Part shown: positions 1 to 64,000 of the stretch, one piece after another
Numbering within the stretch: position 1 is the first letter of the stretch
Layout: every line of letters starts with the position of its first letter
Origin: Octopus vulgaris
Taxonomy: Eukaryota
Length of the DNA: 64,000 nt
Assembly (NCBI GenBank): GCA_951406725.2
Contig: OX597815.1
Span: forward strand, 150,784,001-150,848,000
Direction of reading: 5' to 3'
Position numbers and translations under genes: made by a program
The notes under the pieces: model-generated
Databases searched by the model: none
Seen by the model: only the letters and a program-made list of their open reading frames with translations
What the model was told of the DNA's origin: nothing

Positions 1-35
1 CCGAACGGCCATGACATATAACTCGGAATCCAACC

Positions 36-147
<112 letters not shown>

Positions 148-199
148 TTATTTTTATTTATTTATTTATATATATATATATATTTATTTATATATATTT

Positions 200-295
<96 letters not shown>

Positions 296-319
296 TGTAT
301 GTATGTATGTACGAATATT

Positions 320-686
320 CTTTTGTTTCAGTTATTTGACTGCGATAATCCTGGAGCATCACTTTTAGTCGAACACATCTCCCTCGCCCCAGGACTTATT
401 CTATAGTGCTCTTTTGCCAAACCGCAAAGTTACCGGGACGTATATACACCAATATCGGTTGTCAAGCGATAGTGGAGAGGGGAGAAACACAGACACACAA
501 AACACACATATATAAAGATATACGTCGGGCTTCTTTCAATTTCCATCTCTCAAATCCTCTGACAAGTCCCTGCTTGAACTGTGGCTACAGTCGAAGACAA
601 TTGTCCAAGGTGCCACGCAGTGGGACTGAACCCGGATCCATGTGGTTGGGAAGCAAGCTTCTTACCACACAGCCACTCCTGCGCCT
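320..686 (-). mobile_element. tRNA-derived SINE, family 2 (head ggcgcaggagtggctgtgtggtaag...)
   Basis: tRNA-like head with A/B-box-like motifs on the minus strand; matching copies at 20940, 31575, 54143, 58690 and elsewhere. Confidence 0.85.
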
Positions 687-1164
687 ATATATATGTGTGT
701 GTGTGTGTGTGCGTGTGTGTGTGTGAGTTTGTGTGTGTGTGTGTTTGTGTCTGTGTGTGTGCGCGTGTGTGTGTGTGACTGTGTGTGTATGTATTGTATA
801 ATTATAAATAGGGAAAATTTTAGCATTTTCTCCGCAAACTAAAAAAAACAACCTTAATCGATTTTAACACTATAAATACCAGTGGCCTGTCAACGGGGAT
901 CTTAGGCCACAAAGCATCAAAGTGTGATATAATATACTAAGTACTAAGCTTACAAAAAATAAGTCCAGGGGTCGATTTGCTCGACTGAAGGCGGTGCTCC
1001 AGCGTAGCCGCAATCAAATGATTGAAACAAATAAAAGAATAAAAGAATATATGTAACAAATGGTATAATCAATAATATATATTATCATGATATTTTTCTG
1101 AAAACCTTCTACAGTTCAGCTCTTTTGAGTTTCTTACCATTTAGTGTATTTTAGGAAGATATGA

Positions 1165-1664
1165 CGGAGATGTACTTGCATAGCAAGTGACCTGATCTGA
1201 GATCGTGTACTGAAACAAAGTCAATTGCAGCGTGGAAGGTATTTATAAGGCAGCGAGCTGGCAGAATCGTTAGCACGTCGGGCGAAATGCTTAGCGGTAT
1301 TTCGTCTGCCGCTGCGTTCTGAGTTCAAATTCCGCTGAGGCCGACTTTGCCTTTCATCCTTTCGGGGTCGATAAATTCAGGACCAGTTACGCGCTGGTGT
1401 CGATATAATCGACTTAATCCGTTTGTATGTCCTTGTTTGTCCTCTCTGTGTTTAGCCCCTTGTGGATAGTAAAGAAATAGGTATTTATAAGCCATCTAAA
1501 AAGACACAAAAACCATCAGATTTACTTCAACATTTAAATTTAATTTGCCAAAATATTTTCGTCGCTTTGAGACCGCGGTATGTTCACTGACAAAATTCCG
1601 TGCTGCACGGAATTTTGTCACTGAACTGGTTGCGGTCTCAAAGCGTTTTTTATGGCTTATAAAT
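1165..1664. mobile_element. Short inverted-repeat PLE-like relic, same family as 59908-60180, interrupted by a SINE
   Basis: Near-identical tail (acggagatgtacttgcatagca...) to 59908; central inverted repeat about 1563-1645; HHR-like motif in the arms. Confidence 0.65.
1248..1491 (+). mobile_element. tRNA-derived SINE, family 1 (ggcgagctggcagaa...; gcctttcatcctttcggggtcgataaa core) with target-site duplication
   Basis: A box tggcagaatcg and B box gttcaaattcc; aggtatttataag is repeated at 1237-1249 and 1479-1491. Confidence 0.9.
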
Positions 1665-1902
1665 TGTTTGGGACGATAGAATGTAGACAATGATGTCAAT
1701 TAGTGCTTGTCTGGTGCTTATTTCATCGAGTGATCAATGACGAAACGACCTCTTCTTGAAATCGAACACATCAGCATGAGGTATTGAACTAAATTCAACT
1801 AGTTGATTAATCTGCTGCTCTAATAATCCTGCCATCCTTCCAATATTTTAATCAATTTCTTTCAGGTTCAGTTATCTTTTCTATCATATGCATAACGCCT
1901 AA

Positions 1903-2322
1903 GGCTGCGAGCTGGCAGAAACGTGAGAGCGCCGGGCGAAATGCTTAGCAGTATTTCGTCTGTCTTTACGTTCTGAGTTCAAATTCCACCGAGGTCGACT
2001 TTGCCTTTCATTCTTTCGGAGTCGATAAATAAAGTAAGTGCCAGTTACGCACTGGGGTCGATGTAATCGACTTAATCCCTTTGTTTATCCTTGTTTGTCT
2101 CCTCTATGTTTAGCCCCTTGTGGGCAATAAACAACTAAGAAACGTTAGCTCGTCTTAGCGGTATTTCGTGTCTTTACGTTCTGGGTTCAAATTCCACCGA
2201 GGTCGACTTTGCCTTTCATTCTTTCGGAGTCGATAAATTAAATACCAGTTGCGTACCGGAGTCGATCTAATCAACTGGCTCCCTCCCCCAAAATTTCAGG
2301 CCTTGTGCTTAAAGTAGAAAAG
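1903..2322 (+). mobile_element. SINE family 1, dimeric/composite copy
   Basis: Two core modules in tandem matching 1248-1491. Confidence 0.85.
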
Positions 2323-2339
2323 TTTATATGCATAACGCC

Positions 2340-2740
2340 TGAATTTTTGGAGAAAGGGAACTAGTCGATTACGTCGACCCCAATGCTTGACACATACTTA
2401 TTTTATCGATCCTGACAGGATGAAAAGCAAAGTCGACCTCAGCGGAATTTAAACCAAGAACGTAAATAGGAACGAAATGCCGCTAAACAGTTTGTCCGGC
2501 GTCCTAACGATTACGATAACCATAATATTACTCATTCATAATGGTTTTCAAATTATGACTCAAGGTCAGCAACTCTCGAAGGAGAGGGCAAGTCCATTAG
2601 AGTGATCCCAGTGCTCAACTGCCACTTGTTTTATCGATCTCGATAGGACGAAAGGCAAAGTCGACCTCGATGGAGTTTGAACCCAGGACGTGAAGACGAA
2701 CGAAATACTGTTAAGTATTTTATCCGGCATGCCAACGATT
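2340..2740 (-). mobile_element. Two degenerate SINE family 1 copies
   Basis: Reverse complement of the core (ggatgaaaggcaaagtcgacctc) occurs twice. Confidence 0.75.
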
Positions 2741-3626
2741 AGTTTCGGTACGATAAGACGCAATAATATTCAGTGTCGTAGTTAATCAGTCATCCAAACT
2801 TGGGCATATCAAAAGGTCTTGAGGAAAAAAGAAGTAACACCAATAATTTAGTCCAAGAATAGAATCCCAAATTATCTCTCTCAAGATTTCTAAAGGAATC
2901 AAGTTTTAATTCTGATTTAGCTTCTCTGTGATCGCTACTTTTGTAAAGAGTCAATTCAACACTAAAATTTATTATATGCAAGCATTTATCACCAGACGTT
3001 TATCTCAGTAGATTAGAAAGACATTTCAACGTCATCGTTCTTATCTCACACAGATGCTATGAACAGACTTAATTGCTTAATTTCGCCTAATTAACAATTA
3101 GACACATCCATTAAAGACAGGATTGATTAGGACTGAGAAATACTGATAGTGACTGGAAATATTCAACGGAATTGGAAATCGCAGTAAAACGTTTAACTAT
3201 AAGGTTATAGTAAGAGACTGAAAGTATTTGAAATGACTGATAACGAATCAAAGAGAATAGAATTGACAGAATTTGTATGTGCCTATACAACTCTCTTTGC
3301 AGCACATATTATCAGGTAGAGAGAAGTCTAGTGCTTGCTTTCTCTAATAGCACAGTGGCATTAACGCACTGGGACTTCTACCAAGACAGACCTCAGTTTT
3401 GTAGGTGGAATTTGGTAGAGAGAACAATTCAAAAGCTTGTTGTTTATTTGTATGCAAGTACATGTGTGGGTGTGAGTGTGTATGTGTGAGTGTGTGTATG
3501 CGTGCATATATGTGCATATGTATATATATAAATATGCACATATATGCACGCACACACACACACACACACGCACACATACACACAAACACAAACACACACA
3601 TATATTTGCATACATATAAACATCAA

Positions 3627-3820
3627 GCCACTAGATCGCTAGCCACTACACATTCTTTATTTTCTCTCCTTGTTTCTTTCTGTGTTACTTTCTGTGGAAG
3701 AGCGTAGGCTCGGAACGTTAAAGACTTTTTCACTTCCCGACCGTTATACTAATACATCTGTTTGTTGTCTACACTATCTGTCTTCGTCTTTTGGGGGTTT
3801 TTTTGTGAATTCTCCCTATA
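3627..3820 (+). mobile_element. PLE-like 3' fragment with HHR-like motif (family shared with 18470-18652)
   Basis: About 190 bp homologous to 18470-18652; ends in (TA)n; cttt-CTGTGGA-a-gagc/gctc-GGAA-cg-TT-aaag at 3688-3724. Confidence 0.6.
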
Positions 3821-4371
3821 TATACAGTTTCAAGCTCATCATTATCCATCTTTGTCTCAGGTCTACTACGAAGCTGATTTTCAAGAGTAAAGTCACCAAA
3901 TCGGAATTCTCAAACCATCGACATACAGTGCGCTCATTCGTCACATCTTCACATCTTCAAACACTTCACTGATGTTTCGTGCTGTCTGGGATGCATTTGT
4001 TCCACAACGGAACTCATTCATAAACAAGAGGAATTTTTTCATCTATCCATGGGTTCACAAAAATTGATTTACAAGAGAAAAGTCACAGTATAATCAGACA
4101 CTATGAATCGCATTTCGTAAGGTAATGATGTAACTCTTCAATGTAGTAAAACAAAGATTTGTGGGCTAAAACATTAGAGTTAACGATTGTCAAACTTGAT
4201 TCATAAGAAAATCGGACATTTCATTCTTAATGACCTGATATGTATGTCATTGTTCAATTTTATTTCAAGATTTCTTGTCAATATAGAAAGAGCCGGTTTC
4301 TAACCTATATTCGAGGCTCCTTCTTTGGAATTTCAACATCAACGACAGGATATTTTTGGTCTGTTTGTTTG

Positions 4372-4402
<31 letters not shown>

Positions 4403-4414
4403 GTTGTATGTATG

Positions 4415-4854
4415 TGTAGTAGTCTATGTAGCTAAATAGTTGAATCAGCTCCCTGGCAAGAAAGATTATAGAGTAACCTCTCTTTCTAAGTTTCTCGAAG
4501 CATCTGTGTCATGAAATGTGATTCTTAATTATTCAAGAAGCTTACCGTTTCTCTTGCTATGTCCGTCTATTTCTCTATGCTACATGACTGAAAACCACCA
4601 CTTAGCTGTTATTTCTACATTTTCTATTTCTGAACCTTCTTGCATAGCTTAATTCTTTCAACTAGATTCTACATATTTTGATTATGTATCATCATTGACC
4701 AGTAAAAAGAATATTTTTTTATGTAATAAATATATAGTTCTTGTATTTATTCTTTATCTATATATGAATCCCTGTAATAATATACACGCAGCCATAGCAA
4801 CACCTGGTACTAAATATATATTTCCACAACATAAATTGGTGACTCCGACGTGAT
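4415..4854 (+). mobile_element. Gypsy-type 5' LTR plus primer-binding site (tRNA-Trp)
   Basis: TG...CA-bounded segment followed by tggtgactccgacgtgat (4837-4854), 17/18 identical to the complement of the eukaryotic tRNA-Trp 3' end; the left LTR boundary is approximate. Confidence 0.65.
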
Positions 4855-4967
4855 ATATATGCAGAAATATATGCGACCAACTTTAGAACCTTTTGCAGAA
4901 ACAAAAACTCGTCCAACTACCAAAATCGTTAGACATGTGCTTTGGTCCAAGAATTTAACAAACATTT

Positions 4968-5150
4968 AACTGGTCATCACCACTCCATTTAGTGAAAAAG
5001 AAATCTGGTGATTATAGACCTACTGGAAACTATAGACGACTCAACGCTATTACCATTCCAGATAAGTATCCTATACCAAATATCCAGGATTTTGCAACTT
5101 CTCTGCATGGTTGCACTATATTCCCAAAAATAGATTTCATACAAGCATAC
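4968..5150 (+). pseudogene. Ty3/Gypsy reverse transcriptase fragment
   Basis: WSSPLHLVKKKSGDYRPTGNYRRLNAITIPDKYPIPNIQDF...IFPKIDFIQAY, the classic Gypsy RT N-terminal motifs; truncated at (TATG)n. Confidence 0.9.
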
Positions 5151-5164
5151 CTAGCTACCGTTAC

Positions 5165-5195
<31 letters not shown>

Positions 5196-6051
5196 TGTAT
5201 GTATGTATGTATGTATGTATGTATGTATGTATGTATGTATGTACGCATGTATGTATATATGCATGCATGTATGTATGCATACATTCAGATTTGTATTTTT
5301 TGCTTTATGTATGTATTCTCATGCATATAGTTGCCTATCTAGACATGCTCTGTGTTTGTATGTATGCATTTATGTAAGTATGTGTGTATGTATGAAGGAC
5401 CCCTACATTTCGTTAGAACTTTCTTCTAGTGGAAGGTAGACTCCCGTATAAATAAACCTAAGTATAGTTGGTTTCTCATCGTCTCAGCATTTGTTGTGCC
5501 GCTGATTGTGTTAAAGGCTTGGATCAGTGTTGTGTACCTTTATCCACTCAAAACCAGTTCCCTGACCTACTGTTTAGAAAATGCTCTTACTCCATTGCAA
5601 GTTACTTTCTACTATTTATTTATTTATACTCACGAACATCACCAATGAGATAACCATAACAGCTGAGACAAGTTGGAGGTGTTTGCTTGTGAGAAGATGC
5701 CGTAGACGGAACCGTTTGCAAGGCATCGGCTAATTTAGTCCCCGCTGTCCCGCAGAGGCGAAGAGCATAGACTTAAGGGCGATATGTTGAAACACTTGTG
5801 ATAGCTTTTGTCACCATCAAGAGCCATCTGGAGATATTAAAATGGTCACACAAATTGACAAGTTTAATTAATTCGACATGGTTTCTAAATTTTTATGTAT
5901 GTCCAATACTCTACGAAGACAGAGGAGTTGCAGAGACGTAAACTACGTTTTTGTCTCTTATTAATAAAAATAGGGGCAAAAACTGCCTCGTATTTTCCAG
6001 TTCTTGAACCGCAGGTCGAATGTAAATATATGATATATGAAATTTAAAATG

Positions 6052-6822
6052 TGGCGAGCTGGCAGAAACGTTAGCACATCATGCGAAATGCTTAGCGATA
6101 TTTCGTGTCTTTACGTTCTGAGTTCAAATTCGGCCGAAGTCGACTTTGACTTTCGGGGTCGATAAATTAAGTACCAGGTACGTACGGGGATCGATCTAAT
6201 TGACTGGCCCGCTCCCCAAAAATTTCGTTCAAATTCCGCCGAGGTCGACTTTGTCTTTCATCCTTTCGGGGTCGATTAAATAAGTACCAGTTATGCACTG
6301 AGGTCGATATAATCGACTTAATCCCTTTGTCTGTCCTTGTTTGTCCTCTCTGTGTTTATCTCCTTGTGGGTAGTAAAGAAATAGGCATTTCGTCTGTTTT
6401 TACTTTCTGAGTTCAAAATCCGCTGAGGTCGACTCTGCCTTCCATCCTTTCGGGTACGATGAATTAAGTACCAGTTGCGTACTAGGGGCTCGATCTAATC
6501 GAGTGGCCTTCTCCCCAAACATTTCGGGCCTTGTGCCTAGAGTAAAAAAGAATATTTTACTAACCAGAGGTGGCGAGCTGGCAGAAACGTTGTCACGCCG
6601 GGCGAAATGCGTAACCGTATGTTGTCTGCTGTTACGTTCTGAGTTCAAATTCCGCCGAGGTCAACTTTGCCTTTCATCCTTTCGGGGTCGATAAATTTAG
6701 TACCAGTTACGCACTGGGGTCGATATAAGCGACTTAATCCGTTTGTCTGTCCTTGTTGGTCCTCTGTGTGTTTAGCCCCTTGTGGGTAGTACAGAAGAAG
6801 GTATTTCGTAGCAGAAAAGAAT
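6052..6822 (+). mobile_element. Cluster of tandem/nested SINE family 1 modules
   Basis: Four core modules and two tRNA-like heads. Confidence 0.9.
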
Positions 6823-7214
6823 ATATAGAATTTTAAAAATATCTTCGCTAGCCCACTCTAGCTCTTCTTTGGGCTAAGGAAGCGCCACAGCTGATACGTG
6901 TTAACAAAACAGTTGTTGTCTATGCTACTACGTCTCTGGTATTTATATTGAAATCTTCGTTCTCTCAACGGTAGTTAATTACTGCCTGTGAGACGTGGAC
7001 CAGTGTGGTTTACGGGTGTTAGTCATTGGCCAAATACATTAAACGGCCTTGTATAAGTGACAGGATAAGAATCAACAGCATTTTTTTTTTCTAAATTTTA
7101 AGAGGGGACAGGTTCCGCAGTTTGAAGATTCGACAAAGTTGTGGGTCTGTTATATAATGGAATGTAATATATGGGGAAAGAATGAAAGAAGGGGAGGTAT
7201 GAAGAATAGTTTAC

Positions 7215-7259
<45 letters not shown>

Positions 7260-7304
7260 CAGACAGACAGAAGAACAGACAGACAGACGGACAGACAGAC
7301 AGAC

Positions 7305-7378
<74 letters not shown>

Positions 7379-8767
7379 GTTGATTGATACATGGTTGTAG
7401 GCGTGAGAGAGAGAATAGGTACGCAAACATTCACGCACACACGCATATACATACACATACATATGTATATAAGTGTGTGTCTGTGCGCGCCCGCGTGTAT
7501 GTTAATTTCTTTTGGCTTTTATATATAAATTGATATATAATGTTAAACAGAAACGTTGCTCAATATTCTTATATAGATTGCATATTTCTTAAACTTTAAC
7601 GAGGAAAAGACTGACAGTAACTTCGAAGCTTCGGCTTGCTTGCTTTCATTCAGATTAATGAAGGTGAGCAAATCGAAATCCCGAAATCTCTGTCCACATT
7701 TTATTTCCAAACGGTGCGTATGAAGGTAGAATGAGCTAGATAGACTCAGAGACGGACCAAGAGATAGGCAGAGAAAGAGAGAGAGAGAAGGAGAGAGAAA
7801 CGGGCGTAGACAGGTACAGATATATCAATAAAAATGACGTGAATTAGTTGAATTTATTATAAACCACGTTCGTGAACAAAAAGGTGCGAGGGTGGCGGAC
7901 TACAATCTACAGCATCATTTGATTTGATTGGCTCTCTTCTTCGCGTACATCTATTACTAGAATATTTCCTCTATTTTCGCTCTACGCTCACCTCTTTCTC
8001 TCAACGCCTCTTCTCTCTTCCTTACTCTCATTTTGTTTTAAACCCTATTCTTTCTCCCTCTCCTCCTCTCTCTCTTGCTCCTTGTTCTTATCATAGATTC
8101 TGTAGCTATATGCCAGATCAAAGTAATTAAAGTTGATTTAATAACTGCAAACCATCATAATCAGAAACGGATTCCGGAGTGGCTTGGCACAAACGCTACA
8201 CTTGTTGCTTGTCCGTACTGCTCACACAGTCAGGGATAAATTACACTGCTCATCCAGCACGTTTGGCTTTATGTCAACAGATAAATTATTTACTTATGAA
8301 GTTGACAAGTCACAATGAGAAACTAAAATAGAAAGCGCGATGTTGGGGGAGACGGACAGAAGTATCAATGCTATGTAAAGGTTGCAGGAATACTTGCCAT
8401 CGTCACTTACGAATAGTTGTGTTGCGTGGAAGGCGAATGGTCGAATGGACGAGAAAGAGGAGTGTGGTGGCAAGCATTTAATGAGCAAAGTCCACGAAAT
8501 AATTTCGTTTTCCAGTTAAAGACGTTTCGAATACTTTTATGTGGCTGACGTCACAAATAATTTCCAACAGAAACAAGAATATAGATTTGAGGGGAGGGGA
8601 ATAATCGATTTATATCGAACCCTGAAATTGACTGGTTTATATTTTAACGTCGCTGGAAAGAATGAATTACAAAACTAATTTTTCCATACAATATCGGTCA
8701 ATAATTTTTAACTTCCTGTGTAAGCTGTAGCTGTAAATATTTCGTTTCTTTTCCAGTACGTCAGGCC

Positions 8768-8858
<91 letters not shown>

Positions 8859-8989
8859 CTTCTAGTGTACATTACTGTTAGCTCAGAATACAGCAGGAGT
8901 TAATCGGGGTTCGAGAATTTTGAGAATTTGAAAAATATTTTTACACAAATTGTTGTACCCTTGGGTAATTCTGGGAATATTCTCTGCTA

Positions 8990-9046
<57 letters not shown>

Positions 9047-9116
9047 TGTGTCTGTGTGTCTGTGTATGTGTGTATGTGTATATATATCTGTATATATATA
9101 TGTGTATGCATATATA

Positions 9117-9527
9117 TCTGACTCTTTCCACCGCGAGGGAATTCTTCCCTCGTCTAGATATTGCGTAAATCGCTCAGCGAGGATTTTCCAGAGCTGCTCT
9201 CTGTCTGACTTTAGCACGTCCGATGTTATACCGTCTTTCCCTGGCGCCTTTCCGTTTTTCGTCAAGCTAATGGCTCTTTCAGCCTCACTGACAAGGATAG
9301 GTGGCACAAGGGCGATAGAGAGGATCTAAAGAACTACCGACCCATATGTCTGCTGTTTCACGAGTACAAGCTGTTCACGAAGATAATTCTGAACAGGTTA
9401 TCACATCATCTCGACGTACAAGAACTACAGCACGATGGACCATATATTTACTCTAACACAACTGCTTGAGCGAGCGAATGAGTACAAGCTGCCTCTTTGC
9501 GTTGCGTTTGTAGACTATGAGAAGGCC
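9117..9527. mobile_element. RTE-clade LINE RT fragment with 5' inversion
   Basis: Minus 9117-9307 encodes PPILVSE...[12 protein letters not shown]...IPSRWKES; plus 9308-9527 encodes [16 protein letters not shown]...STMDHIFTLTQLLERANEYKLPLCVAFVDYEKA. Confidence 0.9.
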
Positions 9528-9598
<71 letters not shown>

Positions 9599-10314
9599 GT
9601 TCAGTAGTTTTATTTTTATAGCGTGCTTTCACTTCACTACCGAGCGCAGCTCTGTGTGCCTTGGGTATGTGCTGTGATTTGTTGTGATGCTCTGATGGTT
9701 ATTGTATGGAAAGAGTTCTGCGTAGGATGTGTGCAGTGCTTAGTAGTGCAATTTTCTGTATGTTATATGTGTTTGTAAGTCCTGTATTATTATTATTATT
9801 ATTATCTTTATTTTTATCATTATTATTATTATTATTATTTTTTTATTATAATTATTATTATTATTATTATTCAGTAGTTTTATTTTTATATCGTGCTATC
9901 ACTTCACTACCGAGCGCAGCTCTGTGTGCCTTGGATTTGTGCTGTGGTTTGTTGTGATGCTCTTATGGCTACTGTATTGAAAGTGTTTTGCGTAGGATGT
10001 GTGCAGTGTTCAGTAGGGTAATTTTCTGTATGTTATATATATTTGTAAGTCCTGGTGGTTTTGTTATGTATTTGTCTGAATATTTTTTATCATTCCTAAT
10101 GCACCTACTATGATAGGAATTGTTTCTGTTTTTAGATTCAACATTCTAGTTACCTCTATTTCCATGTCTTTGTATTTTGAAAGTTTTTCCATTTCTTTTA
10201 GAGTAACGTTGTCATCTGCTGGTATTGATACATCAATTAGAAAGCATTTTTTCTTCATGATCTCTGACAACTATATCTGGCCTATTGCCTTAATTTCTCT
10301 ATCTGTGTGTATTG

Positions 10315-10315
<1 letters not shown>
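9599..10315 (-). mobile_element. Two 5'-truncated R4/Dong-like RLE LINE 3' ends (9599-9784, 9870-10315)
   Basis: CFLIDVSIP...KEMEKLSKYKD restriction-like endonuclease motif; shared 3' UTR; each flanked by (TAA)n. Confidence 0.85.
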
Positions 10316-10376
<61 letters not shown>

Positions 10377-10409
10377 CATTAATATTTTTATTATCATTGT
10401 CATCTTCTT

Positions 10410-10840
10410 TCAATTCTATTTCCTGACACCTAGGGCAGAGAAACACATTGTATACAATGGTAGGCCATTACAATAAATACACCAGATTGTTCATTTACAG
10501 AGTCATGTCATAGAGAAAAGGGTGATGAAAGACAGAAAGAAAAAGGAAAAAATAAAAAATGAATAAGTAAACAAAGAAAATAAAGAGGAAAGAAAGAAAG
10601 AAAATCCACAGCGACAGTGCCCTTCAGTTCATGTGACGTACATGTTAAGACAATCTTTGGCACTTCCTGCATGGATGGTAAGCCAGGGATTATTCTTAAA
10701 TAATATTCAGTTCCTTTTTTAATCATTCCAAGTGCTCCTATAATCACTGGCATTGTAACCGTCTTGGGATGCCACATCTTTTCGATTTCGATGAGTAAAT
10801 CTTTATATTTTCTGAGCTCATCAAATTCTTTTCCCGCCAT
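10410..10840 (-). mobile_element. R4/Dong-like LINE 3' end, second subfamily
   Basis: KEFDELRKYKDLLIEIEKMW...PVIIGALG; different 3' UTR, echoed at 12496-12600. Confidence 0.8.
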
Positions 10841-10849
10841 ATATTATTA

Positions 10850-10919
<70 letters not shown>

Positions 10920-11748
10920 CTTTTTATCACAAGTTTTGTTGGAGCACCTGGAGTATTGCATGCGTAGCGGGCTTACTTACTAACTGCAGGCTACGGTGCC
11001 ATACTATTCGTTCTTTTCAGCTGTCTAATACTTTCCTGATTATTCTGGCCGTGCCAAGGAGGCAAATCTTTTGTACCTGTTCTACTGGGCACTCTGTTCC
11101 AATTTCTTTTATATTCCACTTGATACCTTCTCATACTGTTCCCAAGGACCCAGCAATAATTGGCATTATTTTCCCCTTCTTCATTTTCCATAGCCGGGAT
11201 ATGAGATTTGTATCTGTCTATCTTTTCACCTTCCTTCTTCGCTATTCGTGTGTCAAAGGGGCATGCAACGTCAACTGTATAGCATATATGGTGCACCTTG
11301 TCCACTACCACTAGATCCGGTCTGTTATGCTCTAGCACCTGATCTGTTTGGATCGGGAAATCCCAGGGGATTATCATAGTCTCCGATTTCGCCACTCTCT
11401 GCGTCTGTGCTCATACAATGTCTTGTTTCTCTCTAACCCTTACTGCTTTCACAGTTTCCAATGTAGCACTTTCGTTACCTGGTCGTGTCGCCACAGCTTG
11501 TAATGGTTTCGGGCAAGTCTAGAACATTCGGTCGTGATATGGACAATGTTTCATCCACTCTATTGCAGATGCGGCACAGCGGAGACACTTGCTCATTCTT
11601 AATTGACTGTGTAGTCCCTTCTTTCGTAATCCTTCTTCACGTCCTTTTTGTACATCTTCCTTTGTTTTTCTTTTTTTTCTACTTTCAATACTCCCTCGAT
11701 CCTAGCTGTCATTAACATGGTTTCCTTACTGTGGGCTAGGTATCTCAT
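10920..11748 (-). mobile_element. R4/Dong-like LINE 3' portion (zinc knuckle plus RLE), third subfamily, frameshifted
   Basis: SPLCRICNRVDET...RHDQV..LHWKL, then WDFPIQTDQVLEHNRPDLVVVDK...VDVACPFD. Confidence 0.85.
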
Positions 11749-11764
11749 TATTATTATTTTATTA

Positions 11765-11795
<31 letters not shown>

Positions 11796-11796
11796 A

Positions 11797-11832
<36 letters not shown>

Positions 11833-11833
11833 A

Positions 11834-12339
11834 TTCACTAGTTATATTTTTATAGTGTGCTTTCACTTCATTACCGAACACAGCTCTGTGTGCCTTGGAT
11901 ACGTGCTGTGTTTTGTTTTGATGCTCTGATGGTTACTGTATTGAAAGTGTTTTGCGTAGGATGTGGGCAGTGCCCAGGAAGCCAATTCTCTGTATGTTAT
12001 ATGTGTTTGTAAGTCCTGGTGTCTTGGTTATGTATTTGTCTGAATATTTTTTAATCATGCCTAATGCACCTACTATGATAGGAATTGTTTCTGTTTTTAG
12101 ATTCCACATTCGAGTTACCTCTATTTCCAGGTCTTTGTATTTTGAAAGTTTCTCCATTTCTTTTAGAGTCACGTTGTCATCTTCTGGTATTGATACATCA
12201 ATTAGAAAGCATTTTGCTTCTTCATGATCTCTGACAACTATATCTGGTTTGTTGGCTTTAATTTCTCTATCTGTGTGTATTGGCATATCCCAGAGAATGG
12301 TTGCTTCCTCGTTTTCTGTGACCTTTTCTGGTGTGTGCC

Positions 12340-12340
<1 letters not shown>
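11834..12340 (-). mobile_element. R4/Dong-like LINE 3' end with an intact RLE domain frame
   Basis: ORF 11933-12286: MPIHTDREIKANKPDIVVRD...FLIDVSIPEDDN..KEMEKLSKYKDL; PD..D..K RLE signature. Confidence 0.9.
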
Positions 12341-12423
<83 letters not shown>

Positions 12424-12447
12424 TATTATTATTATTACTATTATTAC

Positions 12448-12497
<50 letters not shown>

Positions 12498-12643
12498 CTT
12501 CTTTCTTAAAATTTTCTTCTATTTCTCGCAGAGTGTTTTCCGTACACCTAGGGCAGAGAAGCTCATTGTATGCATTCCCAGATTACACACACAAATTCAC
12601 ATTATTATTAATTAGTAGTACTAGTAGTAGTAGTAGTAGTAGC

Positions 12644-12704
<61 letters not shown>

Positions 12705-13209
12705 AGCGAAAGAGTAGAGCGCATGCCATGAAAGTGACGCTTGAGTACAAATATACGAAGCCCAATATACCTATCATGACTACCCGTATGATAAGAGTTC
12801 GCCAGGCACTAGCATCACAAACATATGTGTGCGACTTAGTGACTTTAAATCAAGATAAACAGCGCATGACCTTGCATGCAGGGACCCAGTTAGAATTTTA
12901 CTCAGGTCGTGTAGCCCATCCCGCTAAAAACTTACCTGAATAAGGATTATTTAAGGGTTATTGAACACCGACGCTTCCAGAGCTGAATTTATCAAATCCC
13001 AAAAATTCTCTCCCAGCACATGGCTATGATGCTACCCCACTACTCCTGATTGTGACAAGAGATGCTCATATTGTTAGCCATCAAGGGACACGCACAACTT
13101 TTTAAGGTGACGCAACTGAATGTAAATCTGAGGAATTGAACAGAATATTTACTATACCCACCTTTACACCAAGACTATGCATGTATGCATATATGTATGC
13201 ATGTATGTA

Positions 13210-13241
<32 letters not shown>

Positions 13242-13343
13242 GCCAGCTGGAGGAGATGTCTTCCTGGGGTTACAAGCTACAGTAGCATCGACCCTTAAGG
13301 GTTAGCCACATTTAAGTAACAAATATACTTCACGATATATATG

Positions 13344-13409
<66 letters not shown>

Positions 13410-13410
<1 letters not shown>

Positions 13411-14305
13411 AACGGTGCAATGGGTTAATTGTCGCCATATTATATTTTTAATTTCACGCATGCGCATTGTTTGTTTGTTTTTGATTTTGTAGACTATACA
13501 GTATAGTAGGGTCAGTTGGGCATCATCTGTGAGAAACACACCATCATGACGCAATTCATTCTGCTGGAAATTTGAAAACGGCATTCTCTACTAGTCATTT
13601 GCGACGGAAGCTCCAACACGAACATTTTAGAGTGTTTGGTATCAATCTGAAGAAAGTGGAATATGAGGACATGTACCGGGAGTGATAAAAATTAAAAACG
13701 TCCAGTCAACATCATGGGATTCGGACTGATCACTAGTGATGACGACATTATGCCTCCATTTATTTTCTCTCACGGCCTCAGACTCAATACGGTGACATAC
13801 AGCAAGTGACTGGAGGAGGTAGTGCTGCTCTGGGGGAAGAATGTAGCTGCTTGAAGACCCTATGTCTGGCAACAGGACTCTGCACCATGCTATACAAGCA
13901 GGAGAACACAGTCCTGGTTATCAAGCAATTTCTACGACCACATCACCCCTAACATCTGGCCTAACACCTAACTCCCCAAACTGGAACCCACTTGATTATT
14001 ATGGGGGGCGTAGTTGAACAAGAGACCAACAAAACACATTATAACACCAAAGATGACCTGAAGGCAAGTATTATGGCAGCATTCACCAACTTAAACAAGG
14101 AGACCCTCCAGAAGTGTTGCAAGAGATTCCAAAGTCGTCTGGAGGCCATGTTCGAAGCCCATGGCGATTTTATTGAATACATTTACTCTTTAGTATTGTC
14201 AAGATATTTTATGTAATTCTGGTAAATATATCTGTTAAAGTGAGACGTCGGTGTTATTCTCATTTTTGTGTACTTTAGACGACAATTTATACACCGCACC
14301 GTGTA
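13410..14305 (+). mobile_element. Tc1/mariner relic, maT (DD37D-like), internally deleted
   Basis: Degenerate TIRs (acggtgc...aattgtcg / cgacaatt...gcaccgtg); VWQQDSAPC...IWP.NSP..NPLDY with about 37 residues between the last two Asp. Confidence 0.85.
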
Positions 14306-14309
14306 CAAA

Positions 14310-14660
14310 TTAATAAATAAAACATATGCATATATACATACATATATGTACGTACCTACATCTATATGTATATATACATGCATATATGGGTACAGGACAC
14401 CAAAAAAACGTCGAACACAATGAGAAACGAAAACATAAACACAAAACCAAGAAAATGGACATTTTTCTTAAACAACGAAAAGATAGAGTACAAGACATGC
14501 AACACAAGGAAAATTCCCCTTCTTCAGCCGCCTCTGTTTCATCTACTCCGCGGTTCGAAGGTAAAGGCGAGACACGACTTCATGGAAACAGTCCTTCCCG
14601 CAAAAGCAGATTAAATAAAATTTGCGATTTTTTTACGGAGGGTTAAAAATGGTAACATAT
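14310..14660 (-). mobile_element. Repeat family B (paralog of 54415-54885), probable PLE 3' end carrying a permuted HHR motif
   Basis: About 340 bp reverse-complement homology to 54545-54885; flanked by TA-rich tracts. Confidence 0.7.
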
Positions 14661-15075
14661 ATACATATATGTATGTGTGTGTGTATGTATGTATGTATGT
14701 ATGTATGTATGTATGTATGCATGCATCTTCTATATTCTAATTGTTATAACTCTTCCATTGAGGAAGGAGCCGGTTTCCAACAAAGATACAAGGCTCCATC
14801 TTTGGGTTATATGTATGTAAGTATGCATAAAATATAAATATGCTCTTGTGCGTTCGTGTGTTTTATGTCGCAGTAAACAAGCAGTTAATAATAAAGTAAG
14901 TCAAACCATGCCGTCGAGTTTATTTCATTTCATGGCGTCCCACTCAATCATCACTACAGTTTTTCACCATGTGATAGATTTATACACACACAAACCAAAA
15001 ATACATACTTACAAACATGCATACATATATACTTACGTACATAGACACATACATATATCTAAATACATAATTATA

Positions 15076-15124
<49 letters not shown>

Positions 15125-15270
15125 GTATGTATATGTATATATATATATATATAAATATACATATCTATATACATATACATACATATATATATGTATATGC
15201 ATATACATATATATTTATAGACGTGTGCATATTTAAATGTTTCATATACATTGTTGCATATATGTATATA

Positions 15271-15349
<79 letters not shown>

Positions 15350-15513
15350 TAGATATACTTATATATATATATATATAGATTTGTACATAGCTACACATAT
15401 TTATATATTTACGTGTAAAACATATTTGTATTATATATATGTTTGTGTTTGTATGCGTACGCGAGATTGTGTGTATGTGTGCCTGTGTGCGTGCGCGCGT
15501 GTCTCTGTGCGTA

Positions 15514-15548
<35 letters not shown>

Positions 15549-16146
15549 CTGTGAGTATACACCTGCAAGCATACACCCCGTCGGCGCTATCATGACGGCT
15601 ACTCCGCCGAAGTGTACTTAAAACGCTGAAGAGAGGTTATAATAGATGTGCGAACAATAGCCATGTCATATCACGCCAGACAAGTCAGATTAAATATATT
15701 AAGTCTACATAACTATCGAAATATTACTACCAATGCCTCACTTCTTGTTGGCACATCGTTCTTCCTCCATAGCACCAACTACTGGCTTTCATATTCCTAC
15801 GTGAAAATAAAATTATTATCTAATAATTTTATTGTTTATTTTCACTATGTTAAAGTTTGTATTCACAGTCTTATGGTATATATTTTTTGGCGAAACTTTT
15901 TTGTTGACTTGCTACCGTAGCTTTTATTCTATTTTTTATTTTACAGAAAATTTAGCAAATTTTGAAAGATATTGGTATATTTCCATCTCAAAAACTTTCT
16001 ATATTTCGGATGTTTTGATTTCAATGTCAAACAAACTAAATCTAACCTTAACTCTTATGTTGCAATTTTGGGAAATATCACTCAACGCAATGGAAGCATT
16101 TATTTGACGAAATGAAGTCCTGCATATTTTTGTGTGAGTGTGTGTA

Positions 16147-16206
<60 letters not shown>

Positions 16207-16413
16207 ATATGTATGTATGTACGTACGTATGTATATATATAGAGAGAGAAAGGGAGAGAGGGAAGGAGAGAGAGATGATAGATACATAGATAGATAGATA
16301 GATATAAACACACACACGAGTTCAAACATACACAAATACATATATATATATACACACATATATATATATACATATATATATATATATGTAAGTATGCATG
16401 CATGTATGTACGC

Positions 16414-16470
<57 letters not shown>

Positions 16471-16500
16471 TACATATATATATATACGTATATATACATA

Positions 16501-16700
16501 TATCTGTAAAATAATATGTGAAAATTATTCGGTAGCCAAGATAAAACTCTGAGTTTCGGATGCCGAGGTGGAAATCCGCACCTCCATCTGTTCGGTTATC
16601 TGGCCATCTGAAAAACGGTATGAAAAAAGACCGTTATACAGAGGGAAATTACTGTGTTATAGACCGCTACTTATACAAAAGCGCTAATTAAGATAAGCTT
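16501..16700 (-). mobile_element. Diverged single-arm copy of the 53776-54119 PLE-like family
   Basis: tatctgtaaa...ttcggtagcc...gagtttcggatg matches the left arm at 53776. Confidence 0.75.
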
Positions 16701-16864
16701 AAAAGTTCATAGTAAACACATAAGCGTGCCTGTTCATACGTATACATGCGCGCTCGCGCAACCACGTGCGTACGCATACATCACTATGAAAACGTACACA
16801 TCTTCACTCGCATTTTTTGCCAAATGTATATTCATAGATATACAAACTCATATATTATGTATAT

Positions 16865-17253
16865 GCCGTTACGTTGTGAGTTCATATTCCGCCGAGGTCG
16901 ACTTTGCCATTCATTATTTCGAGATCGATAAAATAAGTACCAGTTACGCACTAGGGTCGATATAATCGACTTAATCCGCTTGTCTCTCCTTGTTTTTACC
17001 TTCTGTGTTTAGCCCCTTGTGGGTAGTAAAGAAATAGGAATTTCGTCTGCCGTTACGTTCTGAGTTCAAATTCCGCCGAGGTCGACTTTGCCTATTATCC
17101 TTTCGGGGTCGATTAAATATGTACCAGTTACGCACTGGAGTCGAGGTAATCGACTTAATCCTTTTGTCTGTCCTTGTTTGTCCTCTCTGTGTGTAGCCCC
17201 TTGTGGGGACTAAAGAAATAGGCATTTCGTCTGTCTTTACGTTCTGAATTCAA
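16865..17253 (+). mobile_element. SINE family 1, tandem core and tail modules
   Basis: Two and a half repeats of an approximately 185 bp module. Confidence 0.85.
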
Positions 17254-18405
17254 AACCCGGAACCATGTGGTTGGTAAGCAAGCTACTAACCACACAGCCA
17301 CTCCTACGCCTATAGAAATTTGATTGCTTTCATAATGTGTTATCTAATTTCCCTGAGCTCAGTTTTAAAATGTTATGTTTGTGTTGCCTTCGATTTGAGC
17401 TTGAGATCAAGGACGTATTTCTTACGAAGGTTTTCGGCAGGATCATCTGCATGTCTACTTGAACTCCTTAAAAAGACAAAAATTCTGTATAGCTGCTATC
17501 ATTTATCTCGTTTACTCTACACCTCGATATCTTCTTAACAACGAAAGGAAGTTTTAAGATGTTCAATGGGAATGAATTAGCACGAACTGATAACAGGATA
17601 GTAAATAATAATCTATAACACTTCTCTAGCTGTTGTATGATATATTCAATAGAGAAAAGCTTTTTGTGTGACCTTCTCAGGCGGCTGCCACATGGGCTTA
17701 ATACGTCAACCGTTAATCAATCAATTTGTACGTTAAGGAATAGCGTTCTGAGCCACATCCTTACATTAGAAATAAACTAGTTTTCCTTTGTTTTTAAACT
17801 ATTTTTAGTTTGTTTTCTTCAACGGCAACAACAGACATAATTCACGAGACTATTGCATGCATTATACACTTTTGAAAATCTATTATGGAACCGGTAAAAT
17901 TTATTCAACAAATGAGATCCAGAAATTCTCAGTATAGAAAACACTTTGTAGCGCTCAAATGATTCGAACTTGGACTCCAACGTCTTTATGAGGGACCAAT
18001 TCCGTGGGAGTAAAGAGTGGCTATAAGAGGAATCAAGGTGAGCAGATATGGACGCAGTTATGCGGTTATATAACGGATTGGGTTTTATATACAATAATGT
18101 GTGTGTGTGGATGTGTGTGTATGAGTGTGGGTGTGTGTGTGTAAACAAAAAGAAAGTAAAGACTGAAGTTTATCGAACGATTTAGGTATAAACATATAGA
18201 TATTAATATTAAGACATCAACCGTACACCGAGTACAAAACGACAGACAAAATCAAAGGGGAACAAGTAAGATGTTATAAGTCCAACTGTTGTTTCTGCGG
18301 TCTTGGAGACCCATCATAATGTTGGTAGATGTAGTTCCTCAAAATATGCAGTCAGTTATGGAATCAAATAATCATTGACCTTCCATCATCAAGATTGAAA
18401 CAGAA

Positions 18406-18441
<36 letters not shown>

Positions 18442-18523
18442 GTCATACTGTCCAGCCCTAGTCGCCATGATAGATCATTAGCCACTACACACATTTTTTC
18501 TCTCCTTGTTTTTTTCTGTGTCC

Positions 18524-18559
18524 CTTTCTGTAGAAGAGCGTAGGTTCGAAACGTAAAAG
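18524..18559 (+). ncRNA. Minimal type I hammerhead-like motif, CUGUNGA core variant
   Basis: CUUU-CUGUAGA-A-GAGC(GUAG)GUUC-GAAA-CG-UA-AAAG; stems I and II pair; lies within repeat 18470-18652. Confidence 0.6.
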
Positions 18560-18653
18560 ACTTTTTCTATTCCTGAGCGTTATACTAATACATCTGTTTG
18601 TTTTGTACACCACCTGTCTTCGTCTTTTGTTTTTTTCGTAAACTCTCCCTATA

Positions 18654-18689
<36 letters not shown>

Positions 18690-18807
18690 TGTATGTATGT
18701 ATGTATGTATGTATGTATGCACGCATGCACACACACATATACATACACTTATGTGTATCCTATTCTTATATATATATATATATAAGTTACTGGCTTCTTT
18801 CTGTGTG

Positions 18808-18878
<71 letters not shown>

Positions 18879-19217
18879 GCCTCTTTCAGTTTCCGTCTAC
18901 CAAATCAGTTCACAAGCTTTGGTCAGCCAGAGGCTATAGAACACACTTGCCCAAGAAGCCACGTATTGTGACTGAACTCGGAACTATGTGGTTAGGAAGC
19001 CAGCTTCTTACCACACAGCCAGGCCTATATTATATTTTTATTAATGTTTAGAAAGTCCCTATTAAAATGTATGACATGTAACCACTGAATTGTAATATCA
19101 TATACTCCGTTGATACCTGAGCAGAAAATTCATTTTTATTATACAGATAATTTCCAATTCCACATTATAGCTTTATAGGCCGTAATAGTCATAGACTACG
19201 GATAAATAATCTTTTCT

Positions 19218-19611
19218 ATTCTACTCTAGGCACAAGGCCCGAAATTTTGGGGGAGGGGGCCATTCGATTAGATTGACCCCAGTACACAACTGGTACTTAA
19301 TTAATCGAGCCTGAAAGGATAAAAGGCAAAGTCGACCTCGGCGGAATTTAAACCCAGAATGTAAAGACAGACGAAATACCTATTTCTTTACTGCCCACAA
19401 GAGGCTAAACACAGAGGGGACAAACAAGGACAGACAAACGGATTAAGCCGATTATATCGACCCCAGTGCGTAACTGGGACTTATTTAATCGACCCCGAAA
19501 GGATGAAAGGCAAAGTCGAATTCGGCGGAATTTGAACTCAGAACGTATCGGCAGACGAAATACGGCTACGCATTTCTCCCGGCGTGCTGACGTTTCTGCC
19601 AGCTCGCTGCC
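19218..19611 (-). mobile_element. SINE family 1, full-length dimeric copy
   Basis: Head near 19611, two cores, 3' end gtgcctagagtagaa. Confidence 0.9.
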
Positions 19612-20182
19612 TCAGTGCGTATTCAAAACAAAGAATACGCCTTAAAATATTTATTTATCACATCTTTAGAGGAAATTCAATGCGATTAAAACTTGAGTAC
19701 TTAAACTTTTTTATACTGTTCTTCTTTACGATACGCTCTCCTAGTTATTCTTCAAACGATGGTGTTACTTTTCTGGAGCAGCTATTCACAGTATTGTTTA
19801 TTGGTTGGGATAGGTATATATACATTTTTAGAGAAGCTCCTATGTAATTTATTTCCATGTTTGTTGGTGTATTACCTGTTAGCCTTCTAACTTATGGGAC
19901 CAAATATTATGTTCATAAATACCACCTTAATGTGCTTGGCATATAATCTTTTAGATGCATCTCCAGGTGTCCCATCATACATCGAAAACTCGCGTTGGCA
20001 ACGTTATGGGCAATAAAGGTCATTAAGAATAGATTATTTAATTATAATATCAAAATGTTGTAAGTAAATAATTTCACGTTGTATTCTTCTGTGTTATCCC
20101 TCTTTTTGTAAAACTTTCATAATTATGTATTCGACTAAAAACTATTTAGAAATTCTTCAGTTTAACGTTAAATTGTTTTTGT

Positions 20183-20510
20183 ATAAAGTGATGGTTTGTT
20201 GCCAACTTAATGTGCCAGTCCTAGGAAAGGGAAGAATGCTACTGCTATTTAGCCCTAGGAAACATCGTTTCCAGTTGGCTTCGTGACACAAGCGTTCCGT
20301 GTCTTTTCTCCTCTGTTTGAAAGCTTAAGGACACAGAACGCTAGTGAAAAGCAGTCAACTGGAAACGATGTTTCCTGGGGCTAAATAGTAGTAGCATTCT
20401 TCCCTTTCCTAGGACTACCACATTAACTTGGCAACAAACCATCACTTTATCGTGCTGCTATTGTATAAGTTTCTCTGGGAGATTTAGAAATGCAATATTT
20501 CTAATTTTGT
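20183..20510. mobile_element. Fold-back PLE-like relic (arms about 20183-20305 and 20328-20450, plus tail)
   Basis: About 120 bp inverted arms; the tail and arm are homologous to minus-strand 24325-24500, and the arm to 13241-13334. Confidence 0.7.
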
Positions 20511-20939
20511 TTTTGTATATAAATTGATATAAAAACAATCAACTGTGTGTGTGTTTGATTTTATATGCATGTATCTTGTGTGTATAGTTAAATGTACGAC
20601 TACTTCACATAACATGATCATTTTCTAATTAATTCATAGAGCATTCTATACTACTTGGTCGTGTTACTAATTATAATATTCATATTATTTGTTGTGGGAA
20701 ATTAAGCTAAACACAAGTAGAAATTATTAGTTCCATTCTGAATATTATAATATATCTAAATATTAGATCTCTATAAAAGAATGCAATGAAGTGTACCCAG
20801 ATGATCCACTGCTCTTGGACATTTAAATGAGCTTGGAACTACCATTGTTGTATTCTGAATAATTGCAATAGTGAAACGTATGTAGGAACTAATAATTTAC
20901 ATTTGTGCTTATCTTAATTTTCCAAATATATATATATAT

Positions 20940-21340
20940 TAGCGCAGGAGTGGTTGCGTGGTAAGTAACTTGCTTACCAGCCATATGGTTCCTGGTTCAG
21001 TCCCATTGTCTGACATCTTGGGCAAGTGTCTTCGACTATAACCTCGGGCCGACCAAAGCCTTGTGAGTGGATTTGGTAGACGGAAACGGAAAGAAGCCCA
21101 TCGTATATTCGTATATATATGTGTGTGTGTGTGGGTGTGTTTCAGTGTCTGTGTTTGTCCCTCAACCATCGCTTGACAACCGATATTGGTGTGTTTACGT
21201 CCCCGTAACTTAGCAGTTCAGTAAAGAGACCGATAGAATAAGTACTAGGCTTACAAAGAATAAGTTCTGGGGTCGATTGTTTCTATTAAAGCGATGCTCC
21301 AACATGGCTGCAGTGAAATGACTAAAACAAATAAAAGAAT
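20940..21340 (+). mobile_element. SINE family 2, long form
   Basis: Matches 31575-31960 and the reverse complement of 320-686. Confidence 0.85.
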
Positions 21341-21353
21341 ATATATTTATGTA

Positions 21354-21668
21354 ATCGTCACTAAAGTAACTAAAGGTGCAAGTCAACACCAGTATTGCTA
21401 GAAATAAGACTCAAAACAACTCTTAGCTGATGAGGGAGACACTGATGAGGATTACTTTTATCGAAAATCACCGGTGATCTGGCGCCGTCGCTTGCTGTAG
21501 GGCTGTTATCTCCCTTCTCAGTCAATAAATAGTGCTTTGCTCGTGGCTAAGTGTTGTTGTGATTCATATTTCTAGCAATGCTGGCGCTGACTTACACTCT
21601 TAATCACTTTTAGTGACGATTGTACTTGTGTCTTTTGGTTTTAAATTGCGACTAGCCATTTTACTAAT
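21354..21668 (+). mobile_element. Inverted-arm PLE-like relic with an internal degenerate HHR (21435-21486)
   Basis: Arms 21354-21427 and 21546-21620; CTGATGA-g-gat...atc-GAAA-a-tcaccggtga-TC; tail runs into (TA)n. Confidence 0.65.
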
Positions 21669-21694
21669 ATATATCTTTATATTTATATAAATAT

Positions 21695-22225
21695 ATATAT
21701 AAATTAGAAAAACTCACCTTTTATCAATTCAACAATGAAAAAATTAAATTATGCCATATAGAAAAAAATAACATCCTATAGAAAAAAAATAAACCAATAA
21801 TTAAATAACGTGCAAAATAATAAATAAAAGGTATATATTTTGTAAAATTACTATACGTATTTTGTGGCTATATTTAAGAAATTAATTCAATTTAAATACG
21901 CTTCAGGTGAGGAGTGGCTATATTTAAATTGAATTGATTTTACTGTTATCATTTCTGAAATATAGCCACGAAAGACGTGTAGTTATTTTACTAAATATAT
22001 ACGTTTTATTTATTATTTTGCACATTACTTAATCATTGGTATATGTTTTTGTCTTATATTTATTTTTTTTCTATATGGTATAATGTAATTTTTTCATTGT
22101 TGAATTGATAAAAGGTGTTTTTTTCTAATTTATATATATATATATATATTATGAAATTTGATTTAGCATTTCTAAATTGAATTTTTCCCTGTAAGTTTGG
22201 AATAATATTCCCTAATATTATTATT
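21695..22225. mobile_element. Fold-back PLE-like relic (about 200 bp arms) with a degenerate HHR; related to 36600-37080
   Basis: Inverted arms centred near 21905; tgagga-gtggctatattt...aaatatagccac-GAAA-gacgtg-TA. Confidence 0.7.
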
Positions 22226-22239
22226 ATATATATATAATA

Positions 22240-23310
22240 AGGAAAAGGAAATCCTTTGTTACAGCGCATCTAATTAGTGCTTTATATGAGCAAAATATAG
22301 TAAAAATCAAAGTGGATGACAGATTTTCGTAGGTCAAGTTCCTTTATCATGGAAATACAAAATACATTAAAAATTCATCGAGATGTTAGGTTTCAAGCGC
22401 TCCAATATTACAATCCAAAGAAAAGCAGTATTACACAACCTTACGATCGTTTCGAGGTATGTATTTGTATTAGGTGAGTTTTCCATACGATACAAATAGT
22501 CGCATTTCTGTCATCAGAGGTACAAATAAATCGATTAAAATGGTTTAAATGTTGAGAAAGTTTAAAATATATCCCACTTGAAGTCATATGGAGTAATGTT
22601 ACACTTTTGTTTTTAAATTTTATAGTATTTTTAAAAATTTGTTATAATATTTTGAAAAGTATATAGAAAAAGGCTCTGTGAAGTGAAAAAAGTAGTGAAG
22701 TAAAATTCATTTGAGAATGAAATTAAAAAATATTTGTATAATAAAATAAAATGAGGACTCAAATATCGGGTTAAATCTGATTAACCATATAAGACAATAG
22801 GATTGCTGATAATCAAATATAGTAAATAATTAAAGTAAGGTGAATCTATATATGCAGATAGTTAAGGGGAACAGTCAAGAAATTCACTGTTATTTGTGAT
22901 TTGTAATTTACAATGATCATTAACTTACAGTTAATGGGTTCGAATGCGACGCTAAGCCCGTGAATTACTAAAATGCCAAAGTATAAAGAATTTTACGCTT
23001 AAACTTTAAGTTGACCAAAGTGGAGGAAATTATTATTTCATTAAGGTAAGTCGGCGTTCATATGATCGAATTCTATCCTTTCTGCTTTTTTAAAAAACTT
23101 AATTGTAGCTAAATATTTATGCCTACAAGTATTACAACGTCCGATATTTATTAATTAAGATTTTCTTGTCAATACGAAATATATCAGTTGCTTCGTTCGT
23201 ACATAACTTCCAGTATAGCTTTTATATGGGGTGTTTTCCGTTATGATCGACCAGTCTAATCTAAATTCCTTATCTCACACTGTTGCGTTTTTTGTACTTG
23301 GGTTCGAGAA
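22240..23310 (-). mobile_element. Degenerate Penelope-like element 3' end: GIY-YIG C-terminus, 3' UTR and HHR
   Basis: Frameshifted translation of 23310-23065: FSNPSTKNAT..KEFRLDWSII....PY / KLCTNEA..IF......LINK / TCRHKY, paralleling the 42903-43856 ORF. Confidence 0.8.
22438..22521 (-). ncRNA. Minimal type I hammerhead ribozyme (base of stem II degenerate)
   Basis: ACCU-CUGAUGA-...-GAAA-C(GAUC)G-UA-AGGU; palindromic loop III. Confidence 0.75.
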
Positions 23311-23345
23311 TATATATGCATATATTTATAAACATATATACATAC

Positions 23346-23389
<44 letters not shown>

Positions 23390-24548
23390 ACATACATGTA
23401 AGTATGCATGCATCTATATAATGGTGAAGCATCCTATATAATCCTCTGCAATGAATTTCTCACTACAAACTGTTATGTAAAATTTCTAACTACAAAATTT
23501 TCCTTTGCACAAATGAACCCCGTCGTTTTCGACAAGAACTATTGTAGGTATTTTATAAATTACTGATATTATATTAAATGCTTACATTTTGCACCTTTAA
23601 ATAATATTTTGTCAAGTTTTTAAGTTTAAGGTAAACTTCTTATCGGTTGCTCGTCATCTAACGTAAATTAATTAGGTTCGTTTACGTAATTTCTTTCGTT
23701 TCGTAATTATTATTCGAATTAGTGAATAATTTTTCCATTGTAATCCCTAGTTTACTGAAGTATATCCGTGTAACCAACATGAAACAAATTGCCTAATTCG
23801 GCGTGTAAATGGAATTTCAGAGAAAATAATTGTCTGGAATTATCGAAAAAAAAAGACGCTGACTGTTTGAAAAATAAAATAAATTGCTAAGGAGTAGCGA
23901 AATATAGTGGTAACCATTATTACAATAGACTTAAATCTAATACATACAAACATATTTAAACATGTGTGTGTCGTGGTGGTGGTGGTGGTGGTGTGTGTGT
24001 GTGTGTGTGTATGTGTGTAATTCAGAACTACCTCATTGATCAGTCTGGAAAATTAATGAAACTTTAAATTTCCAGTTCTTGTTGAATATTTCCAATGCGG
24101 ATTCTCAAAACATCTGCCTCGTTTTGAATTCTATACTCCCTACATAAGTCATTCGCTGCAATTGCCTTTCAATGTTTCCTGTCTACACGTTCAAACATAT
24201 TCACGTATTCATTTCCTTCTCATTTCCAACTGCCATTAACTTGTTACACAACGACGAAGATACGAATAAGAAAGACTCTCTGAATATCCTTACAAATGCT
24301 AAAATCATTTTCAATGTAAATATAAATATTAATATTTCTAAGTCTCTCTAAAGGAGACTACGACAGCGGTACTGGATGTTAATAATTATCACCAAGCTAA
24401 CATGGCAGTCCAGGAAAATAGTACGAGTGCTGCCGTTGATTAGCTCCAAGAGGCCATCGCCTCTAGCTCGCTATGTGACACACGAACCTGTGTCTATTAT
24501 AATCTTCGAACAGGGAAGGTCAGCCGCTTCCCTTTGCTGGTCAGGCAA

Positions 24549-24589
24549 CTACAGACTAGTTTCGGAGTATTTTCCCCTTATCAATGTAG
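24549..24589 (-). ncRNA. Compact type I hammerhead, U3-A8 core variant
   Basis: CUACA-UUGAUAA-GGGG(AAAAUA)CUCC-GAAA-CUAG-UC-UGUAG; perfect 5 bp stem I; lies inside PLE-like repeat 24325-24645. Confidence 0.75.
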
Positions 24590-24649
24590 AGCAGCCGAAC
24601 CAAGCAGGCGTCGCAACTGACCGTCTGTTCGAAGGATTATTTACCTAAA

Positions 24650-25615
24650 GAATAGATCAGTATCAACAGAATATATTATCTGAGACAGATCAGAGGAGAT
24701 TTAATAACCAAATAAATAGTAGATAACGGAGTACTAAAGATGGGAAAACTAATGCAGAGGAGGCTAGAAAGTTCTGAAGTAATTTTTGGAATAAACCACT
24801 CAATTATAATGGAAATGATATATATTTAAATAAAATGAGGAAATAAGTTGTGAGTGAGAAGCAGCCAGATCTAAGTTTTAAGGGAAATGCTGAATAGGAA
24901 GGGCCCAGGACTAGATTTAGTTGAAGGATAGTGGCTAAAGAAATTCAGTAGTTTACATGGGAGGATTGCCTTAATGGAGGAATAATACCAGATTGAATGA
25001 CTAGAGGGAGGACAATACTCATTATGAAGGATAAGAGCAAGGGTAATACAGCTATCAACTATAGACCAATTACTTGCTTACTATTAGTATGGAAGCTGTT
25101 AACAGGAATGCTTTCAGAAAGCATTTACAAGCTCCTTGACAACCAGAATTTACTACCAGAAAAACAGAAAGGTTGCAGGAAGAAGGCTAGAGGAATGCAT
25201 GATCTACTATATATAGACAAAGCAGTTCTAAATGAAGTAAAAGCTAGAAAGAAAAATTTAACAATAGCATGGATGGATTATGAGAAAGCCTATGACATGA
25301 TCCCACACTCGTGGATAAATGAATAATTAAGTATATTCAGTATAGCAGACAACGTAAGAGATTTAATTAGTTTTAGCATGAAAAAATGGAAAGATGACAC
25401 ACTATTAGGGAAAGTTAATACCAAAAGGGGAATTTTCCAGGGGTCTCGTTGTCTCCTTTCATATTTGTCTTATGTTTGATCCCCATCAGTATAGTATTAA
25501 GGAAGGCAAAAGCAGGGTATCAATTCAGAACCATTTGCTCTACATGAATGAACTGAAGCTTTTTGGTAAAAATGAAAAATAGATAGATTCCTTAATACAA
25601 ACTGTAAGACTCTCA
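24650..25615 (+). mobile_element. R4/Dong-like LINE reverse transcriptase fragment (disrupted)
   Basis: NYRPITCLLLVWKLLTG...QKGC...WMDYEKAYDMIPHSWI; downstream GIFQG.LSP and NHLLYM remnants. Confidence 0.9.
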
Positions 25616-25792
25616 ATACTCAACTGGTATTTAATTTATCGACCCCGAAAAAGACGAAAGGCAAAGTCGACCTTCGCAGAATTTGAACTCAGAATGTAGC
25701 AACGGGCGAAATACCGCTAAGCATTCCGTTCAGCCTGCTAACGATTCTGCCATGTCGCCACCATCATCGTCATCATCATCATCATAATAATG

Positions 25793-25878
<86 letters not shown>

Positions 25879-25879
25879 A

Positions 25880-26824
25880 ATGGTACGATTATAATTGTAA
25901 TGGTACGATTATAATTGTAACGGCAATGATGGCCGTCTCCCCACGAGCCAATCAAAGCTAAAAAATGATAACATTATCGTAGCACCAAAATGTTTTTGGA
26001 AACTAAAAGGAAAACTAAATCAGTATACCAAATCGCTTGTCCTATGGTTAATCTGGAAGCGCGTCCCCCAGGGAAGAGCCAGCCTGGGATCGAAAGTCAT
26101 CAACTGGCACAAACTCTTCTCCGAATACGGACATGGATGGTCACTTGAACGGGAAATCCCCCAACTCGAGCCCTCCAAGTTCACCACCACAACCACCACA
26201 GAAAGAAAAATGTAAACGGAACAAATGGACCCGAGAAGAGTATAAAGAAGTAATATACGCTTATTACTATGCATTAGGTAGGCCATCTCAAGAGAGACAC
26301 ACCGCAAACTCTTACAGTATATAGAGAACACGGAATCAAGACAGTAGGCCCTATTTGGACGAGAACAAATTAGCAAATGTGAGGAGGGATATCCTTAGAA
26401 ATAACAGACTCACAGACAGTGAAATAAGCGCGATCAAGCACGCAACGGAAAATGACATAAATATAAGACACAAAGGAAGTGAAGAATCAGATGAACAGTA
26501 TAGCCCGCCACGAGGCTTAATTGAAAGACTGCCATCTGACCAAAGTACGCAAAGGCCTGAAGATACAAGAAATTCTATTGTACCTGTTAAAGATAGCCAG
26601 GAAAACGAAAAAACAACAGTAACTGAAGATCTCGCATTTGCTGAAGAACACAGAGAGTCTATAGCAGAAATGAGGCAGAAAATCCTGAATACGCTTGAAG
26701 TTGTAAGACATACAAGTATGAATGATAGAGAACCACTTCATAAACTCTCAAATACAAACCAAAATAAAAAACAAATCCAAATTGGCAACTATGTAACAAA
26801 TGAAATAATACGAGAATTAAAACA

Positions 26825-26825
<1 letters not shown>
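25880..26825 (+). mobile_element. 5' end / N-terminus of an R4/Dong-like LINE, 3'-truncated
   Basis: RNKWTREEYKEVIYAYY...DENKLANVRRDILRNNRLTDSEI, typical of the R4-clade N-terminus; starts after (TAA)n; one in-frame stop at 26322-26324. Confidence 0.7.
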
Positions 26826-27040
<215 letters not shown>

Positions 27041-28671
27041 TAATAGTAGTTTCTACTATAGGCGCGAGGTCTGAAATTTAGGTAAAGTGGATAGTCAATT
27101 ACATTCACTGGAAATTAATTTTTCTGCACCTATAAGGATCAAAATCAAAGTGAACTTGTGCTGGAGTTGAACTCAGGATGTATATTGTAAAGTATTCTGT
27201 TTGGTGCAGCATTGCGTTTTTACTTCTGAATAACTGCAAATAAATTTGGCGGGAATTATGTTAACTTTCTACACAAACTTGGTAACTGGCTGAAGTTATT
27301 CAAATTTTATCTGAATAAACTTTATCTTGTCTAACTATTTTCAGCAAAATTTCGAAATGGTTAATAAAAATGATATACATAATATATCTTTTTTTTTTGC
27401 TTTCCAACATAAAAACAATAGAAATAGGCGTAATAATGTATCAACTGACCCATAATGGGGCCAGACCCAAACATAACTAACAGTATAACATCAAAATTGC
27501 TGTGCTTTCGACTTAAAGATTGGAATAACTTACAAGTTAAAGTAGACAAAAATCTAAGAATTGTACGCTAATCCAATTGTTAGAAATCTTCCAATACAAT
27601 GGAAGCCAAGGTTTAGTCTGTAAAATTTGTAGTGACGTAGAAGCTTTTTGCTTACTAATAAATGGTAAGGTGTGGAATTAGATTATTTCAAAAGGCATTT
27701 AACATAGAAGTAGCATATTTCTGCTGGAGAAATTGTTAGAAGCAGAATTATTCAACCATTAAAAGTACTTTTTCAGGAAATTTTATATTAAGAGAGAACA
27801 TAAGTGAAGCCATTTAAAAGGCTTCAAAGAGAAATGAAGTAAAAACTCTTACAGACAATATGTTACTTGTAATACAAGAAAACGCTTCAATGAACTCTGA
27901 GAAATATAGCCATGACAATATGGCTGAATATCTACCTTTGCCAGCGGATTGATGTAGTAAATAGTATGCATTTAAGCTTTTAGAATCAATAAATACACCA
28001 AATAGCAGCATTCACTCATTCAGAAATTATGCCGGAAATTCAGAAATCAAGATATTATACATTTTGGTAATGAAAGCACTGGTGGTTTTGTTAGTAAAAT
28101 GCCTTCCTTGTATTTTAAATGCATGAAAACAACCGTCGAAAACTAGTCGACACATTTTAGAGGAATTTTAAAATTTGAGTGTTTCAAGGCAGAATCAATT
28201 AAGAAATGTGACCAAAGATTTCAAGGATTGAAAGTCAGATAAAACAAAATGGTGATGTTTATTTCAGAAGCGCTTCTGTAATTGCTTATATTTTACTTCA
28301 TCCACTCATTGGATCGGGGCGATGCTGGGGCATCGCCTTGAAGAATTTTGGTAAATGAATTGAACACTGTACTTAAATTTTTTTTAAGCCTGATATCTAT
28401 TCTAGCGGTCTCTTTTACCGAAACGCTATGTTACAGGGATGTAAACAGACCAACACCTGTTGTCAAGACGGGCAAATACAGACACAAAGAGGAACACACA
28501 AATATTCGAATAACTTGTATTTGACATGTGATCTTGCAATCTAGATCCATATGTGTATATGTATATATGTGTGTATGTGTATATATGCATATATATGCAC
28601 GTGTATGTGTGTATGTGTATATATCTATATATATATATATGTGCGTGTATGTGTGTGTGCGTATGTGTATA

Positions 28672-28718
<47 letters not shown>

Positions 28719-29004
28719 GTCTACATATTCATGTGTGCATATGCGTTTTTGTAGGTGTATGTATATATTAGTATGAATATGTGTATACGTGTATGCAGGC
28801 GTGTGTCTATGCATACATACATATATGTATGTGTGTGTGTGTATGTATAAGTATATGTATACATATATACGTATATATATTTACTTAAGTGTATACGCGA
28901 GTGTATTAACACGTGTGTGTATCAAGTTTTGCACAGACGTCTGTATCTTGTTTTACGTACGAATCTATGCACATATTTATCTATACTATGTACGCCTATT
29001 TATG

Positions 29005-29067
<63 letters not shown>

Positions 29068-29158
29068 GTGTGTACCTGCGTATATGTGTTCCCATACATA
29101 TATATATATGTATATTCGTCCATACGTGTGCATGTGTGAGGGTGTATGCATATATGCG

Positions 29159-29202
<44 letters not shown>

Positions 29203-29499
29203 TGTTTGTGTATGTATGTGTGTGTATGTTTATATGCGTCTAAGCACGAACACAAAACCAATTTCGTCTAAGTATTATCTTCCTTTCAACTTCTACTTCC
29301 TTTTCTTTCTCTTAACAGTTACAACAGCGAAAACTCATTACGGCATTTTCTCTAAACTAGAATGTATAATTTCCACATTAATATTTGAAGTTTTTGCGTT
29401 TGAATAATTTTTCTCTGATTTTACTCATTCTCGAATTTGATTGGCATATAACGATACGTAAGCCGATTCCAGAAATCAACAGTGAAACTTTTTATTGAT

Positions 29500-29541
29500 G
29501 TACCTGAGGAGACTCAGAACGGTTCGAAACATGTACTGTAC
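29500..29541 (+). ncRNA. Degenerate minimal hammerhead-like motif followed by AATAAA
   Basis: CUGAGGA-GACUC(AGAAC)GGUUC-GAAA-CAUG-UA; stem I imperfect. Confidence 0.5.
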
Positions 29542-29702
29542 CCAATAAAGTCTGTTACATATTCCATTTCCTATTTTATTAAAAATGTTATCCCAACCGC
29601 CACTACGTAGTTCCTGCAATAAATCTACGGATAACAACAGGTAATGGAAACTGTGCCGGTGCTTTACTCATCAACTATTTATATATTTTGTAGAATGTCT
29701 CC

Positions 29703-29753
<51 letters not shown>

Positions 29754-30479
29754 GACGTGCTTCTTTTCAGTTTCTGTCTACGAGATCCAGTTACAAGGCT
29801 TTGGTCGGCCGGATTAGCAAAAGACAGTTTCCCAATATACCACGCAGTGGGAGCGAACCTGGAACCATGTGGTTGATCCAGACATATTGCTCCTCATCTA
29901 ATGCAACACTATGACATATATCTTGAAGATATAGCATAGAATTCAGTTCCAATATTAAAGGAAGTATAAACTTTGCTTAAGGCATACTGCACAGTTTTCT
30001 GATGGCCGCCATTTTGAAAGAAGAAATTCGATGATAAAAGCAAAGTCATGTTATAGAAAACATGATCACTTCACATTTCCAATAAGATGTCATGGTTTTC
30101 AGGGCATTCTCGAAGAACAAAATGCGAAATTATAAATTATGCTTCTGAATTATCTTAAAATAGAAGAAAATTAAAATAATTATGCAACTGCTAAAGTCTA
30201 GCATAGAACATTTTCAAATATTTACTAAACTGTAATTTGAAAATTGACAAATAACGTAAAGTGAATAAGAACCAGTGCATGTGTTTATTATTGGCATAAT
30301 GACCCTCCCGAGACGCAACAGAATTGTAATTTCTAGCATAAATAATATCTATGTTGAATTAGCTGAAATATGTGAATGCTTCAAAATGAAATTTAATCTC
30401 CATTAAGTTTTTCAACAATTCGTGAAAGGGAAAACTTTACTAAGACTAGAAAATAATAGCACATCTTTGAAAAACTGTT

Positions 30480-30720
30480 TTCAGCTGTATCACAGTTCGA
30501 AATATTAAATCCATCTGACAATAACAGACTTTTGCGTTACAGAATCTTTTAATATTTGTTTCCTTGTTACGTGAGCATTTGCAGAAAGGATTTCCTGTAA
30601 ATGAGCTTCATTTTCTTTCTTTTGCATCAGAAGAAATATTCTATGATTGTAGCGTCAACATTGTACATTCATTGAAAAATACAAAAGAGATCATAAATTC
30701 TGATGGGGAAAAAATCTCTT
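30480..30720 (+). pseudogene. Possible hAT transposase dimerization-domain remnant
   Basis: Broken frames RYRIF / FLVT*AFAERISCK resemble YRIxLTxPVTxAxAERSFSKL. Confidence 0.4.
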
Positions 30721-31229
30721 GAGCTTATTGTAAGACAATATAATTACTTCAATGATTTAAAAGACAAAAACAAAAAAAAAACTCATCTAAAAGCCGTGGA
30801 AACAATTCATGACATGGCCTACATTTGTGGGGAAAATGCTGATCGCTTTAATGTCATCACACAGCTTCTCCATATTTATGCAGCATTTCCATGTATTAAA
30901 TGTTCGTTGTGTATGCGGATTCAATACGGTGGATGTTCTTAGATAAAATCGAGAATTATATTGAAAGAAATTCACCTGGATACGCTTTAACCACATCAAA
31001 TCTCGTAGATGGTGCCGAAAAGAAATAAATCTTGGGAAAAATATACACTCATTGGAGAGAACGTTAAGAACAGAAAATAATAACCCTCCTGACAGTCAAA
31101 TACTTCGCATCGGGTATTACAGAAGCGTTGTTTTTGTTTTTTCTTTTGATATTTACAACGCAGCATTTCTCGAACATAGAACAAAGGACATAACTTTTTA
31201 CTAAAAGTGATTCAATCTTATATTTGAAT

Positions 31230-31502
31230 GAAACATTTTGTCAAGAATGGACTAAACAGAACAGTAGGAAATACATGGATGGAAGAGGCCCTGAGGAGGT
31301 CGCCGATTTGTGACGAAAGACTTCCAGACAATGGACATAAGATAAAATAAGAACAATAATAAACGAGTGAAGAACGAATGTAGAGTGCATGTGTTTATTT
31401 GACAAGAAAAAACAATTACTATCCCGAAATATGACATTTTGTCAAATATATTATGCTAAAGTATAGATGAGTTGTTAAGAACTTCGTTTGTAAACCACGG
31501 GG
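31230..31502 (+). mobile_element. Diverged copy of the 57409-57804 PLE-like family with an HHR core at 31291-31324
   Basis: CUGAGGA-G-GUCGC(6)GUGAC-GAAA-GAC-UU; downstream gtgcatgtgtttatt...cccgaaatatgaca matches the 57 kb element. Confidence 0.6.
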
Positions 31503-31574
31503 ATATATATATATGCATCAAGAAATTGTATGATGACAATAAAGCAATCAGAATTTTTTCATTTTTTCCCACAT

Positions 31575-31960
31575 AGGCGTAGGAGTGGCTGCGTGGTAAG
31601 TAGCTTGCTTACTAACCACATGGTTCCGGGTTCAGTCCAACTGCGTGGCACCTTCGGCAAGTGTCTTCTGCTATAATCTTGGGCTGACCAAAGCCTTGTT
31701 AGTGGATTTGGTAGACGGAAACTGAAAGAAGCCTGTCGTATATATATGTGTGTGTGTGAGAGTGTGTGTGTGTGTGTATTTGTGTGTCTGTTCTGTCCCG
31801 CCAACATCGCTTGACAACCGATGCTAGTGTGTTTACATCCCCGTGACTTAGAATAAGTACTAGGCTTACAAAGAATAAGCCCTGGTATCGATTTGCTCGA
31901 TTAAAGGCGGTGTCCAGCATGGCCACAGTCAAATGACCTAAACAAGTAAAAGAGTAAAAG
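31575..31960 (+). mobile_element. SINE family 2, long form
   Basis: Matches 20940-21340. Confidence 0.9.
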
Positions 31961-33332
31961 AGAAAGTAAACCAACTTGTCTTGAATTGTTTTCAAATATT
32001 TTGTTGCAACTATTTTGTACATATGCATACAAGTGGACTAACAAATTCAGAAATATACTGTGTTTACCATGTGCCAGAATGGGAAATAACATTTACCTGG
32101 ACGACTATTTGTGGCCCATGTATATAGGTTTCCGCTCTTCACGCCACTGATGTTTAATCCAAAGGAAATTTCGCTTAATGAGACCTTTGTATCAGTATCG
32201 CCGCAGACGTTGTTGTCAAGCACAAACAGACTGAGCAGATACCAGAAAACATTTTGCCCGTCCCTCTAACTGTTCCGTCAATCTACCGTCCTGGGTTGGT
32301 AACTATTTTATCAACCCGTAAAGGAATGAAGATGAAGTTGATCTCGGCTGTAAGAGTAAGAACAAAGTGTGGTGGATTGGTGAAAAAGGATGTAAGAACG
32401 TCGGAACAGATGCCTGCAGTTATTTGTTCCGAATTCCTTGCGTTTTGTCATAGCTTACTGGCGTGGTAGACTTAATCCTTTATCCAGACTAACTCTTCCG
32501 TCTGGCACCTTTGCTAAAAGGGTGAATGAGAAAGAACAAAGAGTGTAAGGTTTTCTATCCAATACTTCAGTGCCAATTAGCCGTCTTCGCAGTTTTGTAT
32601 TTATCTTGTATCTTTTACTTGTTTCGTTCATCTGATTGCGGCCATGCTTCAGCATCGCCTTGAAGAGTTTTTAGTTGAATAAATCCAATCCAGTACTTAT
32701 TTTAAAATTTGGTACTTATTCTATCGGGCTCTTTTGTCGAACTGTTAAGTCAAGGAGAAATATACACACCAGCACCGGTTGTCAAGCGGTGTAACACAGA
32801 CTCATAGACGCACGCACACACATACACACACACATCCAAACCTGCGCCTATTCTGACGCTTGCTTATTTCATTTTACAGTGAGAAAGGAAGGTCGTGTCC
32901 GTAACATTTTATAATGTCTCCATTACTCAAAGAAAGGAGGATGAAAGAAGGTAACTGCAAACTGACCCGAGTCCTCGCATCAAAGGTGTCAGACAGAGTA
33001 GTTAGACAGGATAAGTCAACCACGCAAATAAGCCATGACAGGACGCAGGGAATTCAGAATAAATACCTCCAGGCATCTGGTCCGACGTTCTTACATACTG
33101 TTACACCAATTCACCACACTGGATATCGATACTTTATTTTATCGATCGCTAAAGGATGAAAGAAAGGCAAGTTGGCCACAGTTGGATTTGAACTTAGTGC
33201 ACAAAAATTCAGAGCAGGCTCAAACATCGCAAGGTTTTCGATCCGATGACCTAACGTTTCTGCCAATTGATCACTTTTGGTCATATGTATGTGTGTTTGT
33301 GTATGTGTGTGTGTACATATGCACGTGTGCAT

Positions 33333-33387
<55 letters not shown>

Positions 33388-33390
<3 letters not shown>

Positions 33391-33835
33391 TGACTTGTTG
33401 CATAACTTTCTGTTGATCTTCACTAACAAAATCTCTCACCCCAGCTTGCAGTCTGAATTACAATTTTCCAGGTGCAGATCACCAACGTCCTTAGACAGAG
33501 GTCAATAGGGCGCAACTTCGCCACATTTGAACCCAATTCAATATAAGATTCCTCAATGACTTCACTTCTCGTCCTTTCAACTCCACCAAGCGTGGCCACG
33601 GATTTACAATGCTAATCTAAAAGCAAAATTTTGAGGCCATATATTTCCAGTCACAGCTTATAGTCAATCACATTACCACCTCCACTACCAGGAGTAGCAT
33701 TGAACCTGAAACCATGTAGCTGTATAGCGAATTCCTTAACCACACAGCTATAACTCCGAGGCAGATTTTTTTCCTTCCTTATACTTAACATGAAGGTTAT
33801 TCTCACAGTGCGTTGTCTCAGATCCAAAAAGTTGT
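33388..33835. repeat. Locally duplicated segment (copy 1), probably a CR1/L2-like 3' remnant with a nested SINE head
   Basis: Homologous to 35451-35851 with one block inverted. Confidence 0.75.
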
Positions 33836-35357
33836 GTAACTGTCTTTTCGACTCTGTTCTCATGATGAAGACACTCGGTCTAGTTCTTCTAGAACGTCCA
33901 AACATTCATAATGTATTTTGAATTTTCTCACTGTTAAAACATTTGGCTTCAAGTCACGTAACCAAACGTCTTTCAACTCAGATTTTCATTTTGTTTTGTG
34001 TGTGTGACCGTATAGTGTGTGTATCCGCGTGTGCGTGTATATGTATGCATGTGTGTCAAATTGATGGAATAGGAGAGTAGTTGTATACGCGTGTGTGTGT
34101 GTGTGTATGTGTGTCAGTGAGAGTGAATGTATATGCATGCGCGTATGTGTGAGCATCTGCGTATATGCGCGCGTGTGTTTCATCTCATATTTTTCATTTT
34201 GATTTAGGAAGCACTTAAGGGTGGCCTCAAGTGTTGTTCTCTTCTTAACAATTGCATTTATACGTTTCCTATATTAAATCAGTTGTGAAAAATATAAAGT
34301 AAAAGACGCGGAAGAACCTGATATGGCTTCAAGCGAGAAAAGGCTTGACTGTGTGAGATTTCGTTTTATCATCGTTCACAGTATTATTTGTGCTTCTTTT
34401 AAGATACTTTAGAAAGTTATTCTTAGGAAAAGAATAGAAATAATCCTTATGTATCTGTTGGCAATGGATGTGATCGGCAATCGTGCGTTTAAACAAATAT
34501 TGTTATAGTTTCACAGTCACATTAGGCAGTTATTAAATACACAATCTTTTCTATATTACTGTTTATATTTAAAGGTATCAGAACATTTCATCGTATACAT
34601 AAGACTTGTTTACGTATACCGCATTCCACTGAATCCAGCCTGTTGAATAACAACAGTGTGTGTGTATTCGTGTGTGTGTGCGTGTGTACGTGTGAGAATG
34701 TATGTGAATATATGTTGGTGTATGTAAATGTGTATGAGGCTGAGCGCGTGTGTGCGTGTGTTTCTAATAATTGGTTACTGTGACTATTAAAAGTCAGCTG
34801 CAAGATTCCTGTTATTCAGAAGGTAAATCTTTACAAGAGGAGGAAGATACCAATATCTCCAGAATGTTATTATTCATTTATAATTAAGACGGCGAGCTGG
34901 CAGAATCGTTAGCGCGCCGAGCGAAATGCTCAACGGCATTTCGTCCAGTCTTTACGCTGAGGTCGACCTTTCATGATATTTATGAACACCAGCCACGAAG
35001 ACATAAAAAGCAACGAACCAACATGTGCGCTACTATGACCGTACAACATGTTAGAAATAACACCAAAAACAGCAATGAAATGTTATTCAGTCATCTTAAA
35101 GAGGAAAACCATATTGGATAATGGATAAATAGGCTACGGCTGACAACAGTAATTAGATGGTTACAACTAGAATGCTTATTGACGAGGCCACGTATATATG
35201 AAAGCAGAACACTTGTTATAAAATGCTGTCTGAGTCGTTTTCCTCGCATGAAACTATTGGTAGCTCATAAAGATATTTACTATGCTCATTGAATAATATT
35301 TATTTCCCACCATATGGAATACGTTTTTGTTTCTTGTTGATTTAACTTCACGGATCA

Positions 35358-35435
<78 letters not shown>

Positions 35436-35450
35436 GTGTGTATATATGTA

Positions 35451-35851
35451 TATATAAGATTCCTCAATGACTTCACTTGTTCTTTCAACTCCACCAAGCG
35501 TGGCCACGGGTTTACAATGCTAATCTAAAAGCTAATTTCCATCACAGCTTATAGTCAATCACATTACCACCTCCACTACCAGGAGTGGCATTGAACCTGA
35601 AACCATGTGGTTGCATAGCGAATTCCTTAACCACACAGCCATAACTCCGAAGCAGATTTTTCCTTCCTTATACTTAACATAAAGGTTATTCTCACAGTGC
35701 GTTGTCTCAGGTCCAATAAATTGCATTCAAATGTGGCGAAGAGCGTCAAAGGACGCTGGTGATCGGCACGTGGAAAATTGTAATTCTGACTGCAAGCTGG
35801 GGTGAGATTTTGTTAGTGAAGACCAACAGAAACTTATGCAACAGGTCACTA
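35451..35851. repeat. Locally duplicated segment (copy 2)
   Basis: 35451-35725 is a direct match to 33541-33835; 35726-35851 is an inverted match to 33390-33531. Confidence 0.8.
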
Positions 35852-35867
35852 CACACACACGCACACA

Positions 35868-35939
<72 letters not shown>

Positions 35940-36131
35940 AGCACACAGACATGCACAAACACACACATACATAATATATTTATTTAATTATTCTTATTTT
36001 ATAATTATTATATGTGAATTTAAATCGAAATATATTAGTTTGGTTACTTTGTGAATTAGATTGTAAAATTTTTTAGCATAGGTAAAGTTTTTTTATTATA
36101 TTTAGTACTATTGAATTTGATAATAATAATG

Positions 36132-36209
<78 letters not shown>

Positions 36210-36826
36210 GTAATAATAATAATAATAAGTACTTTTTTCGCAAATAATTTTATAAACGATAATACGTTTTTAGTTTTGAATTATTTTATTTTTTATTTCA
36301 TAAATATTTTCGGAATGATATGTATAATATTTATTTAAGAAATAATGGAGTAATTTATTTATTTATTTATATGTTTATTGATTGAAAAAATATGGATTTC
36401 TAATTGCTATATTTGTTAATTATAATTTAGATACGTACTTTTATTTAATATATAATTTTATTATTTTATAATTATTATATGAGAACTAAAATCAAAAAGT
36501 ATTAAGTGTGATTGTTTTGTAAAATAGTTTGTAACGTAAAATATTAGGGTAAACTATTAGTGAAAAGATATTCTATAGTTTGTTAATGTTATTCTTAAAG
36601 CTAAATTATATCTTCACAGATAAATACATTTTTCTATCTATTTACTCTATATTTTTACCTTAGGTTTTTAATATGATAAATGTATTAAGGCACCTGGTCC
36701 TACTGATTAAGTTTCAAATTTAGTTAATGGAGTTTTATCTATACGAACAATAATGATTTTATTTCTTTCAGAAATATTGTTTAACTCTATTTGATTATTT
36801 ATTTAACTATTATTGTTATTATTGTT

Positions 36827-36928
36827 GACCTGAGGAGTGACTATACTTTTAAATTGAATTGTTTTTGGATTAAATTCAAATTTAATTGTAATTCGAATTG
36901 AAATTATAGCCATGAAACGTACGTAGTC
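36827..36928 (+). ncRNA. Minimal type I hammerhead ribozyme
   Basis: GAC-CUGAGGA-GUGACUAUA...UAUAGCCAU-GAAA-C(GUAC)G-UA-GUC. Confidence 0.8.
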
Positions 36929-37175
36929 TTTTTACTTGTTATATATTGTTTATTTCTTTTTGTACTTTTGTGATCTAGTTATATGCTTTATAAAATATTT
37001 TATTTTTTCTTTGTGATTTGGTTTATGTCTATCATTGTTTGAATAGCATAATAGTGGTTTTTCTCTGATTTATATATATTATGTATATATATATAAATAC
37101 ACACACACACACACACACACACACGTATATATATAAATGAAAACTTCACTAAGTACAAAACGTGCACGCAGGACA

Positions 37176-37280
37176 GACACAGAAGGACCGTAATTCTTCA
37201 TCAGTTATCGACCGAAAATAGTAAAGCTCAGTTTTGTGCCTTTAACGATAAGACTGAGAACTTCGTATATCGGCGGGACC
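37176..37280 (-). ncRNA. Non-circularly permuted hammerhead-like motif (G12 mutated to A)
   Basis: CUCAG-UC-UUAUCG...GGCAC-aAAA-CUGAG...CGAUAA-CUGAUGA; stem I (6 bp) and stem III (5 bp) are perfect. Confidence 0.65.
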
Positions 37281-37963
37281 TGCAAGATACACATACATAC
37301 ATACATCCATACATACATACAATAACGATGAGTATATAGCGATAAATTATCCAAGCGTGTACCATAGAAACTCCAGGTTACAACTAACTGCATCAAGTGG
37401 TAACAAACATCAATCATCTCTTAGTATGACCAATGCTACTGTAATTCCAATGATGGTAAATCCGGGTTCGCTTTGCTGGGCTTTAAGCATTTTTGGGAGT
37501 GTAAATCCAAAACAATTAAAAAGAATACAGAGACTGGTACATCTAAATTTTTTTCTTATAATTTAACTGTTAATACTTTTAGAGACAGTTGGTAAACTAT
37601 GTGTGCGTGAAGTTAAAATACATAATAATGAAAATGGTAACAGAATAGTGACAAAGGAGTCTACGGGAAAACGGGAAAATATACAATGAACGTCAACACG
37701 CTCAACCTCTCATCAGATGCCGATCAAATACTATAACAATTTCGACGCCTCCTGATAATATTACTCAAATTGGCGAGTCAGCAGCTTTACGCTGCTGACG
37801 GGATAAGCATAGAGATACCACAGACGAACAAGAATTGAGAAAAATGGTGAAACAAGAATCAAGAACAGTAACAGATAATAAGGTCTGTCGAGCAAACAAG
37901 GAGTATAGTGATGGATTGCAGTAAGAACGGGAAAAGTGCAATATATATGTTTGTGCGTGTGTA

Positions 37964-38020
<57 letters not shown>

Positions 38021-38415
38021 CGTTTGTCCCTCCTCTCTCTCTCTCTCTCTCCTCTCTCTTCCTTTGCTTCTCTTTCTTTTCTTTTCCCTCTTCTCTGTCA
38101 CGTGACTGTTGGCCGAAATCTGCCTTTCAGCTCCTGACCTCGTCCTGTTAACATCGCTGTTTTCGTCCGCCGCTATAAAGGCTTTTTCCATTGCGCCAGA
38201 GAAAAATTTGTTTGCTTGTTATCAGTCGTAAGACACTGTTGTTTTCACCGTTAATGCTTCTGTATTTCATGTTTCTGTATTCCATTATTGTTTTTTGTTT
38301 TTTTATATCTGTCCCTTTTGCTGTCCTGGTGTTCGTATGCATTCGATCCTTCTTCCAGGAAATCTACGCTTCCAGCTTAGTTTTTCTAATGCTCGTTGCT
38401 TAGTTTTTCTTGGAG

Positions 38416-38507
38416 GGCTGGCCGTGATCTAGTAATCTCAAGATTAATCAGCCGAAATTACTACGATGATCCGGTTCTTGACTGAGGACTGAGGGTTTCG
38501 AATGTCC
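38416..38507 (+). ncRNA. Non-circularly permuted hammerhead-like motif, intact core
   Basis: GGCUG..UAGUAA-UC-UCAAGA..CAGCC-GAAA-UUACUA..UCUUGA-CUGAGGA; three perfect helices of 5-6 bp; within repeat ~38095-38580 that ends in (TA)n. Confidence 0.75.
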
Positions 38508-38576
38508 TGTCCGTGTTTATTGTATCGTCTTCTAAGAGTTATACGTTCTTGTCCATGTTGTATTTTTCTACATACC

Positions 38577-38621
<45 letters not shown>

Positions 38622-38670
38622 TTTTTATACATATATATATATACATATATATATACATACACATATATAT

Positions 38671-38725
<55 letters not shown>

Positions 38726-39340
38726 GTGTGTGTGTGTGTGTGTGTGTGGTGGGGTGCATGCATACATCTATATTTACACGACATGAGAGTGAATTAACAA
38801 AAATATTCGTGTTCATTTATCTATATTTGGCTGAAAATGGATGATTTCTCTCAGACATACACAGATAAGGATAGATGGCTAGATAGATGGAAGGTTTAGT
38901 AGATAAATGGATTAATAGACAGTGTGGTGGTGGGAGTTACAATGATGAGCAGTACATAGGTAGGCGTAGAGGAATATACAGATACAAAAGTAAATCTGGA
39001 TGTATTTTGTAATTCCTTCATTTTACCATAATGCTTTATTTTAGACATACAAGAAACATACCAGAATATGTATGGGTCTCTATCAGAAGATGTATGTGCA
39101 CATGCATATATGTGTACGTGTACGAGTGTATGTGTGTGTGTATGTATACTTGTATGTATATGTATGTGTATGTGCGTGTGTGTGTGTGTATTTGTGTTTC
39201 TATACGTAAGCACAAATAATATTATGCATCAACGTAGGTATGTATTAGTCAGTACGTGTATTTAGATATGGGTATGTTTGGTTCTTGTTTAGCTTTTTAT
39301 AACCATACATAGATGTATATTTGTGTGTGTGTGTGTGTGT

Positions 39341-39387
<47 letters not shown>

Positions 39388-39448
39388 CAAAGAGAGACTG
39401 ACATATCTTGATAAGATGATAGATACATAGACAGACAGATAGACAGAC

Positions 39449-39567
<119 letters not shown>

Positions 39568-40245
39568 CTGCATACATATGTATATAGTAATAACACTTAA
39601 TTTGTTTTCTGCTGTGAAATTCGTATACCAGAAAATGTCACTTACTAAACTTTCACCAAGAATAAACTATAAATGCCAAAAAAAAAATAATAAAATAAAA
39701 AACCTAACACAAATTTTAAGTGCTGTTATATAGGTATGCAGAAGCATGTAACTGTTTCAGATTTGCAACCAAAATAGATTTATTTCCCGCGTGTCTAAAA
39801 GCTTTTTTCCCGTGACGCAAATCAGATAGTGACGTAGAGAAAAGAAATTGTACAAAGCTAGAATCAATAACGGAAAGTGGGTTATATATGTGTGTGACTG
39901 TATACGTTATATATATATATGTGTGTGTGTGGATGTATGTATGTATATGTGTATATATGTACATATGTATGTATGTATATGTATGTATGTGTATATGTAT
40001 GTATATTTATTTATTCATATCCATGCACATATAGAGACACAGGTAATACATATACGTATGCATATATGTGTGTTTGTAAATATATACAGACAGTTATATA
40101 TATGTATATATGAATATATATAATATATATATACATACGCATATGTATACGCATATATATATATACCTATATGTGTGTATATATATGCATATGTATATGC
40201 ATATGTATATGCATATATATATGCATATACACACACATATATATA

Positions 40246-40281
<36 letters not shown>

Positions 40282-40320
40282 TACATATATACATATATAT
40301 ATGTACATATATATATATAT

Positions 40321-40374
<54 letters not shown>

Positions 40375-40959
40375 TTGTGTGTGTGTGTGTATATACATGT
40401 ATATATATATATATAGATAAATATATATATATATGTATATATATATAAGCATACACATAATTATGCCCACGCACACACCCACACTCACACACTCACAATC
40501 CGCTTATTTCTCATTTTGATTCCTAACAAAACACCCCTGAAGGGTAAATACGTTAAGCGCGCATATATTTCTCTGTGTATTTGTCTTTTGTCCGTGTTTT
40601 ACGACTGGGATTGACAACTCATATTTATTGTATTATACGTCCAGACTGAGACAAATCGTGACCTATGCGGTCGAATCGGTATGAAGCTGTCAGGATATCT
40701 CCGTACAGATATATATATAAATAAACCTTTGTGTGTGTGTGTGTGGTATTAGAAAAATATTGCACTCTCTATACAGACTTTTATCAGAAATGTTTGTCGA
40801 GCACTTTTCTATACTTGGACGAAAATCATAAGGAAAATATAAAATATTTGTTTGAGAGAGAGAGAAATAAAGATGGGGATAAAGAGAAAGGAAAGAGGGG
40901 AGAGAGAGAGAGACAGACAGAAATAAATTGAAAAATGTAAACGGACAGACAAAGCAGGT

Positions 40960-41009
<50 letters not shown>

Positions 41010-41032
41010 ACCTGCTTTGTCTGTCCGTTTAC

Positions 41033-41915
<883 letters not shown>

Positions 41916-41956
41916 GTGTGTTTGTGTATACACATCACATATGTACATATACATAC

Positions 41957-42015
<59 letters not shown>

Positions 42016-42228
42016 GTGAAATAGAAAGATGAATAATCTTGTAGTAGATTAATCAAAAGTTTAACCGATACCTTAGTAGCAAAAATCACAGCAGTAAACA
42101 GCACGGTTGGAGGTACAACCATATGGTGTTGCAACCGTGCGTTGGTGCGGATAATTGAAATTAAAACATTATTGGTGAATTGAAGAAATGGAGCTGAACG
42201 CAGATTGAACAGAAATCGTTTTATTTCA

Positions 42229-42308
42229 TTCTACACGTGTTTCGAAAGGCACAAATGACCAAATTCCGATTGAATAATGGGACCATATTGTGTCTTTCTC
42301 TTCAGGAA
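42229..42308 (-). ncRNA. Minimal type I hammerhead ribozyme in the PLE pLTR
   Basis: UUC-CUGAAGA-GAAAGACACAA...UUGUGCCUUUC-GAAA-C(ACGU)G-UA-GAA, followed by AAUAAA. Confidence 0.9.
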
Positions 42309-42902
42309 GAAAATAGGAAATCCGTTGGAAAAACAAAAACAGAACAGAGGCGGAGCAAAAACAAATCGAACTATGCTCCTAAGAGCCCATGGCGAAACTG
42401 TTTATCAGTGTATGTTGAGAACCGGTGGCTGAAGAATTTAACGGGTCAGGCATCGGTCAATCATGTGGGTGAGGGTGTGTAGGTGTTCTTTGTGACCGAG
42501 AATAAAGTTCTGACTATTTAAGGAATATTGGATGTTTTATAAGGGGCGAGAAAAAATCTACTTAGAGACGTGTGTGTGTGTATACTGTTCTATATATGTG
42601 TGTGTTGGCGTAGGGGTAGAAAACATTTTTTGTGTACGTGTGTGCGTTTGATCGTTCGGCTGTCAGTGGCTACTGCCGTCAGAACCGTTGGGCGGCAGAA
42701 AAAAAATATATATATATTATGTTTTATGTGTGTGTGTGTTCATCTAAGCCTGCCTTGTCAAGGAAACCCCCCGCTGTGAAAAAACCAAGCCCCGTTTGTC
42801 TTACAGGAGTAATTCCCCTTGCAGTGGTTAATCGTAGATATCTTAAAGGCTATTTCAGAATTTGTTACCAAGGGCTATGGGTGCCGGTATTATTTATAAA
42901 CG

Positions 42903-44060
42903 CTATTTAAAAGCCAGATAAGTGTAGCGCCGCCAATGGGGGCATCGAAAAGCCGACTGTAAAAGCCCATTTACCATCCGGCCTCTGGCAAACAAAATAT
43001 GGAAGAGTTCGGAGACACAAAGGTTGCACTGCCTTCTGCCCCTATCAAATGGGAGGGCCACCGACAAAATTGACCATTCCAGCCTGTAGCTTAAGTTCGT
43101 ATCCTTCAGTCGCCATATTAGCTTACTGAGTCCCGTGGTCTGGCGCTTGTTCATGTCCCGAAAAGTTGCGTAATGGTTGGAGACACGCAAAGACAATCTT
43201 GAGGATGAGGCCCCTACATAAGTGAAGACATCTGAGTCCGTGTAAACCTTGCATTTGTAGACGGCGTTTTTGATCTTGGAGTTCGCCGACGTGAATCTTA
43301 TTCTGCTAGGATTAGTTTCTGAAATTAGAACTGCGTTCCTGTCACTATATTCGTTCCGAGACCTGCAGCCGCTTACTACTCTATTTTCCACTACGTCACT
43401 ATTAACTATAGGAATAACCCCTGATTCTCCACTATCTATCAGAGTGCTGTCATTGCTACTGCCCGTGGTGCTGCTATTGCGGGAAATGATGCTGGGGATG
43501 CTATTGGGGCTCTCTACCCTACTCCCATTGTTACCGTCAACCACAACACCCCTATTTATAACTATACCCCTAGTGGGTACTCCCTGGCTGGAGCTGAGAT
43601 TATGTGTCACTGTACTGGCTCTCATATCATTATTACTACTATAACTATTCCTACTGAGCATTAAACCGGGAGCGGAAGAGGCTGTGCCTCCGGAAAAAGG
43701 TGATAGGGTCTTAGTAAGTAGCCTATTATTATGGGAGGCGATTATCTGGGCGAGGTTTTTAGTGTTGGAGAAAGCTATCCTAACTTTATGCGAGTTAACC
43801 GTGGAGTAATATTTGGAATTTCTGGGGAAGTTATTGGCGATGGCTTGTCTAAACATGAGGGGGAGGTTAGTTCTAATCTGCTTACCAAAGGGGATTACAA
43901 ACCATATATGCTTATTCCTATCAGTGTGATGGGTCGGGACGCCAGCTCTCGCGTTCGGGTGGGTGATTCTCGGATGAACAACGGGTCTTGGGTTAGTGTA
44001 AGACCTCCCGGACCGATAATTATCCTTGTTCGCTAAATTAAATGCGGGAGCGACTACCCC
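42903..44060 (-). CDS. PLE ORF C-terminal part: RT thumb/linker plus GIY-YIG endonuclease (Naiad-like)
   Basis: Frame stays open from the inversion junction past the listed start at 43856; HIWFVIPFGK..TN, SHNNRLL, AVYKC...YVG...R..NH...WSIL...CNLC.SE...N...CPH. Confidence 0.9.
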   Translation of the reverse strand, partial: GVVAPAFNLANKDNYRSGRSYTNPRPVVHPRITHPNARAGVPTHHTDRNKHIWFVIPFGKQIRTNLPLMFRQAIANNFPRNSKYYSTVNSHKVRIAFSNTKNLAQIIASHNNRLLTKTLSPFSGGTASSAPGLMLSRNSYSSNNDMRASTVTHNLSSSQGVPTRGIVINRGVVVDGNNGSRVESPNSIPSIISRNSSTTGSSNDSTLIDSGESGVIPIVNSDVVENRVVSGCRSRNEYSDRNAVLISETNPSRIRFTSANSKIKNAVYKCKVYTDSDVFTYVGASSSRLSLRVSNHYATFRDMNKRQTTGLSKLIWRLKDTNLSYRLEWSILSVALPFDRGRRQCNLCVSELFHILFARGRMVNGLLQSAFRCPHWRRYTYLAFK

Positions 44061-44066
44061 GGGGTA

Positions 44067-44381
44067 GTAGGGGCCTCATCCTCAAGATTGTCTTTGCGTG
44101 TCTCCAACCATTACGCAACTTTTCGGGACATGAACAAGCGCCAGACCACGGGACTCAGTAAGCTAATATGGCGACTGAAGGATACGAACTTAAGCTACAG
44201 GCTGGAATGGTCAATTTTGTCGGTGGCCCTCCCATTTGATAGGGGCAGAAGGCAGTGCAACCTTTGTGTCTCCGAACTCTTCCATATTTTGTTTGCCAGA
44301 GGCCGGATGGTAAATGGGCTTTTACAGTCGGCTTTTCGATGCCCCCATTGGCGGCGCTACACTTATCTGGCTTTTAAATAG
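44067..44381 (+). pseudogene. Inverted duplicate of the GIY-YIG C-terminal ~100 codons
   Basis: Translation identical to the end of the minus-strand ORF. Confidence 0.9.
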
Positions 44382-44974
44382 CGTTTATAAATAATACCGG
44401 CACCCATAGCCCTTGGTAACAAATTCTGAAATAGCCTTTAAGATATCTACGATTAGCCACTGCAAGGGGAATTACTCCTGTAAGACAAACGGGGCTTGGT
44501 TTTTTCACAGCGGGGGGTTTCCTTGACAAGGCAGGCTTAGATGAACACACACACACATAAAACATAATATATATATTTTTTTTTCTGCCACCCAACGGTT
44601 CTGACGGCAGTAGCCACTGACAGCCGAACGATCAAACGCACACACGTACACAAAAAATGTTTTCTACCCCTACGCCAACACACACATATATAGAACAGTA
44701 TACACACACACACGTCTCTAAGTAGATTTTTTCTCGCCCCTTATAAAACATCCAATATTCCTTAAATAGTCAGAACTTTATTCTCGGTCACAAAGAACAC
44801 CTACACACCCTCACCCACATGATTTACCGATGCCTGACCCGTTAAATTCTTCAGCCACCGGTTCTCAACATACACTGATAAACAGTTTCGCCATGGGCTC
44901 TTAGGAGCATAGTTCGATTTGTTTTTGCTCCGCCTCTGTTCTGTTTTTGTTTTTCCAACGGATTTCCTATTTTC

Positions 44975-45054
44975 TTCCTGAAGAGAAAGACACAATATGG
45001 TCCCATTATTCAATCGGAATTTGGTAATTTGTGCCTTTCGAAACACGTGTAGAA
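44975..45054 (+). ncRNA. Minimal type I hammerhead ribozyme (inverted arm copy)
   Basis: Same motif as 42229-42308 on the opposite strand. Confidence 0.9.
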
Positions 45055-45112
45055 TGAAATAAAACGATTTCTGTTCAATCTGCGTTCAGCTCCATTTCTT
45101 CAATTCACCAAT

Positions 45113-45199
<87 letters not shown>

Positions 45200-46247
45200 C
45201 GTGTGAGTGTATTTACACACATAGATAGATAGATAGAGAGAGAGAGTGAGAGAGAGAGAAAGAGAGAGAGATGATCATTTATCACTTTAACGTTGATTCG
45301 TTCATCACTGATCCGAGATGACACTATATGCTGAATTGTTACCCGTTACGCATATCACGAATTGATCTGTGATAATACAGGTCTGTGAACAAAGAATATG
45401 TTTGAAGCGCAAACATACGCCCCAGAAATCATCCACTATGTTTGGGACTGCTTGGGATCTTGGAAAGAAACCTATTTTCCCCATATTTTATTATTCATTT
45501 ATTACTGATTCATTTAATACAGTGCTTCTTTTTGCCAAACACCCGTGATAAGCATGGATCAGTATCTTACCTTTAATGTCTATCTAAATTTATCTTTCCT
45601 TGATTGTATTTATTATTCGTTATGGGTGATTGTCATTTCTAGTTGATTAGTATTGATTTATTTTTCTTGACATTCATTCACATTCCCTGAATAGTTTTGT
45701 GGGAAGAATTGGCTTTATTGAGAGCCCTCGAATCCTCTTCAAACCAAATAACGGCTATGTGTTAGTTGTGCTTTTTCAGAAACCACAAGCGGACAACATA
45801 GATGACACAAGTCCAAGAAAATAATTCCAGAGTTGCAACGATTCAGAGACGAGAGATTTGGCAAAATGGCTTGCATTAAGTCTGGGGGTGGATGAATAAA
45901 ATACAAGTGAGAGAAAAAAAGATAAACACGTGGTGCAGATAGGTATGAGTTTAGGTAGCACGAGACCAGTCAGACTTGGGGAGCCTCGTACAACGGTAGA
46001 AATAGCAGAAAGAGGAAGCAGTATGTCCGTCAGTTAGAGTGTTTTTGTGAGGCGTTCTATACAAATCAGTGGGTGAGGTAGCGCTTTAATTTTTTTATGT
46101 CGTCTAAGACACACACATGTACAGCAGCAGTTGTAGTGTCCAAGATATAGGATTGGTATTTCCATTGGTGGTCTCTTTCGCGAATATAGCTCCATTTGAT
46201 CGATGTTATCCTCCTTTATCAATCTTAAATCATTTATTCAGAAAAAC

Positions 46248-46442
46248 TACTGTCACTTTACCATGACTTCTGTCGCATTGACAGTAATCAGTAATCGCCA
46301 AGTTTAACATTTCCGCGACTTTGACAACACTGCTGTCACTCTGACAACACTAGTCTCATTGTGATAACTCATTTTGACAACATTGATGTCACTTTGACGA
46401 AACCGCTGTCACTTTGACAAGACAGCTGTAGCGTTGACAGAA
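46248..46442. repeat. Degenerate ~21 bp minisatellite (tgctgtcactttgacaacac) with an internal palindrome
   Basis: About 8-9 imperfect units containing tgtca-N3-tgaca. Confidence 0.7.
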
Positions 46443-47096
46443 AATGTCTAAATGAGTGCATTTTTGCCCGTATACGTATGTGTGCGAGTGGTGTGTACCT
46501 GTGCAATGAGCGCTACATAGGCTGTAAAGTAACAAAGATATGTCAAAATTGTAGCAGTCATAGAAAACTAATCAAGTTTTCCTAATTTTAGTACTTCATG
46601 CGACATCATATCTGCTTGGTTTCTAAAAACAGAGATTCCCATTATTGCTTTCATTCTCACCATTCTGCATGCATATGGTAATTTATTATCGGTTCGGCAG
46701 ACATAAGCAGATTTTGTTTGCAAAATTCAATAAACAAAAGCCTTCACCCTTCTTTATATTCATTGATCCAAAGATTTGATACACCACGATGTATCAAAGC
46801 TCCCATGTATCAATGAATCTAATGCTTTGTCTGAGCTACCTTCTGTAGCCATAGTAAAATAATTGGAAATTTCTGGCTTCGCTGCTGTCACTATATGCTG
46901 CAGTAGAATGGATGTTTAGCAGACAGTCAGGTTAACATCCGCGACTGCAACTTTCTCCTCTGGATTTAAACTAGCCATTTCGGCTTTTTGAAAAGTTCCA
47001 GGGCAAGAAAGGAAATACTTTTTGAAACATATGGGCAAATATATGTAACCTCTGCAGCGCTTGCTTGGTCACTTACGGAAACTAATGATCAGTTTT

Positions 47097-47448
47097 TATT
47101 ATTACCTCTACCTAGCGAAGGTGGAGGTATTGTTTTTCAGTTGTGTTTGTTTGCTTGTTTGTTTGTTTGTCCGCGGACAAGATATCTCAAGAACCGCTAT
47201 TTAGTCTCGTGACTGACACGAACTGATTAGATTTTGGTATCTATCCGGTACCGGACAAAGATTCTGGATTATTTTTCCTGTATTTTTACTTAATTTTTGA
47301 GAGTGGTCCAGTTCATTTTCAGTATTCCCGTTTGTGAGAGCAGTCGAACTTATTTCAGATATTCTAATTTACAAAATCACCTCCGGCTAATCGTTGAGAG
47401 GACGTCGATGTTGCCATGGCGGAGGTTTGCGCTCCCTGAGTGCTCTTT
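47097..47448 (+). mobile_element. Non-autonomous Helentron (HINE/DINE-1-like) element
   Basis: 5' ttattacctctacc with adjacent inverted copy ggtggaggta, (gttt)n, 3' subterminal ggcggaggt and terminal hairpin gcgctc-cct-gagtgc; T-rich flanks. Confidence 0.7.
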
Positions 47449-48054
47449 TTATTATTGTTATTATCATTATTAATATCATTATCATCACTACCTTTGTCAT
47501 TATTAAAAAAATGTCACCATTAAAAAAATCTTCATGTTCACATACATGATATTACGTAAGTGTTATTTCAATCATTAATTCCACGTAATATTCAGAAGTT
47601 ACGTGTAAAATGAATATTATATTATATTATATTACCAGATTTTTATGCATTTAACATAGTCGCTACCAGGTTCCCAGTAAATTTCAGTATTGTTTCGGCA
47701 ATATTCTCCGATTAATTTTTCATATTTTGGGGAGTTATGGTTGTAGGCGTAAAGAAAATAATTTTTCAGAAATATATGAAAAAATGTGTGTGATGTTAAT
47801 TTCATTAGCAGGAACTTTATCTAAACGTATGGTGACCACAAATCCTAAATCTCAAGAGGCTTTCTTAGAATTCTTGCGGAATATAGAAATGATGGTTTTC
47901 TGCAAGTCGACAATGCAGGTTTCAGTTCTAACCTTTTTTAGTCTCTTTTTAAGGGAGCATTTTTCGTGTTGTGCCAAGTCATCCAGTTACCTCAACAATA
48001 ATTGCTATCTTAGCCTTTCAGTATCTTCAGCTTTCTGGTTTTCGATTTTTTCCA

Positions 48055-48151
<97 letters not shown>

Positions 48152-48387
48152 TCATAATTAGTTTAGGCGGTCGGCTGGCAGAATCGTTAGCTCGCCGAGC
48201 AAAATGCTTAGCGGCATACTGTTCGGCGCTGCATTCTGAGTTCGAATTCCACCGAGATCGACTTTGCCTTTCATCCTTTCGGGGCCATTTAAATAAGTAA
48301 CAGTTACGCACTAGGGGCCTTAATAATCCTTTCCCCCAAATTTGAGGCGTTGTGCTTCCAGTAGAAACAATTATTATTATTATTTGT

Positions 48388-48900
48388 TGTTGTTGGCCTT
48401 GCACAGCTTCTAACGCTGGAGATGTACTACGGTGTCAGCTGTTCACTACCAGTGAACTAAGGTAGCACCTCTCATTTTTCGAGCACCTTCCGGAATATTC
48501 GAGCGGTTCCAAGCAGTGCTGCTTACTGCAAGTGCTCCACCCTTATTGCAGACCCTATTTGTTCCACGTACTTCTCGAGGGTTTTGCTCACTGTTCCCAG
48601 GGCTCCGGCAATTATTGGTACTACTACTACCGTTTTCATTGACCACAACTGCTTAACTTCCCAAGCTAACCTGTCATATCTCTCAACTTTTCTTTCTTCC
48701 TTATCGCATATCTTGTTGTTAGCTGGGCATGCTATATCTATGATCCAGCATAGTTTGTTTTCTTTCCCAATTAACACTATATCCGACTTCCTATTCTCAA
48801 TCTCATGGTCGCATTGAATCATAAAATCCCATAGGATCTTTGCATTTCTATTTTCGACGATGCCTTCAGGTTTGTGGTCGTACTAATCTTTTGCTCTATC
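48388..48900 (-). mobile_element. R4/Dong-like LINE 3' end (RLE domain)
   Basis: ILWDFMIQCDHEIENRKSDIVLI...IIDIACP...KEERKVERY; flanked by (TAA)n. Confidence 0.9.
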
Positions 48901-48925
48901 ATTATCATTATTATCATCATCATCA

Positions 48926-48990
<65 letters not shown>

Positions 48991-49797
48991 TAAGGCGGCG
49001 AACTGGCAGAATAGATAGCGCGCCGAGCAAAATGTTTACCGGCATTTCGCCTGTCGCTAACGTTCTGAGTTCAAATTCAGCCGAGGTCGAATTTACTACT
49101 CATCCTTTCGAGGTCGATAAAATAAGTTTCAGTTGTGTACTGGGGTCAATGTAATCGACTGGCCCCCTCCCCTAAAATTCAGGCCTTGTGCCTAGAGTAG
49201 AAAGGATCATTAGATATAATAAAATAAATCATTGTTAAGGCGACAACTTAGCTTAATCGTTGGCTAACACTTAAGGTTCTGAGTTCAAATCGCGCCGCAG
49301 TCTACTTTCCTTTCATCTTTCCGCAGTCGATAAGATATGTTACTTGTCAATCAGTTGAGTCGATATAATCGATTACCATCTTCCTACGATTTTGGCCTTG
49401 ATCGAAAATTTGAAACAATTATCATCATCATCATCATCATCAACCATTATTGTATTTATCTGTTAGACAAAGGAAGAGAGGCAATCTCTATTCCTTTGCA
49501 GGTCCTTTCGACCAGATGGAACCATTGCGGTTTGATCTCGGTTTGGACGTCTGCAGAAGAAATCCAAAACTGAAGGATATCAGGTAGTTTGGATACCCGA
49601 AGGTGTGTCTTTAACAGGGCGGGGGTGAGATGTCAGACAGTTTAGACATATTTAGATCGTTGCCAGCCGGAACAACAAATGGTCGAACAAAACAATCGAA
49701 GTTTGTAGGACAAGTTCATTGTTAGATTAAGTGATTTTGACATTCTATACAATGTCACAAACAATGATAGAGACAGACGGTAGACTCAGATCGGCCT

Positions 49798-49884
<87 letters not shown>

Positions 49885-49912
49885 CAGCAGCAGCAGCAGC
49901 AGCAGCAGTAGC

Positions 49913-49972
<60 letters not shown>

Positions 49973-50009
49973 GGTGGTGGTGGTGGTGGTGGTGGTGGTG
50001 GTAGTGGTG

Positions 50010-50045
<36 letters not shown>

Positions 50046-51107
50046 GTTGTAGTAGCAGCAGCAGTAGTAGTAGTAGTAGTAGTAGTGTGAAGAAAAAAGC
50101 GTCTGTGAACTGTCCAGGTAAAATGCTAAATAAATGTTTTCAGAATGTCTTTATTGCAAGATTAAATAATTGTGACATAGTAGAAATAAGAAAGGAAGAC
50201 GGATGTTCCAGTTCAGTCTGTTGTATAAAGAAGAGATGGTAGCAATAGGGAACTCTTTTGAAAATAAGTCTTCTGAATCAAGATTGCCCAGTGTGTAAGT
50301 CACCGGAAATAGTACTCAAATCTTTTTCATACCAAGCGCTACTCTCTTCAGAAAGACACATTGGGTAACGTCTTCTGAGATATATTATGACTATAAAAGA
50401 GAGATAGGGTGATAAAAGGAAACCCTTTGATAGATCTGTGAAACTAAGTCTGAACTGAGCCTGAGCAACTAAAAATAGAAAGTAAGTCATCTTTAAAAAA
50501 TATAGGAATACATTGTACAGTGTGTTTTATAAATATGGCACACATTTTCTTTGTACGGTTTGTAATTTATTCGTAACAAATAAACTTCTTCCAGACTTAT
50601 GTTTAAAATGTGTCAACATCATTATGAAGCGCCCGATAAAATGTAGCTCTAAATTGCCAAAAAAGGGGCCTGTCCGCGGTCAATTGTAAAGGGGTATTGC
50701 TTTTACACGATAATACAAGACTACAAGTTAATCAGGTTATTCAGAAAGAGATTGGAACTTTTACTTCATTCTCCTTACTCTCTTGAATTTGTTTCAATTA
50801 TCATCTTTTCAGATCATTGCAGTATTATTTGAAGAGAAAGTAGGCTTTTTTTATATCATAAAGAGCTTCGAAATGATATTGAGAGTTATTTTGTTTGTTT
50901 TTTTGGCTTCGAAAGCTGGCGTATTTTACGCCCGAGGGATCAACAATTATCCAAATAGTTGGGATTGTGGTTTTAATGATAAGGAAAATATTATATTGAT
51001 TAAATCTATCTTTTAAGACCAAAGAAGTACTTGTTTCTTTCACATCTTGAAATGCGGCAAGACTTTCTTTTCGGCTTCTCTGTAACTAATGCCGAGTAAT
51101 AATAAAA

Positions 51108-51143
<36 letters not shown>

Positions 51144-51385
51144 TCGTGTTTTAAATTCAGTTTTCTTGTTTGCATCACCAAATATATATACACACACATA
51201 CATTCACACACACGCACACAGACATATATATCTATATATGCAGACAGAAATACACACATACATGTGTTGGATTTATTGCTTTGGCTAAAACATTTGAATA
51301 TATACACATATATATTTATATATTTATAAACATATAGAGACAGAGTGGTGGGGAGAAAAGAGGGGAGAGGAAGAAATCTAGAGAC

Positions 51386-51456
<71 letters not shown>

Positions 51457-51539
51457 CAGCTAGATAGACACAGACATACATACATACAGACAGACAGACA
51501 GACAGACAGACAGATAGACATACAGACAGACAGACAAAC

Positions 51540-51614
<75 letters not shown>

Positions 51615-52435
51615 TTTGCTTTCGTTTAATCATTGTTTTTGGCCTCAGTAAACATTAATCTACATAAAGTATTTGAAGATTTAAACGAAGAAGACACTTT
51701 TAAATACATTTAAAATAATACTGAAAAAATGTGTTATTCGTAAAAGCAATTTTTTTTCTTTTTCCTAATCGACGTAAGAGGAAAAAAATTTTTTTCCCCA
51801 TTTTCTAAATTTTTCAATACATTGAACAGTTAAATTCATACAGTTTTATGGGGAGGAAAGAAACACTATTTGTAATCGTAAATGTTTGTAACCATTAAAT
51901 TCACTTGATATATAGGTTTAAAATCACGATCGGGTGAATTCAGTTCGGGGTTTAAAAGAATCACGATAATAAAAGCTACAGACATTTATCTATAATAGAT
52001 AAAGTTTCTAAGATGTATGTCAATTCTTACAGAAGATTTTTGATTTCTCTTCTTGTCTCTTTAGGAGTTTGTTAACGATGGCTTACACACTCGGCGATCT
52101 TACAGTTGTGTGCGTTACATAATTTGCAGTAGTGTTCGTTAGTATATTGTAATGTATGTTACAGAATTTACTTTTGTCTCTGTCGATTCTACGAAATAAA
52201 TGATCGGATATATAAAACGAATATATAAATGTTTAATTATTGAAGCCTAAATAATCCTTCCTAGTATAAGCACAAGGCTTAAAAGTTTTGGAGACGGGGC
52301 TAGTCGATTACATCGCCCTCAGATTATATTTATGTGTATCTTTCAAATGCCGTCATATTGGCGCGCTGAGATCGGAAATTTACTCTGAAAAAGCCCTCTT
52401 GAACGGACTGAAAATTAATTGATAGTAACAATTTA

Positions 52436-53183
52436 TTCTTTTCTAGTCCAGACACAAGGCCCGAAATTTTGGGGGAGGGAACCAGTCGACTAGATCGACT
52501 CCAGTACGCAACAGGTTCTTAATTTATCGACCGCGAAAGGATGAAAGGCAAAGTCTACCTCAGCGGAATTTGAACTCAGAACGTAAAAACAGACGAAATA
52601 CCTATTTCTTTACTACCCGCAAGGGGCTAAACACAGAGAGAACAAACAAGAACAGACTAACGGATTAAGTCGATTATTTCGACCCCAGTGCGTAACTGGT
52701 GCTTAATTTATTGACCCCGAAAGGATGAAATGCAAAGTCGACTTCGGCGGAATTTGAACTCAGAACGCAGCGGCGGACGAAATACCGGTAAGCATTTCAC
52801 CCGGCGTACTAACGTTTCAGCTAGCTCACCGCCTTGTCAAACTCATTGTATTCTTTTCTACTCTGGACACAAGGCCCGAAATTTTGAAGGAGGGGTAAGT
52901 TGATTAGATCGACCCCTGTATGCAACGGGTACTTAATTTATCGACCCGACCTCGGCGGAATTTGAACTCAGAACATAAAGACAGACGAAATACCTATTTC
53001 TTTACTACACACAGAGGGGACAAACAAGGACAGATACACGGATTAAGTCGATTGCATCGACCCCAGTGCGTAACTGGCTTTTATTCAAGCAACCCCGAAA
53101 GAATGAAAGGCAAAGTCGACCTCGGCGGAATTTGAACTCAGAACGTAACGGCAGACGAAATACAGCTACGCGTTTCGCCCGGC
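52436..53183 (-). mobile_element. Two tandem dimeric SINE family 1 copies
   Basis: Repeated core and tail modules. Confidence 0.9.
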
Positions 53184-53731
53184 CTTATAGCAACAATTTA
53201 TTATCATTGTACAGTATCTAAGTTAATTTTGTTTTTAGTGACGTAAAGCATCGCTTACCTAGGTTTTGCTTCTGCAATTCTCTCCAGGATATAAATATTA
53301 TCAACAGTTTGAAATATAAAGTTTATAACTTTATATTTACATAGCTATTTGGATATTATGTTAACTGTCTGAGATGCATCCTGTCACTTGCAGGCTTACG
53401 GTTCCCCGTGTGAATGAGGAGTTTTTTTTCTTGTTTTGTTTGTTCCTTGTGCTTGCATTACATTCTCTTAGCTTGAGGCTATATATGACGAATATACTTT
53501 GTTTGATGAATGTTCAATATAATGTATTCTTTTCTTTTACTTGTTTCAGTCATTTGACTACGGCCATGCTGGAGCAGCAGCTTTAGTCGAACAAATCGAC
53601 CCCAGGACTTCTTTGCAAGACTAGTACTTATTCTGACGGTCTCTTTTCCAGAAACGCTAAGTCACAGTGACGCAAACACAACAAAATCGGTTGTCAAGCG
53701 ATGGAGGTGGGGCTAACACAGGCACACACAC

Positions 53732-53775
<44 letters not shown>

Positions 53776-53779
<4 letters not shown>

Positions 53780-54119
53780 GTAAATATAATATCTGACAAT
53801 TGTTCGGTAGCCATGATAAAACTCCGAGTTTCGGATGTCTGGGCGAAATCCACACCGGCATCTCTTCAGTTATGGGGCCATCGAAAAAAATGCTATGAAA
53901 ATGACCGTTAAAACAAAGGGGAATTAACGGTCATTTTCATAGTATTTTTCTTTTCGATGGCCCCATAACTGAAGAGATGCCAGCGTGGGTTTCCGCTCCG
54001 ACATCCGAAACTCGGAGTTATATCATGGCTACCGAAGAATTGTCACATATATTTACAGATAAATTCCTCTATTTACATACTATCGAGGTCTCTTTCATTC
54101 TCTTGTTGTCTTGTCATTT
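53776..54119 (+). mobile_element. Fold-back PLE-like mini-element with an HHR in both arms, inserted in the (TA)n of a family 2 SINE
   Basis: Arms 53776-53911 and 53924-54060, tail to 54119; AUAA-CUGAAGA-GAUG...CAUC-c-GAAA-CUCGGAG-UU-UUAU; SINE halves at 53525-53730 and 54143-54308. Confidence 0.85.
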
Positions 54120-54321
54120 ATATATATATATATATATATATATCGACGGGCTTCTTTCAGTTTCCGCCTACCAAATCCACTCACAAGGCTTTGGTCGGCT
54201 CGAGGCTATAGAAGAAGACACTTGCCCAAGGTGCAACGCAGTGGGACTGAACCCGGAACCATGTGGTTGGTAAGCAAGCTACTTACCGCACAGCCGCTCC
54301 TGCGCCTATGTGTATGATATA

Positions 54322-54390
<69 letters not shown>

Positions 54391-54600
54391 AGAGAGAGAG
54401 AGAGGGGGGAGAGAGATTTGTTATTTGTATATATCTTGTAAATAAATGTATATACCTTCTTAACAGCCCTTCTTGTCTTGTTATTTTCCTTGTCCTGTCT
54501 TTTACTGCTTATATTTTGTACTGTCGTTACTGTCCTGTTTTTGTTACCATTTTTACTCCTCTGCAAAAAGATCTCAAATTTTATTTGATTTGCTTTTCGC

Positions 54601-54695
54601 AGGAAGAAAAGTTTCTATCGAAGATACGTCTCGCCTTCACCTTCGAAACGTAGAGTAGATGAAACCATGGCGACTGAAGAAGGTGTTTTTTTCCT
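54601..54695 (+). ncRNA. Non-circularly permuted hammerhead-like motif, intact core (family B)
   Basis: GAAG..UACG-UC-UCGCC..CUUC-GAAA-CGUA..GGCGA-CUGAAGA; the paralog at 14507-14600 (-) shows compensatory changes. Confidence 0.75.
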
Positions 54696-54872
54696 TGTGT
54701 TATTTGTCCTGTACTCTTTTTTTTTTTTAAGAAAAATGTCCAGTTCCTTGGGTTGGTGTCTATATTTTCGTTTCTCATTGTGTTCGACGTTTTTTGGTGT
54801 CCTGTACTCATATATGCGTGTATATATACATGTAGAGGTAGGTACGTACATATATGTATATATATATGCATA

Positions 54873-54942
<70 letters not shown>

Positions 54943-55109
54943 GCATGTATATTCAAAATTATATAAACAAGTTTGTAGGCGTATATATACATATGTATAC
55001 ATACTTGTGTGTGTGTGTGTGTACTGTGTGAGGTTATATAATGTTTATATGTGTATATTACACACCGGTAAACATCTATGATAAGATTGATAAATTCGGT
55101 GATTTAGGG

Positions 55110-55265
55110 GGATCATCGTCGTTGTCATCAAGATCATCATCAACACCATTATTTGCTTCACCATCATCACCATTATCACCACCGTCTTTGTCATCAACAT
55201 CATCAGCACAATCATCAGTTTAACCTTATCATTATCGTTGACGTCGTCGTCGGCGCCTTCATTAG

Positions 55266-55330
<65 letters not shown>

Positions 55331-55541
55331 CTACCATCACTACTAAAACCTCCACCATTATCTTTACATCACCACCATTGTCATCGCCATTATCATCGCC
55401 ATCATCATCATCACCATCATCTTCATCATCGTCATCATCACCATCATCATCAGTTTTGCTACATTCATCCTCATCATTCACATCTTCACCATGACTATCA
55501 TCACAACCGCATAACCACCACCACCACCACCACCACCACCG

Positions 55542-55572
<31 letters not shown>

Positions 55573-55710
55573 TGTCATTATCATATTTGCCCATGTCGTT
55601 GTCGTCGTTGTCTTCGTTGTCATGTCTACCCCCCCCGTCACCACCCAACTCATCATCAGCATCACCACCATCACCACCACCACCATCACCACCACCACCG
55701 CCACCACCAT
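55110..55710. repeat. Degenerate (CAT)n/(CAC)n trinucleotide tract
   Basis: Seen directly. Confidence 0.9.
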
Positions 55711-56309
55711 TTATTTCAATAGAAAAAGCATTTTTAACACATCGAAGATAGTCTTGAAGATATAATGTCTTCTGAGTCGAAGTAAATAAAATATTCACGT
55801 AGATAGCAATATATTACATTTCCTCCACACACCAAGAATATTTTTTAACTATTTCCCATTTACGTGACTTTCTACCTGACGCCCACACGACACCCCCCCA
55901 CTCCTTACATCTCTTATTATTTTCTCTTATATCTACTTCCCTTTCTTTCCTTCCAGCTTTCTAGCTTCTTTCATTGGTAAGGTGAGTTGGTCTGTGTGAT
56001 GGCTGCTTAGTTAATTAGTCGGTCGGTTAATCTGTTACATTGCTTTAATTAGTTAGTTAGATTTTTCTTATATTAATATGTATATTCTTTTGTACATTTA
56101 TCCTTTTACGTGTTTCAGTCATTTGACTGCGGCCATGCTGGAGCACCGCCTTTAAGTAAACCGAGAAGATGTTCTTATTCTTTGTTCTATCGGTATCTTT
56201 TGCCGAACCATTACGTTGCGGGAACCTAAGCACACCAACATCAGTTGTCAAGCGATGGTACGAGGACAAATACAGATACACAAATACATACATAAGTATA
56301 TATATATAC

Positions 56310-56354
<45 letters not shown>

Positions 56355-56361
<7 letters not shown>

Positions 56362-56760
56362 TATAAAGGATCGTGGGTAAGGCCGAAGCAATGCGAAGTA
56401 AATGCATCGTAAATCACAACCAAAGAAATATATGAATTAATGTAGACTTACCTTGTATTCAATATTTCGGGGTTATGACCCCATTTTCAAGAAATTAATG
56501 AATTTTCCCGATGTGCGTGTGCGTGAGCGTGTGTGGAATGGACATGGTCACACACACGCATATCGGTAATATTCATTAATTTTCTTGAAAATGGGGTCAT
56601 AACCCCGAAATATTGAATACTAGGCAAGTCTACATTAATTCATATATTTGTTTTCGCGTGATTTACCTTGTATTTACTTCGCATTGTTTTAGCCTTGCCC
56701 ACAATCTTTTGTACAATATATTCTACACAATACTTTATAGTAATTATTCCATTATGATAT
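56355..56760 (+). mobile_element. Fold-back PLE-like mini-element with a U3-A8 hammerhead variant in both arms
   Basis: Arms about 56355-56533 and 56550-56720 plus tail; UUC-UUGAAAA-U-GGGGU(CAUA)ACCCC-GAAA-UA-UU-GAA at 56582-56617 (+) and 56458-56493 (-). Confidence 0.8.
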
Positions 56761-56764
56761 AATA

Positions 56765-56929
<165 letters not shown>

Positions 56930-57000
56930 GTATATATATTATATATACATATATATATATATTATATATAAAAAAATATATATATAAATATATATATATA

Positions 57001-57133
57001 ACAATAATAAATCTCTGAACGAGATATAAACAGTAACTGCTCGACAACGTAAGGGGGATCAGCCATCTGAATGTGGCTAGGGACCCACCACCCCGCCCTG
57101 TCCCTAGCCACATTCAGATAGCTGATCCCCCTT

Positions 57134-57136
<3 letters not shown>
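57001..57136 (-). mobile_element. Very short fold-back insert in (TA)n (36 bp arms plus 48 bp tail)
   Basis: Arms 57049-57084 and 57100-57135 with one mismatch. Confidence 0.7.
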
Positions 57137-57190
<54 letters not shown>

Positions 57191-57285
57191 AAGTGTCTTG
57201 CTCAAGAACACAACACGCAGCCCGGTCCGGGATTCGAGGTCACAACCTCACGATCGTAAGCTCGACGCTCTAACCACTGAGCCAT

Positions 57286-57342
57286 GCGCGCGCGGCGCGC
57301 GCGCGCGCGCGCGCGCGCGCGCGCGCGCGCGCGCGCGCGCGC

Positions 57343-57347
<5 letters not shown>
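57286..57347. repeat. (CG)n tract
   Basis: About 60 bp of nearly pure CG dinucleotides. Confidence 0.85.
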
Positions 57348-58261
<914 letters not shown>

Positions 58262-58359
58262 TATAAATGGAACAAAAATGCAATGGAGGACAATAAAACA
58301 TTCGGATACATGGACGATACAAAGGCGGACAAGAGAAACAACAATTAGATGGACGGGCA

Positions 58360-58452
58360 AAAATTCGTGGCCTTTTTTCCTCAATCAAGTACCAGAAGTC
58401 ACGACCTTTTCGGGCAGTTACACTTAAGACGGTTCGATCTGGTTGTCCCCCA
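58360..58452 (-). ncRNA. Non-circularly permuted hammerhead-like motif, degenerate
   Basis: GGGACA-ACCAGA..ACCG-UC-UUAAGU..UGCCC-GAAA-aGGU..UCUGGU-ACUUGA-uUGAGGA; within repeat 58263-58660. Confidence 0.6.
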
Positions 58453-58850
58453 AAAAATCTAAGCTAAGAGTGTTAGACCGCTTTGTAAAAAAGCTAGTAA
58501 ATGTGTACGGAGACAAAAAAAACACGGAGAACATGGTACACAATTACGAATAAAAACAACCAGAAAATAACAAGTGTCTTTCGACTGAGAACGAATCCAG
58601 TTGAGCAGGCGTGTATGAAGTGAACGCCTAAAGGTAGGAACATAGGAGATAGACATAAGAGGTTATATATATATATATATATATATACTCGACGGGATTA
58701 TTTCAGGTTCCGTCAACTAAATCCACTCACAAAGCTTTGGTCGGCCGAACGCTATAGTAGAAGACACTTGCCCAAGGTTCCATTAAGTGGGAATTAACCC
58801 AGAACCATGTGGTTGGGAAGCAATCTTCTTACCACACAACCCCTCTTACG

Positions 58851-58899
<49 letters not shown>

Positions 58900-59019
58900 G
58901 TATATACATGTTTATGTATATATGAATTTTTTTATTGTATACTTGTATATGGACATATATGTCTGTCTAAGTGTATGTGTGTTAATGGGTGTTTGTAAAA
59001 TATTTAATTCATAATCGTT

Positions 59020-59065
59020 AGCCCGACAAAATATATTCTGTTTCGCCTATGGCTCTTCAAAAACT
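59020..59065 (-). ncRNA. Compact type I hammerhead-like motif with a full stem III (C3U)
   Basis: AGUUU-UUGAAGA-GCC(AUA)GGC-GAAA-CAGAA(UAUA)UUUUG-UC-GGGCU. Confidence 0.6.
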
Positions 59066-59907
59066 CATTTCAAAATGAAGTAAACGCAATTTATTGAAGA
59101 TAGCAACAGCTTTAATCGTAACGAGGTTGGATTAAGACGGAGTTAAGGGCTAAACAGCAGCATCAACGGTGGCAATAAACAATGATCTAACATGAGATCC
59201 TCTAAAAGTTTGCTTCACCTTCTAGAAACAGTTGTCGGAGTAATGATTATGGATCAAATATTTTATTCGCTCTCCAGACCTATCTTTAAGTTCTTTACTT
59301 TAAGTAGCCGGACTTCTTTTAAACTTATCATCTCTTGGAACAGGATAAAGAACTCCTTCGGTTATGAATGACCATGGGATTGCACCAAGAAAGTTCCCCT
59401 CCGAGGCATAAGCCCAGGCAAGGTTGTTTATGGAAGACCAGCAATCGCCTATGCATACCACGCCACCAATGTCGTCCAAGGGAAAAGCAAGGGCCGATAC
59501 ATCTTGGCACCAGTGACGTCGCAACTCATTTCTACAGCTGAGAACACGGCACACATCCCGCTCTGGCAATATCTTATGACTGTAAGCCCAACGCTCAAAC
59601 CACTGAACTATCTGCCATGTGTGTGTGGGTGTGTATGTTTGTGAGTGTGTGTACACACTATAAAGATACGAACTACTAATAGTTTCTTAGGAGACACAAA
59701 GCGTGTTAGAAACACCTACCTGGACCCGTGTCTCCAAAGCAGGTAACTATTATTAGCTCATATTTTTATGCACTGTACATTAAATGATAATTATTTCTCA
59801 CTGAATGGAGTACTTCTTTATTGATCTCACCAGAATGGAACAATAAAGTCTCTGTGTGTGTATGTATGTATGTAATGTGTACAAATAATGTGTGCATATA
59901 TATATTA

Positions 59908-60180
59908 CGGAGATGTACTTGCATAGCATGTGACTTAATCTGAGATCGTGTGCTGAAGTATAAACAATTCCAGCGTGGAAGTTGTTTATAAGCCATTTAA
60001 AAACACACGAAAACAGCTGGATTCACTTCAACATTTAACTTTAATTTGCCAAAATATTTTCGTCACCTTGAGACCTCGACCTCATCACTGACAGAAATTT
60101 TGTCAGTGATGAAGTCACGGTCTCAAAGCGACGAAAATATTTTAGCAAAAATAGTTTTAAATATTGAAGTAAATCCACCT
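59908..60180 (-). mobile_element. Fold-back PLE-like mini-element with a G3 hammerhead-like variant
   Basis: Arms about 60019-60095 and 60098-60177, tail 59908-60018; UGUCA-GUGAUGA-G-GUC...GAC-GAAA-AUAU-UU-UGGCA. Confidence 0.7.
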
Positions 60181-60199
60181 TTCACGGTGCAATTGTACA

Positions 60200-60246
<47 letters not shown>

Positions 60247-60248
<2 letters not shown>

Positions 60249-61232
60249 AAAATGAGAAAATGGAGAAATATATCTAAATCAATCATCAACTATCAGATAA
60301 TACCCAATCAATACTTTATTAAACCACTACACAATAGCAATGATATTTTACATTAATATAGTACAAATATAACAAGACATAGAAATAGAAATAGAAATAG
60401 ATTTACATTGTAGCTGACAGCTGTTTCGGCCGTGAAGACAGGTATGTCCCATTTATCCTATTAGCAGGTGTAAATTAGACATTAACAAGAATATCTCACG
60501 GCCTCTTCAGAGATTTTAATGCAAGTATGAGTACAAATCCTAAAAAAATTACATATAAATATAAATATGTGTGCATACACACTCATATTCTTACATATAT
60601 ATATATATATACACACACATTAATACAATATAAACAATATAGATCAATATACATCAACAAACACAATAATGTTCCATATTGAACTCCACAGTTCCTCAAC
60701 CAACATCAAGAAACCACAACAGATACACTCACACTCAAAGCAGGCATATATATTAAACAGTCCAATATATTATTAAAATGTGTCATTTCACAAAAAGTCA
60801 ATAAAATTAATATTACCACGACGGTACCATCCAATGCAAGCGGATATCCGCAGGTTAAATGGGACATACCTGTCTTCACGGCCGAAACAGCTGTCAGCTA
60901 CAATGTAAATGTATTTCTATTTCTATTTCTATGTCTTGTTATATTTGTACTATATTAATGTATAATATCATTGCTATTGTGTAGTGGTTTAATAAAGTAT
61001 TGATTGGGTATTATCTGATAGTTGATGATTGATTTAGATATATTTCTCCATTTTCTCATTTTGTATTATTAATTTACGGTAAAAATAATTTTACCTTTGC
61101 CCACATAATACAGTAGATGAATTAATTGCATCGCAATTTTTAACATTTATGTATTAGCTTTGTTGGGGACTTCTCTAGCAGTATATTGGATATATGTTAT
61201 CCCATGGAGGGTTGAATTTACAACCCCTATCT

Positions 61233-61238
<6 letters not shown>
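60247..61238. mobile_element. PLE-like element with ~210 bp inverted arms and a tail, in (TA)n
   Basis: Arms 60247-60455 and 60856-61064; tail 61065-61238. Confidence 0.85.
60413..60513 (-). ncRNA. Minimal type I hammerhead ribozyme
   Basis: CU-CUGAAGA-GGCCGUGAG...UUCACGGCC-GAAA-C(AGCU)G-UC-AG. Confidence 0.85.
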
Positions 61239-61312
<74 letters not shown>

Positions 61313-61313
61313 T

Positions 61314-61347
<34 letters not shown>

Positions 61348-61394
61348 TGTATGTATGTATGTATGTATGTATGTATGTATGTATGTGTGTATAT

Positions 61395-62152
61395 AGTTGA
61401 CAGTTTGCACAAAAATAAAAGAAAACAGAATACACCATCCAAAAATAAAAGGTTTTTTTAAAATCAAAAATATCAACTTGATTATAGCTGCAAGATAATA
61501 ATACTCGTTCTCACTCTCCACAATGGCCTCAAAACGGTTCCGGAACATGGCGCATGCGTTCCTCATTGTGTCCCTGGGAAGATATATTCGAACACTTCTT
61601 TGATCTTGCCCACCACGTCAGCCTTTGTGTTGCAGGCAGAGCCGTTGGTGTCTTTCTCAACCGCATCCCACTCATATTAATCCATAGGATTACAATGAAG
61701 GGGATTAAGAGGCCAAAAACGAGCCTGGTGAAGTCGTAAAAGTTCTCCGACAACTACTTTTAACTCTTTCCAGAGGTATGACAAGGAACTGAACCCTACA
61801 GTGAGAATTGTACCGAAGTCCAGGTTCAAAAATGTGGGGGCGAATTCCGGTGTGTGGATGCAGCCAGGGCACCTTCTGAGTCTCTTCTTTCTAACTATTT
61901 CTTCGTAGTCTCCGTTGCAGCTGTCTCTGTCATGTCTTACAGCCTTTGTTCATAGAGCATTTAGCAGCAGTCATGGTGCTGGCATCACTATACAGGTAAC
62001 TGCTCGGCTGGCTTCGATTCCTCTACGTCAGCTATATTTTTCTCAACAATTATTATGCTTTCAAACGCCGTTGACCGTTCACCAACATATCAAACTGTCC
62101 CTAAAACAAAATCGAGATTTTAAAAAAATTTCAAATTTATCCCGAACTAGCA
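61395..62152 (-). mobile_element. Tc1/mariner (maT-like) relic
   Basis: PCHTS...SENFYDFT and RNACAMFRNRFEAIVESENEY parallel the 13.4-14.3 kb transposase. Confidence 0.75.
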
Positions 62153-63544
62153 TGATCTCAACAGGAGATGCCATTAATCATAGGTCTACTGGCTCAAAGG
62201 TGCCCTGGAGCATAACAAAAAAATAGCAGCCAAATGTCCTTTCAATCACTTTCATCTATAATAAATAAAGAAGGGGACATTTGATAAATTAATCCAGATG
62301 GTCACAGCAGTTTAAGCTTTTCTTCATACGTCTAGCGGATCATGGCTGAATTAATAGCGGCAGTAGCAACACCAGCAGCAGCAACGATAACAATTCTTGG
62401 AGCCCACGTTATCTTATTCACAGAATTATATTCCATTCCACAGAAATAGAGTTATGAATGCTTCTATGAAATTTACCTGCGAGAGATAAGGATCTTGTCC
62501 AAGATGGAAGACTATTTTGCCGGTTATCCTGTTAACCTAAAGGAAAAAACTAGAATTAAGCTGCATATCTCAGAGCTATTATAGCTCTTTATTCTCATAT
62601 CAAAGATGATTCGATATCGATATTCTGAAGAATTTTTTTTTTCCATTTTGGAAGAAAATAATTGTTTCTTTCGAAAGGTTTCTCTCCCTTTACTGACTGT
62701 CTTCTTATTTCTTGTCTAAGTTGTTCTTGCCCTTGCTCTTGTTGTTGTCATTGTTTTTATTGATGTTGCTATCAATGTTGCTATTGCTGTTGTTGTTGTT
62801 GTTGTTGTTGTTGCTGCTGCTGCAGTTGAAGTTCTATTTCAGCCTCGGGCAATGCGTTACAAATCTTTGCAATGTTTGCGAATTATTGGTTATCAGTACA
62901 TCCATTTTCTGTGCAAATGTAAATTTTCAGACAAAAGTCTGTATAGCCTATATTTGCAGCTATCACCGGATAACTTGATATATGTCTCTAAGCGAAACAG
63001 AAATGAGAATATAATGTATTTTTTGTTTATTACATTCCTGTACAATCAAAGGTTGAAAGGTGCAAGAACTGTCGAAAAGTGTGTATCTATCTTTGTGTGT
63101 GTGTATGCGTGCATGTGTGTAGGGGTGTGTGTGTATACACACACACATATATATATACAAAAATATATACATATATATCTATGTATATGTATATATATAC
63201 ATACATTCATATACATATATATATACATACATTCATATACATATATATATGCATACTTCCATATACATTTATATATATATACATTCATATACATATATTC
63301 ATATACACACACATATTAGTATTTTTTTTATTTTATCTAGTTTCAGCTCACGAGCTGTGGCCATACTGGGGCACCGCCATTTGCTACATAGTATATATAT
63401 ATATATATACATTCATATACATATATATACATTTACATATATTCTTATACACACATACATATATACATATATATACATACATTCATATACATATATATAT
63501 ATGTATACATTCATATACATATATATATATACATACATTCATAT

Positions 63545-63575
<31 letters not shown>

Positions 63576-63869
63576 CATACATTCACACACGTATATAGAT
63601 ATATACAAACATTCATATATATATATAAATATGCATACATTCATATACATTTGTATGTATATACATAACGCTCATATACATACATATTCATATACGTATG
63701 TGTATAAGTCTCTGTATGTTTGTATGTATGTATGTATGCATGTATGTACGTATGTATGTATGCATGCATGTATATTGGAATGTAGTTTAATGGAACAACC
63801 GAGACTACATCTATTCACTTATGTAGGTTAGTTTACATATCTATATGTACCATTAGACAGGCACACACA

Positions 63870-63949
<80 letters not shown>

Positions 63950-64000
63950 TATGCGTATAACTTTGTGCAGATATGAAAGTGTATGCGTGTATATAATGTG

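Follow-up and report, generated by a model that had tools for sequence, protein, structure and literature searches.

The window, a stretch of 64,000 nucleotides of Octopus vulgaris DNA, was taken from a genome of 2.8 Gb in 227 contigs in which (TA)n is abundant. It holds five copies, from four families, of a motif whose strands can be arranged as a hammerhead ribozyme of permuted order. The copy analysed here belongs to a family termed F3 and consists of the following parts:

37133-37288, minus strand: decayed, 5'-truncated F3 copy of about 155 nt with microsatellites on both sides; the family unit is non-coding and about 740 nt long
37279-37275, minus strand: stem II 5' strand (G10.1 side), placed at the 5' end, GUCCC (family form GUGCC)
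37274-37270, minus strand: P4 5' strand, GCCGA; P4 corresponds to the helix of stem I-II interaction in type-SGC hammerheads as given in the accessible text of PMC10085705
37246-37258, minus strand: block S, with stem III strand CUCAG (37258-37254), UC (U16.1-C17, 37253-37252) and stem I strand UUAUCG (37251-37246)
37227-37240, minus strand: block G, with stem II 3' strand GGCAC (37240-37236), AAAA (37235-37232) and stem III strand CUGAG (37231-37227)
37198-37215, minus strand: P4 3' strand UCGGU (37215-37211), stem I strand CGAUAA (37210-37205) and core CUGAUGA (37204-37198)
37176-37197, minus strand: weak hairpin AGAA..UUCU (37197-37181) after A9, plus GUGUC, an alternative stem II partner

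Every segment quoted in the first-pass annotation was located on the minus strand, with coordinates running from 37279 to 37181, and the pairing was as claimed, with 6 bp in stem I, 5 bp plus an A-U in stem III and 5 bp, including one G-U, in P4. By analogy with other hammerheads, cleavage is predicted between 37252 and 37251. CUGANGA adjoining stem I was present in the copy and GAAA between stems II and III was absent, the tract at 37235-37232 reading AAAA where the family has GAAA (G12A at 37235). In addition to this loss of G12, which had been pointed out before, a second lesion was found, as GUCCC in place of GUGCC leaves a C-C mismatch in stem II. To judge by these letters, the window copy is probably a catalytically dead fossil, and because it is broken in stem II as well as at G12, natural intact copies are better test material.

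A genome search with F3 gave 885 candidates, of which 40 were scored; these contained 43 matches, with identities of 84-91%. Comparison was made over 29 rows, corresponding to 28 distinct other copies (L003 and L006 are one copy). As had been anticipated, other copies carry G12: the position was G in 25, A in two and C in one of the 28, so that GAAA is present at the level of the family. The central G of GUGCC was found in 25 of the 28 rows covering that column, and C in none of them. The catalytic core was intact in 16 of the 28 distinct copies (17 of 29 rows, with one duplicate), and one stem III pair appeared across the 29 rows as U-A in 15, C-G in six, U-G in two and as a mismatch in six. 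CpG decay, which had been offered as the reason for the loss of G12, was not borne out as a special cause, with C/G mismatches amounting to 42 of 518 at CpG versus 91 of 1091 at non-CpG positions.

Chance complementarity within a repeat would fit the window copy taken by itself. Nested folding of the F3 motif gave nothing unusual (z 0.44), and the copy failed a strict four-helix descriptor because its stem II is broken; the descriptor gave one match in the window, in a copy of family F2, and none in 100 dinucleotide shuffles. The case against chance therefore rests on the F3 family and not on the single window copy. That the topology is not a product of chance, as the first-pass annotation had argued, is upheld by the 43 F3 matches and by covariation of four helices across families, which already contradicts this explanation; pattern controls, a comparison with viral loci and the F2 junctions described below speak against it too, leaving it hardly credible. 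The fold is invisible to nested folding and to Rfam, which is to be expected of a double pseudoknot. Rfam gave no match at E<=10 at the F3 copy and no pertinent one for the F2 copy, which is intact, and for the whole window it returned microsatellite miRNA-like matches, among the matches listed (150 of 380).

Besides the F3 copy, four further copies of the motif were found in the window:

38416-38488, plus strand: F2, young, with an intact ribozyme predicted to cut after 38437; the copy spans about 38016-38580 and the unit is 855 nt
14441-14645, minus strand: F1 copy, GAAC in place of GAAA
54554-54757, plus strand: older F1-like copy, core intact, P4 decayed
58408-58573, minus strand: decayed F6-like copy, from a further family, core lost

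The youth of F2 is seen in its 40 scored matches, all of which are 99-100% identical, out of 2436 candidates; for F1 there were 2508 candidates, and in either case candidates do not equal copy numbers. F2 sequence was also present in contigs under two other organism labels. A core-word pattern gave 310 matches versus 13 for reversed controls, and the 30 pattern loci that were fetched added several further families, to a total of about ten by manual grouping on helix sequences. The F3 copy had been introduced as the third family with the permuted order; the permuted hammerhead order holds, whereas the count does not, there being about ten families instead of three. Copy number is roughly of the order of 10^4, a weak estimate from three copies in 200 kb of spaced samples.

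The motif has the order site-GAAA-CUGANGA, a non-circular one that Eckert et al. 2023 call 'type-SGC'. From 5' to 3' it consists of the stem II 5' strand, P4, a stem III strand, UH, a stem I strand, a linker of 3-6 nt, the stem II 3' strand, GAAA, a stem III strand, P4, a stem I strand and CUGANGA. Sequence and covariation show that it is a circular permutation of type-SGC whose ends fall between A9 and G10.1, that P4 closes stem III, and that stems I and II are pseudoknots. As in a hammerhead, the UH site lies between stems III and I and is accompanied by three covarying helices. Covariation was analysed in an alignment of 28 sequences from about nine families, namely 22 of the 30 pattern loci and six references. 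F1-type rows, which MAFFT misaligned, and 5'-truncated or badly decayed rows were left out, and F1 was tested in anchored scripts only. Of 530 cells, 84.9% were paired versus 29-46% for slid partners. All four helices change on both sides, as do 15 of the 19 pairs, a pair count equalled in 45 of 500 shuffles; cells with changes on both sides numbered 114 versus 44.6 when shuffled, and none of the 500 shuffles was as high, although kinship inflates this shuffle control. Stem II was the weakest helix (75.7% paired); G10.1-C11.1 was present in 18 of the 28 rows, and one family group seems to need a bulge. That independent helix sequences give the same permuted topology, noted at first for this window, is thus confirmed by helix covariation across about ten families.

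The assignment of the upstream strand to stem II has one competitor. If the order were that of ordinary type-SGC and a hairpin had been inserted between A9 and G10.1, stem II would use the downstream GUGUC, and the upstream strand would be a decoy or a switch. For F3 alone this downstream partner is a live alternative: GUGUCU pairs with GGCAC (6 bp with a G-U), and its -6.9 kcal/mol compares with -8.3 kcal/mol for the upstream strand of the family and with only -2.3 kcal/mol for that of the window copy, in which the downstream pairing is the better one. Other GGCAC-type copies, the families to which GUGUC as a partner is confined, have downstream partners of 4-5 bp, and the F1-type CCUUC could wobble-pair with the G run after A9. 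Across families the balance is reversed. With 13 representatives picked by hand, 61 of 65 Watson-Crick pairs form with the upstream strand, while the strand directly after A9 gives 20/65 and 22/65, which is not significant (p=0.23 for 20/65). The 30 pattern loci comprise everything fetched with a pattern that takes no account of stem II; eight of them have an upstream partner that is perfect over 5 bp (permutation mean 1.2, p=1.5e-4), and downstream windows stayed at chance (1/30 and 0/30). At least 11 of 15 Watson-Crick pairs were formed at 18 of the 30 genome loci versus none of 120 viral loci that match a similar pattern. The idea of a conserved hairpin following A9 was rejected, as it is not kept across families. 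Furthermore, P4 comes directly after the upstream strand and has its partner in front of stem I; in the accessible text of PMC10085705 the stem II strand of published type-SGC hammerheads adjoins the interaction helix in the same way. From the upstream pairing and this adjacency the motif is understood as an SGC hammerhead re-opened between A9 and G10.1, and the ordinary order with a downstream stem II is improbable.

Two further regularities were observed around the core. A CC(U/G)UGU-like word recurs 15-35 nt after CUGANGA in families with unrelated helices and is overlapped by 37176-37197 (minus strand) of the window copy; a G precedes G10.1 in 11 of the 13 representatives.

To describe the elements that carry the motif, the units and insertion ends of F1, F2 and F3 were compared. 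The units are non-coding and pyrimidine-rich (F3 about 740, F1 819, F2 855 nt), that of F2 with 43% U and 41% of its bases paired in the circular MFE. Complete non-coding tandem units with one hammerhead each exist, as in retrozymes. A second direct copy was found at 9 of 26 distinct F2 loci, and F3 loci had an inverted partner in 5 of 29 cases and a direct partner in one. The 3' end of F2 is fixed, at (TA)n, while F3 has two alternative ends, separated by about 45 nt (16 short, 11 long, two read-through; the long ends include L020, which is flank sequence). Thus 5' truncation, partial tandems, inverted partners, a tail and an AT-rich target, the marks of Penelope-like elements (PLEs), are all present, and no ORF with RT plus GIY-YIG was found in the element at F1-F3 loci and pattern matches. 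A donor-like word GT(A/G)AG follows the 3' end in F1, F2 and F3, and a CACGTG word lies inside the unit; we infer for these words an intron role and a promoter role.

If the ribozyme cuts its own transcripts, insertions made from the cleaved RNA should begin at the scissile bond. For F2, ends were mapped with a query wholly 3' of the site, which gave 26 independent insertions from 30 loci. These have a common 3' end near +143; 10 of their 26 5' ends fell at 0 to +17, four of them at 0 and none at -1 to -18. A junction pattern covering -17 to +13 with microsatellite-flanked 5' ends was then evaluated among the matches listed (100 of 1441), which were collapsed by hand to 23 places on contig 1, four of them in common with the 26 insertions. 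All 23 junctions among these listed matches lie at 0 to +12 and none at -1 to -17, with an ambiguity of 1-2 nt from AT-microhomology (p about 1e-8 under a uniform null in which neither length nor microhomology bias is allowed for). In the simplest reading the template's 5' end is the scissile bond, and the ends of young F2 insertions thereby suggest, indirectly, cleavage in vivo. The pile-up was seen for F2 only; in F3 copies found with a 3' query, 5' starts read by eye were scattered, with few near the cut. Contigs from four runs tell of no more than the presence of the sequence; a depth step at the ribozyme was discarded as a sign of expression, as it also occurs in a probable DNA run and is partly due to subfamilies.

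The same boundary could arise if the fold were kept for binding of a protein or the RT, with no cleavage, and the 5' boundary were a transcription start or an RT stop. AT-rich microhomology at +5 to +10 could draw F2 junctions to this region, and in the accessible text of PMC11167929 the one PLE tested in vitro could dispense with hammerhead cleavage for insertion. Against this, all catalytic letters are conserved over about ten divergent families, the F2 boundary coincides with the predicted scissile bond, the AT-containing stretch just upstream of the cut holds 0 of the 23 junctions among the matches listed, and a stop of the RT should fall on a helix's 3' side and not at position 0. A role in binding without cleavage is a very poor candidate, and there is a high chance that the superfamily is catalytically real.

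Taken together these results suggest that the window copy is a dead copy of a retroelement that resembles retrozymes and is non-autonomous, and that a self-cleaving hammerhead with a new connectivity is present in its active members; we assign to this reading a probability of roughly three in four. In the life cycle that we propose, tandem units would be transcribed and the ribozyme would cut after C17, for which the support is indirect. A helper RT, most likely Penelope-like, would nick (TA)n DNA and prime internally, at a constant position some 120-145 nt 3' of the cut. Cleaved RNA copied to run-off at its 5' end would give short inserts starting at the cut, the pattern shown for F2, and copying of uncleaved multimers or ligated circles may give the longer partial tandems.

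Other retroelement remains, and an inverted repeat, occur in the same window:

42165-44075, minus strand: 5'-truncated Penelope-like element, with what we take, by its motifs, to be the end of a GIY-YIG-like ORF; an inverted part lies at 44049-45110 (plus strand)
42226-42311, minus strand: classical minimal type I hammerhead with palindromic loop 3 in the 3' region of the element, a weak Rfam match (E 0.65)
near 44975-45060, plus strand: second copy of the classical type I hammerhead
40942-41027: perfect inverted repeat surrounding a (TA)n tract
10991-11410 and 11933-12505, minus strand, and 4959-5330, plus strand: fragments presumably resembling non-LTR and Gypsy-type retroelement proteins

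Pfam gave no match for the ORF at 42165-44075. A classical PLE hammerhead lies 5 kb from the F3 copy. When the F1-F3 units were compared with the 3' regions of PLE ORFs at 64 loci, which cover only some of the PLE families of the genome, no homology was found except for separate neighbouring insertions, and no permuted ribozyme lay behind the ORFs at these loci; neither did such a motif lie behind the ORF in a young RT plus GIY-YIG family or at 30 GIY-YIG loci. An SGC-like contiguous match at L145, antisense inside a GIY-YIG ORF, has overlapping and G-U-rich stems and was taken as chance. A young two-ORF PLE family (L121-L124; 557 aa plus a 775 aa RT/GIY-YIG protein) has many identical copies and no CUGANGA in its 3' region. 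In other PLE families (L131, L136, L140) the 3' regions hold repeated TGACGTC, CCAAT-like and CACGTGAC words; TGACGTC, the CCAAT-like words and CACGTGAC are possibly promoter modules.

The identity of the helper leaves room for a variant in which the ribozyme is as proposed and the helper is a LINE or a Naiad-type PLE, or in which the units are detached pLTRs of autonomous elements. The PLE families examined show no sequence link to the units, and Naiads are described in the accessible text of 10.1101/2021.04.23.441226 as microsatellite-biased and without detectable hammerheads, which a permuted motif would explain. On the other side, no PLE ORF is continuous with a unit in the F1-F3 loci and pattern matches, complete tandem units without coding sequence exist, and enzymes of the PLE type in general are indicated by the tail, the inversions and the partial tandems. 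The two F3 3' ends about 45 nt apart resemble the PLE tail, which, in the accessible text of PMC11167929, marks two internal priming sites. We regard this variant as doubtful, though not negligible, and retain a non-autonomous element with a Penelope-like helper.

Compared with known systems, the motif shares with type-SGC hammerheads, as far as the accessible text of PMC10085705 describes them, the site-GAAA-CUGANGA order, a short stem I-II linker, a helix that links stems I and II at their far ends, and the full core. It differs in that the stem II strand and the joining strand are at the 5' end, so that CUGANGA is not contiguous with stem II. Within that same text, Eckert et al. 2023 report type-SGC (HRIMA-1 and a variant) from metatranscriptomes only, with none from genomes of known organisms except a GCS candidate, whereas the present motif occurs as genomic repeats in an animal. 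They also assume that CUGAnGA cannot be interrupted from stem II, which follows directly or after one U, and their descriptors demand this, allowing an insertion of 1-2 nt at most. PLE hammerheads keep an extra nucleotide at the A9/G10.1 junction (PMC4209133, accessible text). With metazoan non-LTR retrozymes (Cervera and de la Pena 2020; PMC7229834, accessible text) the elements have in common non-coding tandem units with one hammerhead each and a proposed mobilisation by PLEs. Those retrozymes are 170-400 nt, highly self-paired and carry type I hammerheads, while the octopus units are 740-855 nt with a permuted ribozyme and are found mostly as short truncated copies. Unlike PLEs, which carry minimal type I hammerheads in the accessible text of PMC4209133, PMC11167929 and 10.1101/2021.04.23.441226, they lack an RT/GIY-YIG ORF and have another topology and a full stem III. 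In the accessible literature that was searched there was no report of such wiring or of SGC hammerheads in animals, and no precedent for a hammerhead opened at A9/G10.1; the passages of PMC10162972 contained nothing pertinent.

In its widest form the interpretation, which we consider reasonably probable, is that an active hammerhead opened at A9/G10.1, four-block and outside the six permutations thought possible, drives a superfamily of large retrozyme-like elements that is old, has diversified, is active to this day, numbers thousands to tens of thousands of copies and was missed by descriptor searches; by the literature searched it would be the first hammerhead of non-circular permutation known from a cellular genome. 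Identical wiring might be hidden in elements reported without hammerheads. Natural short test substrates with compensatory variants exist, and the F2 junctions, as a putative record of cleavage and internal priming in vivo, bear on the role of the hammerhead in the Penelope-like cycle. If the interpretation is true, the rule, as stated, of contiguity between CUGANGA and the stem II strand would be broken, and non-circular hammerheads would move from soil metatranscriptomes to animal chromosomes, with a biological job.

Follow-up and report, generated by a model that had tools for sequence, protein, structure and literature searches.

A hammerhead ribozyme motif with a split core block near the 3' end of a putative non-autonomous Penelope-like repeat of Octopus vulgaris

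The window analyzed here, a 64-kb stretch of microsatellite-rich DNA from Octopus vulgaris (64,000 nucleotides; contig OX597815.1, positions 150,784,001 to 150,848,000), holds at positions 38416 to 38488 the strands of a hammerhead ribozyme in an unfamiliar order, and the question that this locus raises is whether these strands form an active ribozyme and, if so, with what topology and in what kind of element. Re-reading of the letters of 38416-38488 found every hammerhead strand that a first-pass annotation of the window had named, as follows.

38416..38420, plus strand: IIa, stem II strand on the 5' side (G10.1 = 38416), separated from the CUGAnGA core
38421..38429, plus strand: P4a, no linker after IIa; counterpart of a strand of the 'I' helix of types SGC and CSG (see below)
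38430..38435, plus strand: IIIb; 38429-31 are kink-turn positions 3n, 2n and 1n of older subfamilies
38436..38437, plus strand: U16.1 and C17; predicted cut 3' of C38437 (after unit nt 713)
38438..38443, plus strand: Ia, strand of stem I 3' of the predicted cut
38444..38448, plus strand: 5-nt linker from Ia to IIb
38449..38453, plus strand: IIb, 3' strand of stem II (C11.1 = 38453)
38454..38457, plus strand: core G12, A13, A14 and A15.1 (GAAA)
38458..38463, plus strand: IIIa
38464..38467, plus strand: hinge from stem III to P4; in a kink-turn the bulge would be 38462-64, and 1b, 2b and 3b would be 38465-67
38468..38475, plus strand: P4b, no linker before Ib
38476..38481, plus strand: Ib, strand of stem I 5' of the core
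38482..38488, plus strand: core C3 to A9, CUGAnGA (CUGAGGA here), the final ribozyme element
38489..38511, plus strand: 3' flank, no in-register stem II partner; can fold back over the core in the window copy, which has N7 = G

Stems I (38438-43/38476-81), II (38416-20/38449-53) and III (38430-35/38458-63) are perfect and in exact register with the core, as the first-pass annotation had read them (6/6, 5/5 and 6/6 Watson-Crick pairs, respectively), and P4 consists of 8 pairs with U38425 bulged. The core contains C3-A9 (CUGAnGA), G12-A15.1 (GAAA) and U16.1-H17, with all three stems in core register (read by eye in the Naiad consensi discussed below). The ribozyme ends at 38488, and 38489-38507 is flank.

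Eckert 2023 (PMC10085705) describes the hammerhead as three blocks, C, G and S, none of them interrupted, which gives six orders, and reports that SGC and CSG RNAs from environmental sequence cleave in vitro, type CSG having previously been backed by only two metagenomic sequences. The non-circular permutations of that study, a kind that the annotation had noted as reported from screens, come from metatranscriptomes and metagenomes. The octopus strand order corresponds to none of the circular types I, II or III (orders CGS, GSC or SCG round a three-way junction), the block order being S, G, C instead; Rfam showed no match in the window at the gathering score, nor in 38050-38600 at E<=10. The order S, G, C is that of type SGC, as is a helix tying together the distal sides of stems I and II, here P4 (in which 86.5% of the cells pair and both sides of 2 pairs have changed), but a stem II strand directly 3' of CUGAnGA, as in an uninterrupted block C, is lacking. 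Judged by its sequence, the motif therefore passes as a hammerhead in core and stems and is a member of neither types I-III nor type SGC as defined. Since IIa is tied at its 3' end to the 5' end of Ib by P4, at the site of the 'I' helix, the motif amounts to the SGC/CSG ring in closed form, with an opening between A9 and G10.1. What is new is the split block C, which the six-permutation scheme of Eckert 2023 (PMC10085705) assumes to be impossible; as it breaks this assumption, descriptor searches have been blind to a whole set of topologies. The novelty of topology and host, left by the annotation to a literature check, was held against papers mostly outside the subscription journals and the main text of Eckert 2023, among which neither a split block C nor a non-circular hammerhead from animal genomes or Naiads turned up.

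The motif lies in a 5'-truncated solo copy of a repeat, termed family A:

38016..38579, plus strand: family A copy, unit nt 292-856, with (TA)n on either side

Family A has a unit of 856 nt with no plausible ORF (60 loci; longest stop-free frame 100 aa, of low complexity) and often forms head-to-tail arrays in which the first copy is 5'-truncated; its single fixed 3' end is followed by the next unit or by (TA)n. The predicted cut, after unit nt 713, is 143 nt from this 3' end. A first look gave 2166 candidates, and the 40 copies scored were 99-100% identical, i.e., family A is young. A genome-wide search with this strand order, which the annotation had proposed, was performed with the core pattern of lineage A and gave 2991 + 3006 matches (about 6,000) in the 2.8-Gb assembly vs. 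0 + 0 for the reversed control; it also uncovered several older subfamilies of family A. A laxer descriptor (stem I >=4, stem III >=3, both cores, same strand order) was run over 400 kb of genome, sampled as 40 stretches of 10 kb at even spacing, and hit 4 times (2 hits of family B, 2 chance-like) vs. 7 times in 20 block shuffles of the same 400 kb. Pairs of GAAA and CUGAAGA at window positions 42394 (plus), 44889 (minus) and 37743 (minus) did not fit the descriptor.

Two other families, B (1886 candidates in the genome) and D (1237 candidates), share the layout of family A in the octopus genome and have unrelated stem sequences, and two copies of family B are found in the window.

54603..54680, plus strand: family B copy, same layout with other stems; one change in IIa
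14521..14597, minus strand: diverged family B copy, same layout; stem III compensated, A15.1 changed to C

The S, G, C layout was also seen in other diverged families or copies, at L035 (minus strand, near 2223), L113 (minus strand, near 3050), L243 and L180.

The head-to-tail units of family A, with one ribozyme each and no coding ORF, are those of a non-LTR retrozyme or a non-autonomous Penelope-like element (PLE), and by analogy with such systems its architecture is that of non-autonomous PLEs or retrozymes (PMC8557442, PMC7229834, bioRxiv 10.64898/2026.07.22.740005). It has neither the type I hammerhead of non-LTR retrozymes, so that type I descriptors cannot find its split-core ribozyme, nor the ORF of a Naiad PLE (N-terminal GIY-YIG, CxC, DKA, C-terminal RT). 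It shares the habits of Naiads, i.e., a (TA)n target, partial tandems and 5' truncation; these are also typical of other PLE clades and hence not diagnostic. In runs whose RNA status is a guess, contigs covered the ribozyme in 4/4 cases and one contig joined unit end to unit start, strand, ends and circles being invisible in contigs. Read depth at the ribozyme is confounded by sister subfamilies and was left out of account.

The chain break between A9 and stem II, which is what sets the motif apart from type SGC, was upheld in a set of 70 distinct hits (drawn from 236 sources and enriched by our own searches): a 5' partner of IIb with at least 5 bp was found in 55/70, as compared to an in-register 3' partner with at least 3 bp in 2/70 and, as a control, a 3' partner anywhere with at least 5 bp in 15/70. 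Stem II is paired in each family with different letters, GGCUG/CAGCC in family A, GAAGG/CCUUC in B and GACACC/GGUGUC in D, and the placement of IIa at the 5' end likewise held across families with unrelated stem sequences and in 10 Naiad consensi (by eye). These observations bear on the possibility that the motif is an ordinary type SGC hammerhead, with stem II formed by the strand 3' of CUGAnGA in a shifted register and the 5' pairing incidental. In the window 38489-92 can indeed pair with 38448-51, as can the purine run after the core of family B with IIb, two bases out of register; however, families A, B and D have a mean of 0.0-0.2 bp of 3' pairing in register, the 3' flank differs between subfamilies of A without compensation, and 5' pairing is perfect with different letters in three families as well as in most Naiads of the split layout, which makes this alternative highly improbable. 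A stem II from the 3' flank was rejected on the 3' pairing counts and the uncompensated flank changes; a GAAG beside stem III in family B was also rejected as IIa, the in-register partner lying further 5'.

Covariation was assessed in an alignment of lineage A (25 of 40 fetched copies that retained the 5' part plus 2 young copies, giving 24 distinct rows), in which 88.8% of cells were paired. The covariation expected of the annotated pairings was present at the level of cells, 10 of which had changed on both sides, a number reached by 0/500 shuffles, and was weak at the level of pairs, where 3 pairs had changed on both sides and 64/500 shuffles reached that. The compensatory changes included U-A to C-G in stem III and G-C to A-U in P4; stems I and II are invariant in lineage A, partly through selection on them. 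We consider the comparison of letters across families to be the stronger evidence for the pairings. Among families N7 varies (A, U, G, C) and the other core bases are constant, the searches having selected on the core.

The window copy itself has N7 = G vs. A in 43/44 of the young copies read. This rare base strengthens a hairpin of the core with the 3' flank (window 38480-38511); as the hairpin hides the core, the window copy may be less active than the common copy. A nested-only fold of the window copy has a z of -0.29, and its minimum free energy structure buries IIa, Ib and the core in other helices. As a nested model can not score two pseudoknotted stems, this z says little on the fold; the alternative helices predicted are nevertheless a serious warning that the RNA may misfold.

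An RNA cut after C17 would force an RT that starts from the fixed 3' end to halt at the cut, and the 5' ends of inserts were therefore compared with its position. Among the first 100 matches listed with (TA)5 within 30 nt of IIb, counted by eye, 27 distinct 5' ends abut a microsatellite, 24 of them at +1 to +11 after the cut (five at +1) and 3 at -1 to -19 (binomial p 3e-8; for +1 to +5 only, 11 vs. 3, p 6e-6). Over the whole genome, counted on the minus strand so that no locus enters twice, 848 ends fell in +11 to -19 vs. 105 in -2 to -32, roughly a 20-fold step per base, although the patterns behind these counts are not equally stringent, the position of a junction may be off by 1-2 nt, and (TA)n junctions at +6 to +11 may be drawn by the AT-rich linker. 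These 5' ends just 3' of the predicted cut suggest cleavage in vivo and would tie ribozyme cleavage to the insertion mechanism of PLEs. Many inserts derive from solo copies; many copies longer than cut-to-end inserts are also present, so part of the template must be uncut or circular.

A pile-up of 5' ends could also arise through structure or microhomology at a conserved but non-catalytic fold, e.g., an RT-loading or RT-stalling signal or the relic of a ribozyme. The poor nested stability of the window copy would be in line with such a fold, as would the observation that Naiads spread well without a recognized hammerhead (Craig 2021, PMC8557442). Yet the core bases, the UH triplet and the exact register are kept across five phyla while the stems turn over, and an RT moving 3' to 5' meets the 3' side of the fold, whereas the step coincides with the predicted phosphate, on its 5' side. 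We thus regard a non-catalytic fold as unlikely and an active hammerhead as the better reading.

How such a hammerhead would close its core depends on the loop between stem III and P4. In older subfamilies of A this loop reads as a standard kink-turn, with a 3-nt bulge followed by G.A (24/24 rows), A.G (22/24 rows) and U.G (22/24 rows), and 3n is G in 22/24 rows, a state said to allow kink-turn folding in ions alone (PMC4382518); the kink-turn columns had not been selected on. A 3-nt bulge followed by G.A and A.G is found in 22/24 rows of lineage A and in 15/22 distinct copies of family D. The window copy differs, having A.U at 2b.2n and U.C at 3b.3n, with U at 2n vs. G in 22/24 rows, as the youngest A subfamily, to which it belongs, has lost the 2n G. 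A.U at 2b.2n also occurs in Kt-23, but here a U.C stands beside it, so that a kink in the window subfamily is doubtful. The purine-rich loop of families B and C between stem III and P4 resembles a loop E motif rather than a kink-turn.

One possibility is an active, compact, pseudoknotted monomer, in which P4, bent back at its kinked junction with stem III, runs along the II-core-III stack and one copy completes its own core. The canonical kink-turn register in older A subfamilies and in 15/22 distinct copies of family D agrees with such a monomer, as do the derivation of many inserts from solo copies and a P4 with linkers long enough in Bfor and family B; single SGC and CSG constructs, moreover, cleaved during transcription (PMC10085705). 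The length of P4 is the difficulty. A crude estimate of the reach of P4 back to the tops of its own stems I and II, made with P4 fully antiparallel, was ample in family B and Bfor, borderline in older A subfamilies and D, and short in the window copy (32/42 Å) and in the Naiads Plae (32/42), EuTe (44/53) and Amil (38/62). The estimate takes 2.8 Å for each step of a helix and 6.5 Å for each free base. Furthermore, the included angle of a kink-turn is 50 degrees, so that P4 can not run fully antiparallel, which also counts against the monomer. By symmetry, two antiparallel copies that dock their tails on each other's loop should fit any rod length. PLE hammerheads have been reported to act as dimers in tandem repeats. 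We would therefore somewhat favor the strand-swapped pair, consider the monomer rather less likely and any other fold improbable, and both may occur in different families.

The relation to Naiads rests on a second set of sequences. Craig 2021 (PMC8557442) describes Naiads as elements that target (TA)n and have no canonical hammerhead, notes that some of them hold core strings ('HHR_core', 'HHR_half_core') that fit no descriptor and for which no fitting stems were found, and leaves the role of the hammerhead in PLEs unclear. We read parts 1, 9, 12, 19, 24 and 27 of the 59 parts of its File S5, together with searches for four core heptamers, which would miss a motif broken by a line end; all parses were made by eye. 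In these consensi the split layout was found in 10/54, from five phyla, with stems II, III and P4 paired by different letters: Bfor (ctenophore), 3_Chem, 2_Movir, Amil, Aacu and Anas (cnidarians), Plae (acanthocephalan), EuTe (clam shrimp), and Obim and Ovul (octopuses). Stem I is only 2 bp in Bfor, and Aacu has two mismatches; one further consensus from a cephalopod (probably Esco) has the layout, its IIa being weak. In six nematode Naiads (Nbra-1, -2, -3 and three more) block C is intact and the blocks run C, S, G, i.e., type CSG, with the 'I' helix; on their own these six would make a strong covariation set for that type. Two spider consensi have the order S, G, C with stem II unclear, and reading by eye gave no parse for one spider hit or for those from Darwinula. 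No such motif was seen by eye in most of the consensi, including all bivalve, hemichordate and fish ones examined as well as 1_Chem, 2_Chem, Dcar, Ppla, Tama and Omin. The 3' ends of Naiad-1_Chem and Naiad-2_Chem in File S5 share two G+C-rich, apparently structured motifs that do not resemble a hammerhead and possibly represent another ribozyme class.

Family D provides the link to Naiads within the octopus. At locus L231, Naiad-type RT motifs are followed by a 3' untranslated stretch, a family D motif and (TA)n, and family D matches the 3' end of the consensi Naiad_Obim and Naiad_Ovul, i.e., the motif is at the 3' end of a Naiad RT in the genome as well as in both consensi. Family A resembles the Naiads 2_Movir and Amil in linker and helix ends (by eye), and its Naiad origin appears likely but unproven.

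We also searched for an element that would mobilize family A. No autonomous partner was found among the PLE neighbors, the Naiad RT matches and the upstream stretches of family D. The Naiad RT motif has 10 genome matches; the 5 examined are all decayed and 1/5 ends in the motif (family D, L231), neither an intact Naiad frame nor a Naiad ORF linked to family A was found (the longest open frame of Naiad-like RT matches is 292 aa), and cephalopod Naiads have been described as long inactive (PMC8557442). Six more diverged Naiad-like RT places had no sense-strand split-core motif within about 2 kb, and nine upstream extensions of family D had no RT motif by exact match. A PLE with C-terminal EN beside a family A copy (L121; intact relatives with 775-aa frames) was rejected as partner, as it has no sequence in common with family A and the two BLAST matches that linked them are separate insertions. 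A 753-aa PLE with C-terminal EN was rejected as carrier: a family-B-type motif stands behind a microsatellite at L236, yet 0/6 other copies have one. Neither of the two intact PLE families with C-terminal EN thus carries the motif. The first, found at L170, L173, L188 and elsewhere, is young, has intact 775-aa frames of RT and C-terminal GIY-YIG, and ends in (TA)n; no CUGAnGA core was seen in its 3' part, and it is a candidate for mobilization in trans. The second (L236, L244-L249), also young with intact 753-aa frames, has the same last five bases before (TA)n as family A, which is a weak hint of shared end recognition.

Other elements in the window were noted as well. At 42162-45121 there is a PLE remnant in an inverted-repeat arrangement, with a C-terminal GIY-YIG-like frame at 42903-44075 (minus strand, 390 aa, no Pfam hit). 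Read by eye, its terminal repeat contains a type I hammerhead of canonical form, in which stem II is long and stem III is palindromic and lacks a loop (minus strand, about 42223-42314; mirrored near 44978, plus strand), so that both hammerhead styles occur in one window. A common interspersed repeat of 250-300 bp (85-90% identity, SINE-like) is found at 1242-1486, 6227-6809, 16864-17259, 19264-19613 and 52484-52840, and fragments that by eye resemble LTR-type and LINE-type retrotransposon proteins, broken by microsatellites, at 4959-5330, 8987-9325, 10508-12505, 26325-27074 and 48523-48882.

Overall, we judge it quite probable that the motif is an active hammerhead of a new topology, a circular permutation of the closed, non-circular SGC/CSG form with its opening between A9 and G10.1, and that it lies close to the 3' end (pseudo-LTR) of a retroelement that is Penelope-like, non-autonomous and probably derived from Naiads. 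We infer each chemical step of the mechanism that follows from the genomic pattern, which is what was observed. P4 and stem III would form a bent rod with Ia, linker and IIb in its loop, while IIa and Ib-CUGAnGA would be free tails; on docking of the tails to the loop, stems I and II would be built and P4 would cap their far ends. Linkers of 0-3 nt would favor two antiparallel, strand-swapped copies over a single copy that folds on itself by a kink, and tandem arrays would supply both copies in cis. Cleavage after C17, once per unit, would release 856-nt monomers from transcripts that are multimeric or read through, and a host ligase may circularize these monomers, by analogy with other retrozymes for which this has been reported (PMC7229834). 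A Penelope-type RT-endonuclease acting in trans may then nick (TA)n and prime at the AU-rich junction of units, which lies 143 nt 3' of the cut. If its template has been cut, the RT would run off at the cut and yield the many inserts of 130-143 nt, and circles or uncut multimers would yield tandem arrays with a truncated first unit.

A bolder reading, which we offer tentatively, is that the split-core form is the overlooked ribozyme of a large part of the Naiad clade across animals and an obligate antiparallel, strand-swapped dimer bent by a kink-turn, such that element RNA would be cut only where two terminal repeats are present, nematode Naiads keeping the unsplit CSG of the same closed topology. 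If true, the nematode CSG and the split forms would represent a natural series in which tandem repeats re-open a ribozyme inside its catalytic core, and there would be a concrete answer to why Naiads, dominant in many invertebrate genomes, seemed to lack the ribozyme of other PLEs. As its core would be completed only when two free tails dock, such a ribozyme could also be used as an RNA switch with two inputs.

Compared to known systems, the octopus motif shares with the hammerheads of PLE terminal repeats its location and a proposed need for two copies; those dimerize via a short palindromic stem III, whereas the octopus motif has a stable stem III and a swap would use stems I and II. With metazoan non-LTR retrozymes, which are probably mobilized by PLEs (PMC7229834; bioRxiv 10.64898/2026.07.22.740005), family A shares non-coding tandem repeats with one hammerhead per unit; theirs is of type I in units of ~170-400 nt, and that of family A is a non-circular split core in units of 856 nt. 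Naiads (PMC8557442) share with family A (TA)n targeting, partial tandems and 5' truncation, and ten consensi share the split layout, but family A has no ORF and no proven Naiad parent, and is young. The closest relatives in topology are types SGC and CSG of Eckert 2023 (PMC10085705), which have in common with the octopus motif the cyclic block order S, G, C, the full core, a short linker between stems I and II, and a fourth helix, the counterpart of P4, that joins the other sides of these two stems. Unlike in type SGC, block C of the octopus motif is split, with IIa at the 5' end rather than 3' of CUGAnGA, and unlike in both types the two strands of P4 run into stem III. Finally, the types of that article come from metatranscriptomes and metagenomes, with no genome of a known organism save one GCS case, whereas the octopus motif is chromosomal and brings non-circular permutations from environmental sequence into animal chromosomes, in thousands of copies.

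Follow-up and report, generated by a model that had tools for sequence, protein, structure and literature searches.

How a retroelement comes to lie in a genome as two inverted copies of itself, only one of which carries the terminal tail, is the question raised by a 3.1-kb element in the 64,000-nucleotide stretch of Octopus vulgaris DNA analysed here (the window; contig OX597815.1, positions 150,784,001 to 150,848,000). The layout itself is already published anatomy: an inverted, 5'-truncated copy with a tail at one end has been described for Penelope-like elements (PLEs; PMC8557442, PMC3846280), and PMC8557442 lists the way in which PLEs produce it among the open questions.

Structure of the element in the window

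The two arms (42162-43217 and 44067-45121) are 99.5% identical over 1,056 alignment columns, and the first-pass annotation was accurate in describing two arms of about 1.05 kb with few differences and a single tail: they differ by four substitutions and a single one-base indel, and the tail, a 148-bp segment at 42014-42161 on the minus strand, is present on the left side only and is without mirror copy. Both outer ends of the element pass into (TA)n, the two parts of the target lying at 41960-42013 and 45122-45183. The left arm (minus strand) comprises the ORF 3' end and the 3' region of a long, tail-bearing copy, whose tail ends at the distal of the two end sites described below; in tandem copies this tail is the 5' leader of the following unit and stops 44 bp before the ATG. 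The right arm (plus strand) is the inverted, tail-less copy and ends at the proximal site with ...AATGTTTTA, where the family sequence goes on with ATTTCAA. A 5'-truncated ORF on the minus strand (42903-44062) encodes the remnant of an RT thumb, an N/S-rich linker and a GIY-YIG-type endonuclease, and agrees with the intact family protein, over residues 515-895 of the latter, at 377 of 381 residues (99% identity). At the inner joint (44053-44068) family homology ends at 44062 and the inverted arm begins at 44067; the four extra bases in between (44063-44066) complete a 16-bp palindrome, which likely reflects a short snap-back that would have preceded joining. Judged from the sequence, a hypothetical transcript that read through the whole element would form a ~1.05-kb duplex, and the first-pass annotation's suggestion of such dsRNA as a possible substrate of A-to-I editing or source of small RNAs is a prediction; the 121 selected reading frames included no host exon. 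The private joint of the window was not found in the contigs of four public runs, a result that has no bearing on polymorphism as contigs drop rare variants; a second mapping, to the tail, yielded no editing signal that could be used.

A young Hydra-type parent family

When the 2.8-Gb genome was searched with the central part of the element, 569 candidates were returned; 40 of them were scored (99-100% identity), and the parent was reconstructed from 10-kb stretches around the scored candidates: a 3,625-bp unit with a single 895-aa ORF encoding an RT followed by a GIY-YIG endonuclease, the latter identified by motif and alignment. Besides the insertion in the window, the ORF-selected set described below holds 37 insertions, and 8 of these keep the ORF intact. 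The element in the window is 99.4% identical to the nearest copies among those scored and is therefore young; together with the 895-aa RT-endonuclease parent, this supports the earlier reading of the locus as a young PLE insertion, more exactly a 5'-truncated copy of a young Hydra-type PLE. Pfam returned no match for either the truncated or the full protein and a PDB sequence search found no relative; in a model of the 895-aa protein (mean pLDDT 79.6), the top predicted fold matches are telomerase RTs.

By its motifs, target and structure features the family would be assigned to the Hydra-type PLEs. Its RW(L) and SDKT motifs align with those of homologs and, by eye, with the published Hydra alignment, and its endonuclease is without CCHH and has C-terminal CxxC and CxH. 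With members of the Hydra clade such as Hydra-1_Obim (PMC8557442) it has in common the single RT-then-GIY-YIG ORF, RW and DKT, the endonuclease without CCHH, the C-terminal CxxC and CxH, a putative hammerhead-like motif, the (TA)n target and the inverted 5'-truncated copy with one-sided tail; 5' truncation, partial tandems (including a 3.5-unit tandem in L115-L116), inverted copies and one-sided tails all occur within the family. In contrast to that clade (PMC8557442), the unit is 3.6 kb rather than under 3 kb, the tail 148 bp rather than 30-40 bp, and the CxCX5C linker has given way to an N/S-rich stretch predicted to be disordered. This linker is missing from all 45 family frames and kept in 74 of 77 homologs with complete C-terminus, and for this reason the family is filed as a derived lineage of the Hydra type. 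Insertion into (TA)n is nonetheless retained, with 162 of 170 terminal ends adjoining (TA)4 or more: loss of the linker with targeting kept argues against a requirement of the cysteine linker for the (TA)n bias.

Two end sites and one-of-each pairing

Insertions were tabulated in two sets: an ORF-selected set of 38 insertions including that in the window (one, spanning two stretches, was scored by hand) and, in order to avoid length bias, a position-ordered set in which the first 100 of 1,209 exact matches to a 28-nt pattern yielded 62 insertions (three ends were read from overlapping loci); five insertions are common to both. This tabulation of arm endpoints, which the first-pass annotation had suggested as a check, places the 170 terminal ends at two discrete sites: 88 at the tail end, 81 at a tail-less site ~150-160 nt upstream and only one elsewhere. 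Thus, the tail-less arm does not stop at an arbitrary internal TA, as had been proposed, but at a fixed site of the family. This site is AT-rich, and the passage of tail-less ends into (TA)n is graded over several TA or AT steps (3464, 3466, 3472); both end sites are preceded by a similar short motif and, in one copy, the sites themselves are predicted to be largely unpaired.

The pairing of the two sites is strict. All 30 two-armed copies of the ORF-selected set combine a tailed with a tail-less arm (the others being seven single-armed copies and one local fold-back), and the position-ordered set holds 48 one-of-each copies, one with an end at neither site and 13 single-armed copies. When both sets are merged, all 75 two-armed copies with ends at the family's two sites are mixed, with no tailed/tailed and no tail-less/tail-less pair, where independent choice of site would yield about half same-type pairs. 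L336, at first sight a tail-less/tail-less pair, is in fact a fold-back including flank DNA. Single-armed copies also end at either site. The same pairing is found elsewhere, in a Neptune-type family (5/5) and in a further family from the window, at 60247 (3/3 resolved pairs). A literature search on PLE twin priming, paired start sites and misclassification as MITEs, which extended neither to older reviews nor to bioRxiv supplements, gave no paper stating strict one-of-each pairing or a shared template, such that a prior description is possible. Separately, a locus was observed in which arms of two unrelated families are joined, both tailed (L277).

Either arm can be the longer: amongst the 48 one-of-each copies of the position-ordered set the longer reach is that of the tail-less arm in 26 and of the tailed arm in 15, the two being equal in 7, and the earlier view of the tail-less arm as the second or shorter one does not necessarily hold. 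Nine of these 48 tailed arms stop inside the tail, 27 of the 48 copies have a MITE-like look and a total length of no more than 1 kb, and arms can overlap by up to 3 kb (L066).

Shared alleles, inner joints and target duplications

Across 35 polymorphic sites in 54 insertions, the arms of the same insertion were discordant in 12 of 512 comparisons, as opposed to 175 expected from other insertions; eight of the 12 discordances are microsatellite alignment ambiguity and three real ones lie in L052. Such allele sharing would be compatible with one RNA, with two RNAs of the same source locus or with later gene conversion between the arms. Of 75 inner joints, 45 are direct, and 29 of these show microhomology of 2 or more nt, compared to 16% in simulations; the 30 joints with extra bases include some where these are only apparent (mismatch to the reference) and several with clearly templated repeats. 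Most joints are not palindromic, although some are. Target duplications of 11-19 nt were found at 4 of 14 informative flanks of the window family and none at the other 10.

Proposed paired priming at two sites of one RNA and alternative explanations

Any explanation can draw on the parent, two discrete end sites, one-of-each pairing, arms that share alleles, inner joints with microhomology or templated bases, and short target duplications where flanks permit, all of which are observed. In addition, both arms read antisense inward from each flank, and hence the 3' ends of the flanks were each extended on a sense template. The best explanation, in which our confidence is somewhat better than even, is a head-to-head, 5'-truncated insertion in which both cut target strands act as primers on one RNA, at the tail end and at the fixed site about 150 nt upstream. 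As deduced from finished insertions, both target strands would be cut in a staggered manner, two RT active sites, perhaps those of a dimer, would dock at the two RNA sites, the outer RT would displace the inner cDNA where the arms overlap, and host end joining would unite the two cDNA 3' ends. The MITE-looking hairpins would then be short products of the same reaction and non-coding hammerhead repeats would borrow the same machinery. Of the earlier proposal of a second priming event from the (TA)n target, two priming events therefore stand as the best reading, whereas the tail-less end is a fixed site (81/170) rather than an arbitrary internal TA. Neither arm was copied from the other where the tail-less arm is the longer (26/48), and tailed arms that end within the tail (9/48) are as expected of a blocked outer cDNA. 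About a fifth of insertions (13/62) are single-armed, for which a second route is needed, and L277 and L052 speak for occasional two-template events.

In L1 twin priming, two target ends prime on one RNA to give an inversion joined by microhomology; there the position of the inner site is variable and the arms show hardly any overlap, whereas in the window family the inner site is fixed and arms overlap up to 3 kb. The anole PLE Poseidon (Anolis) has been shown in vitro to cut both target strands and to extend them from two start sites that bracket the tail (PMC11167929). With the window family it thus has in common the two start sites around the tail, extension of both strands, an AT-rich target and a predicted dimer. 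Poseidon belongs to another clade, however; its start site did not differ between strands, pairing within a single molecule was outside that work, and the sections of PMC11167929 cited here draw no link from the two sites to head-to-head insertions.

An alternative that we consider unlikely is double priming in which an asymmetric protein complex holds two separate RNA molecules, with one source locus dominating per cell. This would account for arm overlaps of up to 3 kb without strand displacement (L066), for the union of two families in L277 and for the three discordant sites in L052. On the other hand, 75 mixed pairs out of 75 demand a built-in asymmetry, several subfamilies coexist and yet arms almost never mix, and the 9 of 48 tailed arms stopping inside the tail also speak against two separate templates.

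A one-sided tail would equally be predicted if there were one start site, or a hairpin intermediate, and an endonuclease then trimmed one tail during resolution, as suggested in PMC8557442, where "EN-mediated resolution" is the published wording; the AT-rich tail-less site would suit such trimming. We nevertheless judge it distinctly improbable: with the anole enzyme, direct initiation takes place at each of the two boundaries of the tail (PMC11167929), single-armed copies end at either site as well, and the graded tail-less ends within (TA)n, at TA/AT steps, are what priming by short base-pairing would give.

Very little credence is given to a reading akin to the self-priming model of PMC3846280, in which the first cDNA folds back or primes itself and is thereby copied into the inverted arm. 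The tail is present on the short arm and missing from the long arm in 26 of 48 copies, whilst the long arm has ORF sequence missing from the short: neither arm can template the other, which excludes fold-back for these copies, such that it could survive only for the rest. Most joints also lack a palindrome. In favour of this reading are the palindromes at some joints (including the 16-bp one in the window), the existence of a true fold-back including flank DNA (L336) and the allele sharing, which it would explain. The EN+ PLE Pen2a_Av, with inverted pLTR and optional tail (PMC3846280), has in common with the window family head-to-head copies, a tail on one arm, a palindrome at some joints, a short target duplication and N-rich ORF inserts; it has been explained by self-priming on an antisense template, as opposed to the obligatory pair seen in 75 copies here, with either arm the longer.

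Short hairpins in the window

The first-pass annotation had reported the same asymmetry at eight further sites, each named below by the position given there, and one-sided asymmetry is indeed present at all of them: inverted arms 84-100% alike with an overhang on a single side (8/8). These hairpins belong to families other than that of the 3.1-kb element; in a self-comparison of the window none resembles this element in DNA, the comparison giving only self-matches and one 38-bp match at 35951.

Their description as 5'-truncated PLEs holds for three, for which coding PLE parents were found. Hairpin 53776 (53775-54118, plus strand; arms 53775-53911/53924-54061) is a two-armed stub of another Hydra-type PLE: its sequence extends into a Hydra-type endonuclease in L184, where the parent endonuclease has CxCX5C. 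Hairpin 57409 (57409-57806; arms 57409-57441/57706-57738) is a two-armed stub whose 57-bp tail lies on the right; it derives from a very young Neptune-type PLE, and copies that are 100% identical carry a Neptune-type RT and CCHH GIY-YIG endonuclease upstream. Hairpin 60247 (60247-61238; arms 60247-60459/60852-61064) derives from a third Hydra-type PLE; this two-armed stub has its tail, of 174 bp, on the right, and in its family a 3' region of about 2.7 kb is followed by a Hydra-type ORF.

Three others belong to non-coding, retrozyme-like families of tandem hammerhead units: 20183 (20183-20512, plus strand; arms 20183-20306/20327-20450) and 21354 (21353-21668, plus strand; arms 21353-21427/21546-21621) are old two-armed insertions with the tail on the right, of a 355-bp and a 327-347-bp unit family, respectively, and 57001 (57001-57138, minus strand; arms 57046-57084/57100-57138) is a two-armed stub of a young 359-bp unit family with a 49-bp tail on the left. 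Hairpin 20183 is not located in (TA)n. The remaining two are two-armed stubs for which neither a coding parent nor a short unit was found among 20 loci each: 56355 (56357-56770, plus strand; arms 56357-56532/56542-56718), with a U3-A8 hammerhead-like core, and 59908 (59908-60195, minus strand; arms 60015-60096/60098-60180), with a G3-C8 core and the tail on the left, where the overhang seems longer (107 bp, family tail about 58 bp) because the right arm is decayed. Both cores recur with compensated changes, in 14/20 (56355) and 16/20 loci (59908).

A classification of the hairpins as MITEs, or as fold-back DNA transposons bounded by terminal inverted repeats, might be suggested by their look, TA flanks and short duplications at some sites, but can practically be dismissed, since end asymmetry is family-fixed, inner breakpoints differ in every copy, and the arms of three families extend into RT/GIY-YIG ORFs and those of three others into tandem hammerhead units: the MITE reading is refuted for six of eight, the parents of 56355 and 59908 not having been found. 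The earlier rejection of MITEs is thereby upheld, with two family-fixed end sites and hammerhead-like cores inside the hairpins in place of fixed symmetric repeats of uniform size.

Hammerhead-like motifs and retrozyme-like families

The core and stems of a hammerhead-like motif can be recognised by inspection in each arm of the 3.1-kb element, and its activity is a prediction. The right-arm copy (44969-45060, plus strand), found by inspection and motif scan, is of type I, with the core CTGAAGA (44978-44984), a long stem II that appears in the fold, GAAAC (45040-45044), a palindromic short stem III and a predicted cut after 45051; its mirror in the left arm lies at 42223-42314 (minus strand). 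Rfam gave no hammerhead match in the arm or in the 57001 unit, an Rfam scan of the whole window gave only sub-threshold microsatellite matches among the 150 of 285 matches listed, and folding energies of the hammerhead-like motifs were no better than those of shuffles. A sub-threshold Rfam HH9 match at one of five further loci did not coincide with the core read by eye and was not used. In a separate observation, arm 5' ends cluster in the hammerhead core (12 at 3382-3402, about 4.5 expected), with five near the predicted cut (about 1 expected). Cleavage is not claimed as the source of this pile-up: many ends lie just upstream of the predicted cut, and so RT stalling fits as well.

Tandem periods are 327-361 bp for the 57001 family, with arrays of up to 8 units, 355-356 bp for 20183 and 327-347 bp for 21354, with tandem units in 2/20 loci of 20183 and 4/20 of 21354. 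The units are non-coding (longest ATG ORF 30, 31 and 17 codons for 57001, 20183 and 21354), and putative type I hammerhead cores were read in them by inspection. By these features the three families fit retrozymes, with self-cleavage and circular RNA as predicted properties. Sampling 96 of the first 100 of 783 pattern matches for the 57001 family gave 54 insertions, 25 single-armed and 29 two-armed; of the latter 23 are mixed, six have an end at neither site and none is same-type. Duplications of 11-14 nt were found at 6 of 21 insertions checked.

PLEs have been proposed as movers of retrozymes (PMC7229834, PMC7761336) and, by phylogeny, as their source (2026 preprint, bioRxiv 10.64898/2026.07.22.740005). 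Metazoan non-LTR retrozymes (PMC7229834; 10.64898/2026.07.22.740005) have 330-360-bp non-coding tandem units and a type I hammerhead core in common with the families in the window. Those papers argue from co-occurrence and phylogeny; tail, priming, palindrome and head-to-head find no mention in the main text of the preprint (10.64898/2026.07.22.740005).

Implications for PLE integration

The pairing, the either-arm-longer pattern and the allele sharing are three numbers that any model must meet. Pairing and a shared template sharpen the open mechanistic question and are directly testable in the existing in vitro system, for which this young family with intact ORFs offers a usable Hydra-type substrate. 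For annotation, many hairpins in the genome that tools would call MITEs are retroelement stubs (27/48 two-armed copies at or below 1 kb). We regard it as evenly balanced whether twin priming is obligatory for PLE integration, as a rule valid for Hydra, Neptune and retrozyme families alike, with one RNA, two RT active sites at fixed, motif-marked sites bracketing the tail, one per target strand, and kilobase overlaps made by strand displacement. If so, (TA)n targeting in the window family would need no cysteine linker, the one-of-each ends would be a footprint tying animal retrozymes to PLE enzymes, and PLEs would steadily supply a hairpin-rich genome with further long, perfect hairpins.

The intact protein of the family to which the 3.1-kb Hydra-type Penelope-like element (PLE; 42014-45121) belongs, found at a genomic locus outside the window (L063:5020-7707), lacks the CxCX5C linker typical of Hydra elements and is predicted to contain two disordered inserts. 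In spite of the missing linker, insertions of this family lie almost exclusively in (TA)n.

The inner breakpoints of the arms cluster in the hammerhead core (45030-45052; family position 3382-3402), and at locus L081 both inner ends lie inside it; either stalling or cleavage could account for this cluster. At the outer ends, a short motif is common to both end sites within this family (TTCAC..ATAAT-like; 42014-42030 and 45105-45121) and within the 60247 family, a third Hydra-type PLE (TCTCATTTT; 60247-60260 and 61225-61238). Three arms of the retrozyme-like 57001 family (L351, L374 and L379) end ~65-75 nt past the tail end, perhaps at a third end site.

At L277 (about 1290-1740), a single insertion unites two unrelated families head-to-head, that of the 3.1-kb element and the 59908 family, each contributing an arm with a tail: this could represent one event using two RNAs or, alternatively, neighbouring insertions fused through subsequent deletion. 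Other copies are multimeric or rearranged: L115-L116 carries a single-armed array in which the unit of the 3.1-kb element's family is repeated in tandem ~3.5 times, and the 359-bp hammerhead unit of the 57001 family forms head-to-head multimers at L317-L322 and L346 (2+6 and 3+2 pattern matches). One insertion in which a fold-back has duplicated the right arm together with ~400 bp of flank occurs twice, at L336 and L339, 54 kb apart.

Using Pfam and inspection by eye, fragments of other retroelements were located at 4959-5330, 10991-11410, 11933-12505, 24997-25323 and 26325-26980: two are Pfam RT matches, whilst the remainder look by eye like LINE pieces. The 57409 element, a Neptune-type PLE stub, sits between inverted, 100% identical 103-bp pieces of a tRNA-like repeat (57187-57289 and 57922-58024), the left of which has a long (CG)n run at its end.

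What the first reader, a model, noticed from the sequence alone, without database searches (positions are those of the whole stretch)
54601..54695. Same permuted hammerhead in an unrelated family, with covariation between two copies
Seen at 54.6 kb (+): GAAG...GUUUCUAUC...UACG-UC-UCGCC...CUUC-GAAA-CGUA...GAUGAAAC...GGCGA-CUGAAGA, then a hairpin. The paralog at 14507-14600 (-) has stem III UCGUG/CGCGG instead of UACG/CGUA, stem I UCGCC/GGCGG, and P4 CUGUUUCCAU/AUGAAACAG. The sequence changed while pairing was kept, although that copy reads GAAC rather than GAAA. The helix sequences share nothing with the 38.4 kb motif, yet order and register are the same. Stem II is the least certain helix, because GAAGG at the end of CUGAAGAAGG is an alternative partner.
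Basis: partly seen in the sequence, partly recalled or inferred. Interest (0 to 1): 0.9.

Follow-up and report, generated by a model that had tools for sequence, protein, structure and literature searches.

The report
Split-core hammerhead ribozyme in jumping genes
Many copies of a jumping gene in this animal genome carry what looks like a self-cutting hammerhead RNA wired in an order not found in the papers searched, which could be the cutting RNA that one large group of these jumping genes was reported to lack.

Summary
Confirmed and extended. 54603-54680 holds every hammerhead core element in the order stem-II strand, P4, cut site, GAAA, P4, stem I-CUGAnGA. It lies in a non-coding, (TA)n-inserted, tandem Penelope-like element; roughly 20,000 core-bearing copies are estimated in G000. 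Across 13 chosen subfamily representatives all stems covary while G10.1-C11.1 and U16.1-A15.1 stay fixed. Stem II uses the 5' strand, not the bases after CUGAnGA (12 versus 0 of 19 clusters). The chain is thus opened between A9 and G10.1, a break that the six-permutation scheme of PMC10085705 excludes. Published Naiad consensus ends (Naiads were reported to lack canonical hammerheads) show this form in 4 of 25 and intact type-CSG in 5 of 25, by eye. 5'-truncated copies pile up at and just after the predicted cut (25 of 28 in family B), an indirect sign of cleavage. Cleavage itself is untested; the window copy has a stem II mismatch. Eight paper searches found no description. The scan noted a rearranged hammerhead in a Penelope-like tail in another genome (e1-7354453, unchecked).

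The parts
54459..54885 (+). 5'-truncated copy (about 430 of 826 nt) of non-coding tandem element, family A; ends in (TA)n
   Evidence: 95.5% match to the 826-nt unit of L028; first look 2,668 candidates, 40 scored at 94-96%
54603..54607 (+). stem II 5' strand, G10.1 = 54603 (family GAAGG; this copy has A at the fifth position)
54611..54619 (+). P4 5' strand (equivalent of the stem I-II 'interaction' helix of type-SGC/CSG)
   Evidence: PMC10085705 text
54625..54635 (+). block S: stem III 5' strand 54625-54629 (U16.1 = 54629), H17 = C54630 (predicted cut after it), stem I 5' strand 54631-54635
   Evidence: junction pile-up
54636..54639 (+). 4-nt linker joining stem I to stem II
   Evidence: 3-6 nt in all 19 clusters
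54640..54652 (+). block G: stem II 3' strand 54640-54644, GAAA 54645-54648, stem III 3' strand 54648-54652
54658..54665 (+). P4 3' strand
54669..54680 (+). stem I 3' strand 54669-54673 and CUGAAGA 54674-54680; chain leaves the core after A9
54681..54700 (+). purine run and U/C tract: local hairpin, or a competing helix with the stem II 5' strand (family A only)
   Evidence: nested minimum-energy folds
14309..14657 (-). older subfamily A2 copy; motif 14597-14521, with a private GAAA>GAAC change
38016..38580 (+). young family B copy (unit 855-879 nt, tandem); same architecture at 38416-38488, predicted cut after C38437

Best explanation
A hammerhead ribozyme of the non-circularly permuted (SGC/CSG/GCS) series whose chain is opened inside the catalytic core, between A9 and G10.1. 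Four separate strands build the usual core: the 5' strand supplies G10.1 and stem II, block S the cut site, block G the GAAA, and the last strand stem I plus CUGAnGA; helix P4 clamps stems I and II (shown by covariation). It sits in the 3' repeat (pLTR) of Naiad-type Penelope-like retroelements and, in families A and B, of non-coding 0.83-0.88 kb tandem derivatives that must borrow a reverse transcriptase-endonuclease (Naiad link shown for the architecture, inferred for these families). Because CUGAnGA is transcribed last, the RNA can cut only after the whole motif is made; it cuts after H17 (C54630), releasing unit-length or 5'-defined RNAs from tandem or read-through transcripts, and some of these are reverse transcribed into (TA)n (inferred).
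For: Core kept while helices turn over: in 13 chosen representatives G10.1-C11.1 13 of 13, U16.1-A15.1 13 of 13, all 65 stem II cells Watson-Crick with 3-4 pair types at positions 2-5, all 65 stem I cells paired, N7 = A/U/G, H17 = C/A/U (the CGAAA and CUGAnGA letters and non-G H17 were part of the search, and partners were picked by best pairing). Less selected test: of 19 clusters (of 58) passing a stem I+III filter, the 5' partner scores >=4.5 of 5 in 12, the 3' partner in 0, equally wide upstream and downstream control windows in 0 and 1. Independent phyla: published Naiad ends of two octopuses, a coral and a box jellyfish show the same four-strand order with different helices; four nematode and one chelicerate record show intact type-CSG with the same P4, the same circular order opened elsewhere. 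Type-SGC and CSG RNAs with these four helices cleave in vitro (PMC10085705). PLE hammerheads usually carry an extra nucleotide between 9 and 10.1 (PMC4209133), so this step tolerates disturbance. Footprint: (TA)n-to-element junctions start at or after the predicted cut in 21 of 25 listed family A loci (8 of 31 positions), 25 of 28 family B loci (12 of 31 positions, 6 exactly at the cut, none 1-10 nt upstream) and 14 of 24 Naiad loci (9 of 31); minus-strand totals for B are 80 (window upstream of the cut), 933 (window over the cut), 473 (window downstream).
Against: No cleavage was observed; read data were contigs only. No natural or engineered hammerhead with a chain break at A9/G10.1 was found in the papers searched (0 papers). 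The junction pile-up peaks at +9 to +13 (31 of 49 listed loci), where an AT-rich linker offers microhomology to (TA)n; the Naiad enrichment is only about 3-fold; the upstream control needs nine more matching letters and undercounts; tallies are by hand from the first 100 rows (complete). 7 of 19 clusters fail the 5' stem II cut-off (5 are single old copies, 2...). Family A shows no sequence match to the Naiad 3' region (62 of 100 shuffles as high) and no ORF-linked copy was found. In family A a competing helix can capture the 5' strand. In the anole Poseidon element, hammerhead cleavage was not needed for insertion in vitro and no reads began at the cut (PMC11167929 passages). 16 of 25 Naiad ends showed neither form in their last ~600 nt.
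Confidence: 0.8

Rival explanations
1. The fold is real and conserved but cleaves poorly or not at all on its own; it serves as a protein-binding or reverse-transcription signal, and the junction pile-up comes from microhomology or enzyme drop-off.
For: Metazoan PLE hammerheads cleave weakly in vitro; cleavage was dispensable in the anole element; junction peak lies at an AT-rich linker; no cleavage data here.
Against: Catalytic nucleotides, with the tolerated variation at N7 and H17, persist across families with unrelated helices and across phyla; junctions drop off right at the scissile bond in family B although AT-rich words lie upstream too.
Confidence: 0.12
2. An ordinary type-SGC hammerhead in which stem II is made by the bases right after CUGAnGA.
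For: In families A and young B the three bases after the core can pair with 11.3-11.5.
Against: That register leaves two unpaired bases before G12; it reaches 2.5 of 3 in only 4 of 19 clusters, and a 3' partner with 0-2 inserted bases reaches 4.5 of 5 in 0 of 19; coral, jellyfish and octopus Naiads have no 3' partner by eye.
Confidence: 0.04
3. Splicing or circularisation joins A9 of one unit to G10.1 of the next (or same) unit and restores an intact block C, so the active ribozyme is type-CSG/SGC.
For: Family A has a pyrimidine tract and CAG directly before G10.1; an intron end maps to the D. virilis Penelope hammerhead.
Against: The bases before G10.1 end in AG in only 3 of the 12 clusters with a full 5' stem II, and no GU follows A9 directly in any of 19; no such joint among the contigs laid (weak).
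Confidence: 0.03
4. Chance arrangement of short words amplified with a repeat.
For: Strict descriptor hits also occur in shuffles (0-2 per 464 kb); nested folding z-scores are unremarkable (-0.4 to +0.85; pseudoknots not modelled); no Rfam hammerhead match.
Against: Compensatory changes in four helices over many subfamilies and in other phyla.
Confidence: 0.01

Closest known systems
Type-SGC and type-CSG non-circularly permuted hammerheads (Eckert et al. 2023, PMC10085705)
   Same: Same circular order of strands, short linker from stem I to stem II, extra helix joining the other sides of stems I and II, full core.
   Different: Block C is interrupted between A9 and G10.1, which that paper assumes cannot happen; found there in metatranscriptomes (SGC, 583 sequences) and two metagenome sequences (CSG), none in known genomes except one weak GCS candidate; here in an animal retroelement at very high copy number.
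Naiad clade of Penelope-like elements (Craig et al. 2021, PMC8557442)
   Same: (TA)n targeting, 5' truncation, tandem and inverted copies; the octopus Naiad consensus ends carry this very architecture; 456 exact pattern matches in G000 against 0 control, downstream of a Naiad ORF tail (L214, L220).
   Different: The paper reports no canonical hammerhead in Naiads and only flags 'HHR_half_core' in eight; families A and B have no ORF and no detectable sequence match to the Naiad 3' region.
Minimal type I hammerheads of canonical PLE repeats and non-LTR retrozymes (PMC4209133; bioRxiv 10.64898/2026.07.22.740005)
   Same: Hammerhead in the pLTR; non-coding tandem units with one ribozyme each; disturbance at the 9/10.1 step.
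   Different: Those are circular permutations (type I), often lacking stem III and thought to act as dimers; this one has 4-7 bp stem III, a P4 helix and can form within one ~75-nt stretch.

Membership tests
Hammerhead ribozyme | CUGAnGA, GAAA and NUH core with A15.1-U16.1 | tested here: met
   29 of 30, 27 of 30 and 27 of 30 family A copies carry the exact C, G and S segments; U-A 13 of 13 representatives
Hammerhead ribozyme | Stems I, II, III supported by covariation; G10.1-C11.1 | tested here: met
Hammerhead ribozyme | Self-cleavage 3' of H17 | not testable with these tools
   indirect junction footprint only; contigs uninformative
Hammerhead types I-III (Rfam models) | Three-way junction, circular strand order | tested here: not met
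   order is non-circular; no hammerhead model among 3 matches at E<=10
Type-SGC/CSG hammerhead | Non-circular order with short stem I-II linker and interaction helix | tested here: met
   linker 3-6 nt and P4 in 19 of 19 clusters, score 3-8
Type-SGC/CSG hammerhead | Block C unbroken (stem II strand within 0-2 nt after CUGAnGA) | tested here: not met
   0 of 19 clusters at >=4.5 of 5; 5' partner 12 of 19
Penelope-like element, Naiad clade | 5' truncation, tandem/inverted copies, (TA)n insertion | tested here: met
   L025, L006 inverted; L004, L007, L015, L028 tandem; B spacing 855-879 nt
Penelope-like element, Naiad clade | ORF with N-terminal GIY-YIG and C-terminal RT | tested here: not met
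   families A and B are non-coding units; ORF tail seen only for the separate Naiad family, recognised by eye against the published consensus; Pfam gave no hit on the 73-aa piece
Penelope-like element, Naiad clade | Sequence relationship of family A to a Naiad end | tested here: inconclusive
   no significant alignment; shared architecture only; search for ORF-linked relatives limited to one fetched locus of eight wanted
Non-LTR retrozyme | Tandem non-coding units, each with a type I hammerhead | tested here: not met
   tandem non-coding units yes, type I no
Non-LTR retrozyme | Circular RNA intermediates | not testable with these tools
   no raw RNA reads listed

The most novel reading that the evidence does not exclude
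An active, undescribed seventh hammerhead topology in which the catalytic core itself is assembled across a chain break at A9/G10.1, shared by cnidarian and cephalopod Naiads and their non-coding derivatives; with the type-CSG forms in nematode and chelicerate Naiads it is the ribozyme the clade was thought to lack, and it defines the 5' ends of reverse-transcribed RNAs in vivo.
Probability: 0.65. Interest if true: 0.88.

Novelty: new variant of a known kind. Interest (0 to 1): 0.8.

Why it matters
It would overturn the assumption behind the six-permutation scheme for hammerheads, move non-circular permutations from rare environmental RNAs into animal genomes at tens of thousands of copies, and explain why Naiad elements seemed to spread without a ribozyme. 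It also offers a natural series (CSG to split core) for how permutations arise by tandem duplication, a new entry point for ribozyme engineering, and a one-week bench test.

Tried and rejected
Rfam: no hammerhead match (whole window, top 150 of 380 rows seen; local). Repeat finder swamped by microsatellites. Strict descriptor found nothing in 40 random 10-kb blocks, although three truncated or diverged B-lineage copies are there. The intact 899-aa PLE family at 42.1-45.1 kb was tested as parent: it carries an ordinary minimal type I motif, not this one. Six family A/B/C motifs were not found in the Craig supplement (line breaks can hide matches). RNA: no RNA holder listed; four runs laid were contigs, a dip over the cut in three of four is no evidence. 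MAFFT alignment across lineages slipped in block S, so pairs were counted on anchored positions instead and the count of structure pairs was not run. Splice-restoration and 3'-partner models rejected. Pfam found nothing for two ORF pieces. Unit A versus unit B or Naiad: not significant. Paper searches without a description of this form. Own-findings look-ups by sequence, place and a second word set were empty.

Full report
Observation. The window is G000:C2:150784001-150848000 of a 2.8-Gb animal genome. Hammerhead numbering and the roles of core nucleotides are recalled; family labels A, A2, B, C are mine.

The element. The motif lies in a repeat with 2,668 first-look candidates (40 scored, 94-96% identical). 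Copies are 5'-truncated, end in (TA)n and occur as tandem or inverted pairs; the unit is 826 nt and non-coding. The 38.4 kb family is young (40 scored copies, about 99.6%) with tandem spacing 855-879 nt. These are the structural marks of Penelope-like elements in PMC8557442 (passages). The pattern CGAAA-N24-32-CUGAnGA gives 37,658 matches against 6,262 reversed. By eye 18 of the first 30 belong to this architecture, and 3 copies lie in 400 kb of random blocks; both point to about 20,000 copies.

Anatomy. PMC10085705 (parts 1, 3-6 of 8 read; passages; supplement searched for three terms) divides the hammerhead into blocks C, G and S, assumes blocks cannot be interrupted, and validates SGC and CSG. 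Here the order is S, G, C with the short stem I-II linker and the interaction helix (P4), but the stem II strand of block C sits at the 5' end. From 149 distinct segments in 58 clusters, 19 pass a stem I+III filter; the other 39 are truncated, unrelated or degenerate and were dropped. The 5' partner scores >=4.5 of 5 in 12 of 19, the 3' partner in 0, control windows in 0 and 1. In 13 hand-chosen representatives stem II is Watson-Crick in 65 of 65 cells with G-C fixed at 10.1-11.1; these were chosen for intact 5' ends, so this shows diversity of pairs, not a rate. The RNA is therefore the SGC/CSG circle opened between A9 and G10.1.

Link to Naiads. PMC8557442 reports that Naiads lack canonical hammerheads and flags eight as 'HHR_half_core'. 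I read by eye the last ~600 nt of 25 of the 54 Naiad consensus sequences in its supplement (names assigned by file order). Four show the split-core form (Obim, Ovul, Amil, 2_Movir), five an intact type-CSG (Parc, 3_Nbra, Hcon, Hpol and the record before Lpol), sixteen neither. The octopus Naiad motif has 456 exact matches in G000 against 0 control, so G000 is probably an octopus. L214 and L220 carry a Naiad ORF tail, 3' region and motif; three more of the 84 protein matches lie 0.85-1.9 kb upstream of listed motif places. Families A and B do not align to this Naiad; their assignment rests on architecture and insertion habit.

Does it cut? Not shown. Indirectly, (TA)n junctions start at or after the predicted cut in 21 of 25 (A), 25 of 28 (B) and 14 of 24 (Naiad) distinct loci, against 26%, 39% and 29% of positions. 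For B, minus-strand totals (one row per locus in the listings) are 80 upstream, 933 across and 473 downstream of the cut. By then reverse transcription has passed one strand of every helix, so a structural stall is a poor explanation (inference); AT microhomology explains part of the peak at +9 to +13 (31 of 49). Against a needed role: PMC11167929 (passages) found cleavage dispensable in vitro for an anole element, and PMC4209133 (parts 1-2 of 4) found weak cleavage for metazoan PLE hammerheads; the same paper reports a conserved extra nucleotide between 9 and 10.1, which makes a break there plausible. The window copy has a stem II mismatch and a strengthened competing helix and may be impaired.

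Mechanism and origin. Shown: four helices and the strand order. Inferred: cleavage after H17 once CUGAnGA is transcribed; release of unit-length RNA from tandem arrays; mobilisation in trans; origin from a CSG form by partial tandem duplication (direction untested).

Novelty. Eight searches found no permuted hammerhead in Penelope-like elements or animals and no break at A9/G10.1; the library lacks most subscription papers. The 2026 retrozyme preprint (part 1 of 5 and passages) uses type I descriptors only. Verdict: new variant of a known kind, interest 0.8.

Noticed in passing
window 42162-45121: Inverted, 5'-truncated copy of a young Penelope-like family with C-terminal GIY-YIG-like end; many copies with 899-aa open frames at 99% identity; its repeat holds an ordinary minimal type I hammerhead near 42300 (-).
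   Followed up: partly
window about 53850-54040 (+): Another hammerhead-like motif (CUGAAGA, 4-bp stem, one extra C before GAAA) in an inverted repeat just upstream of the finding; a different element.
   Followed up: no
Craig 2021 supplement, records before Naiad-1_Nbra, Naiad_Hcon, Naiad_Hpol, Naiad_Asuum, Naiad_Lpol: Intact type-CSG hammerheads in nematode and chelicerate Naiads; CSG was known from two metagenome sequences.
   Followed up: partly
Craig 2021 supplement, records before Naiad-2_Dst, Naiad-4_Dst, Naiad_Sdum: A different conserved hairpin enclosing CCCC-CUGAnGA in arthropod Naiads; possibly a further ribozyme arrangement.
   Followed up: no
Craig 2021 supplement, record before Naiad_Adux (Esco): Squid Naiad end has stem II, stem III, stem I strands and CUGAUGA in split-core order but no GAAA at the expected place; looks degenerate.
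   Followed up: no
L213, L216, L212 just after the core; window 54667: In the octopus Naiad the core overlaps two AUG codons followed closely by a splice-donor-like site (the consensus is listed as lacking a start codon); family A has an AUG in good context before stem I, not kept in A2.
   Followed up: no
window 54599-54602: Pyrimidine tract and CAG directly before G10.1 in family A, resembling a 3' splice site; absent in most other subfamilies.
   Followed up: partly
window 4959-5150, 10991-11410, 11933-12330, 26325-26830: Short remnants of other retrotransposon ORFs (Gypsy-like RT and non-LTR endonuclease-like pieces, recognised from memory).
   Followed up: no

Follow-up and report, generated by a model that had tools for sequence, protein, structure and literature searches.

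A candidate split hammerhead ribozyme in Octopus vulgaris repeats, with a probable link to Naiad-type PLEs

A 64-kb window of the Octopus vulgaris genome, by which we mean the whole stretch of DNA analysed (64,000 nucleotides of contig OX597815.1), contains a short segment in which the conserved pieces of a hammerhead ribozyme occur in permuted order. Could a hammerhead rearranged in this way be a ribozyme, and what kind of element carries it? A preliminary sequence-only reading had described the segment as a degenerate copy with two lesions, followed by a hairpin and lying near the 3' end of a short repeat bordered by TA-rich tracts, and had suggested a link to PLEs.

The copy in the window and its repeat family

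The motif was found where it had been reported, at 58378-58448 on the minus strand, inside a 5'-truncated copy of a repeat termed family D (Table 1). On the minus strand this copy is flanked 5' by a TA tract and 3' by a short TA tract and an unrelated repeat. The permuted order held and could be specified further, the arrangement being that of a non-circular type SGC hammerhead to which a further break, between A9 and stem II, is added. Degeneracy was evident in comparison with 29 other family D copies, and three lesions were found rather than the two proposed: C3U at 58384, a G-A mismatch in the second stem III pair (58430/58407), and an A-C mismatch in stem II (58446/58414) that is a common variant in family D. 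In addition, stem I contains one U-G wobble, and the tail of the copy carries a deletion. Stems I, II and III, with G10.1-C11.1 and A15.1-U16.1, are present in the family, and in the window copy stem II and stem III each contain a single mismatch. U3 occurs together with G8, so the segment at 58378-58448 lacks the core that a hammerhead requires, and this copy with its three lesions is probably dead. The proposed hairpin following the core is present in intact family members and partly deleted in the window copy, where it was no better than that of shuffled sequences (z 0.06); it is not common to all families.

Table 1. Parts of the motif at 58378-58448 and related loci, in window numbering
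Positions	Strand	Feature	Pairing or remark
58265..58663	-	5'-truncated family D repeat copy, ORF-less PLE-like unit	40 scored copies at 80-84% identity
58444..58448	-	Stem II 5' strand, moved to the 5' end of the motif; G10.1 is 58448	58448-58444 with 58416-58412
58438..58443	-	Bridging helix 5' strand, counterpart of the type SGC stem I-II interaction helix	58443-58438 with 58396-58391; 6/6 pairs formed in the window copy
58422..58433	-	Block S: stem III 3' strand, U16.1 (58429), C17 (58428), stem I 3' strand	58433-58429 with 58408-58404 (stem III); 58427-58422 with 58390-58385 (stem I); predicted cut between 58428 and 58427, placed by analogy
58404..58416	-	Block G: stem II 3' strand, GAAA (58411-58408), stem III 5' strand	Lesion at 58407
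58391..58396	-	Bridging helix 3' strand	
58378..58390	-	Stem I 5' strand and core 58384-58378, making up block C minus the stem II strand	
58350..58377	-	Tail past A9	Hairpin in intact family members; outside the conserved cross-family layout
38416..38488	+	Split motif, family C	Intact, young (copies 99-100% identical)
14521..14597	-	Split motif, family A	One core lesion
54603..54680	+	Split motif, second family A-type copy	
37198..37279	-	Split motif, family B	G12A lesion

About 400 nt around the motif belong to a repeat for which a first-look search of the 2.8-Gb genome gave 3387 candidates. The earlier reading had made its case depend on the family consensus, and the majority of 30 aligned family D copies indeed has an intact core and fully paired stems. 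The complete hammerhead core (C3 U4 G5 A6 N7 G8 A9, G12 A13 A14 A15.1 and U16.1 H17) is found in this majority and in the sister families, and the 18-base family D core gave 978 genome matches with at most one mismatch, compared to a single control match. Units of family D are about 740-780 nt long and ORF-less, have a fixed 3' end and variable 5' truncation, and are inserted in (TA)n, which bears out the placement of the motif near the 3' end of short TA-flanked repeats. They also occur as tandem pairs: upstream homology runs through a pyrimidine-rich stretch and a TA-rich junction into the 3' part of the preceding unit. Extension towards the 5' end, proposed as a route to the parent element, thus reached the previous tandem unit and no ORF. 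Families A, B and C are built like family D, with units of about 740-860 nt overall, and in family C as many as 6 units, each of about 850 nt, follow one another in an array. The word CACGTGAC follows the pyrimidine tract in units of families A, C and D, lies about 300-340 nt upstream of the cut in families C and D, and is possibly an internal promoter element.

A structure descriptor for the split layout found exactly five loci from four families in the window, in agreement with the earlier claim of at least five loci from four families. The same descriptor gave 5 matches in total in 12 block-shuffled windows; two of these scored as high as the window copy, which taken alone is therefore weak evidence. 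A search of the window against Rfam yielded nothing that reached gathering score, and the motif itself stayed without a match even with the limit relaxed to E 5. The window also contains a minimal classical type I hammerhead that has a palindromic stem III and ends another TA-flanked repeat (29500-29545, plus strand), a long MITE-like inverted repeat with arms of about 130 nt and TA on its flanks (53795-54060), and two near-identical segments in inverted relative orientation about 2.6 kb apart (about 42200-42500 and 44750-45100).

Pairing, abundance and topology of the split motif

Covariation was analysed in 41 copies, 30 from family D and 11 from the related C group. Paired combinations occupied 88.5% of cells, and two-sided change was seen in 14 of the 21 pairs, including three of the five in the displaced stem II helix. 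None of 500 shuffles reached the observed value, a test that is inflated by kinship among the copies and in which the structure was drawn from the same sequences, and slid controls were only 21-43% paired; the bridging helix is out of register for the C-type rows. Among 25 cluster representatives the stem sequences differ wholesale between families and still pair. A fifth helix across the A9/G10.1 gap was considered (cognate -3.34 versus -2.83, p 0.054) and dropped, being not evident in metagenomic cases.

The pattern of GAAA followed by CUGAnGA occurs 36,399 times in the genome, compared to 4,420 times for the reversed control, an eightfold excess. Of the first 30 core-pattern matches, 13 passed the full descriptor, compared to 8 of 600 with shuffled upstream DNA; several of the remaining 17 were recognised by eye as truncated or decayed members. 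Viral loci with a similar pattern gave no match to the full descriptor (0 of 120).

In the split motif the cleavage site, GAAA and CUGAnGA follow in the order S-G-C, the linker from stem I to stem II is short (5 nt in family D), and stems I and II are connected on their outer sides by a helix. Between A9 and G10.1 the chain is open, with the stem II 5' strand at the 5' end. A break within block C at this position was assumed to be impossible in the part of Eckert 2023 consulted (PMC10085705). According to the same part, in vitro cleavage is seen for hammerheads of types SGC and CSG that have the same bridging helix, type CSG was previously known from two metagenomic sequences only, and no permuted types turned up in known organisms' genomes, one bacterial GCS candidate excepted. 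The split motif shares with type SGC (HRIMA-1 and variants) the block order, the short linker, the bridging helix and the full core. Type SGC, however, has an uninterrupted block C and consists of environmental finds, whereas the split motif carries the stem II 5' strand and a bridging strand at its 5' end and is a high-copy animal repeat. We regard it as working like type SGC without filing it as such, because block C is interrupted. Its cyclic connectivity is also that of type CSG, and CSG results when the final segment of the split form is placed first; the difference is that CSG is open between blocks and the split form inside block C. The split motif is thus a further circular permutation of the SGC/CSG circle. 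We found no description of this form in the literature searched, which was mainly open-access.

The minimal type I hammerheads of PLEs occupy the same place in the same class of element, but have the circular order C-G-S and a weak, palindromic stem III that makes them dimer-dependent, as described in the consulted part of PMC4209133; the split motif has a non-circular order and a stable stem III within one unit. The same source reports that PLE hammerheads often have a tolerated unpaired base at the 5' end of stem II, so a break at this junction is plausible. Families C and D consist of ORF-less tandem units, each with a hammerhead. Known non-LTR retrozyme units are about 170-400 nt long, shorter than those of families A-D. 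Like families A-D, non-LTR retrozymes are ORF-less tandem units with a hammerhead and have been proposed to be non-autonomous PLE derivatives, but their hammerheads are of type I (bioRxiv 10.64898/2026.07.22.740005), which the S-G-C order of families A-D is not; cephalopods and permuted ribozymes go unmentioned in the part of that preprint consulted.

Elements that carry and move the motif

The consulted part of Craig et al. 2021 (PMC8557442) describes Naiads as being without canonical hammerheads, and flags 'HHR_core' and 'HHR_half_core' in some of them, including an Octopus family, with the topology left open. Family D has (TA)n targets, partial tandems and the 3' position of the motif in common with the Naiad PLEs of that source, but Naiads carry an ORF with N-terminal GIY-YIG and C-terminal RT, and the family D unit contains none. 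Partial tandems, 5' truncation, a fixed 3' end and (TA)n insertion, all seen in family D, are not diagnostic of Naiads because Neptune PLEs share these traits.

The link to Naiads was obtained from sister families. A 20-base Naiad motif of a published Octopus family gave 683 matches in the genome. When 1.5 kb downstream of Naiad RT loci was examined, the split motif was present on the same strand in 11 of the 30 best loci, 0.66-1.43 kb downstream, and in none on the other strand. A sister family with the split layout therefore sits behind a Naiad-type RT, and the suggested parentage among retroelements was not refuted. The RT shares 46% identity with a protein that has GIY-YIG at its N-terminus and RT at its C-terminus; the Naiad ORF organisation of this motif-bearing family thus includes a GIY-YIG domain seen in the homologue rather than in the own-genome copy.

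Published Naiad ends pointed in the same direction. For 53 of the 54 consensus sequences (PMC8557442) we inspected by eye at least the final 330-420 nt, and found the split form in 8 (two Octopus, three Acropora, Clytia 3, Morbakka 2 and Beroe, the last with a stem I of two pairs only), type CSG in 6, and neither in the part seen of the other 39. The six CSG cases are nematode Naiads, in which an uninterrupted type CSG motif is accompanied by the bridging helix (PMC8557442 supplement). In a metagenomic set of 80 Naiad-type loci, 69 had a tail of at least 150 nt. The split motif with unrelated stems was found in 9 of these tails, with no antisense matches and none in three shuffles; a tenth case was visible by eye. 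In a FastTree phylogeny the nine cases and two own-genome Naiad RTs fell into one clade of 28 rows (local support 99), and no motif-positive RT occurred among the other 54 Naiad-type rows. On the proposed RT phylogeny check, this tree is compatible with a common clade, and the PLEs that carry the split motif together with an ORF are Naiads. About eleven members of the 28-row clade have a tail and no motif. Judged from sequence, this distribution fits one origin of the split motif in Naiads, with losses.

Several further features of Naiad-type loci were recorded. No Naiad relatives were found in viral contigs. Rfam, applied to 40 Naiad-type loci of which four bear the motif, gave one SECIS element and no ribozyme; the SECIS element lies in a metagenomic Naiad-type tail (L604:1987-2048, plus strand). 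SECIS elements have been described for selenoprotein Naiads. Most of the Naiad-type RT proteins P0104-P0119 carry a ubiquitin C-terminal hydrolase domain (PF00443), several of them also GIY-YIG. Conserved words occur in several bivalve Naiad ends and in Morbakka Naiad-1, which we presume to resemble the permuted twister ribozyme. These ends contain no hammerhead in the part seen, and other bivalve and hemichordate Naiad ends have a different conserved, structured-looking common tail (both from the consulted part of the PMC8557442 supplement).

Taken together, we consider it probable that the window copy is a decayed and likely inactive member of an ORF-less family with a predicted self-cleaving hammerhead of split order, the family likely being a non-autonomous derivative of a Naiad-type PLE. 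A different enzyme may be responsible for its movement: with the ribozyme as described, families A-D could be retrozyme-like units moved by a young Neptune-type PLE or by a PLE clade that was not sampled. Among the PLE RTs seen, only the Neptune type was both intact and present in high copy number. Its 753-aa RT-GIY-YIG frame is intact and abundant, many copies being 98-100% identical. Family C is of the same young age, and both have (TA)n at their end. Own-genome Naiad copies, by comparison, are decayed, with next-best matches 61-83% identical and many containing stops. As family C copies are near-identical, the RT mobilising family C is probably not that Naiad family; it may be a Neptune-type enzyme or an unsampled one. 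Young Neptune-type PLEs with an upstream ORF are exemplified by L182 (G000:C18:77000200-77006500) and its relatives.

We regard this alternative as quite possible without favouring it. None of the 26 Neptune-type loci had a good-scoring, sense-linked split motif; Neptune-type PLEs were rejected as carriers, with a single low-scoring sense match in the 26 loci, and the young ones have in their tail a minimal type I-like hammerhead with a U3-A8 core variant instead. Comparison of the A-D units with these loci gave no sequence similarity beyond separate insertions, and every autonomous carrier of the split motif that was found is of Naiad type. Among the copies examined no RT was colinear upstream of any family A-D copy, and motif pieces of these families had no colinear match in 51 RT loci (150 candidates scored per search). 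A protein search of A-D loci gave three real RT matches, which either belonged to a separate insertion next to the locus or lay on the other strand; the search was mostly noise because its queries included open frames of unrelated short repeats. The alternative moreover concerns the mobilising enzyme and is compatible with a Naiad origin of the motif.

Insertion ends and predicted cleavage

Insertions were chosen by a word downstream of the core and their 5' ends were mapped relative to the predicted cut (position 0). For family C, 70 insertions were used after six downstream array members and one duplicate had been dropped. Twenty-three ends fell in 0..+19, compared to 2 in -20..-1 and 5 in +20..+39, and the strongest step over all positions was exactly at 0 (p 1e-5), where 6 ends lay. 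Four of these 6 had been shifted by eye from -3, because the TA tract extends the alignment; the unshifted counts are 19 versus 6. Family D (89 insertions, one inverted partner dropped) gave a weaker peak, with 13 ends in 0..+19 compared to 5 and 5 (p 0.048); 7 ends lay at +2 to +5, and the best step was at -8 to -6 rather than at 0.

RT stalling or TA microhomology could contribute to this pile-up. If these were its cause, the fold might be real but require an element protein or a second RNA to cleave, or serve to bind protein or stop the RT. For the single PLE that has been examined in vitro (PMC11167929, consulted in part), the Poseidon hammerhead required protein to cleave, cleavage was dispensable for insertion, RT started internally, and no RNA-seq read ended at the hammerhead cut. 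Minimal PLE hammerheads also cleave poorly in vitro (PMC4209133, consulted in part), and the linker past the cut is AT-rich. Nested folding of the motif gave only a rod of stem III and the bridging helix that was no better than shuffles, but the fold program is unable to model crossing helices. We nevertheless think it unlikely that the structure is not self-cleaving. A stall should leave ends near the structure's 3' edge, at about +30 to +50, but the observed step is at 0, and the catalytic positions and G10.1-C11.1 are kept across unrelated stems in several phyla.

It is very improbable that the order in the monomer has been misread, and that two tandem units, or splicing that joins A9 to G10.1, form an ordinary hammerhead. 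The units do occur in tandem arrays, and PLE hammerheads often act as dimers (PMC4209133, consulted in part). A dimer, however, still requires stem II right after A9, joined directly or via 1-2 nt, and the split motif lacks this connection: pairing there gave no signal (cognate -0.64 versus swapped -0.65 kcal/mol, p 0.51), and in the nine metagenomic cases at most one pair from 10.1 could form. Back-splicing across the gap was rejected because the family majorities contain no GU donor after A9. Furthermore, units are about 740-860 nt apart, whereas all four helices close within about 75 nt. The chance of a fortuitous match in repeat-rich DNA is negligible, since the score of the window copy, equalled in shuffled windows, is outweighed at the family level by the intact majority, the covariation, the eightfold genome excess and the occurrence in unrelated organisms.

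Under the preferred reading of a self-cleaving split hammerhead, the bridging helix would clamp the free stem II 5' strand beside stem I, which would allow the usual core to assemble in one unit without the A9-G10.1 bond. RNA of a tandem unit would then be cut 3' of C17. An RT acting in trans would prime at a TA-rich target, begin at the junction of units, some 140-160 nt downstream, and copy in the 5' direction. Where the template had been cut it would run off at the cut, giving short insertions that begin there; uncut or re-joined templates would give longer copies and tandem arrays. With its start about 236 nt upstream of the cut, the window copy may be such a longer product of an uncut or re-joined template, decayed since.

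With rather less confidence than in our reading of the window copy, we also favour a broader conclusion. The motif would be a hammerhead topology not described before, open at A9/G10.1, and the missing ribozyme of one Naiad clade found in ctenophores, cnidarians and cephalopods, nematode Naiads having type CSG. It would be among the most abundant ribozyme motifs of this genome, cutting germline retrotransposon RNA and leaving a footprint at the starts of insertions. If this is true, non-circularly permuted hammerheads go from a few hundred environmental RNAs to animal genomes with tens of thousands of copies, and a hammerhead block that was held to be indivisible can be split. It would also give the reason why descriptors and Rfam miss the hammerheads of Naiads, a dominant invertebrate retrotransposon clade, and the statement that Naiads are without hammerheads would need revision. 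The pile-up of insertion ends at the predicted cut would provide a direct handle on in vivo template cleavage by PLE hammerheads.
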